Shown in pieces: positions 1 to 38,073 of a DNA stretch of 38,073 nt. The stretch lies in IMG/VR virus record IMGVR_UViG_3300037510_000107. One strand, written 5' to 3'. Under the pieces are notes generated by a model that saw only the letters and a program-made list of their open reading frames with translations, had not been told where the DNA came from and made no database searches. Positions within the stretch are counted from its first letter, which is position 1; every line of letters begins with the position of its first letter. The position numbers and the translations under genes were made by a program. The DNA is from a virus.

Positions 1-127
1 TGGAATACCTGGATTAGAAGCGTGATAGATCATCATAGCAGCATGTGGCGTGCTTGTCGCCTTCTCAAGTTCGTAACCTAATTTTCCAGCAAGGTGAACT
101 ACCCAACCTGCACGGCAATGTGTTGTT
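1..127. repeat. Terminal direct repeat, copy 1 (circular-contig overlap)
   Basis: nt 1..127 (tggaatacctggattagaag...gcaatgtgttgtt) are identical to 37947..38073. A minus-strand ORF is continuous across the implied junction. Confidence 0.95.
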
Positions 128-249
128 CCACAGGATGAGTGCCATTGCCCCATATCAAGAGCTTCGGGCGGAACTGTTGCGGCCTCAAATACCTTTTGAT
201 GGATGTTTTCGATGACAGGGACATTCGCCAGAATATTGTTATTGTTCAT
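1..249 (-). CDS. 5' part of a junction-spanning CDS: small Cys/His-containing conserved-looking phage protein (112 aa if started at ATG 249)
   Basis: ATG at 249..247. My translation is MNNNNILANVPVIENIHQKVFEAATVPPEALDMGQWHSSCGTTHCRAGWVVHLAGKLGYELEKATSTPHAAMMIYHASNPGIP, running to nt 1 with no stop. It continues in frame at 37946 and ends at TAG 37859..37857. Confidence 0.8.
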   Translation of the reverse strand, partial: MNNNNILANVPVIENIHQKVFEAATVPPEALDMGQWHSSCGTTHCRAGWVVHLAGKLGYELEKATSTPHAAMMIYHASNPGIP

Positions 250-708
250 TTCGCCGGTTTGAACTGGTGATGCAGTGCGTAAGTCAAAGCAGCCAGAGCA
301 GCGAGAGCAGCCAGAGCAGTCAAAGCAGCGAGAGCAGCGAAAGCAGTCAGAGCAGCGAAAGCAGTCAGAGCAGCGAGAGCAGCCAGAGCAGCCAGAGCAG
401 TCAAAGCAGCGAGAGCAGCGAAAGCAGTCAGAGCAGTCAGAGCAGCGAAAGCAGTCAGAGCAGTCAGAGCAGCGAAAGCAGTCAGAGCAGCGAGAGCAGC
501 CAGAGCAGTCAGAGCAGTCAGAGCAGCGAAAGCAGTCAGAGCAGCGAGAGCAGCCAGAGCAGCCAGAGCAGTCAAAGCAGCCATCATTCGTTTCGTTGTC
601 CTTCTCGAAATCAGGATGAGTTTTAGCGAATTTTTCAGAGACGCCGTTAAGGCTTTTATCTTCTCGGTTTAGAAACGCGGAGTAAGATTCGAATATTAGA
701 GTTTTCAC
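1..708 (-). CDS. Alternative extended model: 265-aa protein starting at GTG 708 with 33 C-(S/F)-(G/D/R) repeats fused in frame to the junction-spanning domain
   Basis: GTG at 708 lies 6 nt after the RHH stop (717..715). The frame reads VKTLIFESYSAFLNREDKSLNGVSEKFAKTHPDFEKDNETNDG, then CFDCSGCSGCSRCSDCFRC..., then LRTASPVQTGE, and runs without a stop into ATG 249. The ORF track omits it because it has no stop inside the window. Mutually exclusive with 246..587. Confidence 0.4.
   Translation of the reverse strand, partial: MKTLIFESYSAFLNREDKSLNGVSEKFAKTHPDFEKDNETNDGCFDCSGCSGCSRCSDCFRCSDCSDCSGCSRCSDCFRCSDCSDCFRCSDCSDCFRCSRCFDCSGCSGCSRCSDCFRCSDCFRCSRCFDCSGCSRCSGCFDLRTASPVQTGEMNNNNILANVPVIENIHQKVFEAATVPPEALDMGQWHSSCGTTHCRAGWVVHLAGKLGYELEKATSTPHAAMMIYHASNPGIP
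246..587 (-). CDS. Alternative model: 113-aa (A/T)-A-(L/F) triplet-repeat protein
   Basis: ORF-track ORF starting ATG-ATG at 587. Its TGA (248..246) overlaps ATG 249 as ATGA. It would leave 127 nt (588..714) untranslated upstream, which is atypical for this genome. The ORF may exist only because of the repeat periodicity. Confidence 0.3.
   Translation of the reverse strand: MMAALTALAALAALAALTAFAALTALTALAALAALTAFAALTALTAFAALTALTAFAALAALTALAALAALAALTAFAALTAFAALAALTALAALAALAALTYALHHQFKPAK
283..579. repeat. Tandem array of 33 x 9 bp (consensus GYSARAGCA)
   Basis: Head-to-tail 9-mers of only five types: GTCAAAGCA, GCCAGAGCA, GCGAGAGCA, GCGAAAGCA, GTCAGAGCA. There are no spacers. A degenerate 34th unit follows at 580. 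Confidence 0.97.
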
Positions 709-714
709 GATTAT

Positions 715-867
715 TTAGGGGGTTACTTTTTTCTTCTTAGACACCTTTGATAATCTCTTGTCGGCGTAATCATTTATCGACACGCCAGCCGCTTCCGCCT
801 CTCTCCTTACATTCTCTATCGTGCTTTCTCGGATGCGGTAGGTCACGTATTTCTTTTTCTCTTTCAT
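715..867 (-). CDS. Ribbon-helix-helix (Arc/CopG-like) DNA-binding protein, 50 aa (not in ORF track)
   Basis: My translation is MKEKKKYVTYRIRESTIENVRREAEAAGVSINDYADKRLSKVSKKKKVTP. The basic N-terminus, beta-strand (VTYRI) and two helices fit the RHH pattern. Confidence 0.6.
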   Translation of the reverse strand: MKEKKKYVTYRIRESTIENVRREAEAAGVSINDYADKRLSKVSKKKKVTP

Positions 868-881
868 CGATTCGAAGTACT

Positions 882-899
882 AAAATTGAAATCAATTTT
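882..899. promoter_or_regulatory. Inverted repeat AAAATTG-N4-CAATTTT upstream of the RHH gene (candidate operator)
   Basis: aaaattgaaatcaatttt has perfect 7-bp arms and lies 15-32 nt upstream of ATG 867. Confidence 0.3.
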
Positions 900-925
900 G
901 CAATAGTTGGCTGTATTTATTTTTG

Positions 926-1074
926 TGCGAACGGGAGGACTCGAACCTCCACCCTTGTTTTTACGCTATGGGCACCGTTTTTCAACGATGTAGATCTTTC
1001 GATCAAAAAGGACCATAGGGGCACTGTTTCTGCGTAAGTCCCCATTATGCGGCTACCATTTACGCCACGTTCGC
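926..1074 (-). tRNA. Atypical 149-nt tRNA-like gene: class-II-like 5' end and canonical T arm with about 60 nt of extra internal sequence. Anticodon undetermined; may be interrupted or degenerate.
   Basis: The minus-strand RNA has GCGAACG (1-7) pairing perfectly with CGTTCGC (142-148) plus discriminator A. The D arm is TG-GCG-TAAATGGTAGC-CGC, resembling Leu/Ser/Tyr-type tRNAs. The T arm is GGAGG-TTCGAGT-CCTCC directly abutting the acceptor. No CCA is encoded. Confidence 0.5.
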
Positions 1075-1080
1075 GGTGAA

Positions 1081-1437
1081 TTATTTTTGCTGTTTCTGTT
1101 CTGCTCCCAATTTTATGACGAAATACTTAACGCCCGGCTCTGCGCCCCATTCATATCTACCAGCCCAGATAACGATATCCTTAACTTTGAAGCTGATTGT
1201 CGGTGCATTCTTTGAATACCCGTTTTTGAATGTTACTTGATCGAAGTGTTTTGCGGTTTCCATACCATATTTTATTCCATCCAATTCCCACGATTCATCT
1301 TCCCGCGGATTTAGTTCTATCTGGTCAACCAATCTAGCGGCCCAATAATATTTTAACTCTCGATACTCTTCGGTCTTCTCTCCAGAAGCGATCATGTCAA
1401 ACCATTTTCTTTTCAGTGTGAGGTGTAGTGTTTTCAT
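1081..1437 (-). CDS. ASCH (PUA-like) domain protein
   Basis: The N-terminus LTLKRKWFDMIASGEKTEEYRE matches the ASCH signature as I recall it. 118 aa. Confidence 0.55.
   Translation of the reverse strand: MKTLHLTLKRKWFDMIASGEKTEEYRELKYYWAARLVDQIELNPREDESWELDGIKYGMETAKHFDQVTFKNGYSKNAPTISFKVKDIVIWAGRYEWGAEPGVKYFVIKLGAEQKQQK
1091..1103 (-). repeat. 13-nt motif CAGAACAGAAACA (minus strand), copy 1
   Basis: tgtttctgttctg on the plus strand. It encodes the C-terminal EQKQ of the ASCH protein. Confidence 0.9.
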
Positions 1438-1904
1438 GGTTGTTTCTGTTCTGCTAATTGTAATTCCTCGCCAGTGAGCGCGAAGTATAGGTTTTGAAGC
1501 TGGTGGACGTATTTACAAGGAATTGTGCAAGTTTGAAGTTCAGGGTAATCATGATCTGCGCGCTCGCTGATTAAATCCATCCAACCTTCACCATCCCAAT
1601 ATTTTCTTCCTATGGCCACAACTATGAATGTTCTGCAAGCCCATTTAATTAATGGAGATATAGCTATTCTGAATGAATCAAAATCCCTGTTCTTTTCAAA
1701 CCCGAAATTCTTTAGCCACTCTTCGGTGAGCGGGATTTCGGAATACATTTCAGGAATGCCACCTCTTGACCATTTCTCATCGTTCGGATCTCGCTCATAG
1801 TCTTCCATCAATGCAATGGTATGGGCGTCTACGATTTTTTCAGTCACGAAATCTTCGTGAAGAACATGAATGATGTTTCCAACTCTGAATTCACTTGATT
1901 TCAT
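1434..1904 (-). CDS. Hypothetical protein (start taken at MKSSEFRVGN)
   Basis: The ORF-track ORF runs to 2000, but ATG 1904 limits overlap with the upstream gene to 14 nt. Ends ...LAEQKQP. Confidence 0.6.
   Translation of the reverse strand: MKSSEFRVGNIIHVLHEDFVTEKIVDAHTIALMEDYERDPNDEKWSRGGIPEMYSEIPLTEEWLKNFGFEKNRDFDSFRIAISPLIKWACRTFIVVAIGRKYWDGEGWMDLISERADHDYPELQTCTIPCKYVHQLQNLYFALTGEELQLAEQKQP
1441..1453 (-). repeat. 13-nt motif CAGAACAGAAACA, copy 2
   Basis: Identical 13-mer, 3 nt upstream of ATG 1437, read in the same frame (EQKQ). Confidence 0.9.
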
Positions 1905-2088
1905 TCTGCAATAATTTAATTGTGCGCTTATAGGCTTTGATAAACTTATCTGCTTTCTTTTTGTTCTCAACATCTGAATTAGCAGGATCACCTGATGCAA
2001 TCACATTTGCAGAATGCTCACTCATCAAGTGACATATCTCGTATGCGGCGTAAAGTGCCTCTACATCGAACGGAATCTTTGCTTTCAT
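1891..2088 (-). CDS. Hypothetical protein, 65 aa
   Basis: Complete ORF in operon context. Confidence 0.55.
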   Translation of the reverse strand: MKAKIPFDVEALYAAYEICHLMSEHSANVIASGDPANSDVENKKKADKFIKAYKRTIKLLQNEIK

Positions 2089-2094
2089 ATTCTG

Positions 2095-2832
2095 TTATTG
2101 TTTCTGTTCTGATGCGTCCCGGTTCTCTACTTGCTCTACTTTTTCAGGGAGCTTGCCAGCCACTTGTTTGTAATATTTCGCGGCATCCGCTGCGGATGGA
2201 GCGTATATCTCTAAGCCGTCGCAAACGAATAATCTCGGAGTTTTACCAAATCGGCGATGCATCTCTTGTTTATTGAACTCCTGTATCTTATCGTACTTCG
2301 CTGTTTCATTGGCCATCTTAGCATAAATGTCCTTCATGTTATCGATAGGCTCCTTATCGTTGGCGCTCAGTTTCTTTTGCTCTATGGCATTCTCTAACTC
2401 GGTGTATTTTTCCTCCATGTACTTGGTCATCCAAACTCCGATAGTGATTCCGTCCATGCGTTGTATCTCTCCGTATCGCCCCATAGCCCCACGTTGCAAA
2501 CACAAACGAAAGTCGGCTATCGATTCGGTTGGGTATAGTTCAATCAGGTTATCCGAGATCATATCGATCATAGCGTCGTTTAGGTTGCCTCCCGTGACCA
2601 TGATTGACGCCAGGATTCCCAACTGGAATTCTACCATCGCTTTTACAGGAGCCATGCCTACAGCCTTTATTTGCTCCCTGACCTTAGGCTGCGCGTATAC
2701 CTCCCTGAATGTTTTAGGGAGTAGTTTTGTAGCTTCACTGAACTTGCCCTGAGCCATTAGCTGCGTTGAAGCGTCTTGTGATACCCTCTGCAATGCTGTT
2801 GAGATCTGCGCCTTTTGAATTTTGTCTTCCAT
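2095..2832 (-). CDS. Hypothetical replication-module protein (start uncertain; alternative ATG 2757)
   Basis: 245-aa ORF downstream of the DUF4373-like gene. Ends ...ASEQKQ. Confidence 0.6.
   Translation of the reverse strand: MEDKIQKAQISTALQRVSQDASTQLMAQGKFSEATKLLPKTFREVYAQPKVREQIKAVGMAPVKAMVEFQLGILASIMVTGGNLNDAMIDMISDNLIELYPTESIADFRLCLQRGAMGRYGEIQRMDGITIGVWMTKYMEEKYTELENAIEQKKLSANDKEPIDNMKDIYAKMANETAKYDKIQEFNKQEMHRRFGKTPRLFVCDGLEIYAPSAADAAKYYKQVAGKLPEKVEQVENRDASEQKQ
2099..2111 (-). repeat. 13-nt motif CAGAACAGAAACA, copy 3
   Basis: Identical 13-mer, 10 nt upstream of ATG 2088, read in the same frame (EQKQ). Confidence 0.9.
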
Positions 2833-3514
2833 TGACTTTTACTATTTCGTTATTCCAAGATTCGTTGTTGAGGTATGTTAGTGGGTTCTTTCGGTATTGA
2901 ACATCCGGCGTTGTTTCGACGTACCGCGGGACGTGATCCATAATTTTTTCGCGCGCCCCCTGTGAAATTTTTATCCATTTTTTTTCACACTTGGGTCTAT
3001 CAACTTTTTTACCGTATGCTTCCCAGAAATCATCGAAAGTAGGCCAGACCAATAACTCAGCGTCAGCGGCAGTATTTACTTTACTTTCCTTTTCTTTCTT
3101 TTCCTTTTCTTTACTTTCTTTTATAGCATTGCTATCGCTATGCGTTGGCGATGCGTTCGCATCCATTTTTCTGCGTTTCCAGCCTTCTATGGCACTTTCT
3201 CTAGCCTTGCCACTTTTCTGATTCCTCAGATCGATCCGTTTCAAGCACGATTCGCTCCAAAATTTTTGTCCATCGTTCCGAAACAACTCGTAATTGATCA
3301 CCACTCGCTTCACTTTTTCTACTTTCACTCTGAGGTCAAACGCTATGCGTTCGCAATCCAAAAGCATAGCGAACCCACCCTCTTCGTAAAGCAATTCCAC
3401 GATACACCAGTATATGCCGACGCCCTCCATACCTTCTTTCATGCGGAGTGCTACCATCTTGGTATCGTTCCTGGAATTAAAGTCGTGCGAAAAATAAGGA
3501 GATTCGACGGCCAT
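2735..3514 (-). CDS. DUF4373 (Lin1244/Lin1753-like) replication-associated protein
   Basis: The N-terminus YFSHDFNSRNDTKMVALRMKEGMEGVGIYWCIVELLYEE matches my memory of DUF4373. A Lys/Glu-rich linker follows, then a Trp-rich C-terminal domain (WPTFDDFWEAYGKK...YLNNESWNNE). Confidence 0.6.
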   Translation of the reverse strand: MAVESPYFSHDFNSRNDTKMVALRMKEGMEGVGIYWCIVELLYEEGGFAMLLDCERIAFDLRVKVEKVKRVVINYELFRNDGQKFWSESCLKRIDLRNQKSGKARESAIEGWKRRKMDANASPTHSDSNAIKESKEKEKKEKESKVNTAADAELLVWPTFDDFWEAYGKKVDRPKCEKKWIKISQGAREKIMDHVPRYVETTPDVQYRKNPLTYLNNESWNNEIVKVNGRQNSKGADLNSIAEGITRRFNAANGSGQVQ

Positions 3515-3835
3515 CTAGTGAATCTCTCCGGTTTCAACAAACTTTTGAAGGATTGGCAGTATTTCTGCAACCTGTTCACGCGATAAGTGCATACGTGAAC
3601 TCAATAGTACTTCATCAGGGATCGGATATTTAATCCAACCTACTTTTTCTGTTGTTTCAATCCCAAGCTTTGCGGCATCTGAGGCCATTATTTGAGGCTC
3701 AACATCATTTATACCGAGCCAGATACAATCATCTGTAGCAAGGCTTGATATCTGAATAGAGCAAATCTTGTCGTAGTAGTCTACGAATTCCACCAATGGA
3801 AAATTACGACTCGTCTTAGAATGATATAGGCTCAT
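3515..3835 (-). CDS. Hypothetical protein, 106 aa
   Basis: Complete ORF. Its stop abuts the next start codon. Confidence 0.6.
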   Translation of the reverse strand: MSLYHSKTSRNFPLVEFVDYYDKICSIQISSLATDDCIWLGINDVEPQIMASDAAKLGIETTEKVGWIKYPIPDEVLLSSRMHLSREQVAEILPILQKFVETGEIH

Positions 3836-3903
3836 AAAAAAAGAAGGGCCTCACCTAGGTTCGGCCGGCACGCTTCCCCTATGTAAGACCCTATGTTTAA
3901 ATA

Positions 3904-3933
3904 CAAATATACTCAGTGCCGTGAGCATACAAA
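3904..3933 (-). promoter_or_regulatory. Bacteroidota-type promoter candidate (-33 TTTG, -7 TATATTTG)
   Basis: The minus strand reads TTTG(3933..3930)-N18-TATATTTG(3911..3904). The -7 box fits TAnnTTTG exactly. It lies about 70 nt upstream of ATG 3835. Confidence 0.45.
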
Positions 3934-3950
3934 ATTCAATCCTAAAAGTT

Positions 3951-3981
3951 GGCCGGATCTAATTGGCATCAGATACCGGCC
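3951..3981 (-). terminator. Strong hairpin, possible intrinsic terminator of the upstream early transcript
   Basis: The minus strand reads GGCCGGTATCT-GATGCCAATT-AGATCCGGCC, a 10-bp stem with one bulge, followed by AACTTTTAGG. The U tract is short and offset. Confidence 0.3.
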
Positions 3982-4118
3982 TGAAACTGTGACGCCCTGA
4001 AAGCGTCGTACCCCTATCTTCTGTGTTCAGGTCCTCTACCTCTGAACGAGTGCTAATGTAGAAAACTTTCCCATGACGCAAATCATTTAACGTAGAATTT
4101 TTTTCGCGATGGTCGTCA

Positions 4119-4376
4119 TCAAATCAGTGCCATGATAGCTTTGTAGCGTTCCGGAACGGTCACCCATAGATCTATGCCAGCCGCTTTCTGCCTTTCCTTG
4201 TAAGCTCTTGCATGTGCCGCGCGGCGTAGTTTGTATTTGAAATGTGCGGGGTCGTCGTTGTATATCCTTTCCCGGTATCTTTTTTGGATCAGCTTGCGAC
4301 AGTCTCCACATTGAGGGCTATAGGGTTTAAATTCCTTGTCGTCCTTCTCTTGTTTGCAATGCTGGCACTTTCTCAT
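4119..4376 (-). CDS. Small zinc-ribbon protein
   Basis: CQHC...CGDC pairs within 85 aa. Confidence 0.5.
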   Translation of the reverse strand: MRKCQHCKQEKDDKEFKPYSPQCGDCRKLIQKRYRERIYNDDPAHFKYKLRRAAHARAYKERQKAAGIDLWVTVPERYKAIMALI

Positions 4377-4675
4377 GCTATCTTCATTACAGGCTCCTTC
4401 CCTTTGTTAGGCTCCAATATATCTAAAATCGATTCTGCTGCGTTCTGGCGCAAGATCTCCTTTATCGCTGGTAGATGGCAGTACTTCGTTAGCCTCACAA
4501 TGATGGCCATTTTACCAAGGTCTGAAACGGTATACTTGCGACGGTTTGCTGCCCCCCTGGTTTTAACAATCCCGAAATAGTTGTCGTAGTACCGGATCCT
4601 TTCGACGGACAGGTCTAAGGCTTTGGCGACGTCGCTGATTCTGAAATAGGTCTTGTGTATCTCGTCGGGGATCAT
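4373..4675 (-). CDS. MerR-family helix-turn-helix DNA-binding protein
   Basis: YFRISDVAKALDLSVERIRYYDNYFGI...RRKYTVSDL matches the MerR N-terminal HTH pattern. Confidence 0.7.
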   Translation of the reverse strand: MIPDEIHKTYFRISDVAKALDLSVERIRYYDNYFGIVKTRGAANRRKYTVSDLGKMAIIVRLTKYCHLPAIKEILRQNAAESILDILEPNKGKEPVMKIA

Positions 4676-5376
4676 TGGTTCTTTGTGATGGTGTAATTAT
4701 TCTGCCTAAGGTACCTTATGATACGATCAGCCATAGAAACGACGAGGCCCGATGGATAAGTACCGATTGCATCCATAATGTGGACCTTGGCGTCTTCCCA
4801 GACTTCGTCCTGAGTCGGGTCCTTTTGGTTCATTATCTTATCGAACTTTTCCTTACATTCTCGAATGTATCTTATTCTTCTTTCGTGCTGTTCCTCGCTC
4901 GTAGGAAGATCCCAATTTTTTGTATCTTCTACTAATCTATCAAATAGATTCATGGTTACATCTACATTTATATTAGAATCATTTATGCCCGGCCACCATA
5001 CTAAGAAATTCTGAGTCTCTATAGGCTCTTGCTTGGGTTTCAATATGGCTACACGGTGTGCTGGTATTCGCTTGTCAGGAAGAATGATTTCTTCTGGAAT
5101 GTCTTTATACTCCACCTCGCAATTGACGGGATAAATCTCACCTTCTTCGATCTCAACATGATTCAAGAACCATCGCCCCATTTCCCAACCGAAGGGCTTG
5201 TCATCATAATCAGGCTTTATCTTGATCGCCTCTTTCTTTAGCTGCTCGATCTTGGCGATATAAGCGTCATGTTCCGACTGCGTATAGTCAGCGTAATTAG
5301 GTTTAGAAGGCAAGTCCCCTACAATTAAGCGCAGTTCAGAGTTGAGTAAAAATATGTGGTGTGTTTCTGCTTTCAT
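4672..5376 (-). CDS. Hypothetical protein, 234 aa
   Basis: Complete ORF with ATGA-type overlaps on both sides. Confidence 0.6.
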   Translation of the reverse strand: MKAETHHIFLLNSELRLIVGDLPSKPNYADYTQSEHDAYIAKIEQLKKEAIKIKPDYDDKPFGWEMGRWFLNHVEIEEGEIYPVNCEVEYKDIPEEIILPDKRIPAHRVAILKPKQEPIETQNFLVWWPGINDSNINVDVTMNLFDRLVEDTKNWDLPTSEEQHERRIRYIRECKEKFDKIMNQKDPTQDEVWEDAKVHIMDAIGTYPSGLVVSMADRIIRYLRQNNYTITKNQ

Positions 5377-5849
5377 GGTTTAGGAATTTTCATAAACGTC
5401 ATCCAAATTGTATTCTTGCTGGTAGTGTGTCCAAATAAAGGCTCTACTTCTAGAATTGATAATATTTTTGAAACCTTCACTTTGTTGGTATTCCACTTGA
5501 AAATTAAAACACCACTTGGCTCCAACACTCTCATGCACTCATCAAATCCCTTCTTCAAATCGATTTGCCAGTGTTCCGTAAGCTTTCCATACGTAACCTC
5601 CATCCAGTTGCCGGCAGTCAAATCTCTTCTGTGCGGAGGATCAAATACAACCAATTTGAAAGAATTATCCTGAAAAGGCAGCTTGGTGAAATCAACAAGA
5701 ATATCCGGGCTAACTTCAACCCTTCTTCCTAGTTTAGAAATAAATATCCCACTCCGTTGATCTGTAAACATTACGTTTGGGTTATCCTTATTAAACCACA
5801 TCATTTTGCTACCGCAAGTAACGTCGAGAATTGATTTATCTGCTTTCAT
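5373..5849 (-). CDS. SAM-dependent methyltransferase, probably a DNA N6-A/N4-C type (start ATG 5849; alternatives 5870, 5936)
   Basis: Motif I-like ILDVTCGSKMMWF, then VVFDPPH (a DPPY-type motif IV) about 60 aa later. Confidence 0.65.
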   Translation of the reverse strand: MKADKSILDVTCGSKMMWFNKDNPNVMFTDQRSGIFISKLGRRVEVSPDILVDFTKLPFQDNSFKLVVFDPPHRRDLTAGNWMEVTYGKLTEHWQIDLKKGFDECMRVLEPSGVLIFKWNTNKVKVSKILSILEVEPLFGHTTSKNTIWMTFMKIPKP

Positions 5850-5983
5850 GGATGCTGGGTGTTGTACCATTTGATTTGAATAACAAGTTCTTTTGATACA
5901 TCGGCAATGGTCGCTCTCTTGTATAAAGCATCCCAAATTTTGCGCTCTACAGCACCACGCCTAAGATTACTCTCTGATCCTGT

Positions 5984-6712
5984 TTATTGATTCAGTGTTT
6001 GTAACATTTGAAGCTTCATTGTTACCGCGACCTTCCCGCGCTCGATGATCTTATCGAATGCTTTCGGGTCTGGGTATATTTTAATGTGCGACATTTTGTG
6101 TTTGTCGTCTTTGAATCGGGGGTCGAACGTAACAAAGTTAGCAGCTTTCTTTCCCGTCCAAAGTAAGTTACACATGATCTGCCAATAGTAATCAGCATGA
6201 TTCATTTTCAAGTCGTTCGCGTCGGTGTACATTAAGTACTTAACCTGGTTCGCTGGTTCGTGAGGGCATTTGATCTCTATCAACTCATCGCCAACAATCC
6301 GGTCAGGACTACCCCCGAAATGATCGCCCCAAGGGACGAAGGAAATAGGCTCAGTCTTAACGCCATAAACTTTCTCGTAATGTTCCGCGGCGACCGGTTC
6401 CCAATCTTGGCCCCACGAAGTAGCAAAAGAATATACCTCTGCTCTTGGCTGGCCTGTTAACACCTCAGAAACCTTTTGGTAGATGTATGTTTCACCACCT
6501 TCACTCAATCGGCTATTGTCGTCTGTCGTAGTTGTTTTGCAACCGGGACCACTCTTAGGACGGGCTTTTAATTCTTCCTCTGTCATAAGTCGTTTGCCCG
6601 GCTGAATCAATTTGTAAAACTCGCTCGAAGTGAATCGACCTATGCGAATATCAAACCATCTATCTGACCCCTGCTCACTGGCAGAGGCTAGGGCTTTGTC
6701 AAAATCATCCAT
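5984..6712 (-). CDS. YqaJ-like (lambda Exo-type, PD-(D/E)XK) recombination exonuclease
   Basis: SDRWFDIRIGRFTSSE at the N-terminus and GGSPDRIVGDELIEIKCP as the catalytic core pattern. Confidence 0.75.
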   Translation of the reverse strand: MDDFDKALASASEQGSDRWFDIRIGRFTSSEFYKLIQPGKRLMTEEELKARPKSGPGCKTTTTDDNSRLSEGGETYIYQKVSEVLTGQPRAEVYSFATSWGQDWEPVAAEHYEKVYGVKTEPISFVPWGDHFGGSPDRIVGDELIEIKCPHEPANQVKYLMYTDANDLKMNHADYYWQIMCNLLWTGKKAANFVTFDPRFKDDKHKMSHIKIYPDPKAFDKIIERGKVAVTMKLQMLQTLNQ

Positions 6713-7401
6713 CAGTTTAGTCGTTTGGTTTCCGGTGCCGCACCGCGTAAGATTTCCTTTTGCAAATCCGTCATGATAAAGTTCTGTTCCGCCAAAGTGA
6801 TGACGGAAAGATCTCCCTGCTCCACTCTCTTAACGGCTGCGTCAAAAGCTTCTGAGCTTATCGCTTGAATAGTGGGCTTATACGTGTCGATCTTTTTACG
6901 GTTAATATCCCTACCGAAAACCTTTCCGAGTGACTGGGCAGCGTTCTTGAGGCATTCAGCCTTTAATTTCGGAAACCCCAGGTCCAGCGCGTTCGGTTTC
7001 TTGTTCTCAGGGTTCAGGGCATACAGGTTTCTTTCCTGCTTGGTCATGCCGTCTTTATCCTGCTTGTCCAGAGAATCCACTATGATGACGATTGAGGCCG
7101 CCCCGGTCCGGCGGATTGGCTTGCCGGTAACCGGGTGGATAACTTCAAGGACCATTGAACCCTGAACCTCGTTGGTGATAGCGGACCACTTATAGTCGTA
7201 AGTGTCCCACAGGCCAAAGTAAAGCTCGTCCAGCGTCATTTCAACGTAGCTAATAGGAAGTGTCTTTGCTTTTCCATCTGGTGTAGGGTCCAGCTCTCGG
7301 GGGTCTGGATCTTTGTTTAGCTTCTTTTGGAAGTCCTGCAACCTGATTATAAGTTGCTCTCTTTCGTCGTATGGTATCTGTGTCTGTGCTGAGGGTGTCA
7401 T
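6712..7401 (-). CDS. Candidate single-strand annealing protein (Rad52/Sak-like), partner of the exonuclease
   Basis: It lies immediately upstream of the YqaJ-like gene. KAECLKNAAQSLGKVFGRDI resembles the Rad52-type ...ALKRAA..FG motif. Recalled from memory only. Confidence 0.45.
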   Translation of the reverse strand: MTPSAQTQIPYDEREQLIIRLQDFQKKLNKDPDPRELDPTPDGKAKTLPISYVEMTLDELYFGLWDTYDYKWSAITNEVQGSMVLEVIHPVTGKPIRRTGAASIVIIVDSLDKQDKDGMTKQERNLYALNPENKKPNALDLGFPKLKAECLKNAAQSLGKVFGRDINRKKIDTYKPTIQAISSEAFDAAVKRVEQGDLSVITLAEQNFIMTDLQKEILRGAAPETKRLN

Positions 7402-7853
7402 AGTGAGGGCTTTTCGATTTGACTGAGTGGCTTTGTGTTGAACTTTATACGCTCCAAGTTGATGAGGTCGCCGAATTCATCTTCCTTCTTTCTTTGCTCG
7501 TTTTGGAGTCTACGTATTTCGGCAACAACTGGAATATAGGCGTCATCCCAAACGATCCAACGGTCTTCGTCATAACTTGAAAGTTGTTCCTTTTTGCCGT
7601 TTCTCTCAGTGATATAACGGCCGTCCTTTCGAATACCTACGATATCAATTATCTCAAGATGGCTTTTGTGCATAGCCTTGAATGGCTTGAATTCCTGGTT
7701 ATCTCTCAGGTAATCGTCAATGGCTTTTTTCGCTGCGGAATAAGAACGGTTTTCCTTGCTTGTATCATCGCGCTGAGAAACACTATAAAAACGTTCCTCG
7801 ATTGTATCGAAGTAAATCGTCCAATCTCTGTAATCTTCTATTTCTACTTTCAT
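7398..7853 (-). CDS. Hypothetical protein, 151 aa
   Basis: Complete ORF in operon context. Confidence 0.6.
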   Translation of the reverse strand: MKVEIEDYRDWTIYFDTIEERFYSVSQRDDTSKENRSYSAAKKAIDDYLRDNQEFKPFKAMHKSHLEIIDIVGIRKDGRYITERNGKKEQLSSYDEDRWIVWDDAYIPVVAEIRRLQNEQRKKEDEFGDLINLERIKFNTKPLSQIEKPSL

Positions 7854-8269
7854 AGTGGTTTGAGGGCTTCGGTGGCTATGTCTTTAACTTGTTTAAATGA
7901 TCCGTAAGGCTCGGAGGCATTGAAATCTAATTTGCTGATTTCCTCTAATGCTTCGGTCAGTCGCTTGTTCTCTGCGTTAGCTTTCTCCAAATCCGCCTCA
8001 GCGAACTTTATAGAATTAACCAGATTGTCTTCACTCTTACGCTTGAATTCCTGTATGTCGAAAACTCTTTTGTGCAGATCTTTATTCTCCGCTTCCAGTT
8101 CCGCTACACGTTTAGCAAGATCGGGGGCATTGACTATTATATGCTTATCGTTTGCACTTAGCGGGCGTGGGTGCGAGCAGTCAAGTACGACTGCATCCTC
8201 GTTCTCGGCGACTTTCTTCATCAATGTGTCGCCTACGAAAAACCAAGTTCCTTTAGTTTCTGTGTTCAT
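7850..8269 (-). CDS. Hypothetical coiled-coil protein, 139 aa
   Basis: Complete ORF with a heptad-like Glu/Lys/Leu-rich C-terminal half. Confidence 0.55.
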   Translation of the reverse strand: MNTETKGTWFFVGDTLMKKVAENEDAVVLDCSHPRPLSANDKHIIVNAPDLAKRVAELEAENKDLHKRVFDIQEFKRKSEDNLVNSIKFAEADLEKANAENKRLTEALEEISKLDFNASEPYGSFKQVKDIATEALKPL

Positions 8270-8490
8270 AATTTAGGGTATTGTGGTAGTGTAAAATCTG
8301 ATTCGTTCAACGACATGCCGGTCACTTTGCGGATGTTCATTCTCTGTTCCATCCTGTTGTCAAGTTCCCATAAGTCGATGGTCTTGTTTCCTTTGCTCAT
8401 TTCCTCTAAGAGGATGGCGCGTAGATCCAGGCAAGCGACTGTGTAACCAACTTCCTCGGCGGTCTGCATGTCTTCTCGGGTGGCGCTCAT
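8266..8490 (-). CDS. Hypothetical protein, 74 aa
   Basis: Complete ORF, overlap-coupled. Confidence 0.5.
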   Translation of the reverse strand: MSATREDMQTAEEVGYTVACLDLRAILLEEMSKGNKTIDLWELDNRMEQRMNIRKVTGMSLNESDFTLPQYPKL

Positions 8491-8681
8491 TTTTCCATTA
8501 GATAAGTTGCGTAAATATCATTTCCTTTCCTTTCAATCCGTGTCACTATTTTGTATCCACGTCGCTTTAATTTCCACACGGAATCCGCGAGACGATAGAG
8601 TCCCCACTTAATCCATGCCTGCTTCGGCGTGATATTCTTACCAGATTGTAAGTGCGCTAATAGCTTAGAGGTGCGGCTCAT
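8487..8681 (-). CDS. Small winged-helix/HTH protein (HTH_39-like)
   Basis: LLAHLQSGKNITPKQAWIKWGLYRLADSVWKLKRRGYKI matches the pattern I recall for PF14090-type proteins. Confidence 0.55.
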   Translation of the reverse strand: MSRTSKLLAHLQSGKNITPKQAWIKWGLYRLADSVWKLKRRGYKIVTRIERKGNDIYATYLMEK

Positions 8682-9025
8682 AAAAGTTCAGGATTTTCGT
8701 AGATGTTTCCGATCACTTCTAATGAACCCCATGCTTTGTCAGTCAAATGTATTATCGATTTTCTTTGAATGCCATATCCATTTACTTCCCAAACTATTTT
8801 AGAAGGAATATCTATACCATTTCCTAAGACGATATCCCCCTCGTAAATCTCTTTGCGGTTCTTGTCTTTGATGCCGGTATATTGTTGGTGCCCTCCTGAC
8901 CTTGAGCCGCTCCAATACGATGGAGAAGCGAATCCACCTTCGTGAGGACCCCAATAGCTAAACCCTTGGAATGAACCATCATTAATTCTAAAGTGAGCTT
9001 GACGAAATTTTATCTCTCTGTTCAT
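8678..9025 (-). CDS. YopX-family protein (start at MNREIKFR)
   Basis: MNREIKFR...QYTGIKDKNRKEIYEGDIV...LEVIGNIYENPELL is the canonical YopX signature. ATG 9025 overlaps the upstream stop as ATGA. Confidence 0.85.
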   Translation of the reverse strand: MNREIKFRQAHFRINDGSFQGFSYWGPHEGGFASPSYWSGSRSGGHQQYTGIKDKNRKEIYEGDIVLGNGIDIPSKIVWEVNGYGIQRKSIIHLTDKAWGSLEVIGNIYENPELL

Positions 9026-9243
9026 GCTGTTTGTGTTTTTACTTCGTAAGTGAAAGACTCGTAACCACATCGATCAACGTAGAACTGTTCCGCCTGCTCT
9101 GCGTAGTCCTTTATCGCCACATTTGGAGTATCGCCTACTCCCATCGGATGACCTGGTTCGTAGTTTTCATCGGTAACCATAAATCCCGCCCAGTCGTGGC
9201 GCTCTACGGTTACTGTGAGGTGTAAGGGGCCTTTGTTTTTCAT
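9022..9243 (-). CDS. Hypothetical protein, 73 aa
   Basis: Complete ORF, overlap-coupled. Confidence 0.5.
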   Translation of the reverse strand: MKNKGPLHLTVTVERHDWAGFMVTDENYEPGHPMGVGDTPNVAIKDYAEQAEQFYVDRCGYESFTYEVKTQTA

Positions 9244-9557
9244 GCTTCTTTGATTACTAATTTAACTACGTCTCTGTTAAATGTCTCTGCCCATTTTTCC
9301 CTAAAGTGTTTCACCGCCTCTTCTTTGCTATTACCGTAGGCATCGATCACTTTGCGATTAGATCCAAGACCATCAACAAAATATATCCACATTATATTTG
9401 AAAAAGGAAGCCATGTTGCCGTTACTTCTACCGGCTCCGCGCAGTACTCACATACCGGCATCGTTACCTCCCTTCCCCAATAGTCCGTTACCTGAACTAA
9501 TTGGGTAGTGCCTTCTTCTACTAGGCAATCACAGTTGTTACAACGCTCGGTGTTCAT
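9240..9557 (-). CDS. Zinc-ribbon-containing hypothetical protein (start at MNTERC)
   Basis: CNNCDC...CEYC. ATG 9557 forms an ATGA overlap with the upstream stop. Confidence 0.5.
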   Translation of the reverse strand: MNTERCNNCDCLVEEGTTQLVQVTDYWGREVTMPVCEYCAEPVEVTATWLPFSNIMWIYFVDGLGSNRKVIDAYGNSKEEAVKHFREKWAETFNRDVVKLVIKEA

Positions 9558-10192
9558 GGCTTCGGTTCGGTTTTGGCGAGGGCTTCTAAAATTCTTTTTG
9601 CGCACCACGCGGTGTTTGGAACTCCTGGAGTTATTGATTCAAGGACTTCTATTAGTGTGTCGCGCAGGAGGTCTACCTGGGATTGAAGGTCTCTGGACTT
9701 TGATTCCCATTCAGCGGAACCTTCTTCAATTCCTTGAATTATCAATTCCTGTTCTGTGATCTTGTTTGCCCAGTCTTCTACCTTTGGATGCAGGCCCGTC
9801 ATGCGAAACATTTCTTTCAATTTTGCTTCTCGAAGTTCGTCCCCTGCTTTCAGTTCTTCTACTTGGGATTGAAGCCGCGCTATTTCAATTCTATTAGCCT
9901 GAGCAACGATTACGTCACGCTCTTCCTTTAAGGAGGCGTTCTCTCTTTTCAAAGCTATGATGATCTCGTTGCCTTCTTCGTGAACCATCTGTAAGGCGAA
10001 AAGGCTGGATCTTAAATTATCCGATTCTATTTTCTTAGCCTCGTATCCCGCTGTTGACCCTTCTAAAGCCTTTTGAAGGCTGGCGTTATCGGATTCGAGT
10101 TGCTGGATACGCGAGTCTTCTGGTAAGGCTACAGGAACAATTGTGAAACACATTGGGCAAGTGACAAACAAATCTGGCTTCTTATCTTCCAT
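9554..10192 (-). CDS. Coiled-coil protein with N-terminal CxxC (start at MEDKKPD)
   Basis: Long heptad-like Leu/Glu/Lys/Gln segment. ATG 10192 limits the overlap to 11 nt. Confidence 0.55.
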   Translation of the reverse strand: MEDKKPDLFVTCPMCFTIVPVALPEDSRIQQLESDNASLQKALEGSTAGYEAKKIESDNLRSSLFALQMVHEEGNEIIIALKRENASLKEERDVIVAQANRIEIARLQSQVEELKAGDELREAKLKEMFRMTGLHPKVEDWANKITEQELIIQGIEEGSAEWESKSRDLQSQVDLLRDTLIEVLESITPGVPNTAWCAKRILEALAKTEPKP

Positions 10193-10481
10193 TTTGCGTC
10201 CTTGTTTTAGTGAGAAATGATTTGATTCTGGCACCGAGATTTGAATTAAAATCGGCTGTTGACGCCTCTGTCAACAAGTCAATAGCTTCGGCTAATAACC
10301 CGTCTGATTGACCGGCCATGCGCGCCCATCCACTGGATATATTTTTTTGCTTTTCAATATCCGCCTTGAGTGATTCAATAGAATTAACGCGTGTTTCCAG
10401 CCGCTCCAACCATCTGAATGTATGGATATCATTCAGTTTTACCTTGCTCTTTTCCAAATCAATTTGCTCCTGTGTATTCAT
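10182..10481 (-). CDS. Hypothetical protein, 99 aa
   Basis: Complete ORF preceded by a 119-nt structured leader. Confidence 0.55.
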   Translation of the reverse strand: MNTQEQIDLEKSKVKLNDIHTFRWLERLETRVNSIESLKADIEKQKNISSGWARMAGQSDGLLAEAIDLLTEASTADFNSNLGARIKSFLTKTRTQNGR

Positions 10482-10510
10482 GAAGTTTATGTTTTTAGTT
10501 TGTTATTCTC

Positions 10511-10527
10511 CATCGCTGATGAGTTTA
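10511..10527 (-). repeat. Leader motif copy 1: catcgctgatgagttta
   Basis: 16 of 17 nt identical to 10987..11003. Both copies follow a tttttagtt element and precede a small gene. Confidence 0.85.
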
Positions 10528-10600
10528 AAATTTTCGTTTTGCCCCTACACCCTCACACTCGGAAGGGCTCTGTTTCCGAGGCGAGGGGTAAGCGGAACTG

Positions 10601-10942
10601 TCAAGAAACCACTTTTGTTGCTTTTGATATTGCGGCGTCCACCTTAGTTAAGACCCCATCAATACCATAACCTCTTTCAGGATTATCAATTTCAAGCAGA
10701 CGGTATGAAGCCAATATCTCTTCTTTGGCTGCCAACAATGCTACCAATAATTCAGGCGCACTTGCCATCAATCGCATCTTTGCAATAATATCAGCCTCTT
10801 CATTTTTATAGTCCTGATCATTGTCAGGAAGAATGCTATTGCATATCATTTGCCCATAGAATCCGACTGTTTGAACTCCAATGCAGACATTTCCAGCAAA
10901 TGAAGGCTCCCAATGCTCATTATGAATTTTGCTCATTTTCAT
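10601..10942 (-). CDS. Hypothetical protein, 113 aa
   Basis: Complete ORF bracketed by the two leader-motif copies and by CCCC/GGGG hairpins. Confidence 0.55.
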   Translation of the reverse strand: MKMSKIHNEHWEPSFAGNVCIGVQTVGFYGQMICNSILPDNDQDYKNEEADIIAKMRLMASAPELLVALLAAKEEILASYRLLEIDNPERGYGIDGVLTKVDAAISKATKVVS

Positions 10943-10986
10943 GGTGACAGTTTTTTTAGTTCCCCCGAATCCGCGAGGGGCGGCGT

Positions 10987-11003
10987 CATCGCTGACGAGT
11001 TTA
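10987..11003 (-). repeat. Leader motif copy 2: catcgctgacgagttta
   Basis: On the minus strand it contains CGTCA-GCGA-TGACG, a 5-bp stem with a GNRA-type loop. It overlaps the stop of the 11001..11267 gene. Confidence 0.85.
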
Positions 11004-11267
11004 TTTGATTTCTGAAATTGCCTCTACTATTCTTAGGTTCTTATAGCCTTTCTTGAAATGGTTGATACCTTTCATTGCGTTTTCATAAGAATCGCACCAG
11101 CGCAAAACCTCTACTTTATCGTACGCCTCGCGAGCACCCATATTTTGGAAACCAGCCGAAACCATCCAGTCATAATCACCCGATCCTATAACTGCATGCG
11201 TTAACTGCCTTTTAGAGGCTATTTTTTTGCCTGGTATTTCTTTTACTGAGTAGATGAGCGTTTTCAT
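11001..11267 (-). CDS. Hypothetical protein, 88 aa; first gene of the leftward early operon
   Basis: Complete ORF next to the divergent intergenic region. Confidence 0.55.
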   Translation of the reverse strand: MKTLIYSVKEIPGKKIASKRQLTHAVIGSGDYDWMVSAGFQNMGAREAYDKVEVLRWCDSYENAMKGINHFKKGYKNLRIVEAISEIK

Positions 11268-11279
11268 AGTTTCTTCGTG

Positions 11280-11293
11280 TTTGATGAATCAAA
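11280..11293. promoter_or_regulatory. Palindrome TTTGAT-GA-ATCAAA in the divergent control region (candidate operator)
   Basis: Perfect 6-bp arms, 13 nt from ATG 11267, in the 100-nt gap between the opposing operons. Confidence 0.3.
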
Positions 11294-11367
11294 GTACGCA
11301 CTAATTAAATTCACACGCAAATAAATCATCACTTTTATTTCACATTTTTTCCTACTAATATTGTGAC

Positions 11368-11544
11368 ATGGGAAAGAGAAAAAAAGCAGGACGGCCTAAA
11401 ATGGCCCCAGAACAGCGAAAAGTTAGATTTTCGGTGACTTTGCACCCTGAATTGATAGAAAGCATTGACGGGGAAAAGACGCTGCAAAAAGGCAGAAACA
11501 GATTAATTGAAGAAACTTTAGAAGAAAAATTCTTAAAAAAATGA
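11368..11544 (+). CDS. Ribbon-helix-helix (CopG/Arc-like) regulator, 58 aa (not in ORF track)
   Basis: My translation is MGKRKKAGRPKMAPEQRKVRFSVTLHPELIESIDGEKTLQKGRNRLIEETLEEKFLKK. The TGA overlaps the next ATG (ATGA at 11541..11544). Confidence 0.6.
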   Translation: MGKRKKAGRPKMAPEQRKVRFSVTLHPELIESIDGEKTLQKGRNRLIEETLEEKFLKK

Positions 11545-11723
11545 AACTGCGCTCCCTCAAGATCCGCTTAGGCCGTCGTCTATGGAAGGAAATACACAAG
11601 CTTATCCGAAAGTTAAACCTATCCTTTCACGGGGCGTGGCTATTAGCTACCGTCATGGTTGGCTTTGAAATAGGAATCGCTCTGGTTGGTCTTTTTGTTC
11701 AACTTATACCAATATTGAAATGA
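11541..11723 (+). CDS. Small membrane protein: basic amphipathic N-terminus plus one TM segment
   Basis: MKLRSLKIRLGRRLWKEIHKLIRK, then AWLLATVMVGFEIGIALVGLFVQLIPIL. Confidence 0.5.
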   Translation: MKLRSLKIRLGRRLWKEIHKLIRKLNLSFHGAWLLATVMVGFEIGIALVGLFVQLIPILK

Positions 11724-11980
11724 AAATTCTGACCATACATATCACTTTAATCGTCGCTAGGTTATTACTAGCTGCATTAAACGTAGCTCATTACATGGCT
11801 ATTAATGATCTTACTGATCCGTTCGTTCATGATAGTTATATCATATGCGGACTTCATGCCGTTTGGAATTCTTTGGTGGCATGCTCAGCACTTATTGTAA
11901 CAACAATGATTATGCTTAGTATATCTCTACATATTGAATCAGAGAGGCAAAAATTCATAAAGATGTTAAATATATGGTAA
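11720..11980 (+). CDS. Small integral membrane protein (about 3 TM segments)
   Basis: Hydrophobic stretches ILTIHITLIVARLLLAAL, YIICGLHAVWNSLVA and ALIVTTMIMLSISL. ATGA overlap with the upstream gene. Confidence 0.5.
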   Translation: MKILTIHITLIVARLLLAALNVAHYMAINDLTDPFVHDSYIICGLHAVWNSLVACSALIVTTMIMLSISLHIESERQKFIKMLNIW

Positions 11981-12026
11981 TTACTACGTTATATTTCTGG
12001 ATGTTATACTATATGCCGGTGAGACC

Positions 12027-12818
12027 ATGAAGATAAATCAGGAAAAGTTTCCTGCTCTATTTGACAGAGATATGGTCTTGAACCTTTATCGATTGAAGGC
12101 TGACCCTAAAATTCTCGTCTTGTTTGAAAGCATTATCGACGTTGCAAAAACAAATCTAACCTACATCGCAAGACCGATAATGACTCCTATGTTGGAGTCA
12201 TACGATAAGCTTTTACCACATCGAAGAGAACTACAAGAATCTTGTCGCGGGTTGATGTTCGTTTCAAAACTGGGCCACCCTCACCTTTTGATGTATTCAA
12301 TGCTTATCGACCAGGAAAAGGATAAACTAAACATTATGTGCCAAGTGTCCTGTGGTGATGGCAAGCGTCATTGGGGAAGCTTATTTGCAGTTAATTTGGA
12401 TAGAGAGAAAAACGACAGTCCTGCTTTTAGGTCTTATAATTCTGTTCCCCCTATTAGTAGCATAGAGGTACACGATAATATCGTTTCAGAGTCGTTACGG
12501 GCTATCCTGGCCGCAGAACTTTTCATCAACTTCGCAGAGGTCGAAACTAAAACAATGACGCCCAACACTCAGATCTGGGATGAACGAGGTGTTTCAGCGA
12601 TCTATAACAACAAGACGCCAAACAGTATTACAGTCATTGATTCAACTTGGTACACTAACCTCGTCTCTTCTGGGGCATTCAAAGTTCGAGGACACTTCCG
12701 ATTGCAGCCGTATGGGCCTAATAGGTCTATGAAACGTCTTCAATGGATAAGCGATTTCGAAAAATCTGGATATACACGTAAAGCAAAAATTGAAAATGAA
12801 GCCAATAAAATTTCCTGA
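12027..12818 (+). CDS. Hypothetical protein, 263 aa; no family recognised
   Basis: Complete ORF. The C-terminus FKVRGHFRLQPYGPNRSMKRLQWISDFEKSGY looks conserved, but I cannot place it. Confidence 0.6.
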   Translation: MKINQEKFPALFDRDMVLNLYRLKADPKILVLFESIIDVAKTNLTYIARPIMTPMLESYDKLLPHRRELQESCRGLMFVSKLGHPHLLMYSMLIDQEKDKLNIMCQVSCGDGKRHWGSLFAVNLDREKNDSPAFRSYNSVPPISSIEVHDNIVSESLRAILAAELFINFAEVETKTMTPNTQIWDERGVSAIYNNKTPNSITVIDSTWYTNLVSSGAFKVRGHFRLQPYGPNRSMKRLQWISDFEKSGYTRKAKIENEANKIS

Positions 12819-13065
12819 ACAGAACGTTACGTTCGCTGAGAATCAACCAGAGTATTTACCACTCCCTGCGCATCGTGTTGAAAATGATCCTAAAGGACAG
12901 GTCATTTTCTGTATGCAGTTGACTTTCAAAGAGCGTATTAAATTGCTGATGACCGGAAAGGTTTGGGTTTCATTGTTAACGTTCAATCAACCCTTAACAC
13001 CTAGTTTCATTAGTGTTAACAAGTACGACATTTTTATAAAGCTAGCCCCACAGGCGGACCAATAA
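12796..13065 (+). CDS. Small conserved-looking hypothetical protein (start ATG 12796; the track uses TTG 12790)
   Basis: MKPIKFPEQNVTFAENQPEYLPLPAH...LTFKERIKLLMTGKVWVSLLTFNQPLTP resembles a widespread small phage protein family that I cannot name. Confidence 0.5.
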   Translation: MKPIKFPEQNVTFAENQPEYLPLPAHRVENDPKGQVIFCMQLTFKERIKLLMTGKVWVSLLTFNQPLTPSFISVNKYDIFIKLAPQADQ

Positions 13066-13098
13066 CCAGATAAGAAATACATTTAAACCCTATAAAAA

Positions 13099-13800
13099 AT
13101 GAACTTAGAAACAGAACTTTTGAAAGAGAACCGCAAAGTAGTTACAGCACACGAACTACTTCAAATCCAGCAATTTGAAACATTTGGATCACTAAAAGAG
13201 GATCCGATTATTAAGAAACTCGGCATGGATTCGCAGATCAAACAGGACGAAAAGAAAAAGGCAGAGATTGCGCGTCTTCGCGCTGAGACTCAAAAGTTTC
13301 ATCAGGAGCGAGTATTCCACGTTTCGCAGGTCAAATCGATTTGCGAGAAATATAAGCTTCGTTTCCTTCCTTCTGAATTCTATTGCGGCGAACTTGATAA
13401 AGAGTTACCATTGAAAGTATCTGCTTTCGAATTGAATCACGGCGTAACATTGAATGGAAAGGAAGAGAATATTTGGGATTCCAATTTTTGGGACATAAGC
13501 AGAATTTCATCGATATGGAGGGCTATGTATGGTCTTACGGCGGAAAAAGAAGAGCCTAAAGTTGAAGTTAAAGACAAAAAAACGCCAACGAACGCCTATA
13601 TAATGGCACCAAAGGAAAGTTTCAGACTTCAAGCTAAGCCGGAAGACCCTCTTCTTTTCTACAAGATCAATGAGGAATACTTCTACCTCATCCACAAGTG
13701 GGGAAATGATCTGAGTTGGACGCGCAGGATTAAGGTAATATTCTGGAATCTCTTCACAATGCGTAAGCACGAAGAATGGGATTCGAAGTACATCAATTAA
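13099..13800 (+). CDS. Hypothetical protein, 233 aa
   Basis: Complete ORF with a charged coiled-coil-like N-terminal third. Last gene of the plus-strand island. Confidence 0.6.
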   Translation: MNLETELLKENRKVVTAHELLQIQQFETFGSLKEDPIIKKLGMDSQIKQDEKKKAEIARLRAETQKFHQERVFHVSQVKSICEKYKLRFLPSEFYCGELDKELPLKVSAFELNHGVTLNGKEENIWDSNFWDISRISSIWRAMYGLTAEKEEPKVEVKDKKTPTNAYIMAPKESFRLQAKPEDPLLFYKINEEYFYLIHKWGNDLSWTRRIKVIFWNLFTMRKHEEWDSKYIN

Positions 13801-13805
13801 TGGAG

Positions 13806-13836
13806 AGCCTCGTAGAAATACGGGGCTTTTTTATTT
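13806..13836 (+). terminator. Rho-independent terminator at the convergent junction
   Basis: AGCCTCGTA-GAAA-TACGGGGCT is a 9-bp stem with one G-U pair and a GNRA loop, followed by TTTTTTATTT. It starts 6 nt after the plus-strand stop. Its T tract (not the stem) overlaps the stop codon (13831..13833) of the converging minus-strand gene. Confidence 0.8.
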
Positions 13837-14238
13837 CCCGAATAGCTTCACAATAAAACCGCCAGCGAGCAAAGCCGCCACAATAGCAGCTATGACCTTC
13901 CAGAGCGGCCAGCCGGTCGATACCTTGACCTCCACCGGAACATCTATTTTCTTCTCGATATATAGGGTATCGCTTTCGCACTCTGCTTCGAGCCTTACGG
14001 TGTCCCCTGGGAGCTTGATGTATCGAATTGTGGCCTTCCCTTCCCTCTTTATGATCGTGTCTCCTACGTGAACTATTCGCGTATTGAAGACGGTATCGAC
14101 GTCGATGGTCTTTGTTATTACCGTGTCGCGTACTGTGATGCTGTCGTGAATGACCGTTGCGCCGTTAAGGCACTTTTTGCAGTACCATGATTGTGAGCAG
14201 CTTATTAAAAGAAATGCGATGGGAATTAGGTACTTCAT
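13831..14238 (-). CDS. Unimolecular spanin candidate: N-terminal lipoprotein signal plus C-terminal TM segment
   Basis: MKYLIPIAFLLISC carries the lipobox L-I-S-C. The C-terminal TM is WPLWKVIAAIVAALLAGGFIV. It lies immediately downstream of the endolysin, overlap-coupled. Confidence 0.6.
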   Translation of the reverse strand: MKYLIPIAFLLISCSQSWYCKKCLNGATVIHDSITVRDTVITKTIDVDTVFNTRIVHVGDTIIKREGKATIRYIKLPGDTVRLEAECESDTLYIEKKIDVPVEVKVSTGWPLWKVIAAIVAALLAGGFIVKLFGK

Positions 14239-14744
14239 ACTTTCGATCCTGAGATCTGGACGAAACCTAGCAACCTTAGACCGTTGTTTACAGAATATCC
14301 TAACTCAGCGTTATGAGCTTTAATGTAAAACCCATCACCCTCGCGTGGATCTCCGCTGCCAGTATTCCCTTCGAAACTCTCAAAACGTTGACCGTTAACG
14401 CTTGTAACGATGCCGCAATGCCCTCTCCAATCAGCTACACCGTTAACGTATTTCTGCCATACTACAAGGCAATCAACTTGTGGCATGTGACCAATTGGGT
14501 AAGCTGCCTTTTGGAAGTTCTTAAATGTCTTTACCGCTGAGGCGTCGAATAGCTTATCCAGCACTTCAAACTTTTCAGGGTAGCATTCTTTGAACATTGC
14601 TTCGGCTGTGTAGGCGCAATACGCTTGCCCATCTTGTTGACCGGCCGCGTGCAGCATCTTCCCGATCACTGACGTGCTTTGAAAGATGTTACCGGGCAAT
14701 TCCTTTTGCCCTACAAACTGTTTTACGAATTCACTCGGTCTCAT
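14235..14744 (-). CDS. Endolysin, CHAP/NlpC-P60-type cysteine peptidase
   Basis: Cys in GQAYCAYTAEAM and His in WRGHCGIVTSV, followed by FEGNTG, in the usual CHAP order. Located in the lysis cassette. Confidence 0.7.
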   Translation of the reverse strand: MRPSEFVKQFVGQKELPGNIFQSTSVIGKMLHAAGQQDGQAYCAYTAEAMFKECYPEKFEVLDKLFDASAVKTFKNFQKAAYPIGHMPQVDCLVVWQKYVNGVADWRGHCGIVTSVNGQRFESFEGNTGSGDPREGDGFYIKAHNAELGYSVNNGLRLLGFVQISGSKV

Positions 14745-14977
14745 CTTGTTTTTTCTAATTGTATCTTAATCCTGGCTATATCCAAAGCCTGATCCTGCTG
14801 CACAGATCGAATGTCCTTTACGTCGCTGTCGATCTCTTTAATGTCCTCGCGTATCGATTTGAATTGCTGCCAGCATAAGAATGAGAATCCGGCAACGGCG
14901 ATACCCAAAAACCAGCTACCGTCTATCGGTGCGTTTCCCATAATCTGTAGGAAGGTGGACGGAATTAGATAGTACAT
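14741..14977 (-). CDS. Holin/antiholin candidate: one TM segment plus charged coiled tail
   Basis: SWFLGIAVAGFSFLCW, then a charged C-terminus. It overlaps the endolysin start. Confidence 0.45.
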   Translation of the reverse strand: MYYLIPSTFLQIMGNAPIDGSWFLGIAVAGFSFLCWQQFKSIREDIKEIDSDVKDIRSVQQDQALDIARIKIQLEKTR

Positions 14978-15098
14978 CTTTTTTCAGTTGTGTTACTTCC
15001 AACTTCCTTTTGCGAAGCCACCGGCGAAGCAAAGATAATCCGATCATCAGCCCGAAAGCTGTTATGACCGCCACTATCTCTTTTGCCTCTACAGACAT
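14916..15098 (-). CDS. Small single-TM protein (holin/antiholin candidate)
   Basis: IVAVITAFGLMIGLSLL followed by RRWLRKRK. It overlaps the next ORF by 62 nt in another frame, so one of the two boundaries may be wrong. Confidence 0.35.
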   Translation of the reverse strand: MSVEAKEIVAVITAFGLMIGLSLLRRWLRKRKLEVTQLKKDVLSNSVHLPTDYGKRTDRR

Positions 15099-15121
15099 AC
15101 ATAAAAGTACCGTTGTTTATG

Positions 15122-15490
15122 TTATAAATCAATCCTCGTGTTTTCTCGAATCAGTACATATATGCCCCATGCTATCAACATAATGACATTATTCGTCAAT
15201 GGGTAGCTTCCAATCATTTTGTAGGCTGAATTACTGAACAGAATGAAGTGTGCCCAATCGAACATCAAAAAACATAACAATAGTACAGCCGTTTTAAAAT
15301 GCTTGGTCTCAGATCGGCACCATTTATAAGCAAGTCGGCATAAGAACGCCATTTCGATCATTACCCAACCGTAAGAGGACAACGGCATACCGTCATCGGA
15401 GAATGGGAAGGGGTCCACATAGGTATCCGGCAGCGCGATAAATATACAGCGTGCTAGGATCCACAGGAATATTTCCCATTCTAGTTTCAT
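15122..15490 (-). CDS. Multi-pass membrane protein (3-4 TM segments), holin candidate
   Basis: Four hydrophobic segments in 122 aa, lying upstream of the lysis genes. Confidence 0.45.
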   Translation of the reverse strand: MKLEWEIFLWILARCIFIALPDTYVDPFPFSDDGMPLSSYGWVMIEMAFLCRLAYKWCRSETKHFKTAVLLLCFLMFDWAHFILFSNSAYKMIGSYPLTNNVIMLIAWGIYVLIRENTRIDL

Positions 15491-15699
15491 TGCTTAGGGC
15501 ATGGATGACCAGGAGTTGGAATGCAAGTTGGAACGCCGGTAATCAGTACGTCCACATATCCTCCTTCATGCCTTGTCTCCTGTACAAAGGTAGTAAATGC
15601 CTCGTTAGAAAGCACCCATTGGGGGGCCACAATAACGAGGGGTCCATAATTCTCTGACTTCTCTTTCTTACAATTACACGGTTTCTTTTTCTTAGCCAT
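15487..15699 (-). CDS. Hypothetical protein, 70 aa
   Basis: Complete ORF with a Lys/Cys-rich N-terminus. Confidence 0.45.
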   Translation of the reverse strand: MAKKKKPCNCKKEKSENYGPLVIVAPQWVLSNEAFTTFVQETRHEGGYVDVLITGVPTCIPTPGHPCPKQ

Positions 15700-15705
15700 A
15701 TCTTT

Positions 15706-17232
15706 TTACCAGTTAGTCATTAATGTTTCCAATGCTGAATAGAGCGTTGCGTGGTTCATCGTACTTTGTTTTCCAGATACGAAGTATTCGAACGATGCCG
15801 TAATACCTGACGCAAGCGTTGCCGCCGGATACGTATTAGCCGTATTTAGACCTCCTATAACAGGAGTTGATGGGGTACCAACGAAAGACACCGTCTGATT
15901 AAAGACCTGCGCGCCATTAACGTAACCGAGTTCATTACCTGAATTTCGGGCGCATATGTATGCTGTGTTATTTTGGAAACTTGTATGTGTTGCATAGACT
16001 ACTCCACTGTTAGCATCGAAGCAGGAGAACATAAGATCACTCGTAGCTCTCTGCTTGATACCGAGTAGCTGATTTCCGGTGAACTGACCACCAAAGGCAT
16101 ACGCCAACGTGCCCGCGGGGGTACTGTTTGTTTTTATCTTGAATCCTGAAAAATTATCCTGTGTTCCGGCAATTTGTAGTTTAGATAAAATCCATCCTTC
16201 TGAAAGATAGGTTGTTCCGTTGGTGGCAATACTATCATTCAACGTCAATACCGCCGCTCCAGGATTCTGAGGCTGCTGCAAGAATGCCAAGTCACAAAAG
16301 ATATTGTTAGCATTCGATACTTTGAATAATAACAATTCCTCTAAAGAGAAATACGAAGGTCCGAGTGCCGTTACGAAATTATCCAGTAAATCTTTCCTGC
16401 TTATCGTGCCGTTCGTATTCATGCCCAACTCATCGAATAGAGAAGATATAGCAGATCTTCCCCACTTCGAATACGACGAATTTCTCATCCATCTAGCCAA
16501 TATAGCACCCTGCATGTTACATCCTATCTGTGTAGGGTGAGGCGATGAAGGCTGATACATGCCAGCACCAAGTAATGCGGCATTGTTAGCACCTATATAC
16601 ACATGAGAGTAAAGCATGACGGCCTGCTTTAACAAATTGCGTTTTGAAACAGGATTCGTCCTTACTGCGTCGTCGCCGATCTGATTAAATACAATATCAA
16701 CACCCGGAAAGTCAGCGGTAAGTCTATCAATAAGTCCAGTTATCTGAGCGAGTGTTAAACTTCCGTCATTGATGCCAAGATTGAAAAATATCTTCTTGGG
16801 GACAGTGACCCCCATTAATGTCATAGTATTTCGGGCCTTCGTAACGAAAGCTGCATACAACGTTCCGTTCGTATCCCAACTTAAGCCCGCCGTGACGTTG
16901 TTGAACGAAGATCCTGATTTGGCCCCGTTACAAATGACTACTTTATATCCAGTATCGGCGTTGTAGTTAATGGCGAATTGGGGCGCCATTCCTTTCCCGA
17001 TAAGGTTAGAGGAAATATAGGCTGCATCGACAGCATTCAGCACCGATCCGGTAGACTCATAAAGTACCCCCGCCCCTGGAATTGGTGTGTTTGTGGTTCC
17101 TTCGCTGGCTCCTTCATAGATAGAATCACCACCCATTAAGAACAGTTGCTTTCCGTCAGGAGTGGTATCTGTGGCTCCTGATGAATTCCAGAACCACCAA
17201 TTATAAAGCTTGGCCTTATATCTTCTATTCAT
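15706..17232 (-). CDS. Tail-associated SGNH/GDSL-type esterase with a large C-terminal beta-rich domain (start at MNRRYK)
   Basis: Block I FLMGGDSIYEG, block II NGAKSGSSF and block III LGINDG occur in the canonical order. The His block is less clear (SSPHPT). It is the last structural gene before the lysis cassette. Confidence 0.55.
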   Translation of the reverse strand: MNRRYKAKLYNWWFWNSSGATDTTPDGKQLFLMGGDSIYEGASEGTTNTPIPGAGVLYESTGSVLNAVDAAYISSNLIGKGMAPQFAINYNADTGYKVVICNGAKSGSSFNNVTAGLSWDTNGTLYAAFVTKARNTMTLMGVTVPKKIFFNLGINDGSLTLAQITGLIDRLTADFPGVDIVFNQIGDDAVRTNPVSKRNLLKQAVMLYSHVYIGANNAALLGAGMYQPSSPHPTQIGCNMQGAILARWMRNSSYSKWGRSAISSLFDELGMNTNGTISRKDLLDNFVTALGPSYFSLEELLLFKVSNANNIFCDLAFLQQPQNPGAAVLTLNDSIATNGTTYLSEGWILSKLQIAGTQDNFSGFKIKTNSTPAGTLAYAFGGQFTGNQLLGIKQRATSDLMFSCFDANSGVVYATHTSFQNNTAYICARNSGNELGYVNGAQVFNQTVSFVGTPSTPVIGGLNTANTYPAATLASGITASFEYFVSGKQSTMNHATLYSALETLMTNW

Positions 17233-17234
17233 TT

Positions 17235-17522
17235 TTAAGACACGGTGAATTTCTGCCCAGCAGCGCTTCCAAGTGCCCAAATATTTCTAAATCCATTTGA
17301 TACGCCGCTTAAAATTAATTTAGAACCTGCTATATATGCCTTTTGGGCGCTCGGTGGTGTTATGCCAACAGAAAATTGTATTGTCCCTGAATTGGCAGAA
17401 TTACACTCTATAGCAAAAATCTGATTTGGTTTATCCAATATCACTACCGTTTCTTCTATCAGGTATTCTACAGCAACGTTTCCAACTGTTACCTCTTCTC
17501 CTATTTTAATAGTCTGAGCCAT
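17235..17522 (-). CDS. Hypothetical structural-module protein, 95 aa
   Basis: Complete ORF. Confidence 0.5.
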   Translation of the reverse strand: MAQTIKIGEEVTVGNVAVEYLIEETVVILDKPNQIFAIECNSANSGTIQFSVGITPPSAQKAYIAGSKLILSGVSNGFRNIWALGSAAGQKFTVS

Positions 17523-17540
17523 ATTTTTTATTGATATTTT

Positions 17541-17957
17541 TCACTTATTCTGTATTGTTGTTTCTGTTTTTGTGTCTGTCGTTACTTTAACAGGTTCATC
17601 TTGTTGCTTAACAGGATTCCTTCCAAGGAAAGCCAAAGCATAATCTAAAATGCCTCTACCCAGAAGTGAAAACCCCATGAGGAAACCTACGAAATACCAA
17701 ACTTCGGTTGGGACATTTGATATAAACGCCGCCTTAAAAACGATAGGCCACATAGACATTAATGACCAATAAATAGTCTGCTCGTGACCTTCCCAAAAAA
17801 AGTTACTCCCCTCCATGCCTCTTATGGCCTTGTCTTTAAATCGTATTTGCCAGAACCAAATGAAGCCTGTACAAATCGTCCACATGATCAATCCATCAAA
17901 TCGATCGACACTTGAAAAGTGGTTTATTAAGAATGAGTCAAAAAGCTTTTGTATCAT
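17541..17957 (-). CDS. Integral membrane protein (about 4 TM segments) inside the structural module
   Basis: Trp/Phe-rich hydrophobic segments, for example LIMWTICTGFIWFW and VWYFVGFLMGFSLLG. Confidence 0.5.
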   Translation of the reverse strand: MIQKLFDSFLINHFSSVDRFDGLIMWTICTGFIWFWQIRFKDKAIRGMEGSNFFWEGHEQTIYWSLMSMWPIVFKAAFISNVPTEVWYFVGFLMGFSLLGRGILDYALAFLGRNPVKQQDEPVKVTTDTKTETTIQNK

Positions 17958-17976
17958 TCCTGTACAGCCTCCCGTA

Positions 17977-18411
17977 TCATTTTATCGTTATGTTTATCGT
18001 CTGTCCCTTATCATAAATTGCTATCGTTGTAACCATGTTTCCCACGCCATCAAATTTCCCATTATGGAACCATGCGTAACCTGTTAGCCAATCTTTTTCT
18101 AATCCGCTTTTTGTCATAACAAGCTCCCAGAAATAGTATTGCTGTCTAAACTTTGCCGTTTGCGGCTTCGTGAGTGTTACGTCAATCGTTGAAGTTCCTA
18201 CCGTTAACCCTCCGGATGTTGTAAGCTGAAAGAAATTCGTGTTATCCCAAGCATGCTGTTTGATGTTCAGCACAAAAGTTCTTCCCGTAAGGTCGTATGG
18301 ATTGCCGGCCGGGTCAACAAAATTGAAAGTGTTGGTGGCGTCCCTGTTGATTCTAAAAAACAGGTCTAATTCTCTTGCTGGATCAAATGTCGCTTTTGTT
18401 GTCATGATCAA
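17977..18411 (-). CDS. Hypothetical structural protein, 144 aa
   Basis: Complete ORF with beta-rich composition. Confidence 0.5.
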   Translation of the reverse strand: MIMTTKATFDPARELDLFFRINRDATNTFNFVDPAGNPYDLTGRTFVLNIKQHAWDNTNFFQLTTSGGLTVGTSTIDVTLTKPQTAKFRQQYYFWELVMTKSGLEKDWLTGYAWFHNGKFDGVGNMVTTIAIYDKGQTINITIK

Positions 18412-18414
18412 TAT

Positions 18415-18999
18415 CTAAGAGTAAAAAACCCCATCATACCATCCAAAAGGACGACTGTTGGGTCCTCGCGATGAAAAAAAGCTCATCCCTGTTTTATTAA
18501 CACTCTTATCCGGTAATCTTGCATACAAAGGGTATGTACTTGGGTTCATTTGCAGGTAATAAGTGACCTGATTTTGGTACGCGATTGCCGCCGACCTCAT
18601 GTTATTCACCACATAAGTGATTGAAGTTTGTTCGATGGCTTCGCTTTTGTCGTTAAGCTTGCGGTGGTTGCCATAACGGGTAACGTTAACGCCGTTCATA
18701 GGTATAAACCGTGCCAGCGCATAACGCGCCAGCATCGGTTTAACCCCACAAAACTGAACAGTGACGCCGTTTGTCAACCATGTCGTCCCATTCAGTAAGT
18801 TTTGGTATGCTGTATACATCGGATCGCCAACTGTATTGTACTTTAGCATGAAATCATAGTATAAAGCATCGTTAAGGACTGGGCGCAAGTCTAATTCCTG
18901 GGCTTCACAGATATATTGATCAATTCTTTCCTGTGGAATCTCCGCAATAGGCATCACTTCTAACAAATCCTGTAGTGATATGATCGGTGTGTTAGCCAT
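18415..18999 (-). CDS. Possible head-tail connector/adaptor protein
   Basis: It lies directly downstream of the portal gene. The N-terminus ISLQDLLEVMPIAEIPQERIDQYICEAQELDLRPVLNDALYYDF resembles gp6-like adaptors. Weak, recalled from memory. Confidence 0.35.
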   Translation of the reverse strand: MANTPIISLQDLLEVMPIAEIPQERIDQYICEAQELDLRPVLNDALYYDFMLKYNTVGDPMYTAYQNLLNGTTWLTNGVTVQFCGVKPMLARYALARFIPMNGVNVTRYGNHRKLNDKSEAIEQTSITYVVNNMRSAAIAYQNQVTYYLQMNPSTYPLYARLPDKSVNKTGMSFFSSRGPNSRPFGWYDGVFYS

Positions 19000-20131
19000 T
19001 GTTGGTCATTGTTTGCGTTCCTGTGGAATATGCCTTCGGTAGAATATCGAAAGTTGTAGCAATAGGATCTTTCCAGTTCGTGAAAAGTTTCTTTAGCTGG
19101 CGACTGATGATATTTCTGCCTGTCTGTGTTTTAAGATTGTAATAGGTGTACGCGTCCTGCATCTGCTGCGTCGAGAAGGCTCCACTTTCCGGAACGTAGC
19201 CTATAATTTCCGGAGGCATACCGAAAGTTTCCCTGATCGCGTCCTTTGTTCTCTTGTCTACGTTCGTGTGAAGCCCGTCCGTGTTCTGCATTTGCAGCGG
19301 CGTAATGATCTCATTCGCCTTTAATGTCCCGTCAGGATTTTCAAGAACGAGAACCGATCCAGCGCCACGGCCAGTAAACTGGTTGATGCCCTTCATAAAC
19401 ATGGACTGTTCTTCTGGCGTCTCAAACTTGCCTGGATACGTCATTACGTGCCCTGCCTTGAACCCGTTTTGCTCCATCGATAAATCGAACAGTGCAATTT
19501 CTGTTTGCGTCTGGGCTTCATCTAAGACCACATCGAAAGTGCATCTTGGGTACTGTCCTTCTTCTGGTGTCCAATAGAATATCTGTCCTTTATAGTTCAG
19601 AATTCCGCCTGCGGCTTCGATCTGGGATTTTACAACCTCGGGATATGGATTGAAAGTCGGATAATCGCAAATTTCTACTGCTCCGTTGTAATTTTTATTC
19701 GGGTCATTCTCCCAGTTGGTACAATACTTTATGTCGTAGAAATCCCCGTCTTCGTCGGGTAGCCCGAATCGATTGTACTCGAAGTTCAATAGCTTCAATG
19801 AGCTAATCTTATAGTTCAGGTTATACCCTACGTGGATAAAAAAGCCATTGGCCCAACTCATCGAGCGGGCAATGTGGTCCAATAAGTCGTTTGCTGTATG
19901 CCCCTTACGGTTGACAACCAATGCAGACAGCGACGGGTCTGTAAACCCGCCGCCGCTTAAAAATTCTGCGTAGGCTGCCGTACACGGCAATACTGTTTTT
20001 GAGTTGTCCCGGGCGATCATGGCCCGCTGTGGATAAAGATTATCCTCGCCGTAGCCCTGAATCTTATAGCGCCTGTCTATCCAATTCGGTATGCGGTTAC
20101 GCTGTGCATCGTACCTGTAGCCATAGATCAT
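18992..20131 (-). CDS. Portal protein candidate (HK97-like size)
   Basis: 379 aa. The C-terminal region IRETFGMPPEIIGYVPESG resembles the conserved portal afGvPp.llG motif. Confidence 0.55.
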   Translation of the reverse strand: MIYGYRYDAQRNRIPNWIDRRYKIQGYGEDNLYPQRAMIARDNSKTVLPCTAAYAEFLSGGGFTDPSLSALVVNRKGHTANDLLDHIARSMSWANGFFIHVGYNLNYKISSLKLLNFEYNRFGLPDEDGDFYDIKYCTNWENDPNKNYNGAVEICDYPTFNPYPEVVKSQIEAAGGILNYKGQIFYWTPEEGQYPRCTFDVVLDEAQTQTEIALFDLSMEQNGFKAGHVMTYPGKFETPEEQSMFMKGINQFTGRGAGSVLVLENPDGTLKANEIITPLQMQNTDGLHTNVDKRTKDAIRETFGMPPEIIGYVPESGAFSTQQMQDAYTYYNLKTQTGRNIISRQLKKLFTNWKDPIATTFDILPKAYSTGTQTMTNNG

Positions 20132-20406
20132 TTAACTTCAATGAGCAGTTTGTTTACTTTGGCTTCGATATCAAATTTTGGCTCTTCCTCTTTCATGCGC
20201 TTCCAGAAGTCAAATAGTTTGTCCTGTGCTTTCTGGTCAAATCTGTTTTGAGGAACATTGATCCATTCCATACGGCCTTCAATGAGTTCAGGCATTAGGA
20301 TAGATCCGAATACTAAAGAATACCTTTTGGAACGAAGAACGTCGAAATCACTTTTTGGTAGTTCGAGTTGTACTTCATCTTCATTCAGGTTGTTTTTCTT
20401 TGCCAT
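20128..20406 (-). CDS. Hypothetical protein, 92 aa
   Basis: Complete ORF with an ATGA overlap onto the portal start. Confidence 0.5.
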   Translation of the reverse strand: MAKKNNLNEDEVQLELPKSDFDVLRSKRYSLVFGSILMPELIEGRMEWINVPQNRFDQKAQDKLFDFWKRMKEEEPKFDIEAKVNKLLIEVK

Positions 20407-20584
20407 TGTCTTTTACTTTTTTTGTGGGTTTTACTTCTTCTATCTGTTCGAAATGACTTTCGTATCCCGGAAACTCTTTAACGAGCGCATGGTACGCCTC
20501 ATCTGTCAGGTTTCCGCTGTGTAAGTCTGCATGACCCCGACGTGTTATCACTTCGCCGGGGTTTTTGAAATAATATTTCGTCAT
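20381..20584 (-). CDS. Hypothetical protein, 67 aa
   Basis: Complete ORF with an ATGA overlap onto the upstream gene. Confidence 0.5.
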   Translation of the reverse strand: MTKYYFKNPGEVITRRGHADLHSGNLTDEAYHALVKEFPGYESHFEQIEEVKPTKKVKDNGKEKQPE

Positions 20585-21429
20585 GATGCTACTGCCGTTT
20601 GTGTGCTGTCTGCAACGCCTTTGGTAGTCGTTACCCTGAGCTTATATGTGCCCGCTGCCAGAGCCACCGATGTGAATGTAATCGATGTGGCAGAGGCCAC
20701 CGTAAATGTCTGAGTAGTAGCTGCCTTGGTTGCCTGGTTGATCCACTGGACCGAAGATACCGCCGGAGCTGAACCGGAGCCGTAGAAGTTTGTTCCTGTG
20801 ATTGTTTCCGTGTCTCCGCCGGCTACCTGCAAGAGAAGATCAGAAATGTTCGTAACCGTAGGAATAAACAAGGTTGCCTGTAACGCTGTCAAAGAAGCTG
20901 CATACGATGTAATGAAGAATGTAGCCGGAAGTTTAGGCTCCAGTTCATTGTCAGGAGTTTCCAAGAGAAGGTTATAAGCCGCTCCGTTTTCCTGCAAGTC
21001 TCTGATTTTCTGTGGCTTAATCTTCAATCCGTTCTTCGCTCCATATACCTCAAAGGCGTTGTTGTCAAGTCCGTTGTTCTGGATCACTGCAACATATCGA
21101 CCGTTTTTAAGGGTATCGATTTCGTTCTTTGTAAGCTGGTCGTTCGCGAATACCAAAAAGTTCGTACGATGCTTTACCATGGTTCTCGTAGACGCATCGT
21201 CCACAAAGTCAACCGATGGCTTTAACGAAGCGTTGTAGCCTTGGTACTGATAGCCGGAAGCTCCGGACGCCAAGGTAATAGCCGTGATCAATCCAGGTGT
21301 ACTTGCCGAATATGTGAACGACACCTCCGTTAGATTATAAAGCACCAGAAGACTATCGCCACCGATGCCGGAAGGCAAAGGGTTTTCACAATCTATTACT
21401 ACGCTCCTCGAAAGTGTTCCACAACTCAT
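20581..21429 (-). CDS. Major tail (tube) protein candidate with a C-terminal IPT/TIG Ig-like domain
   Basis: The C-terminus PTVTNISDLLLQVAGGDTETITGTNFYGSG...GTYKLRVTTTKG is a typical IPT/TIG pattern. It lies downstream of the capsid genes. A head-decoration role is not excluded. Confidence 0.4.
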   Translation of the reverse strand: MSCGTLSRSVVIDCENPLPSGIGGDSLLVLYNLTEVSFTYSASTPGLITAITLASGASGYQYQGYNASLKPSVDFVDDASTRTMVKHRTNFLVFANDQLTKNEIDTLKNGRYVAVIQNNGLDNNAFEVYGAKNGLKIKPQKIRDLQENGAAYNLLLETPDNELEPKLPATFFITSYAASLTALQATLFIPTVTNISDLLLQVAGGDTETITGTNFYGSGSAPAVSSVQWINQATKAATTQTFTVASATSITFTSVALAAGTYKLRVTTTKGVADSTQTAVAS

Positions 21430-21432
21430 ATT

Positions 21433-21780
21433 TTATGATCCGATTGCTTGTGAGTCAATGATAATGTTTGTTCCGTTGAAATACCCGGCAGCAATGGCGT
21501 CCTTGTTTGCTGAAACAGCAAGGGTGCTGGCGCTGATAAATCCGGTACCGAAGGTTACGGTCCTAGTTGATCCGTCCGCCGAGAAGTAGAGTACTATTCT
21601 TTGGAACTGTTGCAACTTGGATACGTCGGCATTGATTGTCATGTTGCCCGTCAACTGCGCATAGCACACATGGAGATCCAGTGCGCTTTGACTTTGCAGT
21701 TTAGGCGTTGAGGTTGCCGCATACGGTAGAGTTACCGCTGTGACTCCCTGTGACCTGGTTATCTTAGTTACTGCTGCCAT
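21433..21780 (-). CDS. Small structural protein, paralogue B
   Basis: Shares ...DG(S/T)xR(T/I)VTFGTGF(I/L)S... and ...(Y/F)xGTN... with the adjacent gene. Confidence 0.55.
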   Translation of the reverse strand: MAAVTKITRSQGVTAVTLPYAATSTPKLQSQSALDLHVCYAQLTGNMTINADVSKLQQFQRIVLYFSADGSTRTVTFGTGFISASTLAVSANKDAIAAGYFNGTNIIIDSQAIGS

Positions 21781-22169
21781 TATGCGTATATCGCCCGTGA
21801 CTTCTCACGGAGGTTTGTTCCGTCATACACAAAGCACACACAAGCGCCTTTATCGATAGGAATTGTTACTGTTCCTACTGAAAGAAACCCTGTTCCGAAT
21901 GTTACGATACGCTGCGTACCGTCCACATCGAAAAAGAAGTTTACCTCATCCCATTGGCTCAAATTGGCCAACACTGTAGCTGCGTTAATCGTCATGGCGC
22001 CGGTAAGCATCGCGTAAGCGAAGTACTGGACTGCCGCCCCTTTTGCTAAAAGGGGAATGCTTGTAGCTGCATACGCTTGTGTCAGTGACTTTCGGCCCTT
22101 AGACTCGAAGGAGTTGTTATCTGTTGCTGCGTTTCCTACCGTTAATACGGTAATTGGATTTGATGGCAT
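21780..22169 (-). CDS. Small structural protein, paralogue A
   Basis: VDGTQRIVTFGTGFLSVGT...YDGTNL aligns with paralogue B. It lies immediately downstream of the capsid gene. Confidence 0.55.
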   Translation of the reverse strand: MPSNPITVLTVGNAATDNNSFESKGRKSLTQAYAATSIPLLAKGAAVQYFAYAMLTGAMTINAATVLANLSQWDEVNFFFDVDGTQRIVTFGTGFLSVGTVTIPIDKGACVCFVYDGTNLREKSRAIYA

Positions 22170-22181
22170 ATCTGTAAAATT

Positions 22182-23123
22182 TTATGATCCGATGTAATAA
22201 ACTGATTCTGAATCGAGGCGGAACCCTACCGCCATCTTGAACTTCGCAAGAAGGAAGAACAATTCACCCTCAGGGCGCAGTCTCTCGATCTTGAAATTAT
22301 CCATATCGTTCACTTTGTCTACCGCTGCGTAGAAGTTCGACTCTGTGCCTGTGTTGGCAACACAACCGATAATTACGTTGGTAGGGAACTGGCTATAGTA
22401 CACGATCTTCTTTCCGCCGTACTCTTCTGCTGCCGCTCCATAAGTTGGAGATCCTTTTGTAAGGAGCGCACGGTCTGCCGCCTGATAAGCACGGAAAGCC
22501 GCTGTACTCATGTGTATTTTGAAATCCGGATCGTCAAATAACGCATCTGGAATTGAAGCGATAACTGCTTCAAGAATTGCGATGATAGTGGCCTGGTTAA
22601 CAGGACCAATATTAGCTACGTCGATGTTTGTTGAAGATGCTGCCGAAAGGGTAGCAAAACCGTTAAAGAACGACATAGGGTCCGTTGACGCCAAAGTTGT
22701 GTCACCCTGGAAGATCAATTTACCCATCTGCTTTTTAGCCTGACGGAGTACAACGTCCGCGAATACTTTCTGTACACGCGGATCCATTACCTTGTCAGGT
22801 AATGAGCCTTTAGGCTGGAACTCTCTCCACGCCGCCTCGAAAATGCGTGGGTTGATATCGTTCACGTAGATCTGCATTTCTACAGGCGTGATCGTTGCCT
22901 CACTCCACGTGATTGTCGCGCTCTTGGTCGTTGGCATTGCCTCGCGGCGGTTGATCGGGTTCGCAGAAGATACCATCTTTGGAACGCTGATCTTGTTTTG
23001 AACGCCGTCGATAACATAAAGCGATCCTTTGTCGAATGCTTCGTTACCTACAACCGCTTCTTCAACGATGTAATCTAATACGTCGCCGTTGTAATTACTG
23101 GTTAGTGTTGGGCTTGCTGCCAT
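22182..23123 (-). CDS. Major capsid protein (HK97-fold candidate)
   Basis: 313 aa, directly downstream of the protease/scaffold gene, with size and composition typical of this class. Confidence 0.7.
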   Translation of the reverse strand: MAASPTLTSNYNGDVLDYIVEEAVVGNEAFDKGSLYVIDGVQNKISVPKMVSSANPINRREAMPTTKSATITWSEATITPVEMQIYVNDINPRIFEAAWREFQPKGSLPDKVMDPRVQKVFADVVLRQAKKQMGKLIFQGDTTLASTDPMSFFNGFATLSAASSTNIDVANIGPVNQATIIAILEAVIASIPDALFDDPDFKIHMSTAAFRAYQAADRALLTKGSPTYGAAAEEYGGKKIVYYSQFPTNVIIGCVANTGTESNFYAAVDKVNDMDNFKIERLRPEGELFFLLAKFKMAVGFRLDSESVYYIGS

Positions 23124-23125
23124 GG

Positions 23126-24241
23126 TTATTTACCTGTTTTCTTGATTCGTTCTTCTACTTCCAATGCACGGGCACGTATACCTTTGTTACCCTCTGGTGT
23201 GCCTTTTTCAGCGTATACCCTTGCTGCTTTTTTAGGCTCGTGGGTAGTGCCGATCTCAGTTTTAAGGGCGTTGATTTGAGCGTCCAATTCCTTCTTTGCC
23301 TTGGTTTCAACCTCGGTTACTTTTGCAGCGATTGAAGCAGATACGTTTGTGCTGAGTGCTATAACCGCATCGGCGATCTTGCCCACACTTTCTTCGAGTG
23401 CCGCAAAGCGAGCTTCTGTAGTTTTATCCTGTGCTGGTGGCATCACCACGGTAATCTTTCCGCCAGCTACGGTAACAACGGAACCATCTGCTGCCGGATA
23501 ATCTCCATCTGGTGCCGGGTTTCCGTCCTTCATTGCGTTAGATCCTACCAGCGTAGATGCATCGGCTGCATCACTCACCAATACGGTGCCATCCGCCAAA
23601 TGCAGATCCAGTGCTTTTACTTCTGCTTTGCCCAAAACCTTATCGGACAATGCTTTAATCTTCTCTTTAAGGTTCATTCCTTTTTTTTCTTTTGTATACA
23701 ATGCTAGTACAGGAGCTGATTTTAAAGTCGTTGCGAAGCCTAAAGACACACGCTGCTCTCCTGTTAAATTGGTTTCTTGGTCCATCAAAGGGGCGAGGCC
23801 CTCTTCGGTAATGTTCAGTTCTTTGGAATAGAACTTCCTGAGCTTATCTTCTTCCGCCAATAGCTTTTCGTAGGTGTCAGCCATATAGGCCGCATCACCT
23901 GCGCCAGGATCGGTCCACGGGTTATGAATGACGAAATCAAATTTCGAATCCGCCGTTCTGATCTGCCCTACTAAAAAAATCTTGGTGGCAATGGAAGCAA
24001 CAAGTCCTACCTGCTCGGTATTGACCTGGTATTGCTTTTTGAGTGAGTTGAGATATTCGTAAATGGCGTCACCTTCTGAGACAAGGCCGCCGGGTGAGGA
24101 AATCTGTACGTTAACTACCTTTGTTCCCTCTGGTAGTTTCTTAACCTGCTCTATGACGTTGATAAGCTGTACTCCTTTCATCTGGCCTTGTTCGTCCAGA
24201 TAGGCACCTATCGCGTCATTAATCAGGATGATCCCCGTCAT
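23126..24241 (-). CDS. ClpP-family (S14) prohead protease fused to a scaffold-like coiled C-terminal half
   Basis: ISSPGGLVSEGDAIYEYL, GLVASIATKIFL (Ser) and FVIHNPW (His) follow the ClpP motif order. The C-terminal ~170 aa are Ala/Lys/Glu-rich. Confidence 0.8.
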   Translation of the reverse strand: MTGIILINDAIGAYLDEQGQMKGVQLINVIEQVKKLPEGTKVVNVQISSPGGLVSEGDAIYEYLNSLKKQYQVNTEQVGLVASIATKIFLVGQIRTADSKFDFVIHNPWTDPGAGDAAYMADTYEKLLAEEDKLRKFYSKELNITEEGLAPLMDQETNLTGEQRVSLGFATTLKSAPVLALYTKEKKGMNLKEKIKALSDKVLGKAEVKALDLHLADGTVLVSDAADASTLVGSNAMKDGNPAPDGDYPAADGSVVTVAGGKITVVMPPAQDKTTEARFAALEESVGKIADAVIALSTNVSASIAAKVTEVETKAKKELDAQINALKTEIGTTHEPKKAARVYAEKGTPEGNKGIRARALEVEERIKKTGK

Positions 24242-24254
24242 GGGGATAAAATTC

Positions 24255-24270
24255 GATGATGTATATCATC
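24255..24270 (-). promoter_or_regulatory. Hairpin or operator-like palindrome GATGAT-N4-ATCATC between the tail and head gene blocks
   Basis: Perfect 6-bp arms in the 56-nt gap, followed on the minus strand by GAATTTTATCCCC and ATG 24241. Confidence 0.25.
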
Positions 24271-24297
24271 AAAGTACTATCCAAAGAATGACCGTAA

Positions 24298-24519
24298 TCA
24301 TCGTTTCATAAAACGGTCGGCACGCCACACCGTTTTCTCGCCGACCTTGCATTTGTCCGCAACAATGGAAACAGCTTGAGTCTTTGAAGTTTTGACTACC
24401 TCTTGTGTTCTCTTTAGCTCGTCATGTAGTTCTTTGTATCTGAAAACGGTCGGCGTGATGGCGCCAGCGTCTTTAAGATAGCACATCGTACCATTATCAA
24501 AAAGTTCTTTCATTTTCAT
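24298..24519 (-). CDS. Hypothetical protein, 73 aa
   Basis: Complete ORF, overlap-coupled to the tape-measure gene. Confidence 0.5.
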   Translation of the reverse strand: MKMKELFDNGTMCYLKDAGAITPTVFRYKELHDELKRTQEVVKTSKTQAVSIVADKCKVGEKTVWRADRFMKR

Positions 24520-26288
24520 ATGGTTGCCTGTTCGCGTATTTCTACCCGCTGTTGATTTAAAGCCTCAATCTCTTCAATGATTGCCACCTGGCGCGGCATA
24601 TTTCGGATTGCATCGGTAATGCCCAATAAAATTCTATTGTCGTTTATCTGTCTTGATATAGTTGTCGTCTCCGGACCGGCAGAAACAAAACCACTATTAG
24701 CAAAGCCGGGAACTCCGATACGAGCAAATGTAGAATCTCCACCCAATAATTTCTGATGCCGTTCGTTCAGGATCACCTCCCCTGTTTTAACGGTAGCTAA
24801 AATATTATCTCCGTTGCTACGGCTAATTGGCGTTCCGTCATTGCTGGTTATTCTCTTACCGGTTAATCCACCACGCGCAAATCCTGGCGCTGCATTTACG
24901 GCCGCTAATTGCTGCGCCCCATAAGCGATAGCTACACCGGCAGCTATAGCCGCCAATACAGGTCCAATAAATGGTATTTCAGCCAAGGCAGCATAAGAAC
25001 CCATAGCTGCCGCTCTTGTATCTATTATTATTTTTGTCGATTGTGCTGCCCTGTTAAGGGCGCTTCCCTCTCTTGTTTTAGCGGCAATAAATCCGGCTTC
25101 CCTTCCTATTGTCGCAATGTTACCCTCGCTGATTCCTTGTTTTACTTTTGCTGCTGCCTGATCACTTTGGATAACCTTTTTATTAAGCGATTCGCGTGCG
25201 TTTTGAATAGCTAAAGTAGCATCAGTGACAATTTTTACTTCCTCATTTGAAGACTCCCTTAATCCTGATAATCGTTCATCCTGAGCGGCTTTTGCCTGTT
25301 GCTCTGCCGCCATCTGTGAGCTGGTCAAACCATCGATGATACCCTGTATGTATTTTGCCAGCGCATCTGCATCCTCTATTTGCTTTTGATTGGCGGCCGC
25401 CCTTTTTTCGGCAATGGCATCCTGCATGTTGGATACCTTCTCTTGGAAAGAGAGAGAGTCAGAAGCGGCAGATTTCTGCTTTTCGTAAAGACTTACAATC
25501 TTCTCATTTTCTTCTTTTGAAAACTTACCAGAATTGACAAGGTTTTTTACAAACTGCTCAAATGTTTCATCATCCGATTGCCTTACGTTTTTATCGAGCG
25601 CTATTTTCTTGATGCCTATCACGGCCTCTCTTCGTGCAAGGTCCTCGCGCCCAGCAACCAATTCCTTTTCCCTTTCTAAGACTTCGTTAAGCTTTTTCGC
25701 TTGTTCGTCCAGTGACAGGTTTCTGTTCTTGGAAGCAATTACCAAAGCCTTAAGCTGGTTTTCTTCATCTGCGGTGGCCAACCTGAAATTAAACATCGCA
25801 TCCTCAAGATCCCTTTCTAAATCCAAGAGCTGCTGGCTTGCTACGACCGCATTCTTTATCTCGCTGGTCAGATTCTTGATCCCCTGTATAGCCGCCGGGA
25901 AATTTCCAGTGGCCAGGTTTATAAGAATCATTCCTATATTTTTCAGGTTATCGATTAGCACGTTAGCTATCGTTCCTATGGCATTGAATGCGTTTTCAAT
26001 AAGATCTAAGGCCGGTTCGCTCTTTTTGATTGCCGCCGTGATAACCCCGATGGCTGCTGCTATGGCTGCCATAACAAGGCCAACTGGCGTAGCGATCATT
26101 GCCTTGAATGCTGTCGTAAGCTGCCCAACAGCTGGCACAGCCTTACCAAGTTCTCCCGTAAAACCACTGAGTGATCCCTTTGATTTATTTACGGTATCAT
26201 CGACCTTGTTCAGACTGTTGGCTATATTCTGAGCCGCCTTGCTGGCTCCGGCATCCTCAACCTCGATCTTATAAATGATCTCTTCCAT
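24516..26288 (-). CDS. Tail tape measure protein
   Basis: 590 aa with long Ala/Gln/Lys/Glu coiled regions. Hydrophobic segments TPVGLVMAAIAAAIGVITAAI and FIGPVLAAIAAGVAIAYGAQQLAAV. The C-terminal GFARGGLTG...GEVILNE is typical of tape-measure proteins. Confidence 0.8.
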   Translation of the reverse strand: MEEIIYKIEVEDAGASKAAQNIANSLNKVDDTVNKSKGSLSGFTGELGKAVPAVGQLTTAFKAMIATPVGLVMAAIAAAIGVITAAIKKSEPALDLIENAFNAIGTIANVLIDNLKNIGMILINLATGNFPAAIQGIKNLTSEIKNAVVASQQLLDLERDLEDAMFNFRLATADEENQLKALVIASKNRNLSLDEQAKKLNEVLEREKELVAGREDLARREAVIGIKKIALDKNVRQSDDETFEQFVKNLVNSGKFSKEENEKIVSLYEKQKSAASDSLSFQEKVSNMQDAIAEKRAAANQKQIEDADALAKYIQGIIDGLTSSQMAAEQQAKAAQDERLSGLRESSNEEVKIVTDATLAIQNARESLNKKVIQSDQAAAKVKQGISEGNIATIGREAGFIAAKTREGSALNRAAQSTKIIIDTRAAAMGSYAALAEIPFIGPVLAAIAAGVAIAYGAQQLAAVNAAPGFARGGLTGKRITSNDGTPISRSNGDNILATVKTGEVILNERHQKLLGGDSTFARIGVPGFANSGFVSAGPETTTISRQINDNRILLGITDAIRNMPRQVAIIEEIEALNQQRVEIREQATI

Positions 26289-26291
26289 TCT

Positions 26292-28250
26292 CTATCCTAT
26301 TTTAAGCATGTTGAATTTTGTCTTCTTACCTGGAACGAATGGACCGACAGTGTCCAGAAGGAAAAAGGAATCTGTATCGAATATCGGTTCCAGAAATGAT
26401 AGCGTAGAAATATCATTTTCATCGACAATATAATTTCTAGTTACCAACTTCGCTTTTTGAAGAATCTCCGTCAACAGACTATAGTCGTCGTCTATAAACT
26501 GCTGGAATGTCATTTGGTTGGTCTGGTTGCCATCTTCGAAGTAAGCAACCTTATAATCTGTTGCCGATGCTCCCACCGGGTAAACAGGCTCGTATGAATA
26601 CCTGTCTCGCACTAACAACAATCGAGGACCTGCATCGGCATTCCATGTGTTTAAGTATTCTGGTAGATCTGTTGGATCAAGGATAGGGATGTTCGCGCAA
26701 ATGATATTGCCTAGTGTTGTCTGGCCTGTGGCCGTTAAAGTTTTGGCAAATGGTGAGGTATATATCGTTTTGCTGTCGGTAATGTTGGTGTTAGCTATAT
26801 TTATTGAACCAGACCCATCCACTGAGTCTGAAATTTCATCAGCACTTGAATACTTGAATAGGTTTTCTTGTGCGTAAGATAATGGATTGAATGTTGTTTC
26901 CTCCGGATCATCGACACGTTTATCTGTGTAATCTTTTCCTGTGATGGTTGCTATTATCTCGTTGTAGCTTTTAAAAGTGATTACTCCATTCTTTTCTGAA
27001 GACAAAAGACCAAATCTAACCATGAAATCTTTTATGAAATCGCTTTGTTTCATGTCAGGAAGAAGATCGGCATAGTATGCGTATGGCGCTATGCCCGCTC
27101 CTGAGTTGGTGAACGTTGTAGGATTTGTCAACGGATAAATCTGCATACTTCCGGAAACAACGTTGATCGTTCCGGTAGTACTATTGATTCTCTGTATCTG
27201 AACCCGCAGTCCATGTCCTGTGCCATTGAGCTGGTAGGGCAATGTGCCTCCAATAAAATTGCCTGAATAGTCCAGACTTGCTGTTTTGGGAGTGGCCCCA
27301 ACGGAAAGTAAGTCCACAATGTCTATGATCGTATTGGCGCCGGAGAATAAGCTAACCCGTATGTCGATGCTTCCGCTCCCCGTAAAGGAAACGTTAAGTC
27401 TACAATTCGCATCAAACACAGCTTGACCAGATGGTATGTCTGTGTCATTCGTCAGGTATTTACTTGTGCCGTCCCAATATCCTAATGGGTTGTTTCCTGA
27501 GTTACGAATGCCGGTGAAATTAATATTTACAGGTGTTCCTCCCGATATTACAATTACCTGAGTTGTGGCTACGTAAACATCGACGGACCTAAGGGCCACG
27601 AAGTCAGTATTATATCCAGCGATTGACCCGCAGGCGTTAACCACCATATTCAAATATTTCGTATTGCTGAATACGTTACCAACCTTGGTATAGCCAGCAT
27701 CGATAAATATCTGGTTGATAATGTCTTTGTAATACCAAAATGGTATTCTTACAAAGCCAGTATTTACCCCGCCAGTTCCTATGTTATTCCTGTTAGCGTA
27801 AGCAATCGGATAAATCAACCCACTTGTTGTATTACGGTAAGTCCTTGGATCATAGTATTTCGCTTTGAATGGAGTGGCGTTAAGATCCCAAAGTTTTTTG
27901 TTCTCGATGGCTTTGAAAAAGCCCGTCTCCCGGAATAATATGAAAAGTTGATAGCCCTTACTGGCTTTCTTTAAAACATGTATCCCATTATTGCAAATTT
28001 CTACTCCATTCTGCACGATTCTGACCAACTGCTGAGTATAAGGGAAAGGTGTTTGTGAACTTATGTCCCTAGCGTTCTGGTAGATTCTGTCGTTGTTCTC
28101 AGTGTATGGGATGGTGAACTGATTAGTGTAACTCAGTTTTCGGGTAGCCAAATCTCCTATGTCGGCTACCTGGAATGTTAGTCCTACTGTTGTTCCCGGT
28201 GAAAGGTCCAGCAAATCATCGCCGATGTATATTTGTATGTCTGGAGTCAT
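26292..28250 (-). CDS. Large tail/baseplate structural protein, 652 aa
   Basis: Beta-rich and Asn/Thr/Gly-rich, adjacent to the tape-measure gene. Confidence 0.5.
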   Translation of the reverse strand: MTPDIQIYIGDDLLDLSPGTTVGLTFQVADIGDLATRKLSYTNQFTIPYTENNDRIYQNARDISSQTPFPYTQQLVRIVQNGVEICNNGIHVLKKASKGYQLFILFRETGFFKAIENKKLWDLNATPFKAKYYDPRTYRNTTSGLIYPIAYANRNNIGTGGVNTGFVRIPFWYYKDIINQIFIDAGYTKVGNVFSNTKYLNMVVNACGSIAGYNTDFVALRSVDVYVATTQVIVISGGTPVNINFTGIRNSGNNPLGYWDGTSKYLTNDTDIPSGQAVFDANCRLNVSFTGSGSIDIRVSLFSGANTIIDIVDLLSVGATPKTASLDYSGNFIGGTLPYQLNGTGHGLRVQIQRINSTTGTINVVSGSMQIYPLTNPTTFTNSGAGIAPYAYYADLLPDMKQSDFIKDFMVRFGLLSSEKNGVITFKSYNEIIATITGKDYTDKRVDDPEETTFNPLSYAQENLFKYSSADEISDSVDGSGSINIANTNITDSKTIYTSPFAKTLTATGQTTLGNIICANIPILDPTDLPEYLNTWNADAGPRLLLVRDRYSYEPVYPVGASATDYKVAYFEDGNQTNQMTFQQFIDDDYSLLTEILQKAKLVTRNYIVDENDISTLSFLEPIFDTDSFFLLDTVGPFVPGKKTKFNMLKIG

Positions 28251-30352
28251 TCTACGATAACTATTCTCATTTGATCAAATGGTGATGCGTTATTAGCATC
28301 AACGGCATAGATAGTAAATGTTAAATCGGACATATCGTCGCCTGCATTAAAGATGATATTTTGTCCTGGGTAAGATGATGAGTTTTTTATCAAAGATATA
28401 GTACCATTGTTCTGAGCTATACCGTTATTACTCTTCTTCCTAACTTTTATGATTACGTCTGTAGGCTCGGTAGGCAGTTGAAGGTTTCTAGTATAAGAGG
28501 CCGTTGTTTTCACTGTCTGTAGTACAGATCCGAACCAATATACTTCCCACTCATTTGTTGGTAAGTTATTGGTGAAGTTGACTACGAAAGGCCTTAGCCT
28601 TCCTGTTGCTAGTCCAAAGAAATTATTGTCTTCGAATCCTTCCGGAAATTCAATGGTGATATCTATTGAACTGCTGTTGTTTTCTGTCTCTGTTGTTTCA
28701 GAGCTAAAAACCACAAGTACTTCCAATAAAGCGTAATTATCGAGCAGCACATAGGCCTGAGTATCTAACATTCTTTGCTTCCCTCTGACGCCAATGTTTA
28801 GCTCTGAATAGGCTTTATCATAGACTTCGCCTGCCTGATTTAAGTAGCTGACCATCTGCCATTGATCATACGTTAATCCCTGCGCACTGAGCCGCATTCT
28901 CCTTACCCTTTTGCCGTTTTCGTCAGTATAACTGAGATCCTGATTATAGTCGAACGTCCACCAATCCTGCCCCCCCAACCTGTTTAACCATGAGAGCGTT
29001 ACCGGCTTCGTGCACGGATCCTGCACTTCTATTTCTTGTGAGTATAAGATAGTTGTTATAACCTGTCCGTTAGGGATGGTTAGCGTAGCCGTCAACGTTC
29101 CAGTAGCAACTGTGCCCTGGATCAGGACTATTAAGCTATCGTTGTATATCTCAGGCTGCGCACCGACGGCTGCAACCGTGGTAATCGAAAGCGGTGTAGT
29201 GCCATTGGCTGTCAACGCACTGGTAACAATTTGCTTATAGTTACTGGTCTTGTCGCATAGCCTTACGGTAAGCGTGACACTTCCAGTCCATGTTCCTGAT
29301 AGGGTTAAGGAGAAGTTAATTGCGGGGAAATTGGTCAGGTCAACATTTGGTATCGGTGTCCGCGCCCTAAAATTGACAGATCCAACGGGAGCAACTCCTA
29401 CAAGTGTGCTGGTATTCTTTGTGAATGCTGTCCCTCCAGAATAGTCAAGCCATGAAGTACCGGCCGGAATTGTGACTGCCTGCAATATCTTAGCGAGTAT
29501 CTTGGCGTCGGTTGACGCTGGAAGAACTGAAAGCCTGTACATCCCCGTCGCTGCCGTTACTGCTGTATCTGTCGATGTTAAAGTCCCATCTATTGCGTAA
29601 TGCTCGATGCTGATGGAATATGTTGAGTCAAGGCCGAAATAACTTAGGTCTATGTATTTCCCTATCCAGGCCTTCAGTTTGCTAGCAGTAGTCAAGAATC
29701 TTTTGGACACACGGCTTAGATAGTCGTTCGTTCCCCATACGGTCAAGTCTCCAAGAATGGCAAAACGCGTGTTTGAACTGTCGTTCGTTTCCGAGTTAGC
29801 CGAACCGAACCAAACTTCCGTGTACCCAATGTAAAATTGGATCGAGCGTTGAGGATCGGTGATAGGCGCAGCGTAGGAAGCAATACCGTCTATTTGGGCA
29901 GATAATAGAGTTCGTATGATCTTAGCGTCAATCGTTACTATCCCCTTTTGGTTAGGGGATCTGTCCACCGGGTAAGCGATCAAAACCGCGTTGGTTACCG
30001 GATCTTTGAAATTGATCCTTATTCGATAAAGCGGCCTTGTGGTATTGTTGTTTAGGAATCCTACTGTAGCGTTAGCGGTGTAGGTAATGTTGACGTCAAT
30101 CGTGGTGTTTGTGGAGAATGCGCGAGCCGTCACTGATCCAATAGCATCGTAGCGCCCATCTGTGGACTTTACGTAAACCTGATCGCCTACGGTGTAATTG
30201 GCCGTTACGTCAACCGAGTTTATCGTGATCCTTATCGTTCCACCATTGTTTGTAACCGTATTAAAAGCCTGGTCCTGGCGCTGCCCTACGTATATGATCG
30301 GTTCGAAAGCTGCTGAATATAACTTGGGGCGTTTCTGAATGACAAAGCTCAT
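28247..30352 (-). CDS. Large tail fibre/baseplate structural protein, 701 aa
   Basis: Thr/Asn/Ser-rich and beta-rich, overlap-coupled to the next structural gene. Confidence 0.5.
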   Translation of the reverse strand: MSFVIQKRPKLYSAAFEPIIYVGQRQDQAFNTVTNNGGTIRITINSVDVTANYTVGDQVYVKSTDGRYDAIGSVTARAFSTNTTIDVNITYTANATVGFLNNNTTRPLYRIRINFKDPVTNAVLIAYPVDRSPNQKGIVTIDAKIIRTLLSAQIDGIASYAAPITDPQRSIQFYIGYTEVWFGSANSETNDSSNTRFAILGDLTVWGTNDYLSRVSKRFLTTASKLKAWIGKYIDLSYFGLDSTYSISIEHYAIDGTLTSTDTAVTAATGMYRLSVLPASTDAKILAKILQAVTIPAGTSWLDYSGGTAFTKNTSTLVGVAPVGSVNFRARTPIPNVDLTNFPAINFSLTLSGTWTGSVTLTVRLCDKTSNYKQIVTSALTANGTTPLSITTVAAVGAQPEIYNDSLIVLIQGTVATGTLTATLTIPNGQVITTILYSQEIEVQDPCTKPVTLSWLNRLGGQDWWTFDYNQDLSYTDENGKRVRRMRLSAQGLTYDQWQMVSYLNQAGEVYDKAYSELNIGVRGKQRMLDTQAYVLLDNYALLEVLVVFSSETTETENNSSSIDITIEFPEGFEDNNFFGLATGRLRPFVVNFTNNLPTNEWEVYWFGSVLQTVKTTASYTRNLQLPTEPTDVIIKVRKKSNNGIAQNNGTISLIKNSSSYPGQNIIFNAGDDMSDLTFTIYAVDANNASPFDQMRIVIVE

Positions 30353-30867
30353 TTAGCGTTTGGATTAAATACTTTTAGTTTGGAGTTCATACGCCCTATG
30401 ATGCTTTCCCTCATGGCCTCGCTTAGCTGTTCGTAATTGTCCTGAACAGCTTTAACAACATCTAAAGCGGGTCTTTTCTTTAGGGTTATGTCCGTGCCTT
30501 TCTTGGCGATCTTTCGGGCAATGATAAACGCTAATGACTTTTGGCTAATGTCTCGTGGCTGTATGCCCTTTTCTTTGATCCAATCCATGATGGCCTGAAC
30601 TGGCGGAAACTTGCCGGGGCGTCTTCCTAAAATCTGCTGCTGGAAATACGCATCGCCGGAAAGGTAGGCCGTCGTTTGGTTTGCGCCGACGAGTAGTGAC
30701 TTTGCCGACTTTCCCGATGAGTAAATTTTTTTGGTTAGCTGGTCATCAATGATCGATCTCCTGACAGCGTTCAGGAACTCCATAATGTTTTTCTTGTCCC
30801 GCTCGTCGTAATATCGGACGCCGGAATTAGCCCTGTCTACGGATAGTATGGTTATCCTTTCTGCCAT
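30349..30867 (-). CDS. Hypothetical structural-module protein, 172 aa
   Basis: Complete ORF. Confidence 0.5.
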   Translation of the reverse strand: MAERITILSVDRANSGVRYYDERDKKNIMEFLNAVRRSIIDDQLTKKIYSSGKSAKSLLVGANQTTAYLSGDAYFQQQILGRRPGKFPPVQAIMDWIKEKGIQPRDISQKSLAFIIARKIAKKGTDITLKKRPALDVVKAVQDNYEQLSEAMRESIIGRMNSKLKVFNPNAK

Positions 30868-31325
30868 ACGAATGAAGTTGAATTGTAATGCGCCACACGG
30901 GGAAAATGCCCTTCCTGCTCTGCCATCGACTCATAGTCCCGGTAGATCTTATCGAGTGCTTTATTGTTGGCCAGGTTCCTGTCAAGTTTTTCAGGATCGC
31001 GCTCGGATCTATAGCGCATCTGCCTTTCCTCTTCGTCGGTGTGGCAAACGATGATCAGGTCAAAGTAAAGCTTATTGGACTCGATTCCAGCCCTCAAAAT
31101 ACGATAGGCGTGAATACCTTCCACGATAATACTACGCTTGCTGTCCCTCAGGATATCGCTCATGACCGCGTGAGGCGCTCCGTTATAGTCTGTGATTCCT
31201 TGGTATTCGTCGGTGTGGTAAATGTGGAAGTCAGGGAATTGCTTGGCTAGTTTATGGCAAAGGGTAGTCTTTCCTGAGCAGCTATAGCCCAAGATCGCGA
31301 CTTTATGTTCCCCTGCTCGTATCAT
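30852..31325 (-). CDS. P-loop NTPase / small kinase-like protein
   Basis: Walker A is VAILGYSCSGKTTL. A Walker-B-like hydrophobic strand IIVEG follows. 157 aa. Confidence 0.6.
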   Translation of the reverse strand: MIRAGEHKVAILGYSCSGKTTLCHKLAKQFPDFHIYHTDEYQGITDYNGAPHAVMSDILRDSKRSIIVEGIHAYRILRAGIESNKLYFDLIIVCHTDEEERQMRYRSERDPEKLDRNLANNKALDKIYRDYESMAEQEGHFPRVAHYNSTSFVWQKG

Positions 31326-31793
31326 CTAACACGCTGTTTTCCCCTCATATATCGGCACGGTGGCCTGTCCTGAAACACCAAACAAGTGGTAGTCCTGCCA
31401 TGCATATTCACTAAGATACTTGACCCCAGTAATGCCCTGCCCGAACTCTGTTGACTTCTCAACGATTGCCTGATGGTTTAGTTTGTTAATGAACTCACGG
31501 GCCAGCTCGCGCATTTCATCGACGACAGGCTGAACCTCGTAAGACTTATAGTCTGTTGTGGGGAGCGTTAAACGCTTTACGATAAAAAACTGTAAAGGAA
31601 ACGATGTATGAATTGCCCGGTTGGTAGCAATAACGTCATTGGCTTCGAAAGGTGGAACATAAACAAAGAAAATATCCTTTCCTTCCGGGATTCTATCCTG
31701 ATCCAAAAGGTTGCTTTCGTAAAGGTCTGCATATAGAAAGTGAACCGGCTGGCTAAGTGTTCCTACAACCGCTTCAATGGTTTCTACAATCAT
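31326..31793 (-). CDS. Hypothetical protein, 155 aa
   Basis: Complete ORF that abuts its neighbours. Confidence 0.5.
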   Translation of the reverse strand: MIVETIEAVVGTLSQPVHFLYADLYESNLLDQDRIPEGKDIFFVYVPPFEANDVIATNRAIHTSFPLQFFIVKRLTLPTTDYKSYEVQPVVDEMRELAREFINKLNHQAIVEKSTEFGQGITGVKYLSEYAWQDYHLFGVSGQATVPIYEGKTAC

Positions 31794-32044
31794 TTCTCTT
31801 TGACATTTAGTTTGGTCTCCACTTCCCGATACCTGTCGAAATAGTTGTTCCTCTCATTCCAAAGGTCATTCAAAATTATCAAAGTATCAAAATCTGTGTT
31901 AAAAACAATATCCGGGTGTAACGAATATCGTTCCGCAAATGTATCTATTAACGAGATTTCGAAAAGCCGGTCTAGCTTATTGGCTTCGGACATTTGTGCA
32001 ATGGCACGGCGTTTTCGATGTTCTGCCGTATCCTCCGGAGCCAT
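31790..32044 (-). CDS. Hypothetical protein, 84 aa
   Basis: Complete ORF. It overlaps the upstream ORF by 73 nt, so the boundaries are uncertain. Confidence 0.4.
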   Translation of the reverse strand: MAPEDTAEHRKRRAIAQMSEANKLDRLFEISLIDTFAERYSLHPDIVFNTDFDTLIILNDLWNERNNYFDRYREVETKLNVKEK

Positions 32045-32637
32045 CGCCCGAGCCAGTTCGTCCCAGAGGCGCCGAGCTTCTTTAAGAAAAAAAAACCTAT
32101 AGGGTAAATGGTGGTGATTGGCATGGAGAGTAATAAAGGCTCCAATTCCTTGGCGCGTTCAACGTCGAAAGGTGCTTTCATCATCTTGCCGGCCACTGGT
32201 TCGGCCATATAGAAGGGCTGTAAGTAGAGCGCGGCCACCGTGCAGATCGTTGCTATGTCGTCCTGTAATGCGTTTATTGCCTGCCTGACGTGCATGTTCT
32301 GGCCTGTTGTGAGAGACCCCAGGTTCTTGGGGATAGTCACATTGACCCCAGATATATCGATTGATTGAGGAATCGGCAAGGCTTCAAAGTCAATCTCTTC
32401 GGTGTAGACAAATTTGGTATACTCCCATATCGCCGCCTCCAGTTCGTAGTCGGTTGAATCCCATACCTTTTGGTAGTCGGTGCCGGTAAGAATCGTGAAT
32501 AGTTTTACGCGGTTCCGTTCCATGATGGGTTTGTCCGGATCCCACTTCTTGCGGATCTTTAGAAACGTGTTCGTGGATACGTCAGCCCAGCAGGTAGGGC
32601 AGTGAACCCTTACTCCGTTGACTCTCAGGATGACCAT
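31972..32637 (-). CDS. Hypothetical protein (start at MVILRVNG)
   Basis: The ORF-track ORF runs to 32691. ATG 32637 reduces the overlap with the upstream gene to 13 nt. Confidence 0.5.
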   Translation of the reverse strand: MVILRVNGVRVHCPTCWADVSTNTFLKIRKKWDPDKPIMERNRVKLFTILTGTDYQKVWDSTDYELEAAIWEYTKFVYTEEIDFEALPIPQSIDISGVNVTIPKNLGSLTTGQNMHVRQAINALQDDIATICTVAALYLQPFYMAEPVAGKMMKAPFDVERAKELEPLLLSMPITTIYPIGFFFLKKLGASGTNWLGRWLRRIRQNIENAVPLHKCPKPIS

Positions 32638-32864
32638 TGTTTGCGAAGTTTCTTTTTGAGTTTGCGAGGTAAGCGACTTCTGATGCCCCAAAATGATCCG
32701 AACTCTTTTGGATCTATTGTGAATTTATTATTGGGATTTCCGGCTTCCCATATTTTAGAAGCAAGACTTTTTGAATCAGGACGGTTACATATATTGAAAA
32801 AGTCAAGGCCGTGTATTTCATCGAAACAACTGCCGTCGCATGCTGAATGTGTTCTACATGACAT
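32625..32864 (-). CDS. Hypothetical protein, 79 aa
   Basis: Complete ORF with a Cys-rich N-terminus and basic C-terminus. Confidence 0.45.
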   Translation of the reverse strand: MSCRTHSACDGSCFDEIHGLDFFNICNRPDSKSLASKIWEAGNPNNKFTIDPKEFGSFWGIRSRLPRKLKKKLRKQWSS

Positions 32865-32876
32865 TTTACATTATTT

Positions 32877-33023
32877 TTAATACAACCATAGCACCATCAG
32901 ACGAAGGTATTTGTACAGCAGCGTAGAATAACCTATGATCAGGAAGGCCATAGGCGTGACAAGGACTAGGGCAACGAAGGCTGTTATAGCCGTTCGGTAG
33001 TAATCAGCGAGTATCTTTTTCAT
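32877..33023 (-). CDS. Small membrane protein, 48 aa (not in ORF track)
   Basis: My translation is MKKILADYYRTAITAFVALVLVTPMAFLIIGYSTLLYKYLRLMVLWLY. ATG 33023 overlaps the upstream TGA as ATGA. Confidence 0.4.
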   Translation of the reverse strand: MKKILADYYRTAITAFVALVLVTPMAFLIIGYSTLLYKYLRLMVLWLY

Positions 33024-33313
33024 TGTGGGAGATTTGGTTCTATTACTTCTTTAATGACAACGTCAGCCATGGCCAACGCGTTTGCGTAGGCGTTAGGGTC
33101 TTGCTTGTAAAGGGCTATCAACCTGTTGGCTATGTTTCCTGTCTCGGCGCTGATCTCAGCCTTGATTTGACTTGGCCCGAATTCCTCTTCGATTGTAGCC
33201 GTTTTGGTTACATCGGGAACTACATTGAAAATGCTGCACAGGTGAACGGATGGGTTATAGCCTTGACACGATCCATCACATTCGTTGTCGATAAGGCACT
33301 TTTTATTTGTCAT
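33020..33313 (-). CDS. Hypothetical protein, 97 aa
   Basis: Complete ORF downstream of the large terminase. Confidence 0.5.
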   Translation of the reverse strand: MTNKKCLIDNECDGSCQGYNPSVHLCSIFNVVPDVTKTATIEEEFGPSQIKAEISAETGNIANRLIALYKQDPNAYANALAMADVVIKEVIEPNLPQ

Positions 33314-33324
33314 TTTATGGGTGT

Positions 33325-34578
33325 TTATGCTACTCCTATAACCTTTAGTCCGGGTGCTGGCTTGCGAATCTTGTCCATTGCGTAACGTATGGCATCCATC
33401 AGGTGGTTAAACTTGTCCTCCGCGTCGTTAGTCGATCTCTTGTCCTGATCTAACACCCAATGGTAGTTTTCGTATTCGTTCCACAAGTTAAGAGATTTTT
33501 CCGTTCCAAATACCTTGTACTCTTTGATGAAGTTGATACCGCTGGTGATGGAGTCCGGCCCCTTCTGGGCTTTGATTACGTTCCAACCAAGGCGGCGTAA
33601 TTCCTCCCAGCTTTTAGGCTCTGCTGAATCTACGTAGATGCGCGAGATCTTTTTAATACCCAAGGCTGATAGACGGGCCGATATATCCTGATTGGTCAGG
33701 TTACTCTCGTAGATAAGCTCATTTACGTATAGGTTCTTATTATGGCACTCACACTCTACTAATGCTGTAGGATGGTTAAACCCGAAATCAAGGCCGTAGA
33801 ACTTCTCGTATTGACCAGGCATGGCATAGATCCTATCCCAGTTCTTATAAATCCGTCCCCGTACACCTTCCGCAATTAGCCCTTCTACAATTGTGTAGTA
33901 ATATTCGGCATCTGACTCTAAGTAAGCCTTCATATTGCGTACGAAAGATGCGTTAAGGTTCTTTAGGTTATCCCTATAGGTGCTGAAAATTGATAGCAAT
34001 GCCGGGTTTGGCTTAGGAACAGCCCGAAAGTATCCAGGTATATCTGCATCGACTAGGTTATACCATGTCTTCCAAATCCAGTGCGACTTTGCTGGAGGGT
34101 TGAAAAGCCCTATAAGCTGGATATTTTGTGTCTTGGTAGTTCTTAGCGTGTCGTCAAGCTGCTTAAAGTCAGCCTCGCTGATCTCTTCCATTTCCTCTAC
34201 GAGGACGTGTGTGGCTCCTGCGAGTGATTTGAGCTTGGCTGTCTGTTTTTTACTGGCCTTTTTGAATCCTTTCGATACAATCGTATTGCCGTTGACCAGA
34301 TATGTCGCCGTCATTTCACCTTCGTCGAGGTGGAAAAAATCCTGTAGACCGGCCTCTTCTATCCTGTCCTTTACGTCGAGCCATAAAGAGTCCCGTATGT
34401 CTCCGAATACTTCGCGCATGATATATCCCCGGAAGTAATCAGGCTGAGTGATGAGGTGCAAAAAATAGCGTGTCGCGTGAAACGACCCACCGCGACCTCG
34501 TCCACCCCAAAAGTGTAAATAGCGAGCTTTGGTGCTGAATATGGGTTTGTAAAGCGAATTGAATTCGAGGGAAATCAT
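33325..34578 (-). CDS. terL: Terminase large subunit
   Basis: 417 aa. N-terminal P-loop-like FWGGRGRGGS, Walker-B-like HVLVEEMEE, and the C-terminal nuclease motif DKFNHLMDAIRYA typical of TerL. Confidence 0.9.
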   Translation of the reverse strand: MISLEFNSLYKPIFSTKARYLHFWGGRGRGGSFHATRYFLHLITQPDYFRGYIMREVFGDIRDSLWLDVKDRIEEAGLQDFFHLDEGEMTATYLVNGNTIVSKGFKKASKKQTAKLKSLAGATHVLVEEMEEISEADFKQLDDTLRTTKTQNIQLIGLFNPPAKSHWIWKTWYNLVDADIPGYFRAVPKPNPALLSIFSTYRDNLKNLNASFVRNMKAYLESDAEYYYTIVEGLIAEGVRGRIYKNWDRIYAMPGQYEKFYGLDFGFNHPTALVECECHNKNLYVNELIYESNLTNQDISARLSALGIKKISRIYVDSAEPKSWEELRRLGWNVIKAQKGPDSITSGINFIKEYKVFGTEKSLNLWNEYENYHWVLDQDKRSTNDAEDKFNHLMDAIRYAMDKIRKPAPGLKVIGVA

Positions 34579-34743
34579 CTATACGGAAGATCCTGCCCAC
34601 AGCATTCTACCTAACTGCTTACGTATTTTTCTTGTTTGAAGGTATGCCATAACCTTTATCACCGCTGGGTTATAGCCCTCTTTAAAAGCAAGGTCCCACC
34701 AATAGTGTCTCAGATTCCTTTTTAGCCTTTCACTTGGTTTCAT
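34579..34743 (-). CDS. Possible small basic protein, 54 aa (not in ORF track)
   Basis: My translation is MKPSERLKRNLRHYWWDLAFKEGYNPAVIKVMAYLQTRKIRKQLGRMLWAGSSV. It fills the 151-nt gap between the terminase genes, and its TAG abuts the terL ATG. Confidence 0.3.
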   Translation of the reverse strand: MKPSERLKRNLRHYWWDLAFKEGYNPAVIKVMAYLQTRKIRKQLGRMLWAGSSV

Positions 34744-35089
34744 CGCCTTCTTTGTACTCCCTGAACACTATTTCCTTCCCTCCGATGCTTTCTCCGGCGC
34801 TGGTGATATCGATTCCTTGCTTAGGCTTGGCTTCGATGTGGTCCTTTAGGACTTCGAAGGCTCGCGTGTCACCTTTACGGGCCTTTAAAACCTGCCGAAA
34901 TATAAGCGCCTCCCCTATCGTCATCTTCTCACCTTCCAAGGTGATAGGGTTAATGTCGTCAATCTCCATGCTGAGAATCTTCTCAATTTTCTGCTTCATG
35001 GATATACTACCCTTTGGCCTACCATTTGGATTTCCTGACTCGCCGGGCTTAAACGGTGTTAGGTTCTCTGTTTTTCCTTTTTTTGCCAC
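34730..35089 (-). CDS. Terminase small subunit candidate (DUF5681-like N-terminus); GTG start
   Basis: TPFKPGESGNPNGRPKG is the motif I recall for DUF5681-type small terminases. It lies just upstream of terL. Confidence 0.55.
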   Translation of the reverse strand: MAKKGKTENLTPFKPGESGNPNGRPKGSISMKQKIEKILSMEIDDINPITLEGEKMTIGEALIFRQVLKARKGDTRAFEVLKDHIEAKPKQGIDITSAGESIGGKEIVFREYKEGDETK

Positions 35090-35123
35090 TGTTATCTCAC
35101 TGTTGTGTCTAGTAAATGTAATG

Positions 35124-35137
35124 GTTTCACGTGGAAC
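35124..35137. promoter_or_regulatory. Imperfect palindrome GTTTCAC-GTGGAAC upstream of the packaging genes
   Basis: 6 of 7 arm positions match, centred on CACGTG, in the 70-nt gap preceding the small-terminase start. Confidence 0.2.
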
Positions 35138-35159
35138 ATTTTAAGAGACAAAGTTATCG

Positions 35160-35507
35160 TTACTTCCATTTCAATTCACTTCCTTCCTCCGACTGTATCG
35201 ATAGTAACGATTTAAGCCCGTCTATGGTCTTTGAAAGGGCCATGTTGATCCTTTGGGCTAATAGGTATTCTTCCTGCTCGGATGCGCTCTCGCTGTCTAT
35301 TCTCATTTTAAGCATGCGGTATGGTAGGTCGATGTACTTTCGGAGTAGCTCACCCTTCTTTCTCTCAAGGTCTCCTAGCGCCTTGGATTGAAGCTTTGCC
35401 GCCGGGCCTATTGCGTTAAGGCATTCTGACATTTTCCTCTCCATGCCGTTCCGGTCGGAGTGCTTGACCTTTGTGTCGAGGATCTTTTGAATGTCCGATA
35501 AGCTCAT
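35160..35507 (-). CDS. Hypothetical protein, 115 aa
   Basis: Complete ORF. Confidence 0.5.
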   Translation of the reverse strand: MSLSDIQKILDTKVKHSDRNGMERKMSECLNAIGPAAKLQSKALGDLERKKGELLRKYIDLPYRMLKMRIDSESASEQEEYLLAQRINMALSKTIDGLKSLLSIQSEEGSELKWK

Positions 35508-35836
35508 AGTAACCCGAGGTCTCTTGCTCCTTGTTTACCATTTTCTATTTCCTCCTTAAACTCATTAGGAATGGTCATTTTGTATTTATCACCCCAATCA
35601 CAGGTTATGAGAAATGTTGTGTACTCCTCGTGTTCTTTTATCTGAACAGATGCTTTAGTGGGATTATTCTCTCTATATGTTTTTGGTGATATCGGCAAAA
35701 CTGTCATCCAAAAACCGCCTGTTTGTCGTTCAAGATGTACTACTCGGCAATCAAATTGTTTAATAGAGTCAAAATTAATTCCTATTGGGAATCCAACTGG
35801 ACCATCTTTATCTTCAAAGATTATACTATTTTTCAT
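35504..35836 (-). CDS. Hypothetical protein, 110 aa
   Basis: Complete ORF, overlap-coupled. Confidence 0.5.
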   Translation of the reverse strand: MKNSIIFEDKDGPVGFPIGINFDSIKQFDCRVVHLERQTGGFWMTVLPISPKTYRENNPTKASVQIKEHEEYTTFLITCDWGDKYKMTIPNEFKEEIENGKQGARDLGLL

Positions 35837-36123
35837 CGTGGTAATGGGCTATGTTTCAAATCATCCTGAATTGCTGCGCCGATTATGATCAGGCCTACAC
35901 CTGTCCACAAGATAACGAAATTACGCTGTCTTACTTCGCTCTTGTTGGGCTTGGAGTTGTAGTGTCCGTGGGTGCTTAGCTTTGGAGCGCAGGATGTTAG
36001 AAGGATGAGCAGGATTAAAACTGTCTTCCTTATGTCGCTAATCCAAGGCAATCCTCGAAAGCTTGGCTTGCTTACGCTCTTGGGCATCTTTAATTCGTGC
36101 CAGGGGGTGGGTTTAGAGGTCAT
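35833..36123 (-). CDS. Putative lipoprotein with a C-terminal TM segment
   Basis: RKTVLILLILLTSC carries the lipobox L-T-S-C. The C-terminal hydrophobic segment is FVILWTGVGLIIIGAAI. Confidence 0.45.
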   Translation of the reverse strand: MTSKPTPWHELKMPKSVSKPSFRGLPWISDIRKTVLILLILLTSCAPKLSTHGHYNSKPNKSEVRQRNFVILWTGVGLIIIGAAIQDDLKHSPLPR

Positions 36124-36365
36124 TGTAAGTCGTTGTCTAAAAAGCTCTTTATTTTCAATACAACCTCGTCGAAAGTGTCTCCGTCAAACTTCTGTTCGCC
36201 TTTGGTATTGCCATTCGCAAACTCTACTGATCCATTAGCTGAATACTTACCATCTATGAATACGTTTTCACTAAAGCTAACGTATATCCTTTTTACGTGG
36301 GTTTTCTTGAATGGATCGTTAAGCACTGAGGGTAATTGCTCCTTACCGAATTGTAGTAGCTTCAT
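36120..36365 (-). CDS. Hypothetical protein (start at MKLLQFGKEQ)
   Basis: ATG 36365 forms an ATGA overlap with the upstream stop. Confidence 0.45.
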   Translation of the reverse strand: MKLLQFGKEQLPSVLNDPFKKTHVKRIYVSFSENVFIDGKYSANGSVEFANGNTKGEQKFDGDTFDEVVLKIKSFLDNDLQ

Positions 36366-36505
36366 TTCTCTCTGTTTAAAAGGTTTCCGGTCTCTGCACA
36401 AATAAGGTTTCCAACTGCGCAAGCGTGGCATTGTCCATGTTCTAGCGTGTCATTCAAGTACGCTTTTACAAGTACATCGACACTATTTTCAAAAGTTGCT
36501 TTCAT
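36362..36505 (-). CDS. Small Cys-containing protein, 47 aa (start at MKATFENS)
   Basis: VKAYLNDTLEHGQCHACAVGNL resembles the N-terminus of a longer conserved family I recall, so it may be truncated here. Confidence 0.35.
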   Translation of the reverse strand: MKATFENSVDVLVKAYLNDTLEHGQCHACAVGNLICAETGNLLNREK

Positions 36506-36530
36506 ATTTCTTGGGGGTTTTGATTTCTGC

Positions 36531-36776
36531 TTAAACTGGATGATTTTCAACCACATTATGGCCTTTAAATAGTTCTTCGAAAGCTTGTTTAGCTGTGTTT
36601 CGTTTGTTCAGAGGGTGTTCATCGTGCCACTCGCCGATATCAACGCTTTCTATTTTGGTTACGTGCGGTGATATGCAATGATTGGGGTAGTGATTGTTCT
36701 CTAAAATGGTTTTCATTTCTTCCGGTCCAACCTCGTCGAAGTCGATCACTTTTATTTCAAGCCTGTAAACTTTCAT
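36531..36776 (-). CDS. Hypothetical protein, 81 aa (start at MKVYRLEIK)
   Basis: ATG 36776 forms an ATGA overlap with the upstream stop. The longer track ORF would overlap the upstream gene by 166 nt. Confidence 0.5.
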   Translation of the reverse strand: MKVYRLEIKVIDFDEVGPEEMKTILENNHYPNHCISPHVTKIESVDIGEWHDEHPLNKRNTAKQAFEELFKGHNVVENHPV

Positions 36777-37270
36777 ACTGTCTGTTTTGGCCTGTTGAAT
36801 AGTTCTACTACTTCCATGCGCTTTACATATCCTTCGTAGTCGTGTTCCTTCATGAAGGCCATTCGGCGCTCGAAGTTCTTGTGGTGGCGGAATTCTCCGC
36901 TCTTGTAAGATTCCCATGCCATGTGGCATTCCCGGCATGAGTATTCAATGTTATCGACGTTCCAGATTAGTTCCGGTTTCCCTATATCCTTGCATCGCTT
37001 TTGGCTTATTGTATGGTCCCTGTCATCCCAATAAGTTGATTCGCAACCATCACAATGCATTTGATTTGCGGTCAATGTTGCCTTATAAGCATACGCCTCT
37101 TGTAGTTCTCTCTTGATGCTGGTTTGTTTCTTGCTCACCTTTTTGATGGGTGCGCGCTTCAATGGCTTAGGAACTTTACCGACTACCGTGGAAGTATCTC
37201 CACAATATCGACAGAAACCTTCGTCGAGGTCGTTCTTACGTCCACAAGCGCATATCCAGGAACGACTCAT
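36773..37270 (-). CDS. NinG/Rap-like or HNH-type zinc-binding nuclease candidate
   Basis: N-terminal zinc ribbon CACG...CRYCG and a basic linker, followed by CDGC...DRDHTISQKRC...NVDNIEYSCRECH. The architecture resembles lambda NinG. Confidence 0.45.
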   Translation of the reverse strand: MSRSWICACGRKNDLDEGFCRYCGDTSTVVGKVPKPLKRAPIKKVSKKQTSIKRELQEAYAYKATLTANQMHCDGCESTYWDDRDHTISQKRCKDIGKPELIWNVDNIEYSCRECHMAWESYKSGEFRHHKNFERRMAFMKEHDYEGYVKRMEVVELFNRPKQTV

Positions 37271-37512
37271 GGGACTATGACATTTTCACATACCCAATCC
37301 AATTCTGCCATATCAAAACTAAAAGTTAATTCATAATAAGGGCATGTATCCTCTAAAGGAAGTTCGTCATTTAGTATCCTGAAATCAGGCTTGTAAACAG
37401 GAACCTTCATGGTTCTAGGCATGTCAGGTGTTGATAATATCTGATGAGCCGATGGAAGAGATAACAAAGCTTGATTTAAAAGCCTTCTGGTTATTAGAAA
37501 TTTGGGTCTCAT
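37267..37512 (-). CDS. Hypothetical protein, 81 aa
   Basis: Complete ORF, overlap-coupled. Confidence 0.5.
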   Translation of the reverse strand: MRPKFLITRRLLNQALLSLPSAHQILSTPDMPRTMKVPVYKPDFRILNDELPLEDTCPYYELTFSFDMAELDWVCENVIVP

Positions 37513-37853
37513 ATCTCAGCCAGTTCCAGGGTCTTCGACTCGCTCAGGATCTTGTAAACTTGGCCTATGCCGATAGAGTCGATTACTTCGGAGGGAACGT
37601 CAATCGTGAATGTTATTGGCTTTGGCCTGTTTCTCCCGCTTTCGTGATAAACATCAAAGTCAGATATAAAATCTTGTGCTTCTCTAGGAAGAGTAATTCC
37701 CTTACGATCATTAGTGCTAAAGAACATTCTTTGCGGTCCAACAAACGCATCTGGAAATAATTCCCGAATTACAAGAGCGATTCCACAACCTGTCACATCA
37801 CATCCTATTCCTTTTTCGATGTGCCTGTTCTGTACTTTCACGGTGATCTTCAT
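37509..37853 (-). CDS. Hypothetical protein, 114 aa
   Basis: Complete ORF starting 4 nt after the stop of the junction-spanning gene. Confidence 0.55.
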   Translation of the reverse strand: MKITVKVQNRHIEKGIGCDVTGCGIALVIRELFPDAFVGPQRMFFSTNDRKGITLPREAQDFISDFDVYHESGRNRPKPITFTIDVPSEVIDSIGIGQVYKILSESKTLELAEI

Positions 37854-37856
37854 AGC

Positions 37857-38073
37857 CTATTTAGTTTGATTCTTTTCGAGTTCTGCGCAACGCTTCATGT
37901 CTTCAATCGCTTCCTCTTTGTTCTCATAAAAACGAACGGATGACACTGGAATACCTGGATTAGAAGCGTGATAGATCATCATAGCAGCATGTGGCGTGCT
38001 TGTCGCCTTCTCAAGTTCGTAACCTAATTTTCCAGCAAGGTGAACTACCCAACCTGCACGGCAATGTGTTGTT
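37857..38073 (-). CDS. 3' part of the same junction-spanning CDS (37947..38073 duplicates 1..127)
   Basis: Reading down from 37946 gives VSSVRFYENKEEAIEDMKRCAELEKNQTK then TAG (37859..37857). This is 4 nt upstream of the next ATG at 37853. Confidence 0.8.
   Translation of the reverse strand, partial: TTHCRAGWVVHLAGKLGYELEKATSTPHAAMMIYHASNPGIPVSSVRFYENKEEAIEDMKRCAELEKNQTK
37947..38073. repeat. Terminal direct repeat, copy 2 (duplicate of 1..127)
   Basis: Exact 127-nt duplicate of the window start. 127 is a common maximal assembler k-mer, so this is most simply an overlap artefact of a circular or circularly permuted genome. Confidence 0.95.

Follow-up and report, generated by a model that had tools for sequence, protein, structure and literature searches.

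A 33-copy 9-bp tandem array encodes the Cys-X-X repeat within a single 265-aa phage gene

In the 38,073-nt viral sequence IMGVR_UViG_3300037510_000107 (all of it hereafter called the window) we found that an array of 33 tandem 9-bp units forms the middle of a single phage gene on the minus strand, encoding a protein of 265 aa. We regard it as highly probable that this is one coding gene whose array is subject to concerted evolution and whose product would be an early protein carrying a rod stapled by thiolates or metal.

A single gene across the array

The two ends of the window duplicate each other (positions 1..127 equal 37947..38073), and the 265-aa open reading frame was read after this 127-nt terminal overlap had been taken out. 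The coding sequence starts with a GTG at 708, passes through the array and ATG 249, crosses the circular junction and ends at 37857, with its first 708 nt, including the start codon, at 1..708 and its last 90 nt, including the stop codon (37857..37859), at 37857..37946. The initial annotation had placed this start six nt past the stop of a gene for a ribbon-helix-helix (RHH) protein, the 50-aa ORF at 715..867 on the minus strand, and had noted that the ORF at ATG 249 continues it in the same frame, for a total of 265 aa over the junction; both points were confirmed, the latter once the terminal overlap was removed. Hundreds of homologues that extend over the full length lend strong support to its model of a 43-aa N-terminus followed by 33 copies of C-(S/F)-(G/D/R). 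A database search at E<=1e-3 returned 823 homologues with lengths of 173-313 aa, the best of which covered 97-100% of the 265 aa, and methionine 1 of these proteins (e.g. MKTLIF, MKTQIF) aligned with the GTG at 708.

Three parts and a variable linker can be distinguished in the protein, all encoded on the minus strand. The N-domain (aa 1-43, VKTLIFESYSAFLNREDKSLNGVSEKFAKTHPDFEKDNETNDG, positions 580..708) is supported by an AF2 model and the homologue alignment. It is followed by the array (aa 44-142, positions 283..579) and by the linker (aa 143-163, LRTASPVQTGEMNNNNILANV, positions 220..282), inside which lies ATG 249, where gene callers begin a separate 112-aa ORF. The first part of the helical C-domain (aa 164-236, positions 1..219), supported by phrog_31265 and the AF2 model, carries the motif W-H-x-C-x-T-T-H-C-R-A-G-W. 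This gene model predicts a product of about 29 kDa with a peptide across ...TGEMNNNNILANVPVIENIHQK, peptides like (M)KTLIFESYSAFLNR, and a peptide (TASPVQTGEMNNNNILANVPVIENIHQK) that spans the supposed gene boundary.

An alternative would be that the ATG 587 ORF (246..587, minus strand), which encodes Ala-Ala-Leu 33 times in frame +1 of the 265-aa gene, is expressed, either in place of the 265-aa gene or overlapping with it, and that ATG 249 begins a second gene of 112 aa. This ORF of 113 aa exists as first described, with an ATG start and a stop that overlaps ATG 249 as ATGA; it was picked by the JGI gene caller, and GenBank annotates an equivalent alternative-frame ORF in Flavobacterium phage FL-1. 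However, the triplets in frame +1 of the array (GCT-NTN-RCT) are unable to make a stop, and the Ala-Ala-Leu frame is therefore open by codon construction. The encoded peptide is not conserved, being AAL here, APT in two related loci (L004 and L015), IAPV in phage FL-1 and elsewhere also AAP, and these replacements come from changes that are synonymous in the Cys frame. ATG 587 itself is a by-product of AAT GAT GGC, which in the real frame encodes the conserved residues N-D-G, and a start there leaves 127 nt upstream unused, even though they encode a domain conserved across phyla. Stops in the Ala-Ala-Leu frame, which had been named beforehand as fatal to this model, were present in relatives L005 and L013. 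The comparative data thus contradict the ATG 587 ORF as the gene, and we consider it extremely improbable that it is expressed in this way.

The JGI contig of this phage and the FL-1 record share the same error, in that the gene was split into a wrong-frame low-complexity ORF and a C-terminal fragment. The FL-1 locus (KY421186.2, 26455..27271) shows the same three-part architecture with 62% identity over the aligned parts, but its record contains a frameshift, and two unrelated ORFs are annotated there, of which one uses the wrong frame. Given these two cases, some catalogued ORFs of the C-domain only, or of low complexity, may be mis-split as well.

Units, copy number and evolution of the array

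The array was confirmed exactly as the initial annotation had described it, namely as 33 uninterrupted head-to-tail 9-mers of five types at 283..579, with variation at three unit positions, which are positions 2, 3 and 5 only. On the gene strand the unit reads TGC-T[C/T]T-[G/C][A/G]C. The five types are GTCAGAGCA (10 copies), GCCAGAGCA (7), GCGAGAGCA (6), GCGAAAGCA (6) and GTCAAAGCA (4), and the encoded triplets are CSD (10), CSG (7), CSR (6), CFR (6) and CFD (4). TRF scored the array at 402 and 354. When the window was scanned with a degenerate two-unit pattern, all 32 matches fell within the array, with 0.07 expected by chance. Five of the six frames are open across the array, as had been noted: all three on the plus strand, and frames 0 and +1 on the gene strand, whereas frame +2 has 14 stops.

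A copy number of 33, taken from short-read assembly, is plausible. It is unlikely, though less so than the other alternatives considered here, that the array is real while its assembly is wrong in the number or order of units. This phage is also present in three Logan assemblies (k=31) that match the window at 100% identity and all end 28 bp into the array (window position 552), and the widely different repeat numbers of proteins with identical flanks may in part reflect collapse of short-read arrays. The longest exact repeat within the array, however, is a 69-bp block present twice, 19 units apart. This is shorter than the k-mer of 127 nt that we infer from the terminal overlap, so that an assembly at k=127 would be able to span the array. 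In addition, a second JGI contig of different length (38,015 nt) has an alternative-frame ORF of identical length (113 aa) at the same site, with the same 127-nt gap.

The near-perfect 9-bp periodicity shows the pattern of concerted evolution. Among 24 arrays, within-array variation was 2-7% at wobble positions and 26-33% at position 2 of the X1 codon and positions 1-2 of the X2 codon. The wobble bases differed between arrays (TGC/TGT, TCT/TCC/TCG, GAC/GAT) with the residues kept; synonymous codons of the Cys frame were thus uniform inside one array and different between phages, and the pattern C-S/F/Y-D/G/R/N was preserved across phages. The number of units ranged from 4 to 36 in homologous proteins and reached 64 in related phage loci, and pairs with identical flanks (100%) differed in their units (31 vs 8, 22 vs 14 and 21 vs 11). 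As a mechanism, slippage or unequal recombination, acting on single 9-bp units and on blocks of several units, is the most likely homogenizing route. The array of every phage is homogenized to its own synonymous codons. Repeat number drifts fast, over a range from 4 to 64, and does so also where two proteins have identical flanks. Selection retains Cys as the first residue of the unit, S/F/Y as the second and D/G/R/N as the third. In-frame indels were considered as coding evidence and this argument was dropped, because any change by 9-bp units stays in frame automatically. With regard to mutagenesis of the diversity-generating retroelement (DGR) type, no reverse transcriptase was seen in those genes of the window that had Pfam calls or had been scanned.

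RHH proteins are able to bind short direct repeats, and the initial annotation had also considered that the array could be non-coding and bound by the adjacent RHH protein in the manner of omega or ParG. Such sites, which might also be coding at the same time, could for example act as an operator or a centromere. A probable RHH gene does lie directly upstream, and its 50-aa product had weak matches only (HicB, E 0.006; CopG_antitoxin, E 0.0069; Arc-like PHROGs, E 0.003). However, this RHH or Arc-like protein is a neighbour in this phage only, with no RHH homologue beside the gene in any related locus, and a neighbour that is not conserved lends no support to a role of the array as DNA. Outside the array the window does not contain the motif again, neither upstream of the RHH gene nor in any other place. 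The repeats are also not kept as DNA, as array sequences diverge between phages at synonymous sites whereas the encoded residues are conserved, and the array sits in frame within a conserved protein. The proposal was thus left unsupported, and we consider such a binding array, like expression of the Ala-Ala-Leu frame, to be extremely improbable.

A large phage protein family and its resemblance to other Cys-rich repeats

The window protein is a new member of a catalogued phage family that comprises phrog_31265 (E 2.6e-30 over aa 160-262) and phrog_15341 (E 9.2e-18), of which it carries the C-domain motif, the Cys-X-X run and the N-domain. These PHROGs have profile lengths of 264 and 276, which match the 265-aa gene, and are without functional annotation. 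An architecture of an approximately 43-aa N-domain, (Cys-X-X)n and an approximately 100-aa helical C-domain with the motif WHxCxTTHCRAGW was common to all homologues, and the motif columns were invariant or at least 90% conserved (alignments A1 and A2). With clustering at 50% identity, about 2,857 clusters matched the family profile. Its members come from phages as well as prophages of Bacteroidota, Proteobacteria, Cyanobacteria, Planctomycetota, Patescibacteria and other groups. The first reading had named no characterised phage element of similar appearance. This remains true of the word characterised, and in the literature library searched no description of the family was found, but the family is large, catalogued in both PHROGs and present in cultured phages. 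A megablast of window positions 1-3000 against cultured phages gave no match, and scans of the window protein and its parts with NCBIfam and with Pfam models that did not include PF27784 gave no significant family.

The Cys-X-X run is in register and uninterrupted over 33 units in the window protein. Across 121 proteins with runs of 4-36 units, X1 was S in 1474 units, and X2 was D in 757, G in 516 and R in 350. The N-domain, which ends in NETNxGC, aligned with homologues from residue 1 and was always followed by (CXX)n; it was 63% identical to the N-terminus of NVP1238A_68 of Vibrio phage 1.238.A. In that phage the N-domain and (CXX)n occur without the C-domain, and in the multi-module proteins P0127, P0167 and P0191 the same pair is repeated as 5-9 tandem modules, with the N-domain occurring 5-9 times. 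The C-domain was found fused to other repeats. In P0216 (E 9.6e-43) and Ralstonia phage RSK1 ORF34 (BAO04699.1) these are Pfam Pentapeptide repeats, and in P0238 they are DUF4116 repeats. In P0216 and RSK1 ORF34 the homologous C-domain (47-54% identity) stands after a repeat region of variable length. Pentapeptide proteins have the unit A(D/N)LXX, a 5-residue period and a right-handed quadrilateral beta-helix, whereas the window repeat has a 3-residue period with an invariant Cys, and the window protein had no Pfam match to PF00805.

The Vibrio phage homologue NVP1238A_68 is annotated as an insect antifreeze protein via IPR016133, and the antifreeze proteins of the Tenebrio type (IPR016133; 1EZG) likewise have a short-period, Cys-rich repeat. 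However, their unit is of 12 residues (TCTxSxxCxxAx) and they are secreted and disulfide-bonded, while the window period is of 3 residues. Membership in this beta-helix family was rejected, as the 1EZG profile match was non-significant (E 3.1). The repeat had also been called metallothionein-like. This holds for its composition (33 Cys in 99 residues, i.e. about one-third) and its CxxC spacing, but no sequence or profile similarity was detected, and the strict 3-residue register, the much greater length and the folded domains on either side set the repeat apart from metallothioneins.

Tandem triplets are also found in heterocycloanthracin and sonorensin (TIGR03601, PF27784), bacteriocin precursors of the TOMM class in which the number of Cys-Xaa-Xaa triplets varies between strains, the N-terminal region is conserved and genes are often called wrongly (Haft 2009, PMC2674419). 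In the phage protein, the N-domain could correspondingly serve as a leader or for recognition, with host enzymes heterocyclising the Cys-X-X core to thiazol(in)es or modifying it in another way. The heterocycloanthracin repeats are of the same Cys-Xaa-Xaa type with variable number (PMC2674419), precomputed PF27784 ('Sonorensin') assignments exist for P0003 and P0085, TIGR03601 matched the P0085 repeat (E 0.0026), and the multi-module proteins with 5-9 copies of N-domain plus core look like multi-core precursors. However, the TIGR03601 match of P0085 scored 18.3 bits against a cut-off of 35 and covered the repeat only, and the window protein had no NCBIfam match. TOMM precursors are of 50-100 aa, end in the repeat, occur in Bacillus and need cyclodehydratase, dehydrogenase and scaffold genes. 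In the phage protein, by contrast, the repeat is internal and followed by a conserved 100-aa domain, and a folded N-domain is predicted. Those genes of the window that had Pfam calls or had been scanned included no cyclodehydratase, dehydrogenase or radical-SAM gene, and none was seen near homologues in a Dyadobacter prophage and a MAG phage contig (L026, L028), and no maturase-type neighbour recurred in approximately 100 loci. The occurrence of the family in phages of many phyla further makes dependence on one host maturase unlikely. We therefore judge a modified-peptide precursor to be very unlikely.

Predicted structure, genomic context and putative function

AF2 predicted the N-domain as strand-helix-strand-helix with a pLDDT of about 90 and the C-domain with a pLDDT above 90. 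In the 265-aa model the repeat had a pLDDT of 30-50, with isolated bridges every third residue in the first approximately 14 units only. Foldseek of this model against the PDB gave nothing at E<=0.001, and against BFVD the sole match was to part of the homologue from FL-1. When PDB sequences were searched with a profile, the matches were Cys-rich and all non-significant (formate dehydrogenase Fe-S, SWIM, CXXC zinc fingers and TmAFP). In 118 arrays, adjacent aromatics were avoided, and a search for higher-order periodicity of X1/X2 and for aromatic or charged spacing found no preferred lag and hence indicated no coil length. The window array is nearly uncharged (-0.06 per unit), and a DNA-mimic role as in pentapeptide proteins is thus not evident.

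We propose that the gene encodes an early protein of host interaction with a rod that is stapled by thiolates or metal. The protein would be cytoplasmic and expressed alongside early, replication or recombination genes. Its (CXX)n segment may form an elongated rod lined with thiolates that carries the conserved C-domain, most plausibly stapled by metal ions (e.g. Zn) via successive CxxC pairs, and would take the same architectural slot as the pentapeptide-repeat beta-helix of the paralogues. A more far-reaching proposal, which we consider rather unlikely, is that (Cys-X-X)n represents a previously undescribed fold, either a solenoid or a polyproline-II-like rod, with a metal-holding column of thiolates and a length tuned by 9-bp slippage, and that it is interchangeable with pentapeptide beta-helices as an early host-targeting or anti-defence arm in phages of many phyla. 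The combination of concerted evolution, diversification at the residue level and exchange with pentapeptide repeats makes the family a tractable target for the discovery of a new repeat fold and of early phage-host interaction.

The gene was located in early or replication modules. It lies between an antirepressor and a sliding clamp plus methylases in the Dyadobacter prophage, and ahead of PD-(D/E)XK, SSB, PolA and primase genes in the MAG phage contig. YqaJ and SSAP genes were recurrent near family loci. Neighbour clustering over approximately 100 loci found no conserved partner gene; recombination genes alone recurred, each in at most 7 loci. As PADLOC also gave no match, the biological role is argued here from gene position and one domain fusion, and host takeover or anti-defence would be a likelier role than virion structure. 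The fusion was found in one multi-module relative that carries an S-AdoMet lyase domain (E 4.7e-11).

The array and its reading frame

Positions 283..579 of the window hold 33 head-to-tail 9-mers without interruption, of five types differing at three unit positions only (TRF scores 402 and 354), and a degenerate two-unit pattern matched 32 times in the window, always within this array, with 0.07 matches expected by chance. All frames but one are open, the 14 stops being confined to gene-strand frame +2. The initial annotation had described the array in these terms and had also placed correctly two overlapping readings on the minus strand: a 265-aa CDS from GTG 708 through ATG 249 and over the circular junction (frame B; its stop is at 37857..37859), and a 113-aa ORF in frame +1 from ATG 587 to an ATGA at 246..249. 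Because 1..127 is identical to 37947..38073 (127-nt terminal overlap), the window represents a circular assembly, which measures 37,946 bp when the overlap is counted once. The 265-aa gene was absent from the window's ORF list because it spans the junction.

A search of protein databases with the 265-aa product gave 823 hits at E<=1e-3; the top hits, with lengths of 173-313 aa, align over 97-100% of it. These homologues share a layout of an N-terminal region of ~43 aa (consensus MKTQIFxSYxxFLxREDKxxNGVSxxFAxxNPxYExxNETNxGC), a Cys-X-X run, a variable linker and a C-domain (PVIENIHQKV...WHTCxTTHCRAGWV...KRCAE), and their Met1 aligns with the GTG start. Since every 9-bp unit change keeps the frame, in-frame indels are uninformative on coding, and the frame test was made on codon-level variation over 24 arrays. 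The three wobble positions were nearly constant inside an array (2-7% minor bases), and position 2 of the second residue and positions 1-2 of the third showed 26-33% variation. Wobble bases were unlike from phage to phage (TGC or TGT, TCT/TCC/TCG, GAC or GAT), yet the residues C-(S/F/Y)-(D/G/R/N) were maintained throughout. This pattern shows that frame B is under purifying selection and that homogenisation has proceeded separately in each array. Given the shared layout and the constraint on residues, we regard it as virtually certain that the array lies in a single 265-aa frame B gene, as one of the proposed models had it; the array is shown to be coding, inside one gene whose protein is modular.

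The 113-aa Ala-Ala-Leu ORF was rejected as a real gene. Its triplets are GCT-NTN-RCT, which admit no stop codon, so its openness is uninformative. The peptide is not conserved, with AAL in the window becoming APT or AAP in the related loci L004 and L015 and IAPV in phage FL-1, and ATG 587 is part of the conserved Asn-Asp-Gly codons (AAT GAT GGC) of frame B. Stops in this frame, on which the initial annotation would have dismissed it, are present in L005 and L013.

Gene callers are misled by frame +1 of these arrays. The JGI contig of the same phage is annotated with a 113-aa and a 112-aa ORF, and Flavobacterium phage FL-1 in GenBank carries an alternative-frame 'IAPVAP' repeat ORF (APZ82901.1) and a C-terminal fragment (APZ82918.1). 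The deposited FL-1 gene (KY421186.2, 26455..27271; 3001..3817 of locus L029) is frameshifted inside the TTHCRAGW motif, either by sequencing error or as a pseudogene. The interest of the locus lies in a large family, an unusual repeat and an annotation error that recurs.

Copy number and array growth

Repeat number ranged from 4 to 36 in the top 120 homologues, with all intermediate values represented, and the viral contigs L014 (3713..4171) and L017 (4007..4582) carry 51 and 64 Cys-X-X units. The L017 architecture is unlike that of the window family, with an N-terminus MKxKEEILKMTKxEL... and a short C-terminus CRNxK...ICNVQxTKEEYE. Protein pairs with 100% identical flanks differed by 31 vs 8, 22 vs 14 and 21 vs 11 units, part of which could be array collapse in short-read assemblies. 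Concerted evolution and changes of copy number are shown for these arrays, and constraint acts on the residues. In the window array a block of 69 bp, made up of 7 units and flanking sequence, is present twice, 19 units apart, which indicates growth by block duplication.

Three independent Logan k=31 assemblies of this phage match the window at 100% identity for as much as 10.9 kb, and all end at position 552, 28 bp into the array, so short-k assemblies systematically break at such arrays. No internal repeat exceeds 69 bp, which is below the 127-nt overlap k-mer, and another JGI contig (38,015 nt) has an alternative-frame ORF of equal length in the same place; therefore the 33 units, although from short-read assembly, are plausible.

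A modular family and the neighbouring RHH-like protein

The product matched phrog_31265 (E 2.6e-30, profile length 264) and phrog_15341 (E 9.2e-18, profile length 276), and a profile run against 1.84 billion representative proteins returned 2,857 clusters at E<=1e-3. The contigs in which homologues occur are assigned to many phyla. The locus thus adds a member to a family already catalogued in PHROGs without functional characterisation; no account of it turned up in full-text literature searches on its motifs and on related terms.

The C-domain was found alone, after Cys-X-X runs, behind Pfam pentapeptide repeats that vary in length (protein P0216, E 9.6e-43; Ralstonia phage RSK1 ORF34 with its relatives) and behind DUF4116 repeats (P0238). 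Vibrio phage 1.238.A NVP1238A_68, annotated 'insect antifreeze protein', has an N-domain 63% identical to the window's and a Cys-X-X run without C-domain. Multi-module proteins of 548-975 aa, P0167 (836 aa), P0127 (975 aa) and P0191 (548 aa), carry 5-9 tandem [N-domain + (CXX)n] modules, and other (CXX)n proteins, at L009, L012, L013, L017, L018 and L021-L024, have different small N- and C-terminal caps. P0167 also has an N-terminal S-AdoMet lyase domain (PF23780, E 4.7e-11), which hints at a link with anti-restriction functions. AF2 gave the N-domain and the helical C-domain, which carries its own HxxCxxxHC cluster, pLDDT ~90 or higher, and the repeat 30-55. Fold searches of PDB and BFVD with the AF2 model matched nothing but the FL-1 fragment, and no sequence relative was found in PDB.

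The array had also been proposed to be DNA bound by an adjacent RHH protein. This 50-aa protein (715..867, minus), whose stop lies 6 nt from GTG 708, has weak RHH/Arc-like matches only: HicB (E 0.006) and CopG_antitoxin (E 0.0069), both under curated Pfam cut-offs, and Arc-like PHROGs (E 0.003). No homologue of it lies beside the gene at any related locus, gene neighbours are generally unconserved, and the window has no further copy of the array motif outside the array. The DNA-array reading found no support.

Possible function and genomic setting

The repeat is a run of CxxC pairs, a spacing that is classic for zinc knuckles. The 265-aa protein has no signal peptide and would therefore be cytoplasmic, with its Cys residues reduced, and in paralogues the repeat slot is filled by a rod-like pentapeptide beta-helix. 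Together these points favour a thiolate-lined, probably metal-stapled rod of tunable length that would present the C-domain, a structural and biochemical reading that we hold tentatively, as rather short of an even chance. For function, the main rival is a RiPP-like substrate. Among characterised systems, heterocycloanthracin and sonorensin come nearest to the repeat with their Cys-Xaa-Xaa core (PMC2674419; PF27784 appears as 'Sonorensin' in PMC13289728). Membership tests for such a substrate failed both on score and on co-occurrence with a maturase: neither a cyclodehydratase nor a radical-SAM gene turned up among those window genes that had Pfam calls or scans, and neither recurs near the homologues.

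The gene is placed in regions of early, replication or recombination genes. Around it in the window, genes with Pfam calls for YqaJ, MerR and Lin1244_N lie upstream, and small genes and then terminase downstream; its place in a Dyadobacter prophage is between an antirepressor and a sliding clamp with methylases, and in a MAG phage contig ahead of genes for PD-(D/E)XK, SSB, PolA and primase. A role in early host takeover or in anti-defence might be envisaged, and we consider it quite possible, if a little less probable than not.

At 926..1074 (minus) there is a tRNA gene that carries an insert of ~70 nt. It was missed by ARAGORN at default settings and by the Rfam gathering run on the whole window; a region scan with permissive filters gave an Rfam tRNA match of 33.9 bits (gathering score 29, E 1e-5). 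With introns allowed, ARAGORN called a tRNA-Met(CAT) of 80 nt plus a 70-nt intron at an unusual position (32/33), and this insert folds into its own hairpins.
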